DNA of 64,000 bases, from NCBI GenBank assembly GCA_965603825.1, contig CBFDEM010000054.1:124001-188000 (forward strand), in the 5' to 3' direction. Below are positions 1-64,000 of this stretch, in pieces (positions within the stretch are counted from its first letter, which is position 1; the number at the start of each line of letters is the position of its first letter). Position numbers and translations under genes: made by a program. The DNA comes from Blepharisma stoltei ATCC 30299 (taxonomy: Eukaryota > Protista > Ciliophora). Below the pieces are notes generated by a model. It made no database searches and was not told the DNA's origin. It saw only the letters and a list, made by a program, of their open reading frames with translations.

Positions 1-2
1 AG

Positions 3-974
3 GAACCATTTGAAAGAAGTGACGTGAAATTGAAAAAATGTACCGATAAAAATGCATTCTTATGTGTAAGTGCAAAAATGACACAAATTCATGGAGAATT
101 AGTGTCAGCAGTTATTGATGATGACGAAAGATATGCAATTGAAACAAGTGTGATTAGTCCTAGGCCTGCTAATGGCCCAACAATAAGTGAATCTGAAAAA
201 ACGTCACCTGAGCATGCTTATGGGAAAAGCCAAAAAGACAAAGAAAAATCAAAAGAAAAATTCATGCAAAGACTAAAAAGGCTAAATACTATCACTAGTA
301 AAAGACAAGCTATGAACCCTGAAACTCCAACACAATCTGCACTTTTACCACAAGATTTTACAGACTCACCAATTGAAAAACAATATCAAAAGCCATCAGC
401 TTTTGAAGAAAATAAATCAATTGTATCACCTGCTGAAAATCAGTATCAAAAACCATCAGATTTTGAAGAAAATAAATCAATTGTATCACCAACTGGAAAT
501 CAGTATCAAAAACCATCAGATTTTGAAGCAAATAAATCACCTGTAAATGCTGTGGAAAGAAGAATTGAACCCGCCCCTGCTGATGATTGGCGAAGAGAAA
601 GCATGGACTTGGCTTTTGAGATTGCAAATGCTGTACTTAAATTTAATGAAGAAACTTCAGAAAATCAAAACAAAGAAACTGAGCAGCCTGAAAATTCGAG
701 AGATATTGAAAATGAAAGTCATAAAATTGTTAATCTTGAGCCAATTATTGATGTAAAACCTAAAGAAAGAACAGACAGCGAAAGTAGCGCTGAGGAGTCC
801 CCATTTCACGCTCCTGATAAAAAACTAGTAGCCAGTTTTACATTTCCTGCTACAGATTACAGAAAAGTGCAGGCTAATTCTACAAGCAAGTCAAATGAAA
901 TTGCTAAAAAAGAAGCAAAATCTGGTCTGACAGAAAATAAAAGATCAGCATGCAGTGGCTGTATTTTATTTTAA
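3..974 (+). CDS. Hypothetical low-complexity protein, 5'-truncated by the window edge, with a C-terminal CaaX-like motif
   Basis: Frame is open from position 3 to TAA at 972-974. Ends ...SACSGCILF (CaaX-like with upstream Cys). Contains 20-aa repeats. Confidence 0.75.
   Translation, partial: EPFERSDVKLKKCTDKNAFLCVSAKMTQIHGELVSAVIDDDERYAIETSVISPRPANGPTISESEKTSPEHAYGKSQKDKEKSKEKFMQRLKRLNTITSKRQAMNPETPTQSALLPQDFTDSPIEKQYQKPSAFEENKSIVSPAENQYQKPSDFEENKSIVSPTGNQYQKPSDFEANKSPVNAVERRIEPAPADDWRRESMDLAFEIANAVLKFNEETSENQNKETEQPENSRDIENESHKIVNLEPIIDVKPKERTDSESSAEESPFHAPDKKLVASFTFPATDYRKVQANSTSKSNEIAKKEAKSGLTENKRSACSGCILF
381..545 (+). repeat. 60-bp coding tandem repeat, about 2.7 copies
   Basis: Units start at 381, 441 and 501 and encode QYQKPS(A/D)FE(E/A)NKS(I/P)V... 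Confidence 0.9.
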
Positions 975-1085
975 GAAAAATTAATATAAATAGAAATTTG
1001 CAATAGTAAATTTTATAGGACTTTTTTAAATTTTTATATTTAAAGCGTTTGCATATGGCTTTTCTTTTTCAGCTGAGGCCTTAAA

Positions 1086-4000
1086 ATGGATATTAACACA
1101 CTAAAAATGTCTGAGATCTATAGCAGAGTGGCACAGCTTCTCTCACTAACGTATTCAGGCATGCCTGACCAAATAAAGCCAGCTGAAGATGAGCTTAAAA
1201 TCATAAGCCAAGATACACAAGGATTCCTGCAATGCTTATTAGCCATAATCCAAGCTCCAGAATCTCATCAATTACTTAGATCTGCTTCAGCTACAAGATT
1301 TCGCCATTTAATAAGGGAATCTATTACAGCTGGAAAATTATCAGTCGAGACTCGTTCTTGGCTGGTCGAAGCTATTTTTCAAACGCTCATATCTCCCTAC
1401 ACAGATCGTAGCTCACGAGGAGTCTTAAACTTTGCCTTAAACCCTATCCTTGGTGAAGACGGACTCGGAGTATTCACAAATAGACTTGCATCTTTAGCAA
1501 TTACCGGACTAAGTGGTGAAGGAACCCAAATCCAAGGCAGCTTGTTGGTAATAAAATCAATTTTCAGCAGCATGACTCCACAATTCCAATCTGCAGACTA
1601 TTCAAAGATACTGATACCTCACCTTGTAGAAGTCGGCAAAAAAGGGCTTTACATGATTTCTTCAGGCCTGCAGAGTACCAATGAGCCACTTATTACTGAA
1701 GGAATAAATATTTTAGAAGACTGGACGTCAAGCTTAAGACAAATCCTGGAACATTTTGAAGTTACGTCTACAAAAAACATAAAAGACCTGTCAGAACAAA
1801 GTGAAATTGCTTTATTGTTTTCAAATATCATTAATTTCGCAATCCCTGACTACCAGGTACAAAATTCCATTATAAATATCACAGAAACCCCTATCACCAA
1901 GCCTATGAACAATATAAAAGTGAATATTTTAAAAAGCCTCAACATAATTATCCAATATTTAATTGATTTCAAGAAAAAAAATATAGAAGAACAAGGGAAT
2001 TTCCCCCTTATAACTGTAATAGGGACTGATCTGCCTGATTCCCCATTTTTATCCTGTGCACTAAGCATAACTGAGCCGCTAATTATATCAATACTATCAA
2101 TATCCACACATGCAGAAATTGAAGCTTTCCTGGCAAGGGATTTTATTACAGAATTAATGATAGAAACCTTAAGTTTTTTCCACAAGGTCGGCTATGAAAG
2201 GCGATTTTATACGATTTTTTCTCAATATCACCGACAATTAATAGTAAATGTATGTTTCCAGTTTATAAGGATTTATGAAAAAGATAAAGAACTTTTTATG
2301 ACAGACCCAGAAGAATTTGCGGCAAGCACACAAGATATGTGTGAGCGGCAAGAGTCAGAAACCACCAAAACGACGTCAGCGCAGCTGCTAGAAACGCTTT
2401 GTGACGCTATTGATGGCGCCCTTGCGTTTACAGCTTATTTTGTCCAGCAAATCACAGATATGATTTTATCTGGGAAAGGGAGAGAAGGGATTATGGATTA
2501 TAATATAATCAGAGACTTCACTGATTTTCCCTTTATGAGCTTAGATGAGGAAACCAAAATAGAAACCTCCTTTATGGTCCTCAGTATCCTATCATTTCCT
2601 ATATTACGTAGAAAAGATATATTGAACTCTATCGAGGATTTATTGGTAAATCACATGGAAAGACTGTTTTCGACCACGTCAGGGATCATCCAGAGCAGGA
2701 TTTGTTTGTTTTTTTATTTTTATTCAGACAGTATTTTTATTGAAAGATCTCACCATTTCCAGACTTGTATGAATTTTTTAATCAGCTGTATTTCTCCGAA
2801 TTGCCATAAAGCGGTTAATATTCAGGCTTGTGAAACTTTTTCGTTTATGATGCAAGATGAAGAAATTTTATTTAGGTTTGAGCCTTTTATAGATGAAGTC
2901 ATTGATAAAATAATACAGGGGATTGAAAACCAGACTGAAAAAAACTTTTTTGAAGCACTGGTAGAGATGACACAAAATTTCAGTGACGCTTTGGCAAGAA
3001 AAATAATCCCATTAATAGCTGGGATTGTAAAAAAAATCCAAATTGAGACACAAAATTTGGTTATGGGGAATAAAAAAGAAACAATTATTTTGCTTAAGCT
3101 TTGGAATGTCATAAGGACACTCATTATGTCTCCTTCAATAGAAAAAGCTCAGCTAGTAGAATTTGAAAAACATTTGGCCCCGATTTTAAGCTATTTGCAG
3201 ATTCCTCACCAAATTACCTTTGTGGATGATATTATTAATGTTGTGGTCTGCATAATGAAAAAAACAAAAAATGTGACTGATATTGAATGGGAAATTTTCA
3301 GCAAACTGCCTGAAATTCAAGCAAGCCAAGACAACTCTTTGCAGTGCTTATTTAAGCTGCTGAATTTATATCTAATGTACGGAAAAGACCACCTTCAAGA
3401 ATTCCCTCAAAAATTGGCAGTAGTTTTAGATATGGCTGGAAAAGCCATGTTTGCTACTTATAAAGGAAAAACCAGAGAAAGTGTAAACTCTGAAGGGGCG
3501 ATTTTATACCAGCTGGCTCTTTATAACTATGCTGGCTACATCGACCACCAACTTAACCAAATATTTTCCAACGCAATCGTAAGGTACCTTCAAGGCACAA
3601 CCCAAAGCTTTTTCAAGGTCAGGCTTCTCGGCATTATTTTGGCAGGTTTTACATATAATACAAATTTAGCCTGCTCTATCCTATCCCAGCAGTCAACTGA
3701 CACAGGAATCACTTATCTTCGCTTTGTCCTGCTCCAAATAATCAATAATTCCACTCTTTTTGTGCATTCTTATGACAAACGTGTCGCAGTCATCGGTCTC
3801 TGCTCCATAATTTCTTTATCAGAGCTCCCAAATGATATAGCTGAGTCCATAAGCCAAATTTTTGAAGCCTTAATTGTAATCCTCAGTCAAAAAATGGAAG
3901 ACAAAGGCTCAAAAGAAAAAACCAAAGCAATGGACGCCCTAATAGAGCAGCTTTTTAAGTCTGACGAAGAAGACGATTTTGATAATGAAATTATCGTCAA

Positions 4001-4310
4001 AGGGACCAAACTTTTATATGGAGAAAGCGGGGCTGACGCTTTATCTAAAACAGAAGAAAATGAGGCTAATTTATTATTAAGCCAAATTAATACGCCAATA
4101 CAAATTATAGACGAATATGAATATTTCAGAGGAACTTTGGCGACTATTAAGTCAAAAAACCAAGAAAACGTAAAAAGACTGTTCGCAGGGCTGAGCCCAC
4201 AAAGAAGGGAGCAGCTACTTGAAATCATGCAGTCCCAAAGGGTACAAGTGAACGACCTGCCAGGCGAAAACACCATTGTGAGAAAAATAGTTAAAGCTAA
4301 GCATAGGTAG
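1086..4310 (+). CDS. Importin-beta family karyopherin (importin-7/8-like, HEAT repeats)
   Basis: 1074-aa helical ORF with an N-terminal IBN_N-like segment (AEDELK...LRSASAT.F), ELFMTDPEEF, HSYDKRVAVIGL and an acidic loop near the C-terminus. TAG stop. Confidence 0.75.
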   Translation: MDINTLKMSEIYSRVAQLLSLTYSGMPDQIKPAEDELKIISQDTQGFLQCLLAIIQAPESHQLLRSASATRFRHLIRESITAGKLSVETRSWLVEAIFQTLISPYTDRSSRGVLNFALNPILGEDGLGVFTNRLASLAITGLSGEGTQIQGSLLVIKSIFSSMTPQFQSADYSKILIPHLVEVGKKGLYMISSGLQSTNEPLITEGINILEDWTSSLRQILEHFEVTSTKNIKDLSEQSEIALLFSNIINFAIPDYQVQNSIINITETPITKPMNNIKVNILKSLNIIIQYLIDFKKKNIEEQGNFPLITVIGTDLPDSPFLSCALSITEPLIISILSISTHAEIEAFLARDFITELMIETLSFFHKVGYERRFYTIFSQYHRQLIVNVCFQFIRIYEKDKELFMTDPEEFAASTQDMCERQESETTKTTSAQLLETLCDAIDGALAFTAYFVQQITDMILSGKGREGIMDYNIIRDFTDFPFMSLDEETKIETSFMVLSILSFPILRRKDILNSIEDLLVNHMERLFSTTSGIIQSRICLFFYFYSDSIFIERSHHFQTCMNFLISCISPNCHKAVNIQACETFSFMMQDEEILFRFEPFIDEVIDKIIQGIENQTEKNFFEALVEMTQNFSDALARKIIPLIAGIVKKIQIETQNLVMGNKKETIILLKLWNVIRTLIMSPSIEKAQLVEFEKHLAPILSYLQIPHQITFVDDIINVVVCIMKKTKNVTDIEWEIFSKLPEIQASQDNSLQCLFKLLNLYLMYGKDHLQEFPQKLAVVLDMAGKAMFATYKGKTRESVNSEGAILYQLALYNYAGYIDHQLNQIFSNAIVRYLQGTTQSFFKVRLLGIILAGFTYNTNLACSILSQQSTDTGITYLRFVLLQIINNSTLFVHSYDKRVAVIGLCSIISLSELPNDIAESISQIFEALIVILSQKMEDKGSKEKTKAMDALIEQLFKSDEEDDFDNEIIVKGTKLLYGESGADALSKTEENEANLLLSQINTPIQIIDEYEYFRGTLATIKSKNQENVKRLFAGLSPQRREQLLEIMQSQRVQVNDLPGENTIVRKIVKAKHR

Positions 4311-4313
4311 TAA

Positions 4314-5414
4314 CTATATATTTTCTTTATTTTTAACAATTCGGGGTATTTCCCACACTCGATAGCTTTCCGGGAGCTTTTCGCAGCAGTATTGGTATAG
4401 GTTTCCTACAAATCCTTTGCTGAAAGGACTTTGGCTGCCTTCCGGCCAGTTTTTTAAATAGGAAATTTTGCTTCAAGACATGATTTCCCAAGTAGTTACA
4501 TTGTGCAGGGCAAGATAGCTGTGAAAGCCTAATAAACAAGTAACCATCAGTGTGAAAAACAATAGTACAATCATAAGCAAAAGTCTAAGCCAATTCTCCA
4601 CAAGCCAATATATAACAGAAGAGCTTGACTCAAAACTGAGAATATTCTAAATAACTTATACCCAAATATTAGCCCACCACAGCTGTATACATTGGACAAC
4701 TAAATATCAGTAAAAATAAAACCTGTTTTTCTCTCCTACACAAACGCCTAGCCATGGACAATGATGGTCATGCAAAGCTACACATCTTCGGCACTCTTTA
4801 CAATGTTTTGCGCGGATAGGCTGCTCTAGGTTGCAGACCGTGCAAAATCTGGTTTCTACTATAATAATATCCTCTGATGGTTCAATTTTTATGATGCTTT
4901 CATTGTCTCTGTCTCGCTGTGTTTCTATTTCTTCTTCATGGATTTCTTGAGGGTAAGAGTTGATCTCTTGATCTCCATTATTGTGAGGCTCTTTTGGACG
5001 ATCACTATCTTGGATTGTTGACAAGCACTTTTCAGGCTTTGCTAATAAGTCCTGGGGATTTTCTTCATTGAGAGCAATAAAGGATAGCCCAGATGTAGGA
5101 TTTCCGAATGTTTTTTTGCATTCTTTCACTTCTATTGAAAAATCTTGAGAAGCCTGCTCGATGGTTTTGGCGTTGTTTTTGTCTAGGTTTGTATTTGTTA
5201 TTGGGTAGTTGATAAAGCCAGGGTTTTTCAAGCTTGTTAAGGAGTATAAGAAAACTTTTAGAATAGAAATAATCCAGAATGAAATAGTATCGACCGATTC
5301 TAAGTCTGCGAAATATTCACTGCTAAAAAAAAGTGCAAAAAGCATTGTCATATCAAATAGCAACATCAGGACCGGGGTTTTTATTCCTTAATAAGTCTTA
5401 CTTCTAAGTTCCAT
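4314..5414 (-). CDS. DHHC palmitoyltransferase, 356 aa, 2 introns, TGA=Trp
   Basis: FCTVC...[30 protein letters not shown] and a downstream NVTTWE motif. Exons 5414-5402, 5386-4662 and 4646-4314 total 1071 nt. Confidence 0.92.
4647..4661 (-). other. 15-nt spliceosomal intron
   Basis: GTATAAGTTATTTAG. Carries an in-frame TAA; removal restores the DHHC frame. Confidence 0.9.
5387..5401 (-). other. 15-nt spliceosomal intron
   Basis: GTAAGACTTATTAAG. Carries an in-frame TAA; removal links ATG 5414 to the ORF. Confidence 0.8.
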
Positions 5415-5495
5415 AATTCTTTTACAAAAATTAAATTAATTGTAAGTTTTCAATAGAACTAGGTTTATTAGTCGTTAAATTGTTTTTAGTCATGG

Positions 5496-5957
5496 TTACT
5501 CTTCTACACCTATTTTATCTTCAAAAAGATATTTAGTATGCTTTCCCATAGCTACAAGCCGCTGCCTGATCCAAATTTCAGCAGAGGTAAATGCCAATGT
5601 CTTGCCAACTTTATTGCACTCAGCAATAATGGTGAGCTCTTCTCCAACTAAAGCAGCAGAAATATAAGTAACTGATAAATCAACGCTTACTGTTCTGCGC
5701 CCATCTCGGTCAGCTGCAAAAATAGCCCACGTCGTAAATTGGTCAATAGCTGTAGCAATAGCACCGCCGTGCATTGGTCCGAAAGTATTCGAGAATTCTT
5801 GCAAAACAGGGAGCTTAACTACAAGTTTTGTGGATTCTGGGCCTTTTTCTGCACTCTCAATTCTTGCATGCTGAATCATTAACTTGTCAAAGAACATAGG
5901 TGGCGTAGTCTTGCTTTGGAGAAATGTGGCAAGCTTTTGCACTTTTGCTAGGGCCAT
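5496..5957 (-). CDS. Hotdog-fold acyl-CoA thioesterase (ACOT13/PaaI-like)
   Basis: NTFGPMHGGAIATAID, VSVDLSVTYISAA and KVGKTLAFTSAEI motifs. Confidence 0.9.
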   Translation of the reverse strand: MALAKVQKLATFLQSKTTPPMFFDKLMIQHARIESAEKGPESTKLVVKLPVLQEFSNTFGPMHGGAIATAIDQFTTWAIFAADRDGRRTVSVDLSVTYISAALVGEELTIIAECNKVGKTLAFTSAEIWIRQRLVAMGKHTKYLFEDKIGVEE

Positions 5958-6031
5958 TTATTGATTTATAATAGCAACTTTTAACTCAACCATTTATTTA
6001 CCTTTTAAATTAATATCTTATATCCATTTTT

Positions 6032-6988
6032 CTATTCAAAGACCTCAATAAATGACCCGATTTCAGACATACGGACAACATCCACATGACTGGGTATCTG
6101 CCTTGTCAACAAATTGTATCCTCCAATCAGCAAAATTTCTTCATTGTCTTTAACTATCATATTTCCACAGAATCTTGGAGTTTTTTTCTCGTGGATTCTT
6201 CCCCATTTATTATCTTCAAAAGAATACACAAAGAATTGATTATACATTTTGCTGCTGCCATCAAAGCCGCCATATACGACCATTCTGTCATTTCATATCC
6301 CTGCTGAGTGTCCACAAAATTTCATTTCAACACCTTCATCCATAAATTTCCCTAAGCTTTGCCATTCCCAACTATCCAGAGAAAGTTTAAAAAGTTCAGC
6401 AGACGGTTCTCCATTATCTCTGATCCCTCCAAATACATACATATTTCTTTTATGCAAAACTGCAGTATGCATGAACACTTTTGGATGATTTCCTGTAGTT
6501 CTCTGTAAGAAAAACTCTCTATTTTCTAATTATGATATACCAAGGTTCAAAATAAGTAAATCGTCAACAATATCTTGAGGAATCAGCCCTCCATAAACCA
6601 AAGCCATTTTTAGCTCTTGACTATAAACACAGCTTGCCGAGTGCCGTGATGGAAATCGGCCTTCTTCAATATAATTTTCTCATTGCAAATCATCTACATT
6701 AATTCTAAGCCAACTCCCATATATTTTGCTTTCTGTCGTTTTGGACTCTTCCTGACCTCCATAAGTATAAATCCAGCCATTTGTAATAAAACCGCAATGA
6801 CTTGCACGCTGAGGAAAAAGGTCAAGATTACTAGCCATCAAGCGAGTCCATGTGTCTGTATAACGATGAATTAAAGACGAATGAGAGCCATCTGGCTTGA
6901 CTCCTCCTATTTCTTAATTACCTATCACATATATATGATCTCCTTCAATTAAGGATAAGGAGCTTGCATATTGAGGAACTTGTTCCAT
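6032..6988 (-). CDS. Kelch-repeat protein, 308 aa, 2 introns
   Basis: Repeated H...(I/V)(Y/F)GG kelch units. Exons 6988-6922, 6906-6541 and 6525-6032 total 927 nt. Two TGA read as Trp. Confidence 0.88.
6526..6540 (-). other. 15-nt spliceosomal intron
   Basis: GTATATCATAATTAG, in-frame TAA. Confidence 0.88.
6907..6921 (-). other. 15-nt spliceosomal intron
   Basis: GTAATTAAGAAATAG. Removal restores the kelch IYVIGG motif. Confidence 0.9.
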
Positions 6989-7006
6989 TTTATATAAAAA
7001 TAAAAA

Positions 7007-7936
7007 TTATTTTAAATTCGCAATAGCGTTTCTGGCCTCTAGGCCTTTACATGATTTGCCAAATGCACCGTGTCGACCGTAGTGAGACCCGTGTTCTGTT
7101 ATGCTAAGCTGCTGGCCACATAGGTAACAAAAATGGACATTTCCTCGGCAGACTTTTCATCTGCAGGTCACAAAGTTGCAGCCTCCGACCTTCATGACGC
7201 CTTCTCCACATTTTGGACAGTTTGTGACGCCTTGGATTGCGACAATTAGGTTGCATTTAGACTTGGGATGATAGGTGTAGCATCTGAAACAAAATAATTT
7301 CATACAGAAAGGACAGCGGCTTTCGAGTTCTTCTTTGTTTATTGTGAAGCCTTCTTGGCAGAATGGGCAAATTATTAGTTTTTCTCCTTCGTATTCAAAA
7401 GAGAGCATTTTTATTCGATTTTGTTCATATAGCTCGCTTACTTGGGGCTCAATATTTAAAGTAATATCTTGCTCATTAAGTGGCTTTTTGCAATCTGGAC
7501 AATTAATAGACGACTGATCATTTCCTCTAATTTTTTCAGTTATGTACATGTTAAGACATTGTCTACAAAACACATCGCCACATTTCAAAGTGTATCCATT
7601 TGCTGGTATTTGGAGAGTAAAACAGATTGGACATTGAAAGTTTACAAGCGGCTGCTTAGATTTGAGTATGCTCTCAATTGTGAGTGTTCAGCAAGGCTCG
7701 GGAGCTTGTATAGTTTTTTTGGAGAGGATATACTTGACTAGCTTTTTAGGTATTAATGTTCTGCAATATAAGCAGGGAATTTGGGAAATTTCAAGCGATT
7801 CTACACTGATGCACCTGATAAAGTAAGTAAAAAGGCAGGACTCACAGCCGCCATGTGAAGAGCACCCAAGAGGATAAGTTTTGCAACGTTTTTTGCAAAA
7901 ATAGCAGTCAAATTTTCGGCTTGGTTTGCATCCCAT
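7007..7936 (-). CDS. RBR (RING-IBR-RING) E3 ubiquitin ligase, 309 aa
   Basis: Track ORFs 7688-7936 and 7157-7588 share a frame through TGA. RING1 CPIC..CGDVFCRQC..CPDC, an IBR, and RING2 CPKC..KVGGCNFVTC..HFCYLC; extra N-terminal RING-like Cys cluster. Confidence 0.88.
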
Positions 7937-8691
7937 TTAATAATTATAAAATCCTATAGTTAAATTTAAATAGATATTATATAAAATTTCAATTCAAGTT
8001 TGCTATTATCTGCTAATTTAATTAATAAATAACCATAGAAGTTTAAAATTAAAAGTTTACTATTATTTTCAAAAATATTTTTATTATTACCTTCCACTAT
8101 GTAAGATGAGCTAATATGTGTATTTGTGCCACATTGACAAAGAAATAATAATATAATGAGGATCGAGTTATAATTAATTGAAATTGGAAAGCAGCCTTAT
8201 TGCTCATTTATAAGAACGAGCTAGAGATGATGAGTATTGAGTAAAGCTTTCTAAATAAAATTTTCAGACCCGCTTAGCAGTTTTATATGTATTGACAAAC
8301 TTACTGGCCTATGAAGGAGAGCTTATTATAATTGTTTTTATTATTATTAATTAAGGTTATCGCTCCCAAGGGAGTCAATCTCTCTTATTTTCGCATCCCA
8401 ATAAACTCTCGTATCTTTTGATTTATAACTCCTATTTTTTTCAGTATTTTTCCTTCTCAAATCTCCATTCACATAAAACTATCTCAGTAGCTTATATAAT
8501 TAATCTTCTTATAGAAATGTTTCCAAATAATAAGCAAAATTCTTATTTACAACCAGAAGAAGTTACCCTAATTTTTAAATATAAATCCATACCTCCTTAT
8601 TAATTCCTCTTCATTTATTTTCTTTCAAAAACTTCTGACACCTTTTTCGAGTTTCTCAAAACAGTTAACATTGACCATTTTAATAACTATC

Positions 8692-10677
8692 ATGAGGCGC
8701 GGAACAACAAGAAAACTCAGTAAGTTTGGAGCGGCCCCTCGCAACCGTCTAAAAGAGGAATCTCGGCAAGAAGAAAGCTCTGCCCCAGAGGACGATCTCA
8801 TCAGTGAAGCCGCTCAAGGCTTAAAAGGCTTTGACGACATTCCTCGTTTAAGCGAAAAAGACCTTGACCAAGACATTGAGCGCATTCTGACCCCTTCAAA
8901 CCCTCAAGCTTCCCAAAACATAGCCTACTTTTCCTATAAAGATCGGCAATTCAAAAGAGACGATTTAGTTGACCAAATGATCATCCACTTCGCGCAAGAT
9001 GGTTTTTTCTTATTAAAAGACACTAATGAAGCCCACGACCAAGAAGAATTTATCGATTCCAAAAATCTTGAAGCAGAAACCCAAATAAAAGCGTCGTCTG
9101 TTGATATAGGGACAGTCCAGTTAACACCTGAAGCGTTACTTAAATCATTGAGAAACCAGTTCAATTATGCGGAAAGAACTGCACAGTCTTTTTCTATTCC
9201 TATAAAGGAAAGGGGTATTTCGACTGAGCCGCCTCCAACCAGAAGTTTTTCTGGAACGGTTACTCAGTGGGATATATATGACAACTTTATGGCTGAGCTT
9301 GATAAGAAAAGACAGACTGAACATGCAGAAAAAGAAAAGGAGAAAGAAAAAGAGACAAAAAAGACGTCGAAAAAAAGAGAAAGAAGAGAGGACCCGATGT
9401 ATTCAAATGAGATGAGCTATGCGCTAAAAATTATGGAGAGAATGGTGAACCAAAACGATTTGCAAAATACTTATCATATTTATAAATACTTTGATGGAAA
9501 TGCAGATAACCATAGGACAAGTGAAGGGTCTTTAAGCGATTTGTGGATTTTTGGGTCAGAAAAGACAAAGAAAAAAGAAGTCACGTCACTTGTGTGGAAT
9601 CCGAGGTATCATGATATGTTTGCGGTTGGATATGGGTCGTATAGCTTTATGAAGAAATCGACAGGGCTTATTTGTTGTTATTCTTTGAAAAATACCAGGT
9701 ATCCTGAGTATTTTTTCACAACTCAGCATGGAGTTATGTGTCTAGATTGGCACCCTCAGCACCCTGCCTTGCTAGCAGTCGGGCTTTATGATGGAACTGT
9801 ACTAGTATTTGATGTAAGAGCTAAACATAAAAAACCAATTTACCAAAGCACAGTAAGGACAAATAAACATACAGATCCAGTGTGGCAGGTTAAATGGCAG
9901 GACGATGATATGATGAAAAATTTGAGCTTTTTTTCGATATCGAGTGATGGGAGAGTTACAAATTGGGTTCTGATGAAAAGCAAGCTTGAAGCAGAAGAGG
10001 TCATTAAATTAAAGCTTGTCAGCGGCCAAAGAGAAGGTGAGGAAGATATGGAGACTACTTTAAGTGGGCTTGCTGGAGGCACTTGCTTTGATTTTAATCC
10101 ATTTTTCGAACACTTGTTTATTGTTGGGACTGAGGAAGGAAAAATCCACAAATGCAATAAAGCTTATTCAGGGCAATATTTAGACACTTATGATGGCCAT
10201 TTTATGGCAGTTTATAGTGTCAAATGGAACAAATTCCACCCCAAAATCTTTTTAAGCGCCAGTGCAGATTGAACTGTAAAAATGTGGGACCATACCATTA
10301 AAGCTCCCCTCCTCACCTTTGACTTAGGCATTGCAGTCGGCGACGTCGCCTGGGCTCCTTATTCTTCTACTCTTTTTGCCGCCATAACCGCAGACTCAAA
10401 ATGCCACATTTACGATCTCGCCCAAGAAAGACTCTCAGAAATCTGCGACAAAAGAGTAAAAAACGGAAAATGCAACCACATTGCCTTTAACCCAAGTCAA
10501 TTTATTATCCTTGTTGGGACAGACCGTGGGACTGTTTATTCCTTTAAACTTTCTCCAAATTTAAGAAAAACTGAACAACTAAGCCAAGAAGACATAGCAG
10601 CTGGAGTCACCCAAAGGACAAAAGAAGTAAAGAAATTAGAAGAAATAATGGAAGCAATAGATAGAACCGTTTATTAA
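8692..10677 (+). CDS. DNAI1: Outer-arm dynein intermediate chain (DNAI1/IC78-like, WD40)
   Basis: LRNQFNYAER.AQ, KIMERMVNQN, KHTDPVWQV.W, VGTEEGKIHKC and SASAD[TGA=W]TVKMW. Confidence 0.93.
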
Positions 10678-10719
10678 TCTAATTTTTCTCCTGAAATTAA
10701 CTATTAATTAAAGAAATTT

Positions 10720-11268
10720 TTAATAATCCCAATTAAGTACATATCTCACGAAATTTTCCCAAAAAGAGGCATATCTTCTAGGTGTTTTCTTAATAAACTG
10801 CGACGTGTGAATTACTTCTTCTAAAGGGTTAGGATACGGTATCCTGTCTTGCTGTGTAATTATATCGCTTCTGACTGGCTTCACCCCAATCATTGTGTTG
10901 TCCACCACTACTTGTCCATTATGAACAAGTGCTTTTATTGCGTCTTCGCTGTTTTTGAACCGAATAGTCATCCAATTGCCTTTCCCAGGCCTGATTTCTT
11001 CAATATCTCCAATGATTTTGAATTTCCTTATGACTTGGTCTTTTAAATCCAAAGGGAAACCAAAAACAATTATAGAGTTATCTGGGTCGTCGTATGAAGG
11101 TGGAGGGGATTTCGTTTGAGTGTGTGGCTGGAACATTGAAGATCGTGACGGTGGTGGCTGAAGCCTTGCTCGTGAAGGTGGAGGAGTTGTAGAACGGGTG
11201 AAGGTTCGGAGGACTGCAGGAGTCTCAAACATAGAGGGAGAGAGGAATTCTTCCCGGCTTTTATTCAT
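10720..11268 (-). CDS. NUP35: Nucleoporin Nup35/Nup53-like
   Basis: Atypical RRM (IIVFGFP...GNWMTIRF...ALVHNG...MIGVKPV) plus a C-terminal amphipathic helix FWENFVRYVLNW. Confidence 0.85.
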   Translation of the reverse strand: MNKSREEFLSPSMFETPAVLRTFTRSTTPPPSRARLQPPPSRSSMFQPHTQTKSPPPSYDDPDNSIIVFGFPLDLKDQVIRKFKIIGDIEEIRPGKGNWMTIRFKNSEDAIKALVHNGQVVVDNTMIGVKPVRSDIITQQDRIPYPNPLEEVIHTSQFIKKTPRRYASFWENFVRYVLNWDY

Positions 11269-11306
11269 TGTTAGAATAAAATGATAATTTATTTAAGAAT
11301 TAAAAT

Positions 11307-13187
11307 TTAATATTTAAAAGTTTCTCGCAACTTATAAGCGCGGTTTCTTAAAGCTTCAAAACTGTCTTCTTCAGTGTAGTTAGAGCGCTTGGAAGAAGCT
11401 AAAGAGCTTGCAAAATCTTCAGACTCAAAATTGTCAATTATATTAATCAAGTTTTTGTCATAGTTAGATTTTGGTTTTTCTGGCGAAATTTCTTTGATTG
11501 TCATTTTATTTGCTGCTTTTGGCTTAGGTTTTTCTATATTTTCTTTTATTTGTGCTTTTTTAATATAAGTTGCAGTTTTTGGTTTTTCAGGCGAAATTTC
11601 ATAGCTAATCTTTTTATCATAATTTTTATCAATAAAAGAACTTGAGGCTGAATTTTTGCATGATTCCATCTTCTCTAAGTCGTCGACAAGCTGAAATAAA
11701 GTATCGTCATAAAACCCTTCTTCTAAAATTGGCATTTCATCTCAGCTCTGTTTGACAGCTTTCGAACTTTGCAGATCTTTTACTTGAAAACTTTGGCTTG
11801 GGGTAGATACCTGCTGGAATTGCTTTGAAAATATTTGTTTTTCTTCTTGCTTAGGCTGAGGTATTTCTTCAAAATCCTGATTTATTAATTTTTTAGCTCT
11901 TTGTGAGTTGGCTTCTGCTCTCTCAAGAATGCTTTGTAGTCGACTATCATATTGTATAGAATCAAATAATAAAGGGTTATGAGTGCTTTGCTCAATAGAC
12001 TCTGGACCTCTAAAAGCAACATGTTTAGTCTGTGGAGGGGATTTCATTATAGACGCTTTCATAGGACCCATTCTTGAATTTTTCAAAGATTTCAAGCTTT
12101 CTGTCAGTGCTGATAAGTCTTGTTTTAAATAATTCATATTGTTTACTACATGAGATTGCTTTAATGTAGGCTCAAACATAATACTTTTAGCTGCTTCAGG
12201 CTCATATTCCGACTCATATGAGTTTTGAGTAAACTGGCTTGCTTTTCCATAATTTTCCCTGGCTCTATTTTCAAATGCAGGCTTATTGATGACCACAATA
12301 GGGTTTTCCTCATGTATGCTGTCAGCCTGAATGTCAACACTTTTCATAGACTCAACCTCTTCAAAATCAGCTTGGATTTCTTTATCACAAACTGTTTGTG
12401 TACAAATGCTTGTGCATCGTGAATGGTTTGAGCCTTCTTCAATAGGAGAAGTGGCTGTTTCTCTTATAGGAGTTTGGGTTTCTGTTGTTTGGGTAAATAG
12501 CATTCTGGGGACTAGACGGTCTGGGGTAAAAGTTTCGGTTTGGATATTTGCAGAACCGAAATCTGGAATAGGAGTCCCTGCATATGAGGGAGTAAAATTC
12601 AAAGGACTGCAAATTATCTCTTGAGGGTGGGTTGGGAGTTCTGCAGATGGAAATGAAGGATTCCAGCTCTGCAAGGAATGCTGAGGATTGACCCTTTGGG
12701 CTTCAGGAAAATCTGCATTTTGATATGCAGGATTTCAGCTTTGTAAAGACTGCTGGAGGTTAACTGGTGTAGCAATAGGCTGAGGAGTGCTTATCATTTG
12801 GCAGGAATTAATCAATTCTCTAGCTTTTGCAAGCTGCTTTCCTACCTCTTCAGCTTCTTCTTGGATTTTTTGGTTGGCTTTTCTGACTTTTTTAATTTCT
12901 TTTTCTTTGTCTTTGATTTCTTTCATCGCTTTTTTCTCGAGTTCTTCTCGTTTGCTTTTTTCTAAGGCTAGACGTTTAACGAGCTCTCCAACTTTTGCTT
13001 TATCTTCAGAACAAAGGTCTTTTAAAGTTGCTTGGGTGTTTTCAAAAGTTAAACTCTTCCCCGGGGAAATTCTTGGCTGCTCTTTTGGAGGCTTTTTTTC
13101 TTTGGAGGATGAAGGCTTTGCAAATTGGTATGTAGGCTTGGAGTTTGTTCAGCCGGATGTGTACTCGCTATAAGGAAAATCACCCAT
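11307..13187 (-). CDS. Hinderin/KIAA1328-like coiled-coil protein, 626 aa
   Basis: One frame from ATG 13187 through TGAs at 13149, 12735 and 11742. TLKDLCSEDKAKVGELVKRLA resembles the KIAA1328 LKDLCxEDK motif. Confidence 0.7.
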
Positions 13188-13996
13188 TTTAAATAATTTT
13201 TACCTAGAGGATATTCAAAGGTATTTATTGTGTTTTATATTTATTTAGCATGCAGAATGATAGGAAGCACAACATTGCAAAAGAATAATGGTTAAATTAA
13301 AATAAGTTACCTTAAGTAATTTAAGATTAGTAAAGTTAATGATTTAGGTTTCAATTTTAATATATTAGATTTTATATCCAGTAATTTAAATGCGGAGACC
13401 GACCTTCCCTTATGCTTTGCATTTTTAATTAAGTTTTTTACAACAAGCTTTAGTAAAAATTGGCATTTTCAGATTTTCTGATATCAAGATAGATCACTAT
13501 CTATATAGGTAAACTTGATAAGATTTGGAGTATTTAAACTATTTAATAATAATTATTATCAATAAATCTTTAAAAATAAATTCTAAATAAATTATGAAAA
13601 ACTATACCATAATAAGCAATTTCAACATTATAAAATGATAAGATACTTATACATATATGCAATGAATAGCTTATTAAGCTAATAATTAAGGAAAATCTGT
13701 TCTAAATATTTAATCAAAATAATAAAAAAACGAAAATATGGTATTAAATTATGCAACCGACTCACAAAACTTTATTATGCTTATAAATAAAATTTTATTG
13801 CTAAAATTGAAAATTCAATAAAGCATAAAATCTCATTAGATAATTTTACATTTCCTATTCAATTATCTTCTTATAATAAAAATTAATAAATTATTTTTAA
13901 TCCTTCATTTATCCTAATTTCTGCTTCAAATAAAAAATTCACATAAAATCCTCCATTATCCAAAATTAATATAAAAATAACTTTGTTGGATAATAT

Positions 13997-15478
13997 ATGG
14001 GCTGCTCAATATCAAAAAAACTGCGGACAAAGCAAACAGCAACGGCCACTCTCAATGATCAGCGCCGAATCGGAGATGAGTGCGATATAGTCGTGAACGC
14101 TGGCACATTTGTCCAAGAAAATAACCTTGACTTCCAAAGTGTCTACCGAATGGGAAATTACATAGGCCATGGAGCGTACGGTGAAGTCCGAATTTGTTAC
14201 CATAAAGAAACCTCTCAAAAAAGAGCTGTAAAAATATTCAGAAAAGACGTAATTGCTAATGAAACTTCTCGTTCTCACATAGAACAAGAAATTAATATTT
14301 TAAAATCACTAGACCACCCAAATATTGTAAAAGTACTCGAATATTTTGTAGATCCAAAGAGGATCTATATAGTGATGGAATATTGCAGTGGCGGCGAATT
14401 ATTTGCGGAAATTATTAAAAGAAGATTTTTTTCCGAAGATAAAGCTGCACAAATAATGGAGCAGCTGCTATCAGCTGTAAGATATTTGCATGGGCACAAC
14501 ATAATGCATAGGGATTTAAAGCCAGAGAATATTTTATTAGAAGATAAGCATGATATTTTAAATATAAAACTTATTGATTTTGGGACTGCAACCGCGAAAG
14601 CTCCTTTGAAATATTCCCGGTATTTAGAAGGGACTGCGTATTATATGGCACCAGAAATAGTCCTTGGAGATTATAATGAAAAATGTGATTTATGAAGCTG
14701 TGGGGTCATTATGTATATTTTATTATCTGGATGCCCTCCATTTGATGGAAAAGATGACAATGAAATTTTACTAAATGTTGCGAAAGGATCATATGATATT
14801 TCAGATGATCCATGGTTAAGGATTTCTGCTGAGGCTAAAGATCTATTATCAAAACTATTATGCTCCCCAGAAGAGCGGCTTTCAAGTGCCCAAGCCCTTG
14901 AGCACCCTTGAATTACCACAAAAGGTGTCCAAGCTCCTCCTGACCCAGAAGCAATCAACTTAGTAGTCAACAGACTAAAACAATTCCACAGTGCTAACAA
15001 GCTAAAAGATGCTGTCCACACCTTTATAGTTTCTCAGTTTTTGTCATTCAAAGATGTCAGATCTTTAAAACAAGTTTTCAAAAGACTCGATAGGAATAAT
15101 GATGGAAGATTAAGCAAGGAAGAGCTATATGACGAATATGTATTATCAATGGGTCATTCAGAAGCTGAAGCTTTAGTAGAAAAAATAATGAAAGAAGTAG
15201 ACACAGATAATAATGGTTATATTGATTATTCAGAATTCCTTAAAGCGACGCTAGATATCAAGAAGGTTTTTTCTCTTGATAATTTGAAGTCAGCTTTTAA
15301 AATGTTTGATCATGATGGCAGTGGGTCAATTTCAGCAGGAGAGCTAAAAAGAGTACTCGAAGGAGGAAAATTAAGCAATGATGAAGTGTGGGACGCAATC
15401 GTAAAAGAAGCGGATTTAAATGGGGATGGAGAAATTGACTTGGAAGAGTTTCAACAGTCTGTTTTGTCGAAATTATAA
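13997..15478 (+). CDS. Calcium-dependent protein kinase (CDPK), 493 aa
   Basis: MGC acylation start, kinase domain (HRDLKPEN, DFG, KCDL[W]SCG, EHP[W]I) and four EF-hands. TGA at 14693 and 14909. Confidence 0.95.
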
Positions 15479-15641
15479 ATTGTATGTTAAAATTTTCTTT
15501 GTAGCTTGCATTTATTAACGAGTATATATTAAATCAGAAAATTATATTTGATAATCCACGAGAGAAAAGCAGATAGTCTTAAAAGATGGATAAAGTAGAT
15601 ATTGAAACATGTTTCTAACTAATTTATATTAGCAAAGCAAA

Positions 15642-17206
15642 TTAAGGCTTGATTCGAGCAATAGTTTGCTCAAATCCAATTCTCTGTTTCAATCTACATA
15701 ACTCATACAATTTAATATTTGATTTCTTCCCAAAAACTTGCCGATGATTATGCTGTGGAACTGGAGTCACTGCTTGTATATACGCAAAGTCTCCATTTCT
15801 TGCTTTTAAGCTGCTTTTAGAATTGTGTCTTCCTTTCACAGAATAAAACATTTTTCCATCTTCATGCTCAAAAAAAGTTGGGGTCAAATTTTGGCCTCTG
15901 TCTACATCGAATTGTTTTAAGCTTGGAATTTGTCTACTTTCATTTAGATGTTTGATTGGATTTAATACTGGTATTTTAATATCACTTCTTTTTTTCCTAA
16001 TTTCCAGATGTGATAGATTCGGGTACGTCTCTTCTTCTCTCCTTAGTCTCAAATTTGGCAAAAAATTCGGAGGAGGAAGCTGATTTCTTTCAATTTCTTC
16101 TTTATTTTGACTATTCACAGATTCATCTACCTTTAAATTTATACTTTTTATTACAGTCCGTTTTGGAGTTACATCTCTAACCGTTCTTGGTAACACCCCT
16201 GCTCAGGTGAGCAAAATTCACTATTGGAAATCCTAATTGAGCTGTTAATTTCATAGTCATCATTAAACAACTCCATTAATTCTTGTTCAAAAGATGCTCT
16301 AAAAGTATTAGAAAAATAGTCATGTTTAAGCAGTTCTTCACAGCTTTTTCGGGATTTTGGGTCATACATGAAGCAGCCTTTTAAAAATGATATAACATTA
16401 CTAGGAAAATCTTTAAATTTTGACTCCAAAGATATTACTTTTTTTGGCAAAGGTAGCTAAATAATAAATACCTTGACCCCTTCATATATTGGGTTTGAAT
16501 TAAACGCATTTGACTGCTTATCCGACAAATTTCCACCAATCGTGGAAAGGATGTGCCGCAAAGTGTCAAAGTCAGAATCACCAGGAAATATAGGGAGGCC
16601 TGTAAGTAGTTCTGCACAAATACACCCAATTGATCAGACATCAACTTCTTTTCCATACTCATTATCTCCTACAAGCAGCTCTGGAGCTCTATATCAGCGG
16701 GTTGAAACGTAATCTGTATATTTACCATTAAGAGTGGCCAACGTCCTTGCGAACCCAAAATCGCATAATTTTAAAACTCCATTTTGAGTTAATAGCAAAT
16801 TTTCAGGTTTTATGTCTCTGTGGATTATATTGTGGGAATGGCAATATTTTATAGCTGAAATCAGCTGGTACATGATTTTCTTTACTTGATTTGGATTTAG
16901 ACCATTTTGATGTGCTTCAAGTTCTGATAAAATTGTGTGCTCGACGTACTCGAAGACTAAGTATAGATGTTTGTTTCTGCGGAATACCTCGTAGAGGGTG
17001 ACTATATTATGATGGCTTAGAGATTTTAAAATGCGAATTTCACGCATAGCTATTTTCCTTATAGCTTGATTTTCATCACTTTCTTTGAATTTTTTTATTG
17101 CATAATAAGCACCAGTTTCTTTGTGTCTAACCTTGTAAACAGTTCCATAAGTTCTAAATAGAAATTACCCTTCTCCGATGATCTCCAAAGTCTCATACTT
17201 GTCCAT
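15642..17206 (-). CDS. CDKL-family (cyclin-dependent kinase-like) kinase, 2 introns, apparent frameshift near 16197
   Basis: MDKYETLEIIGEGTYG after splicing, HRDIKPEN, DFG, YTDYVSTR[W]YRAPELL. The kinase frame stops at 16169, and the probable C-terminal tail (15642-16196) lies in another frame. Confidence 0.85.
16457..16471 (-). other. 15-nt spliceosomal intron
   Basis: GTATTTATTATTTAG, in-frame TAG. Removal joins YEGVK to LPLPKK. Confidence 0.88.
17154..17168 (-). other. 15-nt spliceosomal intron
   Basis: GTAATTTCTATTTAG. Removal restores the GEGTYG glycine loop. Confidence 0.95.
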
Positions 17207-17680
17207 CTTAAGAATTAAATTTGTATTGGAGAAGGATGAGCCTAAACTGTTTATTGAAAATTTTCTATAAATTGAATTTTAAAGAAAAATAAACTATAAA
17301 ATTTCAATGAGACACAGATTATGAGTTATTCCTTTTATCCTATTTTTGAAACTAATGATTTTTCTTTTAAATTATAATCAACTAATAATAGGGGAATTTA
17401 TATATGATTTAATAATTATTTTTAATATTTGAATCAATAATCTGAACTCAGCAATATTTTACTAAATAATCTAAATAAAAAATTATTTAAAGTAGCTATA
17501 CAAATAAAAGCTATCATTTAATAAATTCGAAAAATTCTGTATTTTGATAGGATTTCATAATATATAAAGAAATACTTTTGTAAGTCATTTCATAATGATA
17601 CTTTTTTGCATTGTGAAAAGGTCGTTAATAGGCTTGCTTAAATAGCTGCTTTTTGCCATTTACAGTGGCTTATAATAAAT

Positions 17681-17758
17681 ATGAGGGACAAGTGAAGAAA
17701 GAAAAGGATGAGACGTCTCAAAAGAAAGCGCCGAAAGATGAGACAAAAGGCTAAATAA
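17681..17758 (+). CDS. RPL41: Ribosomal protein L41 (eL41), copy A
   Basis: MRDK[TGA=W]RKKRMRRLKRKRRKMRQKAK*, 25 aa. Not in the ORF track. Confidence 0.95.
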
Positions 17759-17926
17759 ACCGATAACTAATCCATTGATTTCTCAATAACACTCAGGCTT
17801 TAAAGAATTTTTATTTTCAAAAATATCAATTTTATTTTGTTTTCAGTAATTTTATTTCTTTCAGTCTTCTAATTAATATTTCAATTACATTTACTTAAAT
17901 GCCTAACAAATAATTATCATATACAC

Positions 17927-18547
17927 CTATAACTTATTATTAAATTTTATAATTTCTTCTTCTATCTTGCTTTTATGTTTAATCACTTTTTTCCTTTTAC
18001 AAGAACTCGGTACCTTAACAAAGGAAACTGGTGTGCAGCAGCTGTCATCAAAAGCCCTTACTGGGGAATTTGATCTTTCAATGAGATTAGGTGTTAGCAA
18101 AATTTTGTTTTCTTCCATTATTTCTTCTTCGTATAATATAACATTTTCTTGGCTTGTATATTTAGGAATGATATCGATGCTAGCTTCTTCTTCAATAATC
18201 AATATTTTGGTGTCTGGGATTTTACTTATCTTTTTAAAAGCATCAGCTAGTTCAATGTTTGATTTTGGATTTTGGCTTTGAATTTCGTCAGGCGGCCGAT
18301 TTTGATTAGATAAAAGTTTTTTGTGTCGTTTTAGATTGATTATTGGGCTGAGTGAGCATTTTCCGTCTATTATTGAATTGAAGATTTGAGAGGGCTTTCC
18401 ACTTTTTATGATACGTTCGCTTGTATTTCGACGCTTTGGGCGGTTTGGCTCGACTTTCTTGTCTTCTAAAGTTTCTAAAGCTCCTTTGAATCTTTTTCGG
18501 CTTTCTGAGTATTTCTCATGAGATTTTCTTTTTAAACTATCACTCAT
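17927..18547 (-). CDS. Hypothetical basic protein, 206 aa
   Basis: ATG in AAAATG context, Lys-rich with NLS-like stretches, no domain recognised. Confidence 0.65.
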   Translation of the reverse strand: MSDSLKRKSHEKYSESRKRFKGALETLEDKKVEPNRPKRRNTSERIIKSGKPSQIFNSIIDGKCSLSPIINLKRHKKLLSNQNRPPDEIQSQNPKSNIELADAFKKISKIPDTKILIIEEEASIDIIPKYTSQENVILYEEEIMEENKILLTPNLIERSNSPVRAFDDSCCTPVSFVKVPSSCKRKKVIKHKSKIEEEIIKFNNKL

Positions 18548-18691
18548 TTTACTTTCAACCTATTGCATTCAAAATATATATAGAATATGTGATGAGATTT
18601 TAAATAAGACTAAAATTATTTTAATCAAATTAGTTTTGTTAATTCTTAGAGCTATTCTCATTATTAAAAAAATTATAGTAAGCTGGAATAA

Positions 18692-19921
18692 ATGAGCACT
18701 GAGCAATACATCACAGAACTCATAGCAGCCAAAATAAAACTAGCAGAATGCGAAGACAAATCTATTTCCAAATCCCGCCAACTAAAACTCCTTTCTGAAA
18801 AACTAAATGAAAATTCAAACCAATTAGACAAAGCCCGAAATGAAAACCAATCCCTCCTAGATTCAGTTGCCCAATTAATAGACGAGAAAAACAGCTTGCG
18901 AGTTCAAATAGAAAAGCAAAGTGGCCTCACAAAGCAATTTTCTGCTGAACAAACAGACACTGAAGAAGACGAATATAGATCCCCAGACCAGTTTTTTGAA
19001 ATTCCAAACGATGAAGATACAGTCGAGGTCTGAAACAGGGTCATAGAAAACTGGGAAGAGCTGGAAAAAAGCAAAAAGTTGAAACTTTTGAGCAGAAAAG
19101 GAATTCCTGCAAAACTTCGCGGTGAAATTTGGAGTAAATGTATAGGGAATAGTCTGCATATTACCCCGCAGCTGTTTAATATACTTTTAGCAAGGGCAAG
19201 GGCGAGTAAACAAGCTGATAAAGAAGAAAATGGCTCTGTTTTGATTCCTATGGATTTGAAAAGGACCCTAAGTGGGTTGCAGGTTTTTCAAAAAGAGCAG
19301 CCATTGCATCAATCACTTCACGACTTATTAGAAGGGTTTGCGGCTTATAGGCCTGATTTTGGATATGTACAAGGGATGGCATATCTGGGAGCAATTTTAA
19401 TTTTGCATTTAGGGACTTATCGGGCTTTTGAGTGTTTTGCAAACATGCTTTTTAAATCTGAACTCATTCGAACTTTCTATTCATTTGATTTAAACGGAAT
19501 GCAAAGCTACTATAAAGTTTTCGAATATTACATGGAAAGAAAAGTCCCAGGAGTGCTTTCAAGATTTGAAGAAATCGGGATTTCGCCTGACGTATACCTC
19601 CTTGAGTGAATCTATACAATGTATTCAAGATGTTTTTCTTTAGAAATCGTAAGGTAAGAGTTAGGAAGCCGAATATGAGACCGTTATTTTTTTGAAGGCG
19701 ATGCTTATATTTTTAAAGTTGGGCTTGGAATCCTTATAGGTCTCGACAAGGAGCTACAAAACGGTGATATTGACAGCGTCGTAGGAATAATCAATAATAT
19801 TTCAAGCCACTTTGATTCCCCTCAAAAAATATTTAGACATGTAGACCATCTCAATATCACTATTTACAAAATTAACAAGCTGAGGATCAAGCTTAAGGCA
19901 AGAAATTCTCCTTTGAATTAA
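18692..19921 (+). CDS. TBC-domain Rab GTPase-activating protein, 404 aa, 1 intron
   Basis: GIPAKLRGEIW, IPMDLKRT, FGYVQGMAYL, and LEIVSRI[W]DRYFFEG after splicing. TGAs at 19031, 19607 and 19676. Confidence 0.92.
19654..19668 (+). other. 15-nt spliceosomal intron
   Basis: GTAAGAGTTAGGAAG, in-frame TAA. Removal restores the TBC SRIWD motif. Confidence 0.88.
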
Positions 19922-19941
19922 ATAATTAGTAAATAATTTAA

Positions 19942-22900
19942 ATGGAGGAAGAACAAAAATTAGACTCACTTGAAATGATAAAGGAGCTCCAACAAGAACA
20001 CCAAGCTAATAATGAAAACCCAGAAATAGAAGAAATGCAGAAAAAGCTGAAAATTTCGAGGAAAAAGCAAGAAAATGCGAAGTATAAAAGTGCTTTGAGC
20101 CAAGAACTGATGCAAGAACTCCGACAAAAGTTCCAGAATTCTTTAAATAAACTGAACAGCATCGACACACGTGATGTCGCTACAAAAGAAGTCCGCCTGC
20201 TAATTGAAAGAAACAATTCAATGGAAGCGTTAAGGATTTATATCGGTTGCTTAGGTGAGCATAGAAAAGCAAAAAGCCCGCTAGCTAGGGAGCAAGAAGT
20301 GCTTTTAATTGGATATATAAGCCAAATATATGAAGAAAAGCTAATTGAAGACAAAAATAGTCCTCTGAGGCTGCTTGTCAGGCTTGCAGAAATAGTTCAA
20401 ATGTATTTTAAAGATTTAAATAGAAAAGTTCATGAGGCGGCTGCTGATTCAATGTGCATGATTTATAAGTACTCTCTGCCAAAAAACTCCCAGCAAGTCG
20501 TTTTTACCTTTATGTTTGAACCTTTAAACAGTATTTTGTCATCTGGAATTGACGTTCAAGCTCAACAGGCCGCTGCTTTAACAATTTTCAAATGATCAGA
20601 GCTGCTTACCCAGGAAAAAGACAAGGAAACTTTAAATGTCCTGCTTCAAAGAGTCATGACTCTTTTTCTCAAGCTAAGGGCTGATTTTGCTGATTTAGTA
20701 AGTGCAATAGGACTTATGGTTGAAACTGTTGGATTTCAAGTGATAAGTGAAAGTATAATTCCCTTGCTAACCAAGCTAATCCAATACTTAAAGTGTACAA
20801 ATAATTATGCGCATCTTCTGAAAATCGAAGCCTGCAGATTATTGTCGTTTTTTGCTGCGTATTTTAGAGAAAACGGCGGGTTTGAGGCTGGACAGATTGT
20901 ATATGAGATTATTAATGCACTTAAAGAAGTCAGGACTGATAAATTGCCCTTAGTACAGTCTGCAGCTAGAGAAGCTTTAAAAGGATGAGAAATGCTTAGC
21001 TCTTCCCCCATTTCCATTGAAGATCCAAAAATTTCTCGAGAATTAAAAAAATCTGATATAAAAGAAAGTAAAGACTCAATTGAGCTGCCACAAATAAAAT
21101 CAACATCCCAGCCTCCAGTCAAATCAATTTTCCCTAACCATTTCAAAGCAATTCGCGACCTCGTAAAAATCCAAAAAGAAAAATCCCAAAAATCAAATCT
21201 TCCACAAGTAGAAAAATCAGTCCAAAGATGAGGAATTTCAAAGCCTGGATATCTGAAAAGAGGTTCTGGGCAATATTCATATGCAGAGCATGAAGGAGCA
21301 GTCAACATTAATCGAGCACTCGACAAAAGAACCAGTGTAAAAGAATATTTGCAACAAAAAAGGCTTAATTCAGCTCCTCCCAGAGAAACTGTAGAAATTT
21401 TATATAAAAAAGACTCTCAGCTTAATGTATATAAAAGGCAAGAAGAAAATAAAGAAAAAAATTCTTTTATTGAAGAAAAAGTCAGCGGGAATGAACAAAT
21501 TTCTGCAGCTTCGTGGCAAAAAGAAGAAGAAAATAAATTCATGGGTTTTGAGGTCGCTGATACTGAAAAACCTACAGAATCAGGAAATCTTGGGATTTAC
21601 CCAAAAGACCAATTAAAAGATGGAGACTTTATTGTGAGGAAAAAAGTTCCGCCAAAAGTGACAACTACTGCAGCTCCAGAAGAAGTAAACGAAGCTCCAA
21701 AAGAGGAGCAAGAAGTTTTTTTTCTACATGAAAGGCAAGAATCGCAGTTTTTAAACCCAAGCGACTATCCGAAGCTTAAGGCTTTGAGAGAAGGTGGGTA
21801 TAAGCCTACTCCAAGCTCATTAGTGTCAGACTCAGTTGAGCTTAAAGGGGAGAACAAGCCTAAAAACCCTCCAGAAATCTCTTCACAAAATCAAATTGAG
21901 CAGCTTCAAGAATTTGAACTAATTTCAGCTATTAGAAATAACCCAGCGCTAAAAGAAGAGTTCTACCAGAAAGCGCTGTCTATAAAAGCTGACGGACATT
22001 TAAATAATTTATTTAAAATACCAGAGGAAAGCCTAAAAGACAGTGAAAAAGCCCAGGAAAATTTAAAAGATATTCTTGCAAAAGTACCAAATGCTGTTCA
22101 GATTGCAAACCCGATTGAAAAAATTGATGAAAAAATAGGATCTCCTAGGCATGTTGAGTCTGCAATAGCAAAAAAGTCAAGGAGTATAGAAGATCCAAGA
22201 AAACAATTTGAGAAAGAAGAGCATCACTATGGGCATGAAGGGTTTCCTCCAGCTTCTATTGAAAATCCAAATGAAATAGCAGCTATCAAAGCAGCTAATA
22301 TCAAAATAAAGGAAATTGGATCACCAAAAGCAAACATAGCTGGACGACAAGAATTTTACCATGACGATGAATTAGTTCCAAATATACCAAAAAATAAACC
22401 AGATATGCCAGAAAATGAGGATGAATTCGCCAATAAAGCTATTTCTCAAAAAAAATCAGCTGAAAACATAGGAAATCCTGATATATCTATTAAAAAAATG
22501 CCTAAAAAAGCCCTTGATATCCAAATTCAAAGCCATTCTTTTAATTTTATTCCCCCCAAAAAAGACTCAAAAATCCAGGAATTTAAACAAAATGAGCTAA
22601 ACTCAAAGCTAAAAGAAGAAATCGGCCAAAGTCTAACTGAATTTAAAGCTCAAATTATAGAAGAAGTTATACAGCAGAAGCCTAAAATTGAGGATCAAAT
22701 TGAATTTATTGAAGAAGAGCCAGAATTGAGAAAATCTTATATTCATCCCCCTATAAAAGCACAGAAAAACAGCAGCATGAAACAATTTAATGAAGCATTC
22801 AAAGAAAGCGTGTATGAGCTTCAAGACCAAATGGAACAAGCTTTCGATTTGATGGCTGGACAGCTAAATTCAATAGAAGAAAGAATTTTTTCAGCTCAGG

Positions 22901-23574
22901 AAACTCTTTATTTATTGACTGCTTATAATGAATTATCTTTGAAAGATACTGAAAAATCAAGCTTAAAGTCCCCAATGTGGACCCAAACCTTAGTCAGCAC
23001 AGAAATCCAAACTTCCTTTGTAAAACCAGACCTAGAAGAGCCTGAAAAGCCAAAATTGTCACATAAAGCTTCTCTTACTTCTAATAATCCTGATATAGAC
23101 AAATCCATACAAGTGTCTCCAGCTGAGCTTGGCCATAAACCCCCAAGCCCAAAAAGTGCAGAAAATCCTAATCCTCAGCCAGATCCTACAGATCTTTTAA
23201 CCCTCACATGGAGCAGCACAATAAAAAAGCTAGACCCTTCTAACCTTGATTCTGCCTACAAATCGATCCTAGAAACAGGTGACGACATCTATCTATTACG
23301 TCTCATGCACAAAACTGGTCCCTGCTTTCATCATTTCTCCCCTGCCACATCTAGCGCAGTTTTATCACGTCTTAGCTTAATCTTAAACTCAAACTTCATC
23401 GAAAGTCTCAGTCTGACCTGGCTTCTGGAAAGTATTCAGTTAGGCTGCATAACAGTTATTTCTTCTGACGAAAAAACACAAGTAATTGATGCATTAGAAA
23501 GGATAAGCTACTCAAATGACGAAGAAGGCCAACTGGCAAGTGAGCTTTCGAGCTATATTCAACGTCATATATAA
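19942..23574 (+). CDS. TORTIFOLIA1/SPIRAL2-like microtubule-associated protein, 1210 aa
   Basis: Four track ORFs share one frame through three TGAs. N-terminal HEAT/TOG region (ELRQKFQNSLNKL.SIDTRDVA), long disordered linker, coiled coil, C-terminal LDSAYKSILETGDDIYLLRLMHKTGP. Confidence 0.75.
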
Positions 23575-23600
23575 CTTAATTTTTGTTATTAATTTATAAA

Positions 23601-24689
23601 ATGAGGTCTCAAGACTGGTCTCGAGTTATTGATAAAAAAGAAATCGTGGTTATCAATTATGCGGATAGGGAGATGGTAGAGCCAAAGATCTATCATACAG
23701 CGTCAACAATTCATAAAGCACCACCGAGGCTGTCTCCGAAAAAAAGTTCATTGTTTCCACATTTAGATCATACACCGATATCAGGGATTGAGGGGAAAAT
23801 GCTGCTTTATAATGAAGTTTTCATAAAATCTACAAGTCTTCCTGCTTTAGCTAGCAAAAAAAAACCAAAAAAACCTAAAAAAATTCGAAAGGTAAAAATA
23901 ACCAAAACTCCTGGTTTTTTTCATCAGCTTTTATCAATACCAGTGGATTACCCAAATCCTGGAGAAACGCTACAAGACTTATTAATGAAATCAGAGCTAG
24001 GAATCCCGCCTGGAGACTTGCAGAGGGAAGCGAAAATGTCTTTGGCACTAGGAGATAAATTTGAGTCTGGTAACAAAATTTTAAAAGCGACCAAGTTTTA
24101 TAGGAGACTTTATTTTGCAAGCGAAATGAATGGGGATAATGAAGGAAAAGCTCTTGCGTTAAATAGGCTGGGACTTGTATATTATAACAAAGGGAGGTTT
24201 AAAAAAGCAAAAGATATGAATGAAAACCATCAGCAGCTTTGTCCAGATGAGTTTATCCCATACTATAATTTGGGAATTATATATAGAAGCCTAAAAAAGC
24301 ATATGCTAAGCATCAAAAAACTAGAGCAAGCTGTCGATATGTCAGTTGAAATTAATGATATTGAAGGGGAATGCATTGCTTTAGCACAACTAGGATTTAG
24401 CTACAAAGCCTACGAAGATCTAGACAAAGCTAAGCAGAATTTAAACCAAGCTCTCGAAAAAGCTATCGAAATCGGCACAAAAGATATTGAGCTCGAGCTG
24501 AAAATGGCTTTAGCCTATATTTTTTACCACACAGAGCACTCTGAAGACTCTGAAAAATATTTCCACTCTGCAATGCTTATGAGCAAAGGGCCATTAAGCG
24601 ATATCTGCAGGATCAATGTTGGGATCCTCCGGGCACAAAAAGCTGATATTTTCAATATCAAGAAACCACTGATAATTAATAAAAATTAA
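23601..24689 (+). CDS. TPR-repeat protein
   Basis: TPR helices: ALALNRLGLVYYNKG, YYNLGIIYRSL, ALAQLGFSY. Confidence 0.8.
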   Translation: MRSQDWSRVIDKKEIVVINYADREMVEPKIYHTASTIHKAPPRLSPKKSSLFPHLDHTPISGIEGKMLLYNEVFIKSTSLPALASKKKPKKPKKIRKVKITKTPGFFHQLLSIPVDYPNPGETLQDLLMKSELGIPPGDLQREAKMSLALGDKFESGNKILKATKFYRRLYFASEMNGDNEGKALALNRLGLVYYNKGRFKKAKDMNENHQQLCPDEFIPYYNLGIIYRSLKKHMLSIKKLEQAVDMSVEINDIEGECIALAQLGFSYKAYEDLDKAKQNLNQALEKAIEIGTKDIELELKMALAYIFYHTEHSEDSEKYFHSAMLMSKGPLSDICRINVGILRAQKADIFNIKKPLIINKN

Positions 24690-24706
24690 GAATCTAACGA
24701 TTTAGC

Positions 24707-25081
24707 TTATTGTTTTGGCTCTTCTACTTTGATATTAGGGAGCTCTGCAAGATCAAGGGCTTTGAGGAGTTCAAGAGTAGCAGCATCAACCCTGATTTCT
24801 CTGGTGCTAACAATAGAGCGCTCTGGAATATAATCAAGTTTCTTTTCTCTTTCTTCTTCTTGTATCTTTAACGAGATTCCTCTAACTGGGCCTTTTTGGA
24901 TTCTTTTCATGAGATGTGTGGCGTAGCCTGCAATTTTGTTTCTCAAACGCTTGGTTTGAATAACTGCGACTTCATCACAAATTCTCTTGTTAATGTGAAA
25001 ATCTGCAGTCATTCTTGCGTAGAATTTTTCGACTATAGCTCTGGCTGCCTTTTTCACAGTTTTTGTTCTTACTCGACCCAT
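24707..25081 (-). CDS. RPS17: 40S ribosomal protein S17 (eS17)
   Basis: [14 protein letters not shown]...[29 protein letters not shown]. Confidence 0.98.
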
Positions 25082-25134
25082 CTTGATCCACTAATTATCA
25101 CCATTTTCTCAGACACTTGTAAAGAGATAGCGAA

Positions 25135-27213
25135 ATGGAGGATAGGGTAGAAAGGTCTCAGTCGGTAACTTCGTCTTTTATTGGACGGTTAGGCTTTAAG
25201 AGTAACAATAATTTAATTGCAAAAAAAGAACTGCCCATAAGCATTTTGAAATTGCTGACAAATAAAAATTTTGAAAAACAAAAGGAAGGGAATAATGAAT
25301 TGCAAATGTTTTTGAGGCATCAGATTGAGAGTGGGAATGTGAATGCTATACAAAATATTATTGAGCTATTTAAACAAGAATTTGTAAATAACTCACAAGA
25401 CCATTATAGAAATGTAGGCTTATTTGCGTATTCTGCAATTGCGACATCGCCAATGTCATCTCAAGAAATTGAGCTGGTTTTTCCTGATTTAATTGAGCAG
25501 GCGTTAAACTGCTTTGGAGATCAAGTTCCGAAAGTCAGATATCATGCGGTTGAAGTGCTCTATAATATTGCAAAAGCTTGTAAAGAGCAAGTGATCCAGC
25601 ATCTTTCTGTCATTATGAAATGCTTAACTTATTTATACTCAGACCGAAATAATGAAGTAAAATCTGCTGCTGAAAAGCTTGACTGCTTATTGAAACTATA
25701 TTTAGTTGACACTGGAGCTGACCAAGAGATTTTTGATTCGGTTGAATTTTTAGAAACTATTCAAGAAGTCATCAACCAAACCACACACCCAGATGTACAA
25801 AAATTTATTATTTCTTGACTGATAATTTTGAACTCAATCCCAAGCTTTAATTTACTTGACTATTTAAATTATTTTTTTGAAGGACTATTTTTAATGCTTG
25901 AAAGCTCAAAAATTGAAGTCCAGCACGCTGCTTATTGACTACTAAGGGAATTGCTAGAAAATATCAAAGAAAGAATAGAAAGCGACAAAATGAATTTTGT
26001 ATATGTCATAGAAACCTTAATAAAATTGATAAACAGGCATAACACATATGTAAAATCTGAGGTAACAACTTGGATAAATGAGCTTGTAAATACTGCAAAT
26101 TTTATGATATCGTCCCAATTTCCGAATATTTTAAAAGTTGTGCTTCTCACACTGTCGGACAGTGAGAAATATATTGTAGAGCTCTCAGAGGCAACAAATA
26201 AAAAGCTATTAGAACTATCCCTAGGGTTTGAAAACATGCATTGGGATAAATTTGATTTTTCTTCTTTAGTAGCTATTTTGGTGCCTTTTCTTAAAAATTC
26301 TTCAAAAAAAACCAGCATGGCTGTGCTGGATTGGATTTTGACCTTAGAGCATTTAAACCCAAAGTCCTTGGAGAGCACTTTGCTTATTATCTTGAACACA
26401 TTGACTTATAGACTTGTAGACCCAGATTACTCGATTGTCAGCCAAATTATTTGTGTTTTTGGCAAAATTGCTGGATATCCTGGATATTTCGAAAAAGTGA
26501 TTGAGTCTGTCTTAAACCTCTTTAAAGAGGCTCCTTTATTATTAGAAAATTCCGGATTTTTTATAATTAAGCACTTATGCTTGCATTTAGGAACCGAAAA
26601 AGTTTATCAGTGTTTCGCAGAAACTCTTAGAATAGATAAGGAGCGCGAATTCAGTAAAAAATTGATTGAAACTTTGACCGATTTATTACTAATTGAGCCA
26701 TCTTTTGAAAGCCAGAGAGATAGGCTGCGATACTGCTTATGCAACCAAGATACATCTTGCATAGAATTTGTTGAGTCTTTATTTAAAGCTTGAAGCATAA
26801 ATCCTGGGTCAACCTTAATTCTGTTATATTTAATTCAGGGCTATGAGCTTGCATATGATTTATTTGGAATTTTATCGAAATGCAGAGTAACGCTTTCATT
26901 GCTTACTCAGTTAGCAAAACTTGTAAAAGTGCTGGATTCGCCGCTTTTTGTACATCTTAGGATCCAGATGCTGGAATATCAAAAATACCCATTTTTATTG
27001 AAATCTTTGTATGCGCTTTTAATGTTTTTGCCTCAATCTGATGCACATGAAACCTTAAGGAAAAGGCTAAAACAGGTTTCTGCTCTGCATAATTGTATTA
27101 TTGTGTTTGCAACAGAAAATTCTACGAAAACTCATTTGTTAAAACATATTGAGCTTAAAAATTATTTTTCACAGCTAAACCCAACACCTTTATCGATTTC
27201 ACAGCAAAGTTAA
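25135..27213 (+). CDS. VAC14: VAC14 (PIKfyve/Fab1 complex scaffold)
   Basis: CFGDQVPKVRYHAVEVLYNIAK and KLVKVLDSPLFVHLRIQMLE...LLKSLYALLMFLPQSDA. One frame through three TGAs. Confidence 0.9.
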
Positions 27214-27317
27214 AAATTAAAATAATTATAAATTACAATTATCAATATTAAGCCAGGATTTTAATATATATTAAAGCAGTTTTATTCACATTAGAGATAC
27301 CTTATAGTCATAATTAA

Positions 27318-28346
27318 ATGAAATCAAGCTTTATTAAACCGTCAAGATATGGTTTACCATCTCCATTCCTAGAACGGCTAAACCCAGAAACATCTCAAAA
27401 ATTAACCGAATTTTCATATAAAAAAGTAGCTGCCAAAGTCAGAGACGCAATAAGAAAAAATTCACCTGCAAATTGTTCTCAAAATTTATTAGCAGAAAAC
27501 CCAGACCTAGATCGTGCTTTAGAATTAACTCGGCAAAAAGAAAGAAACTTTGATAAATCAATTAAGCTCGAGCTAAGTAAATTGCATATAAATAAAGAGC
27601 CAAAATTAACTGAAAATAGTGAAATTGTGAAGCCGTCATTAAAAATCAAAATAATAATTCAAGAAAAAAATACTGAGCCAAGTCAAGAAAAAAAGCCTAT
27701 AGAGATGCCAAAGCTTAAAACAAGGCTAATTAAAGAAAAAATAAAAAGGAAAAAAACTTGTTCACCGAGAGCTAACACTTCATTTAGAACTGATTTACTA
27801 ACATCTTATTTAGCAACTGCAAGGCATACGTCAATGGATATGACTGAGTCTCTCCCACCTTTGATTAAATCTACTCCAATTCATATGGACCCTTACTTTA
27901 AATTCCCTAAAAAGACAAGTTCAAATGAGTCATCTCCTCGATTAGTTGAAAAGCATGGAAGACTGAACTCTTTAGATGCAATTATGAATGATTGTATTGA
28001 ATTTAAACCAACACTTAAACCTGACTACGAAGAAATTCTTAGAACTCAAAAAGAAAGAGATGACGATTCAAAAGGTTTTTTAAATTATGTGAACGATCTT
28101 GGTGATATATTAAGAATGGCACATGATGAGAGATCATTTAATAATATGATGTCAACAAGAAATTACAATAAAAAACTTGACAAAAATTTGAAAAATGACT
28201 CAAATGAAATCCAAGATGACATGTCAATGGTGATGCAGAAAATAATTGATTTGGGTGGACATAAAGTTTGGAGGCTAAACCATACTTCATTTATGGCAAG
28301 AGCTGATAAAGAAATTAATTCTTTTTCAAGAGTTAAGCCTGAATAA
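27318..28346 (+). CDS. Hypothetical protein, 342 aa
   Basis: Long ORF with TAAATG start context, no domain recognised. Confidence 0.7.
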   Translation: MKSSFIKPSRYGLPSPFLERLNPETSQKLTEFSYKKVAAKVRDAIRKNSPANCSQNLLAENPDLDRALELTRQKERNFDKSIKLELSKLHINKEPKLTENSEIVKPSLKIKIIIQEKNTEPSQEKKPIEMPKLKTRLIKEKIKRKKTCSPRANTSFRTDLLTSYLATARHTSMDMTESLPPLIKSTPIHMDPYFKFPKKTSSNESSPRLVEKHGRLNSLDAIMNDCIEFKPTLKPDYEEILRTQKERDDDSKGFLNYVNDLGDILRMAHDERSFNNMMSTRNYNKKLDKNLKNDSNEIQDDMSMVMQKIIDLGGHKVWRLNHTSFMARADKEINSFSRVKPE

Positions 28347-28440
28347 TTAATTATTATTGCATATGAATTTGGCTCAACTGCCATATTAAAAATTAATTAG
28401 AATAGCTCGAGATGACTTATCAAAAAAGTAATCAAAATAA

Positions 28441-28932
28441 CTATCTATAGTGCTTATTAAATTATACATTATTTAGAGCGGCTACTATACTCAAAAATGA
28501 TTCATCATTGTGCTTTTGGCTATCTTCAAAGCCATTCATGGTGTCTTGTTCAATATCCGACAGATCAATTTCATTTCACATTGACTTGCCAAATTTTGCT
28601 TTCTCTCCAAATTTTGTGGTTTTAGATTTTGGTAGCACTTGGTATGGGCAAACAACCATATCTGACTGCTTTAGACTTTTCACCCTCACAAGTGCTCTGG
28701 AAGACGATCTTCTTCCTACTATTTGTTCAGTCGTGCGGTGGCTTGTGTGTGTTTTTGCTTCAACTGTTAAAATCTTAGCAGGATTCTTTTTCTCTTTTTG
28801 CCTAATAGTTTCTGAAATTTTTGGTTCAAACTTTAAAGGTCTTCTGTTAAGTAAAACTTGTCTGTCAGAATCAGACCTTTTCAATAACCCTCTAAAGTTA
28901 TCATTAAATCTTTTTTCCCAAACCTGTGCCAT
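28441..28932 (-). CDS. Hypothetical basic protein, about 157-158 aa
   Basis: Frame continues through TGA 28576. Ends at TAA 28462 if unspliced, or at TAG 28441 if 28453-28467 is spliced. Confidence 0.6.
28453..28467 (-). other. Candidate 15-nt intron overlapping the stop codon
   Basis: GTATAATTTAATAAG fits the GTA...A(10)...AG consensus, but no conserved domain tests it. Confidence 0.5.
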
Positions 28933-28992
28933 TATTAATATGATCTATTTAAATATAAAGACCTCTTAAATAATACGAATTATTTCAAAATA

Positions 28993-31900
28993 TTACCGTT
29001 TGCTCTGCTGGCTATAGACTTCTTTTGCTTGCATAATTAAATCTTTAGGAGACGCCTTAGCTCTCTTATAAGTTTTTTCGTACATGATTGGGAAGTCTTC
29101 CATAGACATATGGTATTTTGTGAATAATTCAAACCAAAATAGCAGTACTCCTGCATAGAAGAAAAATACAACTTCAAGGGCTTTATTATTGTTGCTCTTT
29201 ATAAACACATTCAGCTTCTTTGTCCTTAAGATTTTTATTGGGATTTTAGATAATCGCATTAAGAATTCAAGAAACGGGAATAAAGTGTCAGGCCTTCGTG
29301 AAGTCTGTAGTATTTCTTTGAATTTATTTGAATAAAACGCGTTCATAAATAATACAGAAATTAATCCATAGCAAGCTCCTTTTCATGACAGATCTGTATT
29401 TATATTTTTAATCCCAATTCTCTCTCATGCACTGTTATTTGAAGGCCATTCTGTTTCAGTTGTCATACAAAAATAGACACTTAGCAAGCAGCTTTGATGG
29501 AAAACGTCATCTTTGTTATATGGCAGCTTCGAAAACTTGTATAATTTTAAGCAGATCTCTTCTAATTCCTCACTCAGCCCATCCTGTTCTTTTCCGAAAC
29601 ACTTAAATAACGACAAAAAGCAATCTTGCTTTTTATAAAGAGTTTTAGTTGGCAGAAAATCACTAGGAATGCTAATGCTTTTAAAAATTCGCAAAGTCTC
29701 TTCAAATTCTAATACAGTTGGCACTCTAAGTGAGCTGTCTCTATTTAAATTTGCATTTAATTGTATCTGTGGGCCATGAATTATTTTTTGTTCTTCAAAC
29801 TTGATTTCTTCATGGTTATTCCTTTGTGGGGAATCATTTTTGTTCATCTGCCAGTCATTATCTATTGCTGCACTGGCTTGCAATTTATCATTTATCATTT
29901 TTGGCTGTGGCATTCTCATTTGGGCTTCTAAATTGTCTCTTCCATTTGATAACCCTGCTGAGGAGTCAGGATTTGTCCTTATTACTTCAATTTTTGAAGG
30001 CTGCTTTAATTGTTGGGCAACTGTGATGGCAGAAGAAACTTTAGGAATTTCTACAGCTGGGCTTGGATCTGCCTTTTTTATTGGAATTTTTGGAATTTCA
30101 GGCTCTAAGTCTTCAAATTTAACTTCAATTTTTTTTGCTGGCAGCTTGGCTGAGGCGCCAGGTCTAATATCAACTGATTCTTCGTCAAGACCAGGCATGG
30201 AGAATTCGAATTTTTGCTTTTCTGGGGCTTTTTTTACGATTTCTTCAGTTTGGATGATGTTTGTGGAGGGCTTAAACTGTGGCATTGGCTTCACATTTTT
30301 TTGTTGGTCTTTAATTTCAACTTTAACAGAGTGTTCAAGGGATTTTCGTGAAGATGAAGAATCAGAATCTGAAGAGGAATCATAGCTGAGGTTGTATTTG
30401 TCAGAAGCTTTAGGCTTTGGAGGCAAGTTTGAGGCTGTTTTTATTTCTAAGCCGCCACTTGTTTTAAAATCTAGGCCAGGGGAATTAATTTTAGGGTCAA
30501 ATTGAAGCTTGCCTTGAACTTCTGGGTTACTTGCTTTGAATTCTTGATTATTTTGTCCTTTTACATTAGGAATATTTGCTTTTGCTTCAATTTTTGGCTT
30601 AATTGATGGCTCGTTTATTTCTGGGATTTTTATTTCACTTTTTTCTATTTTCAAGCCAGTTTCTTTAGCAGCAGGTCCAGGGGCTGGTTTTTGATCAATT
30701 TTTACCTCAAAATTCCCAGTCTTAGGAATATTCAAAGGTGGGACATTTGGCTTCTTTTTGGAGTCATCAAATTCAAAATTAAACCCTGCTTCGTTTTCTT
30801 TTACAGATGGCTTGCTGTCAATTGAAGAAAATGAATCTTGTTTACTTTCAGGACTATCAGCTAGTTTTCCTCCCATTTCTAAATTTATTCCTCCTTTAAA
30901 CCCAAATTTGCCTTGTTTTCCTGCTTTTTCATTGCCTATTTGAGGTTTATTTATATCAAGATTTCCGAATTTCACTTGTGAAGAGCCTACTTCAGGCTGC
31001 TTTTCATATCCTGGCCCTTTAAGATTTACGTCTAAGTTTCCTTTTTCCGCTTTCATTTGTGGGACTTTAATGCTAGGGTCATTTATTTTTATTTCTGATT
31101 TGGCTGCGCCTTTGTTTTCAACGCTAGGGACTTCGAATCCTTTTTTGGCTGGCTCTTTTATTCCGAAGCCTACCTCAGGGAATTTATTTTTTGGAGCAAA
31201 ATCGACATTTCCAGTTTCTTTTTTAATTGAAGGGATTTTATGCTCAACATTTTTATCGTCAATTTCTATGTTTTGGCCTGATATTTTGCCTTGAAATCCG
31301 AATGATTCTTTAGGGCCTTCAATTTTGATTTCTTTGCTTTCTATAGCTTTTGCTTGAGGAAGCTGAGGCTCAGCTATAATTTTACCTTGAGGAAGATGTG
31401 GCTCACTAACAATTCCTTGAAATCCAGATTTTGGCTTTTCTATTTGAAAGCCTAAATCTTGCTTTTGTGCAGGCTTTGGGTCTGCAAGGTTAACCCCAAG
31501 TTTAGCCTGAGGGATAGTTATTTCAATATCTTCATCTGCATCAATAGGGTTAAATGTATTTTTACCTGCTATTACTACATCTTTTTTAGCAGGAACTTTT
31601 TCTTCGCTTTTTCTCCCTTGGATTTGTATATCAGAACTTATTCCAGGTTTCCCCATCTGTAAGCCAATGCTTGGAATTTCTTCTTTTAACTTTTGATTGG
31701 GTAATTTGAGGTCTTTATCAAAACCAGATTTTTCAATATTTAGCTTAGGATCAATATTGGCTTTGATAACAGGTGGGTTTGTAGAGTATTTAAGCTCATT
31801 TCCAGGCTGGTTTTGGGAGATAGCTTGGACTGATGAGTTCTGAGCTCCAATTTTTATTTCTTCTTGTGGTATTTTAGGATTTGGGAGGTTTCCTTTTAGC

Positions 31901-34359
31901 TTGAGACTTTCTTCAGACTGCATTTTTCCTTTGAACTCAATACTTTCTTTTGACTTTTGAATGTCTAGTCTTTCTTCTAGCTTAGGCTCAGGTGCAGGCT
32001 GGGCGAGTTTTGCATCTTCTTCTCCACTTAGTCCTATTTTCAAGCCAGTCTTCAACTTTGGCTTATCTATTTCAATATTATCAGTCAATTTTGGCTCAAA
32101 TTTTAATTTTGACTGCTTATTATCAATATTTCCTTTAATTTCAGTATCTTGCAATAAATTTCCTTTAGGTTTGCTTCCTTTTAGCGCTGGATCTAACCCT
32201 TGCACATTTCCTTGAAGCCCAAAATTTAAATTTCCTTTTTCTACTTTTTTATTCCCGATATCTTGTTGAGGGAATTTAACACCTTCAGGATTTATTTGTA
32301 AAGTGCCTTTTTTGTCAATACTTTCGTCTGATGCCAATTTTGGTTTATTTAAATCTATGTTTTTGGCTTCAATTTTTGAGTCTACTCCAAAATTAGGTAT
32401 GCTAGGACTTTCAAAATTGCCGCCTGATATATTGGTAGATTTTCCAGACAAATTTATGCCAAATCCAGGCTCTTTTGTGGATTTTTCAATTTTAATATCA
32501 GTTTGACCTTCACCGTAAAGCTGTGGACCTTTTAGCTCAATATTCTTTCCTTTAGATGCTGCATTTAATTCAGGGGCTTGGAAATTGCCTTGAATTCTTC
32601 CGATTGGTTGAGGCCTCCCAATATCAACGTCCATATCTGCCTCATCTGCATCTTTTACAACCATCTGCCCTTTTTGCATCCCTTTATTTATACCAACTTC
32701 AGCTTTGAACTTATCTTCGTTTTCTTTTATATTTGGATCTCCTTTCATTTTAAATTCGCCTAATTTTGGTCCTTTATCCTCGCCTTTAAAGCCAAATTGC
32801 ATTTTCGGGTCCTGAAATTTAAGTTTTGCGTCATGTTCTCCAATTTCAATATTTTTGCTTTTGTCTGGACTTTCATTGGCTCTACCTCCTAGTCCAAAGC
32901 CTCCACTGATTTTTGGCACTTCTCCTTTAATTTCGATATTTTTGCTTTTGTCGGAGCTTTCATTACCTCTTCCTCCCAGTCCAAAGCCTCCACTGATTTT
33001 TGGTATTTCACCTTTAATTTCGATATTTTTGCCTTTTTCGGAGCTTTCACTACCTCTTCCTCCTAATCCTAGACCTCCGCTGATCTTTGGCACTTCTCCT
33101 TTAATTTCAGTGTTTTTGCCATTATCTGAACTTTCACTAAGTCTTCCTCCGAATCCAAGGCCTCCACCAATTTTTGGGGCTTCTCCTTTAATTTCAATAT
33201 TTTTTCCTTTTTCTGGGTTTTCAACAGCCTTTCCTCCAAACCCAAAGCCTCCACCAATTTTTGGGGCTTCTCCTTTAATTTCAATATTCTTTCCTTTTTC
33301 TGGGTTTTCAACAGCCTTTCCTCCAAACCCAAAGCCTCCACCAATTTTAGGCCCATCTCCTTTAATTTCAATATTTTTTCCTTTTTCTGGATTTTCACTA
33401 GTCTTTCCTCCAAGCCCAAAGCTTCCACCTATTTTTCCTTCTCCTTTAATTTCGATTTTCTGGACGTTAGGATCTTGCTTGATTTCTCCAGGACCTTGGG
33501 ACTGAAATGTTGGAGGGTTTTTCCATTTGGATTCTTCTATTTTAGGCTGCATCACATTTTTAGGGTTTTCTTGGAGAATAATTACATCAAGATCGTCAAC
33601 TTGTTCAAAACCTCTAGGCTTTGGTGGACTTACTCTTTGAGGATTTGCACTTGCTCCAACCAATCCTGGCCCAGAAAACCCGATTTTTCTTGAAGGATTT
33701 GCTGCTTCTTTGCCTAAGCTTAATACATATTGATTTTCTTCATTATTCATAAGCTTGCTTTCTTCAGATAACTCTGACTCATTTGTATCCAGACGAATAT
33801 TTGGTGCTTTTCCCCTAATATCCATTCCTTTTCCTTTGGCAAAGCTTGAATTTTCTTCATCAGAAATAGAGGAAAAGCTATTTTCTGAAAATTTTATTTG
33901 TTTTTTCTCGTTGAAACCTGAAGAAATTTTCGCGATTGGGTTATTTTGTTTTTGGGCTAGATTTGGCTTTGGGATATTAAAATCGAACTTTAGCTTTGAG
34001 TCAGGTACACTCGGCTGGTTTTGGCCTGATGCTTGCTGATTATTCGCTACGACAGAGCTTTCACTTTCGGTGTCTCCGTACGACGAAGATGAGTGTGAAT
34101 CTTCTTGAGAGTTAAAATTTCAAAAATTTTCTGGCTCAGCACCTTTTTCTGGCCTCGTACCAATTTTTAAGCCTGAAATGGCTGATTGTCCTTCAGAAAT
34201 TTTAGGAATTTGCTTTGGATTAGGTATTTCGATAGAGCTGCTTGAAGAGGACGACGATGAACTGCTTGAGCTTTTCTTTCTATATTTAGAGGAAGCCAAT
34301 TTGATAGCTGGAGCACCTTGATTTACAGATAATGAAGGAGTTTTAATTTGAACATCCAT
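28993..34359 (-). CDS. Giant low-complexity protein with a C-terminal ELMO/CED-12 (ELMOD-like) domain, 1788 aa
   Basis: One frame through TGAs at 34120, 29425 and 29383. C-terminal KLPYNKDDVFHQSCLLSVY...[W]ERIG...TDL..KG...GLISVLF resembles ELMOD. Confidence 0.7.
32842..33460 (-). repeat. 87-bp (29-aa) coding tandem repeat, about 7 copies
   Basis: Unit KGKNIEIKGE(A/V)PKI(G/S)GG(F/L)G(F/L)GG(K/R)..E..(E/D). Confidence 0.9.
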
Positions 34360-34780
34360 TTTATTAATCAATTTTAGAGTTGATGTAGAAAAAATATTTT
34401 GTGTTGGAAATTAGTGAATTTCTAGTTAAACAGTTTTATATCTTTATTAAATTTTATAACTGACTAATAATTATGTATTAAGAGGGATGATGCTATCAAA
34501 AAGGGTGATAAAAGGGTAAGGTTATATATTGCAGCTAAGAAATTAAAAATATCTGTTTTAAAGTGTCTTAAAAACTATTAATAAATATTGATAGCAGAAA
34601 TTCCAAAAGAATCTATTTGTATTTGAAAGTTTGAGACTTTTGTAATTTATTTTTTCAGAATACTAATACTGCAAAAATCTTACGAGATAAATTTATGATA
34701 AATAAAAAATTATTAATTTTTATTTATCGAATTTACCCTTTATAATATAAAGCTAAATAATAAAAATATTTTTTATTAAT

Positions 34781-37282
34781 CTATACATCATCCTTTGTAT
34801 TTTTAACACCCTTTGCTTCTGCGATATCATGAGCTGCATCATTAAGCGACACAAGTACAGGCTTATATATTGGGTTTTGCATAATATCATACGACGGAAT
34901 CCCATGTTCCTTTATTTCCTTATAGTTTGCTTTATACGTCCCCTGGTCATCCCTAGTCTGTTCATCTCCAACCTGAGCTGTCGTCTTTCTAAATTTCAAG
35001 ACTTCATTAAGAATGATCACAGATATAAAAATCACAAAAATAAGCGAAATCAGCGTCATATTCAAAACCCCTGAGTCCCTTGAAATCCTTTCTCTCAATG
35101 TCTCATGCTCTGGCATTATCTGTCTCGAATCATTCACATAAAGAGACTTCGGAAAAATCTCATCAGCTCCATACATATAAAGTGAAAATCCACAGTGTAA
35201 AAGTACTGCGTAAGGCATATAAATTTGGAATCTATCATTAAGGTGGTTTGAATATAAAGGAGGGGTCCGGTAATAACGAAGAATAAGAAACTTATCAGTC
35301 CAATATGCAAAAAATAATGTAAAAAAACAAATAATGTTTAGCAGTGGCATACCTCCTGAGTACAGAAAACAAGTGAAAATCGTGTTCATGATTTGCGCAA
35401 CTCTGACTGATAATTGAAATTCGGGGCCTGCAAACAGAGCGTTTAGCTCATGCTGCATTTTGTAATATTTGTAAAAAAAGCGTCTTTTTATGACGTTTAT
35501 AGGGTACATCACGAATAACGTTATAAAATGTGGGGATGCAATACCAATAAACATAGTAACCACTATTGTGGCTCCTACCTTTGTGTACCAATCTCTTGAA
35601 AAATCATCATAATCTCCATTGAATAAATAATCTTTAAAGGCTAAATCTTTTACGAATACAAGGTCCTCGAAATTTGCATTGACAAATAAATTTATCATTG
35701 AGGTATTGAAAAACAGCACAAAAAACAGCTTATTCATAATAGCTAACTGTTCTTTAGTCCACGTTGAAGCTCTTTCGTACCTAGTAAGCCATGCCAAAGC
35801 CCATTTTAACACATAGTTAATTGCAATAATCCCTATACTTGCAAACACTCTTACAGTTGTCGCAATTGATAATTGGGAAATGTAATCTTTGCAATAATGG
35901 TTGTAATCAGAATTATCAACGATTTTTGAAAAACTTTGCTGCATACACCAGCAGTATGTTTTTGTATCACTTGTATAGTTAGCCTCTGCGTATTCTAAGG
36001 AAGCGTCTTTATTAATTTTTTTTGCACAAGTTTCGGAGCTTGGTAGTAAATTTTCTTCTCTTTGGATGACACACATTAAAATAATAGACCCGATCATGAT
36101 TCCAATTGATAAAGCAACGATAATGGTTCTGCGGATTTGGCGGTTTCAATGCCCATACTCGAGATTTTCCCATTTGATATTTGAGGGCTCAACTGTAGGT
36201 TTTACTACTAAAGAGTAAGTCCCTCTAAATCTTAGCTCTTTTGGCTGCATTTGTTTTCGGAAAAGTTTAAGCTTAGTGTCATATGCAGTTAAGCACTTTT
36301 TACGAGAACTGACGTCATTGAATACTAAATATGCGCGGTCGACAATTAAATCTTCATTTGCTTCGGCAGCGTCTTTTCGTTTTCTAAGAAGTTTTTCATC
36401 AAATTCTCTTATGTCTTCTTGGATAGCTTTTAGTTTTGCTTCTTGAGTTGGATCGTTTTGTGCCATTAGTTTAAGGTACCCTTCTTGAAAAGACAATTTT
36501 GCTCTGGTTTTATAGCTTCCAAGCCAGCCATTATATTTTCTTGCTAAATATACTTCCACAACCTCCCCAAATTTCTGAAAATGCTCAATAATTTCTTTTT
36601 CCTCTATATCTTCTGCAGGGAGTCCTTTAATTTCAACAGCATAATCTCCAGCAGTTACATTATCCTTAAAATTCTTCTCAGCTACTTTTTTTGAGAGCTT
36701 TTTATAGTACACTAAAAATCCAATAAACACAAAAGTATACAAAAAATCGGCGACAGCCACACGGATTTGATTATTTTCAAAATCATCAACATCACTTTGT
36801 TCATCATCTAAAACTGCGTTAGCATCTTCAGTAACTGGTATAGACTTATAATGAAAAGCTCCATTATTTGCTAGAGTAATAGTGCTATAAGATTTTTCAC
36901 TATCTGCCGCATCAAGTCCAGATCCATACCAATTTTCTAAAATTGGCCAAATTGATATCAGACTAATGATAAGAAATAAAAAGGCAAAATACTTGAGCAT
37001 TGTAAAATATAGCTCAAGCCCGACTCCATACTCTCCAAGCACTTGTGGACTTGTGCTTCATACAGAGTATTCTACAAATCTTCCGTCGTCTGTCCAATCT
37101 CGAACTGTGTTTCTATCTCTAAATGCTTTAGCTTTATCTAAATCTGCAAACTGCACTGAGTCAGCTAAATCTTGTTTATTTTCTTCATTTTCCAGTCCTA
37201 TTCCGCCTTGTACAGCAATTCCTCCAGGCTGAATTCCGACCGCGTTTCCAATTTGATTTACCAGACCATCTATCACTTCCAT
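34781..37282 (-). CDS. OSCA/TMEM63 (CSC1-like) cation channel, 833 aa
   Basis: YGVGLELYF..LK, TAGDYAVEIKGLP, RAYLVF, EPSNIKWENL, YSGGMPLL, YWTDKFLILRYYRTPP. TGAs at 37058 and 36146. Confidence 0.87.
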
Positions 37283-37319
37283 TATTAGCAGTTTCGTAAT
37301 CGATATTAAAAGAAAATAA

Positions 37320-38198
37320 ATGTTTAATGTATATGCTTATGATCAAAAATTAAAAGAACGAAAACAAAAAGAAAAAGAAGCCCAAAGAGCGGTCAGCCAA
37401 CGGCAAGTCGCTTTAAAAACTAGAAAAAAATATTTGGACAGTTATGATTATAGAATTAAGCAATTTATTGTTGCAATGATAAAAGAGCCATATAAAATGA
37501 AGCAATATCAGAGCCCACTAGAAGTGGCTGGAAGAATTACTGATCCAAGTAAATATAAAGGAGCTGCCAATATAATTCTGAAAGGCTATAAGAGTGAACG
37601 GCAAAGAATTCTAGAGAATCTTCAAAATGAACAGTTCATCAAATCAAATCCTGTCACACCAGCTGAAAAAGTGACAAATAAAAGTGAAGAAAAAATTCTT
37701 CCAAACCGAATGTATTTTAAACCGAGAAATAATTTGGAAAGAATCAAAGACGAGCTCATGCAAAGACATGTCAATATTGAAGAAATCGAAGGCGAACAAT
37801 ACAAACCTCAGTCAAAGCCAGGACAAAAGCCTGGGAGCTCCAAAACTGAAGTAAACGTAGCCCACAAAGAAGAAGGACTGACCCCAAAACAGATCTTTGC
37901 AAGCCTCCACCATAAAACTTATTTTAAAGCTGTCAAAACAGTCCAAAGCCGAAGCCAAGCCAGCCTTACCCCTTCTGCAAAGCTTGACTACAATATAATT
38001 GACGGTGTAAAACACTCAGCCAAAGGTATTGACCTCCGACCTGAAGAACTTAAAATACTTGCTACTGAAGCTTTAAAATACTGCCACGTCGAAGACTCTC
38101 AGAATGAAAAATACTTAAAAGTTGGCCACGGCAAGCTTGTTAGCAACCCAGACCTGACCATTCTTGAAACCTATCAAGTCTTAAACAGGCTACATTAA
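37320..38198 (+). CDS. Hypothetical protein, 292 aa
   Basis: Long ORF, no domain recognised. Confidence 0.7.
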   Translation: MFNVYAYDQKLKERKQKEKEAQRAVSQRQVALKTRKKYLDSYDYRIKQFIVAMIKEPYKMKQYQSPLEVAGRITDPSKYKGAANIILKGYKSERQRILENLQNEQFIKSNPVTPAEKVTNKSEEKILPNRMYFKPRNNLERIKDELMQRHVNIEEIEGEQYKPQSKPGQKPGSSKTEVNVAHKEEGLTPKQIFASLHHKTYFKAVKTVQSRSQASLTPSAKLDYNIIDGVKHSAKGIDLRPEELKILATEALKYCHVEDSQNEKYLKVGHGKLVSNPDLTILETYQVLNRLH

Positions 38199-38216
38199 TA
38201 ATAAATTTTAATTCAA

Positions 38217-39272
38217 ATGGAAACAGAAGAAATTCTATATATCGGATTCAATAAAGACCGAACTCTGCTGACTACTGGGTCCCGTGCAGGCTTCAAAGTT
38301 TTCAAAGTTTGACCAATTGAGCTTTTGCACCATGACGATAATGGTAACTTCAAAATTGTGGAAATGTATGAAAGCTCACAACTTATTGTCCTTGTCGGTG
38401 CAGGCGAACAGCCTGCATTTTCACCAAGAAGACTGACTATTTGAAATCTTGCTGAAAGGACACCGATATGCGAAACTTCTTTCCCTGACTCAATTTTAGC
38501 AGTCAAAATGAACCGAGTCAGAATCGTTGCTGTAATTTGTGATGGAATTTATATCTACGACACCACAACAATGAAAACTGTAGGGACGCTAAAGACTGTC
38601 AACAACCCCAAAGGCATAGCAGCCTTGTCGCCTTCACATTCTGCGTGCTGGCTGCTATATCCTTCAAGTGAGGAAAGAGGAAATTTTCATATTTATGACT
38701 GCTTTAGCTTTCAGCATAGAATAGAAGTGGTGGCTCATAACTCGAAATTGGCTTTTATAAGTATATCAGCTCAAGGGGATTTGTGTGCGACTGCCAGTGA
38801 GAAAGGAACAGTTATTAGGGTATTTTCGGTGCCTGAGGGGAACAAGATTTATACGTTTAAAAGAGGACTGATGACTGCGCTGACGTATTCAATGAGTTTT
38901 AGCTTGAATGGGGATTTATTGATGTCGTGCAGTGATACAGGGACTATTCATATATACAATATCAGCAGAGAAGATATAAGTGAAAAAAGATCTTGGGGAG
39001 ATATGATAAAAACGTCAATTTTTTCAGCTGCCAGCTTAGTGGTGCCTGAATCGTATAAAGACTCATTTGAGACGTCAAGATCTTATATTGTTGTAAGGAC
39101 AAATTTTCAATCGCCTTATACAGCCACGCTGGTGCCTGATTCAAATTATTTGTTTGCTTTGAATAATTTTGGAAAATATATGGTATTTAGACTTGATTAT
39201 AATAATGGAGGAGAAGGTGTAATCTTGCAAGAAGGAGATATAAATATGGTCCACACAGTTAATGAAGCATAA
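38217..39272 (+). CDS. ATG18: ATG18/WIPI PROPPIN beta-propeller, 351 aa
   Basis: Start extends to ATG 38217 through two TGAs. IVEM, GAGEQPAFSPRRL, ATASEKGTVIRVF, FKRG lipid-binding motif, SDTGTIHIY. Confidence 0.92.
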
Positions 39273-39356
39273 TATAATTTCATAAATTTAAATTATTTTG
39301 CAGGTCTTTCTAAGGTAGCAATTGTTTATTCTAAATTTCTAAAAACCTTAACTATT

Positions 39357-41141
39357 TTAATTCCTACTAGGTAAAGCTGTTAAAACTTCTTCAAATAATG
39401 AATCAATGTTTCCTCCAATATAGTCATTCTCTATAACGTTAAAGAGGTAATAACTATCATATATTGACCTAAGCAGTTGCTTTGAAGGGCTCTCATCTTC
39501 ATAAATTACAGCCCATTCGTCAAGCCAAACTGCAAAAGCTTCTTGTCTCCACCATTTGTAAAACACTTCTCTGTCCACAATAGTCGGCTGCAAGATCTCT
39601 CTGTTAGGGAAAACACCCCAGGTTGCTGCAATTACAGTTCCTTCTTCCATATTTGTCTTGAAATCTCCTGCAATATTAGCTGCCATATAAGAAACGCTCG
39701 AATGTTTATCAAGAACACTAATAATCGCATCCACAAATGAAGGTGGGCAGAAAAACTCTACAAAAGCTCTTTGGTAGACATAGCCGTTTAATTTTTGTGA
39801 TTTTGGACCCCAGCCTACTTTAGCGTCTGTTGATAAGGCACCGTTTACTTGAGGTTGACTTGTAATTGTTAATAAGTTGTGGTTATTCATTTCGACTAAT
39901 AAATTTTGAATAAGGATTGTTTCTTTTTCAAGCTCTTCTTCTAGCCATGGCAATCTATTGATTTCTCCTTGCAAAAACCTAACAAAAATGTTTTTTACGT
40001 CTTCTTCTGTTTCTGGGGATCCCCATTTTTTCCTTAAATCTTTTATCTGTGCGATCGTGTAGTTTCTTGTAGAAAGCGGATGGGGAGCACCAAATGCAGG
40101 ACTTCTTGCGTCACCCCAACGCCAGTTAGGATAATCATCCCATGCAAGAGTTCTTTCTATATAGCTTTTAGGCCTGTTTCCCCAATGGATAGGTCTGACT
40201 CCTTCATCTCTTCTTCCTGCAACTTTTCTCCAAGGTGCTTCTCTTTCTGTTTCTACAAGTCCTAATTCATTGACAATTGCAATTACTGATCTTTCTAAGT
40301 TAAGAGTGTAGAAATGAAAACCTTCAATTCCATACTCTGCTAGTTTTTTGCATGTTTTAATAGCTAAATTAATCCCATATTTCTTTACCTCGTCTTCATC
40401 TTCTTTTATGGCTTCAAGGTCATCTAAAATTTGTTGAGGGACTTTAGTCTTGCAAAAGGTGGTCATTCTATGGAAGCCTTGGTAGCTTTGGATTGGCATG
40501 ATTCCTGGTATGATTGGACAAGCAATCCCAATTTCTCTACACTTTTGATAGAAATCGATAAAAACATCGTCATCGTAAAACAGCTGAGTGATGATTAAAT
40601 CAGCCCCAGCATCAACTTTTTCTTTTAAGTGGCTTAAGTCATCTTCTTTGCTTGTAGCATCAACATGCCCTTCTGGGTATCCTGCGACTGCAATTCCAAA
40701 ATAATCACCGTATTTCTCTTTTATGTGACGAACAAGGTCAGATGCATAATGAAGACCACCTTCAGGAGGACGCCAAGCTTCTTGGCCACGAGGAGGGTCG
40801 CCTCTAAGAGCTAAAATGTTTTTGATGCCTTTTTCTTTAGCTTCTTCAATTGCTGTATCAATTTGTTCGAGAGTCATATTGGTAAGCGTAAGATGCATCA
40901 TGGCTTCAGTTCCACTGTACCTTTCAATTCAGGAAGAAATGTTGATTGTTTCGGTGCTTGTAGAACCGCCTGCTCCCCAGGTGACGTCGGCAAAAAGAGG
41001 ATTAAGCTGATGGACCATCCTTTCAATTCTTGATTTTAAGTTGATGATACCTTCTTCTGTTTTAGGTGGGAAATATTCAAACGAATAGAAAGGAATATGT
41101 CCCTCTTTCTTCCTCTCGCTAATCAAGTCGATGATCTTCAT
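39357..41141 (-). CDS. MTHFR: Methylenetetrahydrofolate reductase (catalytic plus regulatory domains), 594 aa
   Basis: [52 protein letters not shown]. One TGA at 40929. Confidence 0.97.
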
Positions 41142-41900
41142 TTATGGATTATAATGGAATGTATGGATCGGAGAAGAATAATTCAAAAATTGAAAAAATA
41201 TATTAATGAAAACAAAATGATAAAAATATTGTAAGAATGATTTGTGAGCATTTCATTTTGTAGTATTTGATTATGCTGATTAAAAGTTATATTCAGACTA
41301 TGGCGAATGAAAGATGGAGCGTTTGCTAGTTGAGGTTTTATTGAAAAATAAACAGACTATATAACGATATGGAGGGGTATTTCATAAAATTTTAATTAGT
41401 TTATGCATGATTTTTGACACATAGAGTTTCGGAGAATTAAGTGATCAAAATAATTGTTTGGGATTCGATAAATAATAAAATGCAATCCAATATAAAATAT
41501 TATCTTTTCTCACAAAAATTTTAAGTGATCTATTGTATATCTTTATTTATAAATCTTCCTAATCAGTTTATTTATTTAAAAAATATTTATATTCTTACTA
41601 TAAAACCAGTAAAATTATGAGCCAGCTTTTGTTTATATATTGCTTAAATTTCTGAATTGAGAAGCTCATTCTAAACTCTCTACACTATAGTAAAATCATA
41701 AGTCTCCCAAACACACAAAATTAAAATGCGCTATTAGCATTATAATAAAATAGAATATGCTTCTTAAAAATAAAGTTTTATAATAATCATGCATTTTCAA
41801 AGATTATTCAGAAAAGATATTAAGCTATACCAAATTTATAATAGTTTGTTTAATAAATACTTTTAATTTATTGAAAGTTGTGCTTTGTGTGGTCAGATGC

Positions 41901-42257
41901 CTAGCGATTTACTATTTTGCCTTCCATCTCTGTTACAAATCTCATGATAATATCTTTGCTTTCCTGGTCAAGATTCAATTCTTCTAAAGTTTCCAATAAA
42001 TAGCGACAAAAAACATCAAATTGCTGTTTTTGAATGCGAAGGCCTTTATGAGTAGTTGACATTCCTCTGCCTGTGTAAAGCAATCCTCCCCCCATTATAA
42101 CTCCGAACATTTCGACTTGATATCTTTTAACTCGATCCAAGTCTCTGCCTTCAAATGCTGGGCCAGTAATGGGATCAGCTAAAACTTTTGAATATAGCCT
42201 GTCTATAACAGCTACTAAGGATGGAAGACCACCGATTTTGTCATAAATCGATGCCAT
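41901..42257 (-). CDS. Group I (trHbN-type) truncated haemoglobin, copy 1
   Basis: YDKIGG, LY (B10 Tyr), CD1 Phe, QVE, MGG, YTGR.M..TH (proximal His). Confidence 0.92.
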   Translation of the reverse strand: MASIYDKIGGLPSLVAVIDRLYSKVLADPITGPAFEGRDLDRVKRYQVEMFGVIMGGGLLYTGRGMSTTHKGLRIQKQQFDVFCRYLLETLEELNLDQESKDIIMRFVTEMEGKIVNR

Positions 42258-42773
42258 TGTTTATAACTCAGTTGGTTTCCATATTCGCTCTCTATTTCAT
42301 TATTTTATTCAGTGCAAAATCATCTTATAGATTTATATTATTTGTGTAATAGAAAGGAGCTGAAGGTTTTATCTTTAATGCAGATTTTATTTAATTATTT
42401 TATTTTTATTATATAAAAATTATTGTTGATATTTAATATAAGTCATATGATTTTTTATATTGATAAATTGAAAGAATGAAAATTGTAGTTAAACATATAT
42501 TTTCATATAAAGAGATCATCCATATTTAGGCTTTTCATATATTGGTTGCTTTTAAATGGCTAAATAAAATGAAATTTTTAATTAGTTTCTGGCATCCTTT
42601 AGTAGTCGTTCTAACATAATCCTTTGTTACTTTTAAATCAATTGTCATAAGTTGTGATTTCTTACCTGCCTCGATTTTTATTTGAATATTTTTATTTTTT
42701 GATTTGCTATTGATCAACTCCAATTGCTACTGATCAAGGAAAATTAAAGCTAGTAATATGCTAAGAAGTTCTA

Positions 42774-43130
42774 TTAAAGGTTAATAATCTGAGGTTCCAA
42801 TGAAGCTGCAAAAGTCATGATAGTGTTTACGATTTCTTGATCCACATGAAGCTCGTTCAAAGTAGCTAACAGAAATCCAGCCACTAAATCGAACTGCTCC
42901 TTAGTGATGTGGAGTCCAGTGTGCACTGGGATCATTTCTCTTCCGGTGTATGGGATACCACTACCAAGAGTATGAGAAAAGAGCTCAACTTGCATTGCCT
43001 TAGTATGATTGACATCTCTTCCGACAAAGGCTGCAGCTGTCACTGGGTTTGCAAGGATCTTAGCATAGAGTCCATCTATGACGGCAACTACAGCTGCGTG
43101 TCCACCAACTCTCTCGTAAATAGTTGCCAT
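42774..43130 (-). CDS. Group I truncated haemoglobin, copy 2
   Basis: YERVGG, LY, AF, QVELF, YTGREMIPVHTGL. Confidence 0.92.
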   Translation of the reverse strand: MATIYERVGGHAAVVAVIDGLYAKILANPVTAAAFVGRDVNHTKAMQVELFSHTLGSGIPYTGREMIPVHTGLHITKEQFDLVAGFLLATLNELHVDQEIVNTIMTFAASLEPQIINL

Positions 43131-43659
43131 TTATTTATTATGGACGATTACTTGTAAAACTCATTAATTACCTCAGAAAACTGAATAATTTTTATTTATT
43201 TTATAAATTGCGAAATTAGCTTAGTTTTCTCGTCTGAGAAGTATATTATGAATTGAAATTGCTTATTTCTATTTGAGTAAATAATATATGCGAAAATTTG
43301 TTTTAACAGATTTTTCAGAAGCTTAAATTCATATTTTATGGCTTAAAGCCATTAAACTAATTCTTGATGTGGCAGCTGCTATATTTGTTTTAAGAAACAT
43401 AGATAAAAAGTTACTGTTAAAAAAACTGTAAAATTTAACCAAAAAATTTATTTCACCTCTATACTTAAAAATAAAAATTTTTAGTCATCTGCTGATAGAT
43501 ATTGAATCAGTAGTCCAGCTTCTTCATATTGGGCTAGATTCTTATCCCAACTTAGAACTAGTAAGAAATATGGTTGAATAAAATTTTCCTTGGTTTTTAA
43601 CTTATCTTGAATCCAAAAGATCTTTAAGAGGCGAGCCTTTAATTAAAGAAAGGTTAAAT

Positions 43660-44016
43660 TTAGAGGTTAATTATTTCACTCTCTAAGCCGCCTGCATGTG
43701 CCATGACTGCATTGACATATGCTTCATCGAGATTAAGCTCTCTTAAAGTGGCCAAAAGGAACCCAGCAACCAAATCGAATTGCTCTTTGGAGAGGTTAAG
43801 TCCTCTATGGCCGTCTGCCATTGACCTTCCAGTGTAAGGTGTCCCACTTCCTAACCATTCAGACCAATACTCAACTTGCATGGCCTTGACATGGTTCACA
43901 TCTTTCCCAGCGAATGCAGCTGCTGTGATTGGGTTTGCAAGAATCTTTGAGTATAATCCGTCAATTAGAGCCACCACTGCATTGTGTCCACCAACTCTTT
44001 CGAAATTCGTTGCCAT
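43660..44016 (-). CDS. Group I truncated haemoglobin, copy 3
   Basis: FERVGG, LY, AF, QVEYW, YTGRSMADGHRGL. Confidence 0.92.
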   Translation of the reverse strand: MATNFERVGGHNAVVALIDGLYSKILANPITAAAFAGKDVNHVKAMQVEYWSEWLGSGTPYTGRSMADGHRGLNLSKEQFDLVAGFLLATLRELNLDEAYVNAVMAHAGGLESEIINL

Positions 44017-44335
44017 ATTTAGATTATCTGAAAATACTTTCCAAAAAATCTGGATTTACTAGAGAAAACCTGTATCATGTTAATGTTTTCTTTTTCGCTC
44101 AGATTGAGGAGTTCAAGGACTAGTAAAAAAAAATCAGCAAAATTTAATTAATTTTTCAATAAAAAACATATAAAAGTTCGCATTTCAGAAAATTTTTAAA
44201 TTCTTGGAAGTATTTGTAATTTATAGATAAGATTAAAATAAATTCTATTATGGATTGTACAAAAATAAATATTGCAAATTTAATTAAAACGTTATTTATA
44301 ACTATTTATTATACGAGTAATCTTATGATTATACT

Positions 44336-44908
44336 TTATTCGATTTTCTTTGGATAGATGACCTGCAGCATCTGGGATTCTAAAGCTACAGCAATCATAT
44401 AGCAAATAGCTACCCATCCGGTTAAGAAAATCCCAGCAGGGCTTCTCCCCAAGAGAGCATATCCAAAGAAAGTTCCCGTTGATCCCCAGTACATGGGATC
44501 ATTACAAACGCTAAATGGGAAACACTTTAGCGGTCCATCAAAAAGAGCAATTCCAAAATAGTCTCCATAATATGTTCCAACTATTCCTAATCTGTAAAAT
44601 GAGGCTGCGACAAAAAATTGTCCAATAATTATAAAGGCGTAGGATGCTACGTCAAGTGCAAAACTGTCAATGTCCATTTGTGGCTCGTTTTCTATTGCTT
44701 CATGGAATGCAAAACCTCTTACAAGGTTAAGTGTGAAAATTATTGCACCGAATAGTCCTACGGCTGCTCTTTTGTGGCCAAAGAACATTTTTGAAATTCC
44801 TTTTGTGTGAAACTCAAAGCGGGCTATAATAGTCCAGAGAAATGGGCTTAAGGCTGTGTAAAGCATTGAGTTCAGCAAAGCTGGGTGACTGTACTCGATC
44901 CACTCCAT
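44336..44908 (-). CDS. PEMT: Phospholipid N-methyltransferase (PEMT/Opi3 family)
   Basis: PFLW.IIARFEF.TK, LGIVGTYYGDYFGI, FPFSV.NDPMYWGST, SPAG. Confidence 0.93.
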   Translation of the reverse strand: MEWIEYSHPALLNSMLYTALSPFLWTIIARFEFHTKGISKMFFGHKRAAVGLFGAIIFTLNLVRGFAFHEAIENEPQMDIDSFALDVASYAFIIIGQFFVAASFYRLGIVGTYYGDYFGIALFDGPLKCFPFSVCNDPMYWGSTGTFFGYALLGRSPAGIFLTGWVAICYMIAVALESQMLQVIYPKKIE

Positions 44909-45119
44909 ATTTTATAATGTGGCTAGGTGAAGATTTTTAAAATTTAATTTAAAAATATTTTTAATTGGAATTGGTTGGCTTTTTGGCTTTATTTTAACTA
45001 ATGCTTTACTTTACCCCCACACATATTTTATTAAATTAATTTAATTAGCTTTAAGGTAAATTTAATAATTTTTTTCCTTAGCAGCTTAATTATTCAAAAT
45101 TATCATAAATGAGTTCAAT

Positions 45120-46640
45120 TTAAAGACGAGTTCGGCTTATTTCAAATCCTGATTTATTAGATACATCATGTTTTTTATCAAGCCAAAATGCGCTTTCATT
45201 TTGGTATCTTAATCTTTCGCATTCAACAACTTCATTTAAAGCTTTTTCAAAATGTTCTTCACGATCTGCTAGCAACCATACGTGCTCTTTTTTAATAATT
45301 TCTTCCACTTTTTCCAATTCTGCCTCCAGGTTCTCAATTTCCGATTGAGCATTTTGAATTTCTTTTATATATTTTTCACATTTCATTGGGTCAATTGAGA
45401 ATCTTTGTTTATCTAATTTTCTATTGATTAATAAATCAAATTCTGAATATTTTCTCATAAGATCCTTATAGTCTGAAATTGCATTCTTTAAGCCATCTAT
45501 TTTTAAGCTTTCTGCTTTAATACTTCTTGATAATGAGTTTAATTCCGAAAAACTGTTTTTCAAATTATATCGATTTTCTTGAATTACTTGATAAAATTTT
45601 GACGAGTCTGGAAAATGAATTGCCCCTAATAAAGATAAACTTTTATTTTGGCATGAAATCCAGTTATTAAAAGCGCATGATAAAGAATAGGTTGGGGCCT
45701 CTAAGATATTTAGTGTTCTTTCTATTGAAGCTAAATCTTTACTAAATGGCAGAATCCTTCTTGATAGGATCATATTTAGCTTAACTTCAAGCTTGCTGAC
45801 GATTTGATCGACTGCATCTTCGAAATCTGCATATTGAAATGAAATTTTCTCAATGCTCAAGTTTTGCTGTTCTTTATCGAATTTTTCATCTGGGCATTCC
45901 AAAAACAATTTAAATGGAGGCGATTCTTTCAATATTGGATGTCTGCTTAAAAGAACTAAGTATTGCTCAATTTCTTTTCGTCGTTGCTCAAGAAACTTAT
46001 TGTTATTTTTGAATAAAAATGATTTATCAGGCAAAGGGGGGATTGAGAATCCTTTATATCTTTCTCTAAGAATATCATTCAGCCACTCCAAGTCCCTAAA
46101 CCTTCTATTGACTCTAAAGCTTTCTTCATTTATTCTCGTAAAAATCGTATATACATGGTAAGATTTATATCCCATCCACCCATCACTAACTAAAGAAGCC
46201 CTGTTAACTTCAATTATTAGTGTTTTCGAAGGCTCAATTTCATCTACAACTGTCTCTGGAAACTCTTCAGGCTCTTTTTTCAGCATTGGGAAATTTTCAC
46301 AAAGATTTTTCACAGTCGCTGCTAAATCTACGTCTTCAAAAGATTTTTTCATCTCATAAAATTCTTCTTCGTCTTCTTTATTTGCATTTTGATTATTGCT
46401 TTGATTAAATGTGTGGGGATCAGTTATTACTATTCGCGGATTTGAAATTGAAAGAGGTAAAGAATCTTCTGAGTCAAGCCTCTCTTCTTGGATTCCAAAA
46501 TCAAATTCATGCTTTGCAATGAACTCGTTTGAAGTATCGCTTTTATTTGATGCAACCTCTTCACTTATCTGAGGTATAAGATCAGGAATTCCTGCTGTCA
46601 TATATAGTGTGTTATCTATAGAATTAGAGCTTTCTTCCAT
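45120..46640 (-). CDS. Sorting nexin (PX-BAR-like)
   Basis: PX motifs VNRRFRDLEWL, IPPLPDK, FLEQRRKEIEQYL..L..HP, followed by a helical coiled-coil region. Confidence 0.88.
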   Translation of the reverse strand: MEESSNSIDNTLYMTAGIPDLIPQISEEVASNKSDTSNEFIAKHEFDFGIQEERLDSEDSLPLSISNPRIVITDPHTFNQSNNQNANKEDEEEFYEMKKSFEDVDLAATVKNLCENFPMLKKEPEEFPETVVDEIEPSKTLIIEVNRASLVSDGWMGYKSYHVYTIFTRINEESFRVNRRFRDLEWLNDILRERYKGFSIPPLPDKSFLFKNNNKFLEQRRKEIEQYLVLLSRHPILKESPPFKLFLECPDEKFDKEQQNLSIEKISFQYADFEDAVDQIVSKLEVKLNMILSRRILPFSKDLASIERTLNILEAPTYSLSCAFNNWISCQNKSLSLLGAIHFPDSSKFYQVIQENRYNLKNSFSELNSLSRSIKAESLKIDGLKNAISDYKDLMRKYSEFDLLINRKLDKQRFSIDPMKCEKYIKEIQNAQSEIENLEAELEKVEEIIKKEHVWLLADREEHFEKALNEVVECERLRYQNESAFWLDKKHDVSNKSGFEISRTRL

Positions 46641-46929
46641 TTTTCATATATTATCAGTTCATTTTATATCAGAGTTTCTTATTATCAATAAAAATTTATA
46701 AAATATTTTGATAAGAGACCATAACTATGGGATTTTATCTGTTGTTAATAATTTTTATAACAAAAACTTTGAGTTTTTATAAATCGATGTGGCATTATTT
46801 TAAATTCATATTTTTGCTTATAAATTTGCTTTAGAACTTATATTGAATAAGGAAATATTTTTAATTAGACTACCTATTAGGTTTGTGAAGTCTGAAGTCC
46901 ATATTGCATTTCATTATAATAATTAAATG

Positions 46930-46989
46930 GTGATGATCCTTACGCTGGAATTACCAACTGCATCCAGATGAAAAATCAATGCTCTCTGA
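46930..46989 (+). ncRNA. Box C/D snoRNA 1 (snR77/SNORD65-like guide for SSU rRNA)
   Basis: Box C GTGATGA 46930-36. Guide GCTGGAATTACC 46944-55 is antisense to conserved SSU GGTAATTCCAGC. D' CTGC, C' CAGATGA, D CTGA 46986-89. Confidence 0.85.
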
Positions 46990-47005
46990 TTTTATAAACC
47001 ACAAA

Positions 47006-47061
47006 CTGATGACAACTGTTCAGTTCTGCTTCAGAATTTTGACGACATCATACTGCCCTGA
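47006..47061 (+). ncRNA. Box C/D snoRNA 2 (U38/snR61-like guide for LSU rRNA)
   Basis: Box C cTGATGA. Guide CAGTTCTGCTT 47021-31 is antisense to LSU AAGCAGAACTG. D' CAGA, C' TTGACGA, D CTGA 47058-61. Confidence 0.85.
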
Positions 47062-47077
47062 TTCATATTCTCTTAAG

Positions 47078-47130
47078 TTGATGACTTTTCTAGAATTACC
47101 CTGTCAATGATGACAATTCCTCGTTTCTGA
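47078..47130 (+). ncRNA. Box C/D snoRNA 3 (double guide, two SSU rRNA sites)
   Basis: Box C tTGATGA. Guide TCTAGAATTACC 47089-100 matches SSU GGTAATTCTAGA. D' CTGT, C' ATGATGA. Guide AATTCCTCGTT 47115-25 matches SSU AACGAGGAATT. D CTGA. Confidence 0.88.
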
Positions 47131-47148
47131 CCCATTTATAACTTTATA

Positions 47149-47202
47149 CTGATGATAATTTACTCTGATTCATTGATGAATCTTTTCCACCAAGATCGCT
47201 GA
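47149..47202 (+). ncRNA. Box C/D snoRNA 4 (U24/SNORD24-like)
   Basis: Box C cTGATGA, D' CTGA 47165-68, C' TTGATGA. The 3' end CCACCAAGATCGCTGA is the U24 signature, antisense to LSU GATCTTGGTGG. Confidence 0.88.
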
Positions 47203-47313
47203 CTTTTATATTGTCTTTATTTTCTTAATTTCATCCATTATTAAATAAGCTCTTTATTTATTAGATTGCCTGATTTTGCTGTCTTTCAAGCGAGTTGCCA
47301 TTTAGTATGGCCA

Positions 47314-47385
47314 ATGAAGAGTAATTAATTAATGCTAAAATGTTATATTGGAGCTATAATCAACAAAGAAAAAATATTACTCTGA
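47314..47385 (+). ncRNA. Possible fifth C/D-like or hairpin RNA
   Basis: ATGAAGA...CTGA closed by an AGAGTAAT/ATTACTCT stem. Internal TATTGGAGCT is antisense to SSU AGCTCCAATA, but there is no clear D' box. Confidence 0.35.
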
Positions 47386-47722
47386 TATAAAAGAATCAGC
47401 AGAGTGTTGTCAATGATATATGCTCAATATAGGATAAAATGAAAAATATCTTATCTAATCTAATCTGATCTATCGATTAAACAGACAAAACGGTCCTTAT
47501 AGGCCATGAATCGCTGACATTTGAGGATTCATGTACGGATGGTTTTGATATGTATCGTATTCTCTAAAAAAAATTCTTCGAATTGCTTGACTGGTTTGGA
47601 TACTTAAAATATTGCAAAATTAAGCTTCTAGTTCTGTATTTTAAATTTAATAAAACAAAAGTTTACCAATTATTTATATGTGATTTATGCTATATCAACA
47701 CCGAAATATTCCATATAATAAA

Positions 47723-48760
47723 ATGGCGGAAGATATCCCAAATGAAAAAAGCTCAAAAAATTTATCAATACTAAAAGTTTTACTTGAATATCACCTCTTT
47801 GAGAAGAAAATGTTACAAAAAAACACACCTTGAAAACTGTTTCACCCACTACCAACAAAACAAGACAGTCTCGCAATCGAAATTAAAAAAAATATTTCAG
47901 CTTTTGTGAACTCTAGCATAGAAGAAACTTCTAAGCTTATTAAAGATCTCTACAAAAATCTTGACAGCGCTATTAAAAGTATCTCAAATATTGAAAAAGA
48001 TTGGGATGAATTTTTGGATACCCAAAATAAAAATATCCCAGCTCCTGAAGTTAAACTTTCAGGAGTTATAGGAATTACTACAAAAGAAAAAGAAAAAGCT
48101 TCCCAAAGTGAAATAAAATGCAAAGAAATAATTTCGGAAATCCAAGCTCTGAAATGCCCTCCTTCTTTGAAAATACCGCCATATGCTGCTAGATATAGGT
48201 ATGAAGAAATTGATCATGATTTTTCCAATCAAAAGAAAGCTGAAAATAAGCACGCAGATTCCTTAAAAACTGATGTTTTAATTAGTGGCTTAAATAAAGA
48301 GATAAGAAAAGAAGATCTTCTTTATTTCTTTAGAGATTCACATCCAGGAAAGGTCAAGATGCCCATATCAAGAAGAGGTAAGAATAAAGGTTATGCTATT
48401 ATTACTTTTCCTACATTAGAAGATGCCAGAAATGCATCGAGATTGAGCTCTCAAAGCTTTATGGGCAGCATAATATCTGTTGAATTAATATCTAATGAAA
48501 ATCTGGCACAAAAACCCCCCAAAACTTATACCATTCATGTTCAAAATTTTAATTTTCATACATCTGATGAATCAATCTCTAGATTTTTTAGGAGGAATGG
48601 GGTATGTGTGGAGTGTATAAGAATCCCACATTTTCCTAGCGGACAGAATAAAGGATTTGGATTTGTGGTTTTGCTCACTAAAAGTGATTTTAAGCGTGCT
48701 TTGAAATTAGATGGTCTTGAACTTGAAGGAAGAGAACTTAGAATTGAAGTTGCTTGCTAA
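47723..48760 (+). CDS. RNA-binding protein with two RRMs (nucleolin/Nsr1-like RRMs), 345 aa
   Basis: Start extends to ATG 47723 through one TGA. RNP1 motifs KGYAIITF and KGFGFVVL. Confidence 0.82.
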
Positions 48761-48868
48761 ATAAAATTTTCCCTTAATAACTTTTTTTAAATATGAATAA
48801 ATTGTTGATTTTTTAGGTTAATACTAAGAATTATATAAAATCGCTCAAAATAAATAAAACATAAAAAA

Positions 48869-50404
48869 ATGATTGGCAAAAATACAAAAGCAATACTAAC
48901 ACCTATTTTAGTCGATGATGAAAAACTTAGAAAGCTCCAAAAAGAATTCTTAAGAGGAAGAAAAAGCAAAAATGAGCCTACACGAAGATCGAGCAGTGAA
49001 AGACCTACTTTACTTACTTCAAAATCCACGAACCAGTTTCCTAAACCTCGAGAAATCCTAAAAGACTACATCAAAAAAAGATTAGAAGAAAATAAGGACT
49101 GCAATGCTTATAATACTGCAGTCACCCTAAAGCACTGACCTCCTTTAACCCCGACAGCAGGCCAGTTTCCAATACACAGAAGAGTGTTTTCAGACCAAAT
49201 TCAAACTATCTTCAGGGATTCTTTAAAAAAAGATGACGAAACAAGCCCAAAAATTACTCCAGATTCAACACCTAAAACATTTTATTTAGAAAAAGATCCA
49301 TTTCTCGATCTAAATAGTGCGCCAAGAAAAAGGTTTAAGCCTCAGCCAGGAGAAAATGCTTTACTAATCCAACATATTTCAAATTATTTTAAAACCTATT
49401 TAGATGGCCCACCAACGACAACTGATTTCTATAGCATCGGCGAAACTATAGGAAAAGGACCATTTGGGATAGTTTTTATAGGAAAACATAAGCTGGCAGG
49501 CATTAATGTAGCCATAAAATCAATAGCAAAAGTTGCATTAGAAAATGAAGATGCCCGCAAAAAAGTTCTCCATGAAGTTCTTATATTAAAGAAAACCAGG
49601 CATGAAAGGATTAACAGGATATTAGAAGTTTTTGCATCTGAGCACCATTATTTTATAGTCATGGAGTACGCAGGAGGTGGAGATCTTTTACAATTCGTAA
49701 AGAAAAAGAAAAAAATTGTGGAAAAAGAAGCAAAAGATATTTTTCGACAAATTTTGGAAGGCGCTCAATTGATGCACTCTAATAGAGTTTTACATAGAGA
49801 TATTAAATTGGAGAATATTTTGCTGGACTCAAGCTATTCGTCTATTAAGTTTTGTGACTTTTCGAGTAGCAGGGTAATGAGAAGAGGAGATGTTGCAACT
49901 GAAAAATGCGGGACTCCTGCATATCTTGCCCCAGAAATGATTGCAGGAAAAGGCTATGAGGAGTTTTCAGTTGATATATGGTGTTTAGGAATTTTACTAT
50001 ACACAATGCTATGTGGGACTGTTCCATTTAAAGGAAAAAATATTAAAGAACTACAAATAGCGATTTTAAAAGGGACAATTGATTATCCTGATTTTTTATC
50101 AGAGGAAGCAAAAGATTTAATTTCCCAATTTTTAGATTTAATTCCTCAAAATAGAATTTCTATATGAAAAGCTTTAGAGCATCCTTGATTTTCAAGCGAA
50201 GGCAAAGATGAAAATAATATAGCGCCTTTTTTTGTTGGCGGACCTTTGGAGAGAAGACCACGCGCTTTTGATGATGCTGCGATATCAGAAGTCTCAAAAT
50301 TTGGGTATCCAAAAAGTTATCTAATTAATTCACTCAGAAACGGAGACTTGAATCATGCTACAGCAAGCTATTACCTTCTAAGAGAAAATATGCTAGTAAA
50401 TTAA
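48869..50404 (+). CDS. CAMK-group (AMPK/MARK-like) Ser/Thr kinase with a UBA-like tail, 511 aa
   Basis: VAIK, HRDIKLEN, DFS in place of DFG, CGTPAYLAPE, EHP[W]F, NHATASYYLL. Three TGAs. Confidence 0.9.
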
Positions 50405-50416
50405 AATTAAATAAAA

Positions 50417-50707
50417 ATGTTTTGACTGATCTTATGCCTTTACAAGATTGTGCTTATAATTGCAGAATGCCAAGATGAAGATCATTGCCTTAAAGAGATA
50501 AAGAATGAAACTGCTTATATTAATGATACGAAATGGGGAGATTGATACTCAGTTCTCAGTATAGTTAAAAATTTATTATTTTGTGCACTCTTAGCAGGAT
50601 GGGCAATATGGATGCTTTATTCCAAAATAGCTGGAGTTAAAAAGCCTAGTAATTTGCCAAGCACTAAGCAATTAAGAGAGTTCATATCACAAGAATTACC
50701 AAGATAA
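50417..50707 (+). CDS. Small membrane protein, 96 aa (signal peptide plus one TM helix)
   Basis: MF[W]LILCLYKIVLIIAECQDEDHC...NLLFCALLAGWAIWMLYSK...*. Hidden by two TGAs; AAAAATG context. Confidence 0.7.
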
Positions 50708-50758
50708 TTGTAAAGAATTACTAAATCATAACTAATGGTAATTTAATTCTAATAAAAC

Positions 50759-51430
50759 CTATCTGAGTTCTTTATTATCTACTAGAGGAGCATACGCCCC
50801 AATATGCAAAAGGATGTCTTCAATTCCATGAGCTTTCGCCCACCAGAAATAAAGTGCTCCAATGATCATAATCGCTTCATTAACTAGCATCAAAACAATC
50901 CCAGCCTCAAAGGTTATTGTAAATCCAGACCACGAATCTCCACTTTCACTTAACGAATAAAAGTTGGAAACTGATAAATAAAGAATTACTCCAATAGCAT
51001 ATGCAATTGGAAGCAAAAAATGGGAGATCTGAAGACTCAGCAATTTAAAGCAAGTGCATCCGAATGACAAGCTCATTAAATTCAGTATGCTATAAGCCAT
51101 TATAACTAAACATACAATTGAGTCAATAAAATAGCATAAGGCTGCAGCTTTAAAATGGTCAAGCCAATTGCAGACTTCTAGATCAGCGCCTTCAAGATTT
51201 GTGCAATAGTTCTTTTCGAAATCGCTAAAGGTCGTAAGAGTATAGGCGTTCATCCCGTTATAGTCAAATTTCTTTGTTATTGTTTCCATTGAGATATAGT
51301 AAGTGTCTCCATAAGAAAATGCATTGACAAAAAATGTTACGATAATGAGAACACAGCTGATTAGGTCAAAGCTGAATTTCATCATAGCTTTTGTGCGAGG
51401 ATTTCGGCTTATTAGTAGCGGCCTTTCCAT
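50759..51430 (-). CDS. Four-TM membrane protein (claudin/amastin-like topology)
   Basis: Four hydrophobic segments, a Cys pair in the first loop, N-terminal ERPLL dileucine-like motif. Confidence 0.65.
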   Translation of the reverse strand: MERPLLISRNPRTKAMMKFSFDLISCVLIIVTFFVNAFSYGDTYYISMETITKKFDYNGMNAYTLTTFSDFEKNYCTNLEGADLEVCNWLDHFKAAALCYFIDSIVCLVIMAYSILNLMSLSFGCTCFKLLSLQISHFLLPIAYAIGVILYLSVSNFYSLSESGDSWSGFTITFEAGIVLMLVNEAIMIIGALYFWWAKAHGIEDILLHIGAYAPLVDNKELR

Positions 51431-52215
51431 TTATAATTGCAAGATGCTTAAATAGAAATAAAAACTTCTACTTGGCTAAAAATGGTTAAGAGTTATTATG
51501 ATGATTAATCAAAATGACTGTTTTTTGTAAGTATAGATAGAAAATATTAGAGGCTGATAATTTTATACCTGCTATTTTGATGTGAGAAATTATCAAATTA
51601 AAGTTCTAAAGTTATCAGACTTTAGAGTTGCAAGTGAAATTGGTCGGAAATGAGTAATAAAATATATGTCTTTTTGATTAAGTTAAATAAATCATTTAAA
51701 GAGGAAAAATTTTAAAGCAAATATCTATTTTTGCCTTTTTTATTTATACTTCTTAAAACAAATACAATGAGAATTAAGCAGGTCTGATATCTGTCTGAAA
51801 TAATTTGACGTTAGTAAATCTTACAAAATTTACCTCGTTATTTTCTATAGCTTTTTGAGCTATCAAAATAGCTATTTTTGCTGACAAAAATTTATCATTT
51901 TCTTTATTCATTTTAACTAATACAAATTATATCATTTTTTGCAATATCGATTATATTTTGATCTATAAAAGATTGTTAAATTTAAGAGCAATTATATTGA
52001 AAATCATATAATAAAATCAATCTTTTATATCAATAAAGCCAATTTCCTTCATCATCGAATTCTTTTTAAATTTATTAAAGCAAGATTTATATTATTTGCA
52101 CTTTATTCTGCTTATTTTTAATTTAATTAAAATATATATCTTCTAAAAAGCCAAATCAAAAGCAATTAAAAGTGTTAAAGCTAAAATTTCCATTTTATTA
52201 TGGCTAATAATAAAT

Positions 52216-52293
52216 ATGAGAGACAAGTGGAGGAAGAAGAGGATGAGAAGACTCAAAAGAAAGCGCCGAAAGATGAGACAAAAGGCCAAATAA
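52216..52293 (+). CDS. RPL41: Ribosomal protein L41 (eL41), copy B
   Basis: MRDKWRKKRMRRLKRKRRKMRQKAK*, with Trp encoded by TGG. Confidence 0.96.
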   Translation: MRDKWRKKRMRRLKRKRRKMRQKAK

Positions 52294-52595
52294 GCAAATA
52301 ACTAATACACACTTCGTGTAAAACCGTTTTCTGAACTTAAAACTTGTAAATTTTTAAAATTTATGAAATAGATAAAAAGAAATGCTCATGAGGCTAGGAA
52401 AATCTTCATAAATCCCACCTCTATCCATATAAAATCTTGCTATATTAATATAATAAACAATAAATCGCTTTAACTCTTGTCAAGAAACTAAAATAAAAAC
52501 AAATTGCTTTTACTAAACAAAAATCGTTCCACAGATTTTTATATTTTTATTTAATCTAGAAACCAAAGTTTTAAATTATCTTAAAAGTTAAAAAA

Positions 52596-55500
52596 TTAGT
52601 CATTTAGTTGACAAAGGAATGCAGCTCCTTTAAGAACCCAATAATTCGGTTTTTTCATAGTAGGGCACTCAATAGCAATAATGAAATTTGTTGAATGCCC
52701 AGTAGTGCTCAAAACACCAGCTCTCACCGAAGTTTTATACACAGGCATCGAATACTCTTCAGGATCAGGCGTATAACTTTCAGCAGGGGTGAAAAATATC
52801 ACTGGGGCTTTGCTATACATTTCTCCAATATATGAATCTTCCAACTGCATTGTGTCTACATCCCATCTGGAGCCTTCCATATAAAGTCCATAAATATAGC
52901 ACCCATCGTCTGCCAAATCTGTAATTTGATCTATATCGAAAAATGGCTGGAAATCAAATGAGAAATTCAAAATATCTATAGGGATTTGGTATTTTCTCGA
53001 AAAACTCTGTAAAACAGCTGTTAAAAATCCTTGAGGGAAGAAAAAGGCACTGAGCCAAAAAGCTTCAGGTTTGCCTTGGCTAAGCCATTTTCTTAAAAAT
53101 GCGACACGTTCTTTTAGATCATTAACCCAAGAAGCTAACGGCCTTAGAGAAGGATAAGCAACTCTGACTCAGTTTTCAGGGACTTGATTATTAAGCATAT
53201 TTCTATACATACTGTCCAATTCTCCTGACATCACAACAACTCCTTTAATAGCTTTCTTTAAATCTTCAAGACTTTTCCTCATAACCTTCAGAAGTCTGTT
53301 AAATCTGACCATTTCTTGTCCTAAAAATGTCCCAAGTGATTCCATAAGCCCAAACTTGTCCCTTGCGAATATTTCTGGAGCAGCTTCAGATCTTAGCATG
53401 TCTGTTGGCAATTGGTCAAAAATTACCCCAGCGAGCTCGTCTACAATTTCATCAGAGGATTTTCCAGATGATCCTTTCCCTGCATCTCTTGGCTGTATTG
53501 AAAGGGCAGTTGTCAATATTAAATTCGATTCTTGGTTTTGGAAAGTAATATTAGCGTTTTCATGCATCCCAAAAATCTCTGGCTGGTCAGTTAAAGGTAA
53601 CGTGTCTGCATAAGCTTTATAAGCTGCCAAATCACCGTCTGCTGGCACATGGTAAATTCCTGAGACAGAAAATTTATAGTCATCTCCAAGTACTTGTGGA
53701 GTTATAAAAATACCTAAAATGCCCATCAAGCATCGTCTGTCTCAGTCATCAGTCACCCTGCCTCCATAATTGATTTCTCCAGTCATAAATCGGATTGCAT
53801 CCCAAGGAATATTGCTTTCTGTAGTATTTAAAAAGTTTTTAAGCATTAAAATTGACGTCTCTAAGTCAGATTCGTTAAATTCATATCTGATATTCCATCC
53901 AAGTGGCCCGAATTTGCGTCTTTCTTGCAGAATTGCATGGAAAAACGATATGCTTACAAGCAGTTTTTTCCACTCATGAAGCTTTGTGCAGCTTTCTAGC
54001 TGTTCGTCTGACATGGCGTTTAGTGACCTTATAAGATTTGCCCTGATTCCTTTAGGCGGCTCATTAGTAAGTTTCACACCATTTTGTAAGACAGGGACAG
54101 GGAAATAGTCACAAGGCATCGACGTCAAAAACAGCCTGAAATCTTCATTCATATGGACTTTTGGGTCTTCAAAATTTTCACAAATGGTTTCTAAGTCATG
54201 CATCCACGATTTCGCAAGATGGCAGTTCTGCAAGACAATCCACTTCCCAGCCTTAAACCCGCTGTCAATCAGCCTTTTTGCTCTGTCACCTTGTCCTTTG
54301 CCTAAAGAAATGATTTCTAATTTTTCAGCAAATCCCATCATTTCGGCTAGTCTTTTCATCATACTCATAGGGTCAGCGCCTTGGCTAAGGATAAAAATAA
54401 CCGGATTCCTACAGTTTGTGTCTGCATAGACCTCTTCCATTGATATTGGTGGCACTTCTACGTATTTTCTGCCTAAAAATTCATCGACGAACTTAATGAC
54501 CATATAAATGATTTTTTCTTCACGGAATGCTTTTACTAGTAAAAGTTTGTGAAAAGTGGGCAAGGAGTTATAAGGCTCAGGAAGAGGCTCGTCTTGAGGC
54601 TCACTTTTTGAAGCCCATCTGATCCATTCCGCTTTATTTTTTGCGATTTCTTGGCCTAATAGAGGCTGGTTAAACGGAGCACTAATATTTTGCAAGAAAA
54701 TAATGGTGTCCCAAGTTTTATCAGAGAATTTAGAAGGATCTGGGTTTGGCGTCCTCACAAAGCTTGAAGGGATAATTGCTACCCCTTTTAATAATAATCC
54801 CCACTCTGCATCAGAAATTTTTCCTTCCCTTCTTAAAATTTGTACTAAAATTAAAAAGCTAAAAATCAGCTTATGGGCATTGAAAAGGCCTCTACACACG
54901 TTCATAAAAATGAACTCAGTAATTGATGAAATTAAGATGCTGATTCTTTCTTCAATTATGTCTGATCTTTGTGAAGTATCTATGACCTTATTGAAAAGCT
55001 TGGTGAAATATGAAAGAGAGTATTGGTACATTGGGTCTACCAATGCTAAATCTGCAATCACAAAGTATAAGATTGACCCTCTTACAGCTACAGATTGGTA
55101 CTGCTGAAAAGCAGCTTCGACTTCTTTTTTGATGTCCTCAGCTCTCAACATTCTTTGGCTGATTTCGTTTGACAAGTTTTTAGAGCTCTTTAAAGTTTCA
55201 ATAATTTCAGGATCGTCTAAAATATTTCCTTTTGAGTCAGAAAGAGATGACAAAATGGTGTCTTCAGCTTGTTTTAAGCTTTTTTGGTCTTTTACCATCG
55301 CAATCATCAGCTCAGTTTTCCTTTTTTCTATTTTTGGCTGCTCTTTTTTGACGACGTCGCCTAAAAGCTGCTCTTCAAGGCCTTGTGTAGTAACAGTGAA
55401 GTTTATAAGTGTCGTTTTAATAGTAACCTCAGGCAGATAATGAGGATTTGGTAGCTTGGTAGTGATATAAAGCTTAAAAGCAGGGTCATAGTCGACTTCT

Positions 55501-58500
55501 TGGTCACCCATTCTCAATGAAAATCTCCCCGCCCCTTGCTCCACCAAATTCTTTTCTAAAATCGGGTCAAGTGTCGGATCCAGAATTTCCCCTACATCTT
55601 CTATTAATAGTGCAGCCCCATTTCTCACACAAGTCTCTACAGACCTTGCAAAATCCCTCTCAGTCTGTTTAATAACCTTAATCCCTGCCTTTTCTTCAAG
55701 CTTTTTAATCCACCGATTCGCTTGTTCTTGAGGATCAATCATAAGCGGCCATCTTTCACATCTTGTAACCAAAATGCCATTATTAATAGAAACAGTGTCA
55801 GCTGGCAGTGTCTTGATATTCCAGTCACGAATTGTCATAGGATCGCCCATAATTTCTTGTAAATCATAATTAGGGGTAACTGGGATCTTGAATTCTTCAC
55901 ATTTTTGTAGCCAGGAGCTAACGAGCTCATTTCGGTAAATTCCTGTAAAAGGACCATAGTAGCTGATGCAGGCTGCTGACAAAAATGTGTCTCCTGCGAC
56001 ATTTCTCATGAATTCTATTAATTTTTCGACCTGTTTTTGCCACCTTTCATTTTCTTCTTGTAAAGAACCAGTGAGTACACTTGCTCGGTCTAATCTGATG
56101 GCAGTTTTTTTAGCTTCATATGCTAGGCGGTCTCTTTCGTCAAGGACTCTTTGTCTTTTAGCTTCTAAATTTGCGACCTTGTCAAGTTCTTTTTGCAATT
56201 TAGCTTGTGTTGCTTTAAGCTTGCTGACTGCAGTGTGAAGAATTTTGTTCATTTGTTCGAGCCTTTCTCTTTTTGGTGCTACTTCTTCTGAGACTTTGGC
56301 ATATTTATCCATAGCGAGTGCCCATAAACAAAGAGATCTTGAAGCAAGATTGACACTTCCTACTTTATCAGGGTTAAAATCAGGGTTTTCTGTGATTTTC
56401 TTTTTAAGTTTCACAAGAACTTGTTTAGGAATATTATCTCTTGCGAAGTTTTTCAGTCTATTAATAAAATCATTGTTTAGAGTTCTTTTAATTGTATCCC
56501 AATCAGTTTTCTCTTGCAGTAAAATTGAGACTGCTTCAAGTGTATACTTAATAAGCGCGGCTGGCTGTGAAAAAGTTCTAATTTCTGCGATATCTCTTGG
56601 GTTAATTTGGTCTAAAGCTCTTACAGCAGACTCAAGAACAGGCAGTGCCTCATCTAAATCAGCTTGTGCATCTTGTTGCAAAGCCTGGACCTCTGCTGTT
56701 TGTGCACTGACCGCTCTTTCTTCCTCCTCTACTTCTTCTTTCACCTTATTGGCTGCAATGGTATCAGCTTCCACAATTTTTGACAGCTCATCAGCTTCGA
56801 CTTTTTTCTGCTCCAAAACTGGCTTAAGCTTAGTCAGCTCTTCTTGCATCTTATATACTTCTTGATTTGTTTTTTGGATGGTTTCTACCCCTTTTTTGTA
56901 TTTATTTTTCAATTTTGAAATTTCATTTGATTTTTCTTCAATTATTTTGAAATAAAGATTGATCATGTCTAAATAGCTTTTTGGAGTTATATATACCTTT
57001 CTAGAAAGAGCTTTTAAAAACTCTGCAGCTTTGTCTTGAACTGAAATATGTATAAAGACACTCATTTTTGACAGCTGCTCTCTTAGGCGTATCGCTTCAT
57101 CTTTAGTGACGTCTTCAAATTGCAAATCTTTCATCTTGCTTCTTGACACACTCAAAAGTGCGTCCTCTGGCCAAGGGTTGACCCAGTCAATTGTACAGCA
57201 GTTCACCAATGAAGGGAACATACGCATCCTTACCCTCAAAGCTTCTCCAACAGGACTCATACAAAGCACCACGTGCAAGTTTTCTCTGACCCTTTGGATA
57301 AAGAAATTATACATGTTATCATATACTTTACGCTGGGCTGCAATAGGTCGAAGGTCTTGTTCTACTTCTTCAAGCTCTTCTTTTGTGAATAAATTAGGGA
57401 CTTCTCCTGAGTTTAAGATGTTGTTGACGTCTTCTAAAAAGCTTTCTTTTACTATTTGGGTGTCTGAAAGAAGGAAAACTGTGGGGACTTCGTCAGGGCC
57501 TCCTGCTTGCTTAAAGAGGACTTTGATGTCTTCTCTGAACTCATTAAGTCCATATACCTTTGTAACTTGTATTTGGAAGCATTGGCAGTTTGATATATAA
57601 GCGGCTAGACGGGTCAGAGACTGTTTTCCACAGCCACCAACCCCAACAAGCATAGCATTTCCTCGTGGCTGCCTCAGAATTCTGCAGATTCTACACAAGT
57701 GTTCAAGAGCGTCTTGGAAGAAAACTAGACTCATTTGTCGCTTGTTTCCTGAATAATTATAATCTTCTAATAGTCTGTATGTGACATCAGTCAGTTTTTT
57801 CAAGTCAGGGATTTCTTCATAGAACCTTTCTTCAGCTTCTAAGTCGCCTCTGATGAAGTCTCCGAACAAAATTGGAGAGCCTCCATATAGGTCTTCATAA
57901 GTCCAGTCTTTTCTAAATATGTGGGCTGACTGCTTGACTACTTGTTCTTGGAACCAAGTCTTGTCTTGTTTATTGATAAGCCTGTCATGGAATACTCTTG
58001 AGGTTTCATGGATTCAGAGCCTGATCATTAAATCTGGGTTTTGGAAAATTCTGAAGTCGCTCATAAGGATGCCTTGGAAGACTTTAGAAATGTCTCGGAG
58101 GTTAAAAGTGTAATGGCTCTTAGCAGGGGTTGGTAATAATTCTTTGCAGATAATATTATACACATTTATCGTTGCCTGCACAATCATCCCTGATAACGAC
58201 TGCACATCTGTTTTAAATGGCTTGAAAAACCCTTCCAAGATCGTTTTAAATATCAAATTCATAGAATCTTCTGACGTCGGAGGTATGCACAACATATGAA
58301 AATGCCTAGTAAATCTTTGGGTAAGTGGATTTCTGCCACCTTCAGGTGGTGCTGCACAACAAATGAGTGTAGTGTCCGCTATAAATACAGGGAAATGTTT
58401 AGCTCTGTCATATATATACCCACTATCACAATATTGCCTCATAAGTTCAATCGGAGGCTGTGCTCCATATTTTTCAACAGCCGGCATATTTACATCATCA

Positions 58501-61500
58501 ATCATCAGAGCGACCCTTTTCCCTCCTGGCCCACCGACCATATCTTTTCTCTTCGAATCTAGCTTGCTCATAATTGTATTTTGTGTCTGAATAGAAGAAG
58601 TCTGTGCCGAAAAAGTCAAAAAAACAGGGAATAAATTTTCATTTTCCTTCATATAATATAAAGTGTCTGTAATTATGACGGTTTTTCCGACACCAGTAGA
58701 GCCTGTAATGAAAACAGGCTTGTGGACTTTTATTTGGGTCCTTAAAATGTATGCGAACCTTACAGTATCTTTGGTAGGGACGACAAGCTCGAAAAAGGAA
58801 ATCGCTGGATCATATAGAAAATCTGGCTTGATTTTTTCCCATTGCTTGTAATCGCCACCAATTTTGTCAGGGCTTACAAAGGAGTCAAATAATGACCCTC
58901 TGGGAAGATCAAAAGAAAATTCACTGCTCATGCTTGATTCAAACTTAAGCTGGCTATTATTGTCAAGAGCTCCTCCTAATCCCCACATAAAGCAGAACAT
59001 AAACAGCTTTTCTAGATATTTTTTAAACTGATCTGGCTCGTCTTTTAGCCTTGGGCAGTCTTCTTCTAACGTCAAAGCTTTTATAAGTGAACAAGTGCTC
59101 ATCACCAAGCTCATATCCATAGTCGGAATCGGCTCAAAAAGCCCTTTTCTAATCACAGCAATTCCTTTTTCAACATACTTTTCAAACAAATATTTCAAAA
59201 AAGTCCTATTTTCTTCAGACCACTCAGGAAGATTTACATCAACCCAGGTCATCACATATGGTTTCCAGCCTACAGCTTCCAGGTTCATATAAACCATCCC
59301 ACACCTTGAAACAGTTGCAGGAGAAGCTACAGCTAAATCTTGGACCTCAAAAAGCATCCTCATTTCATTTTTCAGCTTAATTCTTTGTCCATTTGCTAAG
59401 CACAGCATCATGTTATCGTCAAGCACAGTATTCATATTTTCAATCCAAAGAGAATCGACAGGTCCATCAAATACGACCCATCTTCTGTTATTGTCTTCTC
59501 GCTCGCTGTAATTTCTCATTATAGAGCTGGCTAGACCGTCTTTTCAGTCTTGAGTCACTTCATTGTACTCTCCATAAAGCTCGCCCATGTTGATAGCTTT
59601 GGGGTTAAGGACTTTGTACTCGACTTCTTGGAAATTTTGGTTTTTGGAATTTTTGTTGGCTCGGAGGTGGGTCATGGCTTTAGCGAGTACTCTGTAGCAG
59701 GTTGATTTTCCAGCAGTGGCTGGGCCGACGATCATAACTCCGAATCTGACTGAAAAGGTCTCGTAGAGCTGAATTACTTTTTCAATGAATTTTGGTTCTG
59801 GCTGCAGCTTATCTTTTTTAATGATTTCTATGATACTTTCTTGGAGCTCGCCATAGTCTACAAATGGGACTTCTACGCCTGGGAATAAATCTTGGACAAT
59901 TGCAAAGAATAAAATTAGATCTTCTTTTAAGAACTTTGGGACGTTGGAATCTCTCATAGCTCGAATCAGCACAACTTCTTCTGAAAGGTCTGGGTCTTTT
60001 CTTTTTAACGCCCCAGCCATATTCAGCACACTTTTTACAGCCCTCATTCCAAAGTCATAATGGTCCTGCTGTGAAAGCTGCTCTGACGACAGTTTATAAA
60101 GTTTCGTCATTTTGCCTGACAATCTTTTAGCTTCACTAAACCCTTCTGCAAAAAGCATAATTTCAGCAATCAAGGTATAGTCAGGAACCATCATAGACAT
60201 AGGCCTAAACAAGACTTTTAAGTTGTCAGGAAGCTCAGTTCTACCTGCATATCCAGGGTTCATAGTAATAAAGACACCCATAGTATCCACAAGATAAGAA
60301 TGTTTATCATCTAAATAAAATTCGGTCTTCTTTTCCCATCGGGCAGTACTAATAGTTCTCAGCTGTTGTCCAATAACTGACAGCACTTCTATATCAATTC
60401 TGTTGAACTCGTCCAGACATGACCATGACCCAGTATTACAAAGACCTAGAAACAGCTTTTCCATCATCATAAATGTGATTTGTTCAGAGCAGTTAAATAC
60501 GATGCAATACTGGCCTACTGCTTTGGCTAGATCTTTAACACTTTCAGTTTTCCCTGTTCCTGCTGGTCCTGCGGGGGAGGCGCCTAGCTTGATATGAAGA
60601 GCGCCTGTAATGGTCATCCAGCATCTATCAGTCAAAGGTGTAATGACTAGCCTAGTCGTAGCGCCCATATATTCATAGCCATAATATAGCACTGAATTAA
60701 CCTGCTTTATTGTGCAATCTTCTTGTTCGGAAGCAAAATAGTACCTTAATTGTTGCTGCCACCTGAAATCATTCATGCTAGATACTTCATTGTCCTTTAA
60801 ATTTTCTATGATATCACGATTATGCACGTCCTGAGTCACTAATGCTACAACTGATCTTCTTTGGATATTATTTAAATCAGTCCTGACAAGCACTGTCAAT
60901 TCTTCTAGCTGAGACACATTAGTTTCATACCAGTCTGCAAGGGCTTCAGATGCTCCATCTTTGTTCGTCAATGCTTCTTCTGTGGAATAAGTCCACATGA
61001 TATTGCCTACACATGATACTATCTGTGCAAAGTGCCCAATAACCCATTCCGGCCTATTTTGGTCATCATAAGACCCATATCCTTCTTTAATTTCTCTTCT
61101 CAAGCTCTTTTTCATATCTCCTTCGACAACACCTAGCCACTCTTCTACGCTCCCTCTAGCTTTTAGGTTTCTTGAAAGCGGAATTCTTTCGCCCTCTGCC
61201 GAAATCATAGCATAAATGTCTTCTCCTCTGTGCTCGCTGCCAAAATCAAGCTGATAAATGCTTTCAAAAATTTTCCTCAAATGTGGCTGGACTGCAGACG
61301 GTACTTTTGCTTGTGCCAAAATTTCTAGTAATTCATCATTAGACAAAAAGAAAAATCTTGGGAATTGTTTACGTTTTTTATCTAAATAGTCTTCTAATGC
61401 TTTTTGGATTTGTTCTAACTTTGTGTTATAGTCTTTAAGCTCTTTAAAAAGATTAGGCTGTGTAGCTATAGGTAATGCCAAAGTCCTTTCGCTGACGTTT

Positions 61501-63998
61501 TTCATGAGTTTTCTGAAGTTTACATCGATATTTACGAATTTCTTCTGTTCGACTGGAAGCTGCTTTTGGATGTCAGGTGAGTGGAAAATATTTTCTAAAT
61601 ACAGCCACTGTTTTTGGACATTCATCCACTCATCGAGTGTGCTTGAAAACAAAGCGAATTTCTTTTGCCAAGGCTCGACTTTATCATATAAAGGTGCTAC
61701 ATATCTGTTTGTAATGATGCTGGAAATAGCGACTTGGGTATCATCAAGCATAGTAATGATATCTTCAAGCTGCGTTAAAGTGAAAACGTCTTTTTCCTTG
61801 TTGTATTTCAGCTGGAATTCGACTGATTCCCACGTTTTCACAACTTCGTTCAGCTGTCTTTCAAGCTCCTGTTCCTTCTTTGCTTTGAGGGCAATATCAG
61901 CAATTTCGTCTTTTTTATCATTAACTTTCATATCCATAAGTGATTGTAAAGTAAAAGTGGTGTCAGAAATATCTATATCTTTTTGTAAGGTTTCTTTTAT
62001 TTGGTCCCAATGTCTTGGCTGCAAAGCTGGGCTTCTTAAATCTACTACTACAGGCATCGTATTTTTCAAGTCTTCAACTCTAAGCTTCAACAAATCCGGC
62101 ACAAAATTTCCTTGATCTTCTAACGCTCTGCTTCTTATAGCAATTCTATAGTAATTTTCTACATCTTTTCCAATCTGCTCTACATCAATCAGCTTAAACG
62201 GTGTAGAATTCCATGTGACGATTTTAGTCCCCCATTCATAAAGGGCAGTCCACATATCGTTTTTCAGCTTAAAATCTCTTCTCATATCAGCTACATAGTC
62301 AAAATTGGTCCTTTCTATTTCCAATTCGTCCTGATACGAAGCATAAGCTTTGCTTTCTCCATAAACTTCTTCTACAATTGAGCCAATCTCTTTGAGGAAT
62401 ATCACCATCATGCTAGGCTGTGACTCTTTATTAGCAATTCTGTCATCTTTGAGCTTTTCATTGATTTCTTTGACTCTTTTTTCTATGCTTATGATTCCGT
62501 CTCTCAGATCTTTTGAAAATTTGATGCGGTCGCCTTCGTCTCTTTCAGAAGCTGTTTGGACCCGCTGTCTGAGTAGGCTTAAAGCTTGAAGACAGTCAGA
62601 GTATTTTGTTTTTGTGTTGTCTTCAAGCCTTATCTGGTACATGTCCATTAACTGGTTGAGGTCTTTGATGTCGCTGAACCTTTGGGAAAATTCTCCCATC
62701 TTTTCATTGGTTCTTCGTAGGAAGTTGCTATAGTCTATGTACTCTTCTACAACTTTAGGGACATTTACAAGCTTCCTATTAGCTTCGTTGAGCTCTGAAA
62801 GCAGCTTAGCAGCCCTTTCTAATGACAGCTCTGGCATTAAGATTTCTAGCTTATTTAAGCACCTTTTTGGAGAAGGCTTTAATTTTTCTTTTAGGTTTTT
62901 TGAGTTCAGCTGATAAATTCCTACAGTTTCTGTCTCTTTCATATGAGTGAATTCCTGGATTTGTGCTTTGTATTTGTCGATGGCTTTTTTAAACTCTTCC
63001 AGCTCAGAAGCTCTGAAGAACTGAATGTCCATATTTTCATTATCATTATAAGTCTTCAATTGAGGCTCAAATATTTGAGAATACTCAATCACTAAGTCAA
63101 AGGCTCTTTGGATAGATTCTTTTATCTTGGAATCTAAATATCTGATCTGTTCATCATTAATGACCATCTGTAATAAATCAAGCTCTTCTTCAAACTGCCG
63201 GTCTTCAAAATCTTCAAGCATTGAGGTAAATTTCTCGAAATCTGAAGCACTGATAAGCAGCTCATTGTTGCAGACAACAGTGATCCCTTTCATTAAAGCA
63301 TCTTCCATAGATTGTTTTATTTCTTCTGCTGTCGGGTCAAACACCATGTCCATTCCTTCAAAGTTTCCGAAAATGCTTAAAAGAGGCATAGGAACTTTTC
63401 GACTGCCTCGAGCTTTTACTAGACGAGCTTCTTCATGCTGCAAAAAGGTATTTAAAATTTTTTGGGTTGATTGGTAGCATAATGATACCTTTGAGTCAAT
63501 AATTTGATAGTCGCAGAGCCTTATATACTTAGTAAGGCGCATATAATGAGTCCTTATAATAGCTTCTTGAGTATATGGCATCTGTTTATTGGTATTGTCT
63601 CCAATTAGAAAAGATTCTGGGTTTTCCTCTTGATCTACATCTTGGTTTTGAATTGTAGTCCTATTTTCTTTCTGGAACTGCTCCATTGAGTCTGTTGTAG
63701 CTCTGGAAATCACAGTTTTAATATTTCCTTCAATTTCTTCTAAAAGCTCAGCAACTTTTTCTCTTTTAGAGTTCTGGTCAGTATTAAACTGTTTAATAGC
63801 TCTCACATCTTCTGTAGACAAATCTATAATATCAGCTTTCATGATTCTATAAGTCTGAGTTCTTAGCTGCAGCAGAGGCTCCCTTAATATATCATCTAAT
63901 ATAAACAGTTGCGTTTTAAGGAATTCTGCTCTATCTTTTATCATGCTTCTGCGTCTCAAGTTCTTCCACAATGAAAAGTTTTTCCACTTTTTATATTG
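52596..63998 (-). CDS. Axonemal inner-arm dynein heavy chain (DNAH6-like), 5'-truncated by the window edge
   Basis: Five track ORFs share one frame through TGAs at 59544, 58014, 53742 and 53169. P-loops GPAGTGKT, GPATAGKS, GSTGVGKT, GVGGCGKQ. C-terminal RAGVLSTTGHSTNF. Confidence 0.95.
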
Positions 63999-64000
63999 TT

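Follow-up and report, generated by a model that had tools for sequence, protein, structure and literature searches.

What is encoded by an intergenic segment of the Blepharisma stoltei ATCC 30299 genome in which the motifs of box C/D snoRNAs recur four times in close succession, and would it be expressed as a single transcript? The macronuclear genome of this strain was reported as a 41-Mbp assembly with 66% AT (PMC9942806), and the genome used for our searches comprises 41.46 Mb in 64 contigs. Contig ends of this assembly carry long runs of CCCTAACA, a repeat of the type reported as the telomere unit of Blepharisma (PMC9942806). The segment lies in a stretch of 64,000 nt, which we call the window. 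The reading we prefer, and to which we assign a probability of about 0.8, is that the macronuclear genome here carries four miniaturised box C/D snoRNA genes as a free-standing cluster, which would be expressed as one short precursor and would guide rRNA methylation. Here, we describe the array, its predicted targets in the rRNA and its relatives, and discuss how it might be transcribed and processed.

Architecture of the array

Mapping of boxes and guides by coordinate places four box C/D units head to tail on one strand, at 46931-47202, each in the order C, guide, D′, C′, guide, D (Table 1). Measured from C to D, units 1 to 4 are 59, 55, 52 and 53 nt long; they stand 17, 17 and 19 nt apart (D box to following C box), and the linkers between D′ and C′ are only 3-5 nt long. 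All four units have TGATGA as their C box and CTGA as their D box, and a purine precedes the C box in unit 1 only. TGATGA occurs six times in these 272 nt, where 0.11 would be expected at the window-wide rate (Poisson P ~3e-9). The flanks, examined by eye, offer scattered A-U or G-U pairs at most for a terminal 5′/3′ stem, and folding of the whole array against shuffled sequences gave no excess structure (z = -0.33). No ORF of at least 50 aa (table 11), or of at least 70 aa when TGA is read as Trp, overlaps the array. The initial annotation, which had described four same-strand units in tandem lying outside the predicted ORFs, is thus borne out by box order, coordinates and ORF content.

Table 1. 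Coordinates of the array and its upstream block in the window, with guide duplexes as base-paired to the rRNA of the same genome
Feature	Position	Strand	Boxes	Guides and remarks
Block common to both arrays	46891..47225	+		Found by blastn and alignment; flanks outside it unrelated
USE-like motif GTCCATATT	46897..46905	+		Candidate promoter element
Unit 1, snR77/snoR77Y-like	46931..46989	+	C 46931-36; D′ CTGC 46958-61; C′ AGATGA 46966-71; D 46986-89	D′ guide 46944-46955, 12 perfect bp, predicted target SSU U544; D guide orphan
Spacer 1	46990..47006	+		17 nt
Unit 2, snR61/Z1/U38-like	47007..47061	+	C 47007-12; D′ CAGA 47032-35; C′ TGACGA 47040-45; D 47058-61	D′ guide 47020-47031, 12 bp with 1 G-U, predicted target LSU A1020; D guide orphan
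Spacer 2	47062..47078	+		17 nt
Unit 3, double guide (U45-like D′, snR57-like D)	47079..47130	+	C 47079-84; D′ CTGT 47101-04; C′ TGATGA 47108-13; D 47127-30	D′ guide 47088-47099, 12 bp with 1 G-U, predicted target SSU A151; D guide 47115-47125, 11 perfect bp, predicted target SSU G1520
Spacer 3	47131..47149	+		19 nt; 3′ 14 nt identical in paralogue
Unit 4, U24/SNORD24-like	47150..47202	+	C 47150-55; D′ CTGA 47165-68; C′ TGATGA 47174-79; D 47199-202	D guide 47187-47197, 11 perfect bp, predicted target LSU C1315; D′ guide short (9 nt), targetless

Elsewhere in the window, two adjacent 118-aa ORFs on the minus strand (42774-43130 and 43660-44016) have very similar N-termini (MAT..ERVGGH..VVA.IDGLY.KI). 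Judged from these sequences, they seem to be tandem duplicates of one gene, and their shared motif may resemble that of truncated haemoglobins.

Guides and their predicted targets in the rRNA

Guides were compared with one rDNA unit from the same genome (SSU 807-2537, 5.8S 2575-2717, LSU 2799-5941) by scanning the 20 nt 5′ of each D or D′ box for uninterrupted pairing to rRNA with the fifth nucleotide as anchor. Of the eight guide positions, five pair with the species' own rRNA over 11-12 bp in the correct register, a complementarity that is directly observed. All five had been proposed as perfect antisense matches; this description fits the unit 1 D′, unit 3 D and unit 4 D guides, while the D′ guides of units 2 and 3 each include one G-U pair. 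Among the remaining CTGA sites of the window, taken on both strands as a control, an anchored perfect run of at least 11 was found at 2 of 606, and no C box lies in range of either. Matches antisense to rRNA near 10991, 60831-60909 and 62910 come without C boxes and were set aside as chance.

The other three guides (unit 1 D, unit 2 D and unit 4 D′) found no target in the rRNA, its transcribed spacers or both U2 snRNA genes. None of the orphan guides, in the window copy or in the paralogous array described below, reached 10 Watson-Crick pairs in a search that covered the full rDNA unit and the two U2 genes. A second possible duplex was seen for the D guide of unit 3 (47115-47126), which can form 14 bp (2 G-U) around LSU G3073, near the LSU 3′ end. 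This duplex is probably incidental, because it shrinks to 10 bp in the paralogue. As for the rRNA genes themselves, at least 12 near-identical copies of the complete SSU gene are dispersed over 12 contigs rather than gathered in one array, and whole rDNA units are presumably dispersed likewise on those contigs.

To which known methylation sites would these targets correspond? Equivalences were placed by landmarks of the rRNA rather than by a formal alignment with yeast or human rRNA, and should be read as our assumptions. SSU U544 follows GCGG in the 530 loop, and we take it to be yeast U578 (Um578, guided by snR77), assuming as landmark that yeast G577 equals E. coli G530. SSU G1520 lies three positions before the second G of GGAAUUCC, which we take to be the position of yeast m7G1575, and would presumably equal yeast G1572 (Gm1572, snR57). 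LSU C1315, 12-13 nt before the AG that we equate with yeast A1449/G1450, is presumably yeast C1437 (Cm1437, U24), and LSU A1020 lies in what we take to be the context of yeast A1133 (Am1133, snR61/U38), GGUAAGC[A]GAACUGG. SSU A151, the second A of GUAAUUCUAGAGCUAAUAC, is assumed to equal human A159 (Am159, U45), as this is the sole numbering that fits human A166 as A and U172 as U.

In a scan with Rfam covariance models at gathering thresholds, no family passes anywhere in the window. A permissive E-value scan, which is the only source of the sub-threshold matches, aligned the guides of three units within the guide columns of their families: snoR77Y (RF01178) for unit 1 at 26.6 bits against a gathering score of 52, snosnR61 (RF00476) for unit 2 at 30.6 against 45, and SNORD24 (RF00069) for unit 4 at 23.4 against 41. 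For unit 3, SNORD45 (RF00279) gave a partial match over the D′ guide at 16.5 against 42. Scores for the paralogue are 25.8, 34.2 and 32.7 bits. The Rfam check suggested with the first description thus recovers four families with guides in the expected columns, and none at its gathering score. Guide elements, box order and predicted target sites agree with these four families, whereas the array units are ~10-25 nt shorter than the models and score 16.5-30.6 bits against 41-52. On this comparison of sequences, we regard the units as functional equivalents of the families by guide, not as formal members by score. Because no family reaches its gathering score, it is plausible that the array is missing from existing annotation, as had been suggested. 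The proposal that the five guides are aimed at what are presumably conserved 2′-O-methylation sites is supported alike by pairing with the species' own rRNA, by the paralogue and by the sub-threshold alignments.

Paralogous and related arrays

Exactly one other copy of the array exists in the genome, on contig C35, where the match covers 570179-570498 and the four-unit array falls within 570165-570500. The two loci align in a single blastn HSP of 352 columns with 81% identity. Both arrays occupy intergenic gaps of ~0.9-1.0 kb, and the genes on either side are not the same. The window array has a minus-strand PX-domain gene on one side and a plus-strand RRM gene on the other; the C35 array is antisense to both adjacent genes. 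The common block is likely to be a transcription unit together with its proximal promoter.

Divergence between the copies is unevenly distributed, an observation made directly from the alignment. Identity is 94% in the boxes and 93% in the five targeted guides, compared with 49% at orphan guide positions, 68% in the spacers and 68% in the 40 nt upstream (functional elements versus remaining columns, Fisher P = 6e-9). Boxes and targeted guides were kept while the rest drifted, and the pattern of substitutions therefore argues that both copies are under purifying selection as guide RNAs. Some guides have changed between the copies. The unit 3 D′ guide of the paralogue has a 2-nt deletion at its 3′ end and still forms 11 perfect bp, which moves the predicted target from SSU A151 in the window copy to U153. 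Furthermore, unit 4 of the paralogue carries at D′ an 11-bp guide (1 G-U) to SSU G517, a guide that the window copy lacks.

Related arrays are found outside this genome as well. A metagenome scan for the guides of units 1 and 2 at the correct distance returned two eukaryotic contigs with the same unit order and spacing, and two remaining matches that look like chance. Ga0073914_10010884 carries snR77-like, snR61-like and U24-like units in this order at 820-1030, and PR_CR_10_Liq_1_inCRDRAFT_1002529 carries a snR77-like followed by a snR61-like unit at 1670-1810. These arrays share unit order, guide registers and spacers of ~17-20 nt with the Blepharisma array; they differ in having standard-code ORFs, a higher GC content (0.41-0.42), canonical CTGA D′ boxes and no equivalent of unit 3. 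The CTGC and CAGA D′ boxes in the window align exactly with the canonical CTGA D′ boxes of the homologous metagenome units. The same order and spacing on these contigs indicate that neither the linkage nor the tight spacing is peculiar to this lineage.

A genome-wide pattern search for a D box, a short gap, a C box and a further D box gave 533 matches against 56 in the control. As snoRNA arrays these were mostly rejected, being acidic coding repeats, and inspection of 30 loci left two with further tight snoRNA-like pairs (L035/L036 and L042). Box C/D-like units of 45-55 nt, all on the minus strand, are seen at L035 (1406-1572) and L042 (1191-1235 and 1452-1574), the last of these being a pair set 15 nt apart whose guides address SSU G359 and LSU A1754. 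Together, the 10-12 bp guides of the L042 and L035 units point to LSU U2000, SSU G359, LSU A1754 and LSU A2097.

Transcription, processing and comparison with known clusters

Co-transcription of the four units as one precursor is likely, because spacers of 17-19 nt are too short for internal promoters and because the sole conserved upstream block, which contains a USE-like motif, precedes unit 1. This motif, GTCCATATT, is identical in both array copies while the adjoining bases have diverged, and none of spacers 1-3 contains anything like it. The U3, U5 and U2 genes of this genome have GTCCCATAAC or GTCCCTTAAC at about -57 from the RNA start; we take this element to be the genome's version of the ciliate snRNA USE, which in Tetrahymena reads AAACCCATAA (PMC3273799). 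GTCCATATT looks like a one-base variant of it, and may serve as a promoter element. Its role is uncertain, because it lies ~25-34 nt from the first C box, compared with ~57 nt in the snRNA and U3 genes. An A-rich tract following GTCCCATAAC or GTCCCTTAAC is common to the upstream regions of five loci, L059 and L060 (U3), L061 (U5) and L023 and L024 (U2). As a finder of snoRNA promoters, GTCCATATT followed by TGATGA proved of little use: the genome holds 16 such matches against 1 for the control, most look coding, and convincing guides accompany the two arrays only.

Public data came from two runs of a single 2022 study, guessed to be RNA, in the form of assembled contigs, which carry no RNA-end or strand information. 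A 198-nt contig (run X1) covers 47069-47266 only, that is, units 3-4 plus 64 nt, with three differences, all downstream of the array. A 288-nt contig matches the paralogue; it begins within unit 1, ends ~21 nt beyond unit 4 and thereby bridges units 1-4. The unique flanks of the arrays have zero coverage in any run. Coverage confined to the arrays is more readily explained by transcripts than by genomic DNA at 7-22x word depth, with the caveat that the runs are taken as RNA on a guess. Of the initial suggestion of a probable polycistronic transcript, the common strand and the spacers of 17-19 nt, too short for a promoter, stand as observed, and the single precursor has good indirect support.

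In the proposed mechanism, one short precursor would start just 5′ of unit 1 under control of the USE-like element and end a few dozen nt past unit 4. Transcription is likely to be by RNA polymerase II: T4 runs lie within and between the units of the window array and T5 runs lie in the paralogue, which argues against RNA polymerase III for a read-through precursor. Snu13, Nop56, Nop58 and fibrillarin would assemble on each C/D and C′/D′ pair and thereby protect the units, while the spacers would be cut and trimmed, resulting in four RNAs of ~55-70 nt. Their 11-12 nt guides would then pair with pre-rRNA and direct 2′-O-methylation of the rRNA nucleotide facing guide position five, counted upstream from D or D′, with SSU U544, A151 and G1520 and LSU A1020 and C1315 as predicted sites.

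Several other explanations have to be weighed against this one. That the motifs are a chance arrangement or a dead pseudo-array would fit the lack of any Rfam match at threshold and an AT-rich genome with 301 CTGA sites on the plus strand of the window, and is nevertheless already contradicted by the present evidence: by the density of the C boxes alone, by five register-correct guides that match conserved sites, by the selective retention of functional elements in an old paralogue, and by homologous arrays in other eukaryotes. We therefore give it next to no weight. The units might also be real snoRNA genes, each transcribed from its own promoter, as 11 of 19 clustered snoRNAs in Tetrahymena have a USE of their own (PMC3273799). 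Spacing in those clusters is 169-421 nt, however, compared with 17-19 nt here, zero spacers hold a USE-like motif, and in the paralogue the 288-nt contig runs across from unit 1 to unit 4, so that individual promoters appear very improbable.

Could the array instead be released from a long 5′ leader in the transcript of the RRM-protein gene downstream, which would act as an intron-less host? It lies on the same strand, 475 nt 5′ of the ATG (near 47678). The paralogous array, though, shares no flanking sequence with the window copy and runs antisense to the genes on both sides, the contig of run X1 ends at 47266, well before 47678, and the conserved block stops at ~47225; we consider such a host improbable. 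A different departure from the preferred reading concerns processing, in that the array could stay partly or wholly unprocessed and accumulate as stable di- to tetra-snoRNA molecules. The very short spacers and the contigs covering several units are compatible with this, and the unusually stable multi-snoRNA products of O. tauri clusters provide a precedent (PMC7671301). The contigs are, however, equally explained by a short-lived precursor or by DNA, and each unit has the complete terminal C and D boxes that individual snoRNPs need, which makes accumulation of unprocessed molecules unlikely. A free-standing cluster expressed as one short precursor and processed to four RNAs thus remains the reading we favour, and the first description of the locus, as an intergenic array in which four box C/D snoRNAs that guide methylation follow one another in tandem, is upheld by own-rRNA pairing, the paralogue and the permissive Rfam scan.

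How does such a cluster compare with known systems? The closest comparison is Tetrahymena thermophila, where box C/D snoRNA genes form five clusters with 169-421 nt spacing and encode mostly stemless RNAs of 55-77 nt (PMC3273799). Both are ciliate macronuclear, intergenic and nearly all-C/D, with small units whose terminal stems are mostly absent in Tetrahymena and appear weak or absent in the Blepharisma array, and in Tetrahymena a CCCATAA-type USE likewise lies 5′ of snoRNA and snRNA genes (PMC3273799). They differ in that many members of the Tetrahymena clusters have their own USE (PMC3273799), while the Blepharisma array has far shorter spacers and a USE-like motif before unit 1 only, closer to the gene. 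Clustered snoRNA genes are also described from plants and Ostreococcus (PMC7671301).

The initial annotation had offered a cause for the arrangement, namely that 15-nt introns cannot host snoRNAs, and introns of heterotrichs (Blepharisma, Stentor) are indeed 15-16 nt long (bioRxiv 10.64898/2026.07.09.736142). Tiny introns are not needed as an explanation, because Tetrahymena, yeast and plants have normal introns and yet commonly carry free-standing clusters (PMC3273799, PMC7671301); as a contributing pressure they are plausible.

Polycistronic or clustered box C/D snoRNA genes are textbook knowledge in yeast, plants, trypanosomatids and Euglena, with snR72-78 and snR57-snR55-snR61 as examples of yeast polycistrons. 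Yeast and plant clusters resemble the array in lying on one strand and in addressing what are presumably equivalent conserved targets (snR77, snR61, snR57, U24). They are co-transcribed from one RNA polymerase II promoter and released by nucleases, and we infer the same for the array. They differ from it in their spacers, which contain Rnt1 stem-loops in yeast and are longer in plants. A spacer of 17-19 nt has no room for an Rnt1-type stem, and the cleavage signal must therefore be different or minimal. Archaeal box C/D sRNAs share the size (~50-60 nt), the well-formed C/D and C′/D′ boxes, the 3-5 nt D′-C′ linker and a K-loop-like geometry, whereas the array lies in a eukaryotic nuclear genome and has degenerate D′ boxes, unequal guide spacing (9-21 nt) and predicted targets at conserved sites of eukaryotic type.

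Taken further, these comparisons lead to a tentative view that we consider doubtful: that these are the tightest eukaryotic snoRNA polycistrons yet, with 17-19 nt gaps and archaeal-like units, that they mature independently of spacer structure or persist as stable multi-snoRNA particles, and that guides evolve by small indels once the entire transcription unit has been duplicated. The shift from A151 to U153 and the extra G517 guide in the paralogue would illustrate this last point.

No publication on snoRNAs of Blepharisma or Stentor turned up in full-text literature searches. Yeast, plants and other ciliates are known to have genes arranged in this way; the array is an ordinary case, if somewhat unusual in its compaction, and changes nothing in the known function of snoRNAs or their organisation in eukaryotes. 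For Blepharisma, the genome gains four well-supported box C/D snoRNA genes (eight with the paralogue), which Rfam-based annotation misses, and five or six rRNA methylation sites are predicted from the arrays. The arrays further indicate that, in a very compact genome with tiny introns, snoRNA genes can be packed with fewer than 20 nt between units, and the pair of paralogues provides a small natural experiment in how guides are gained, lost and shifted.
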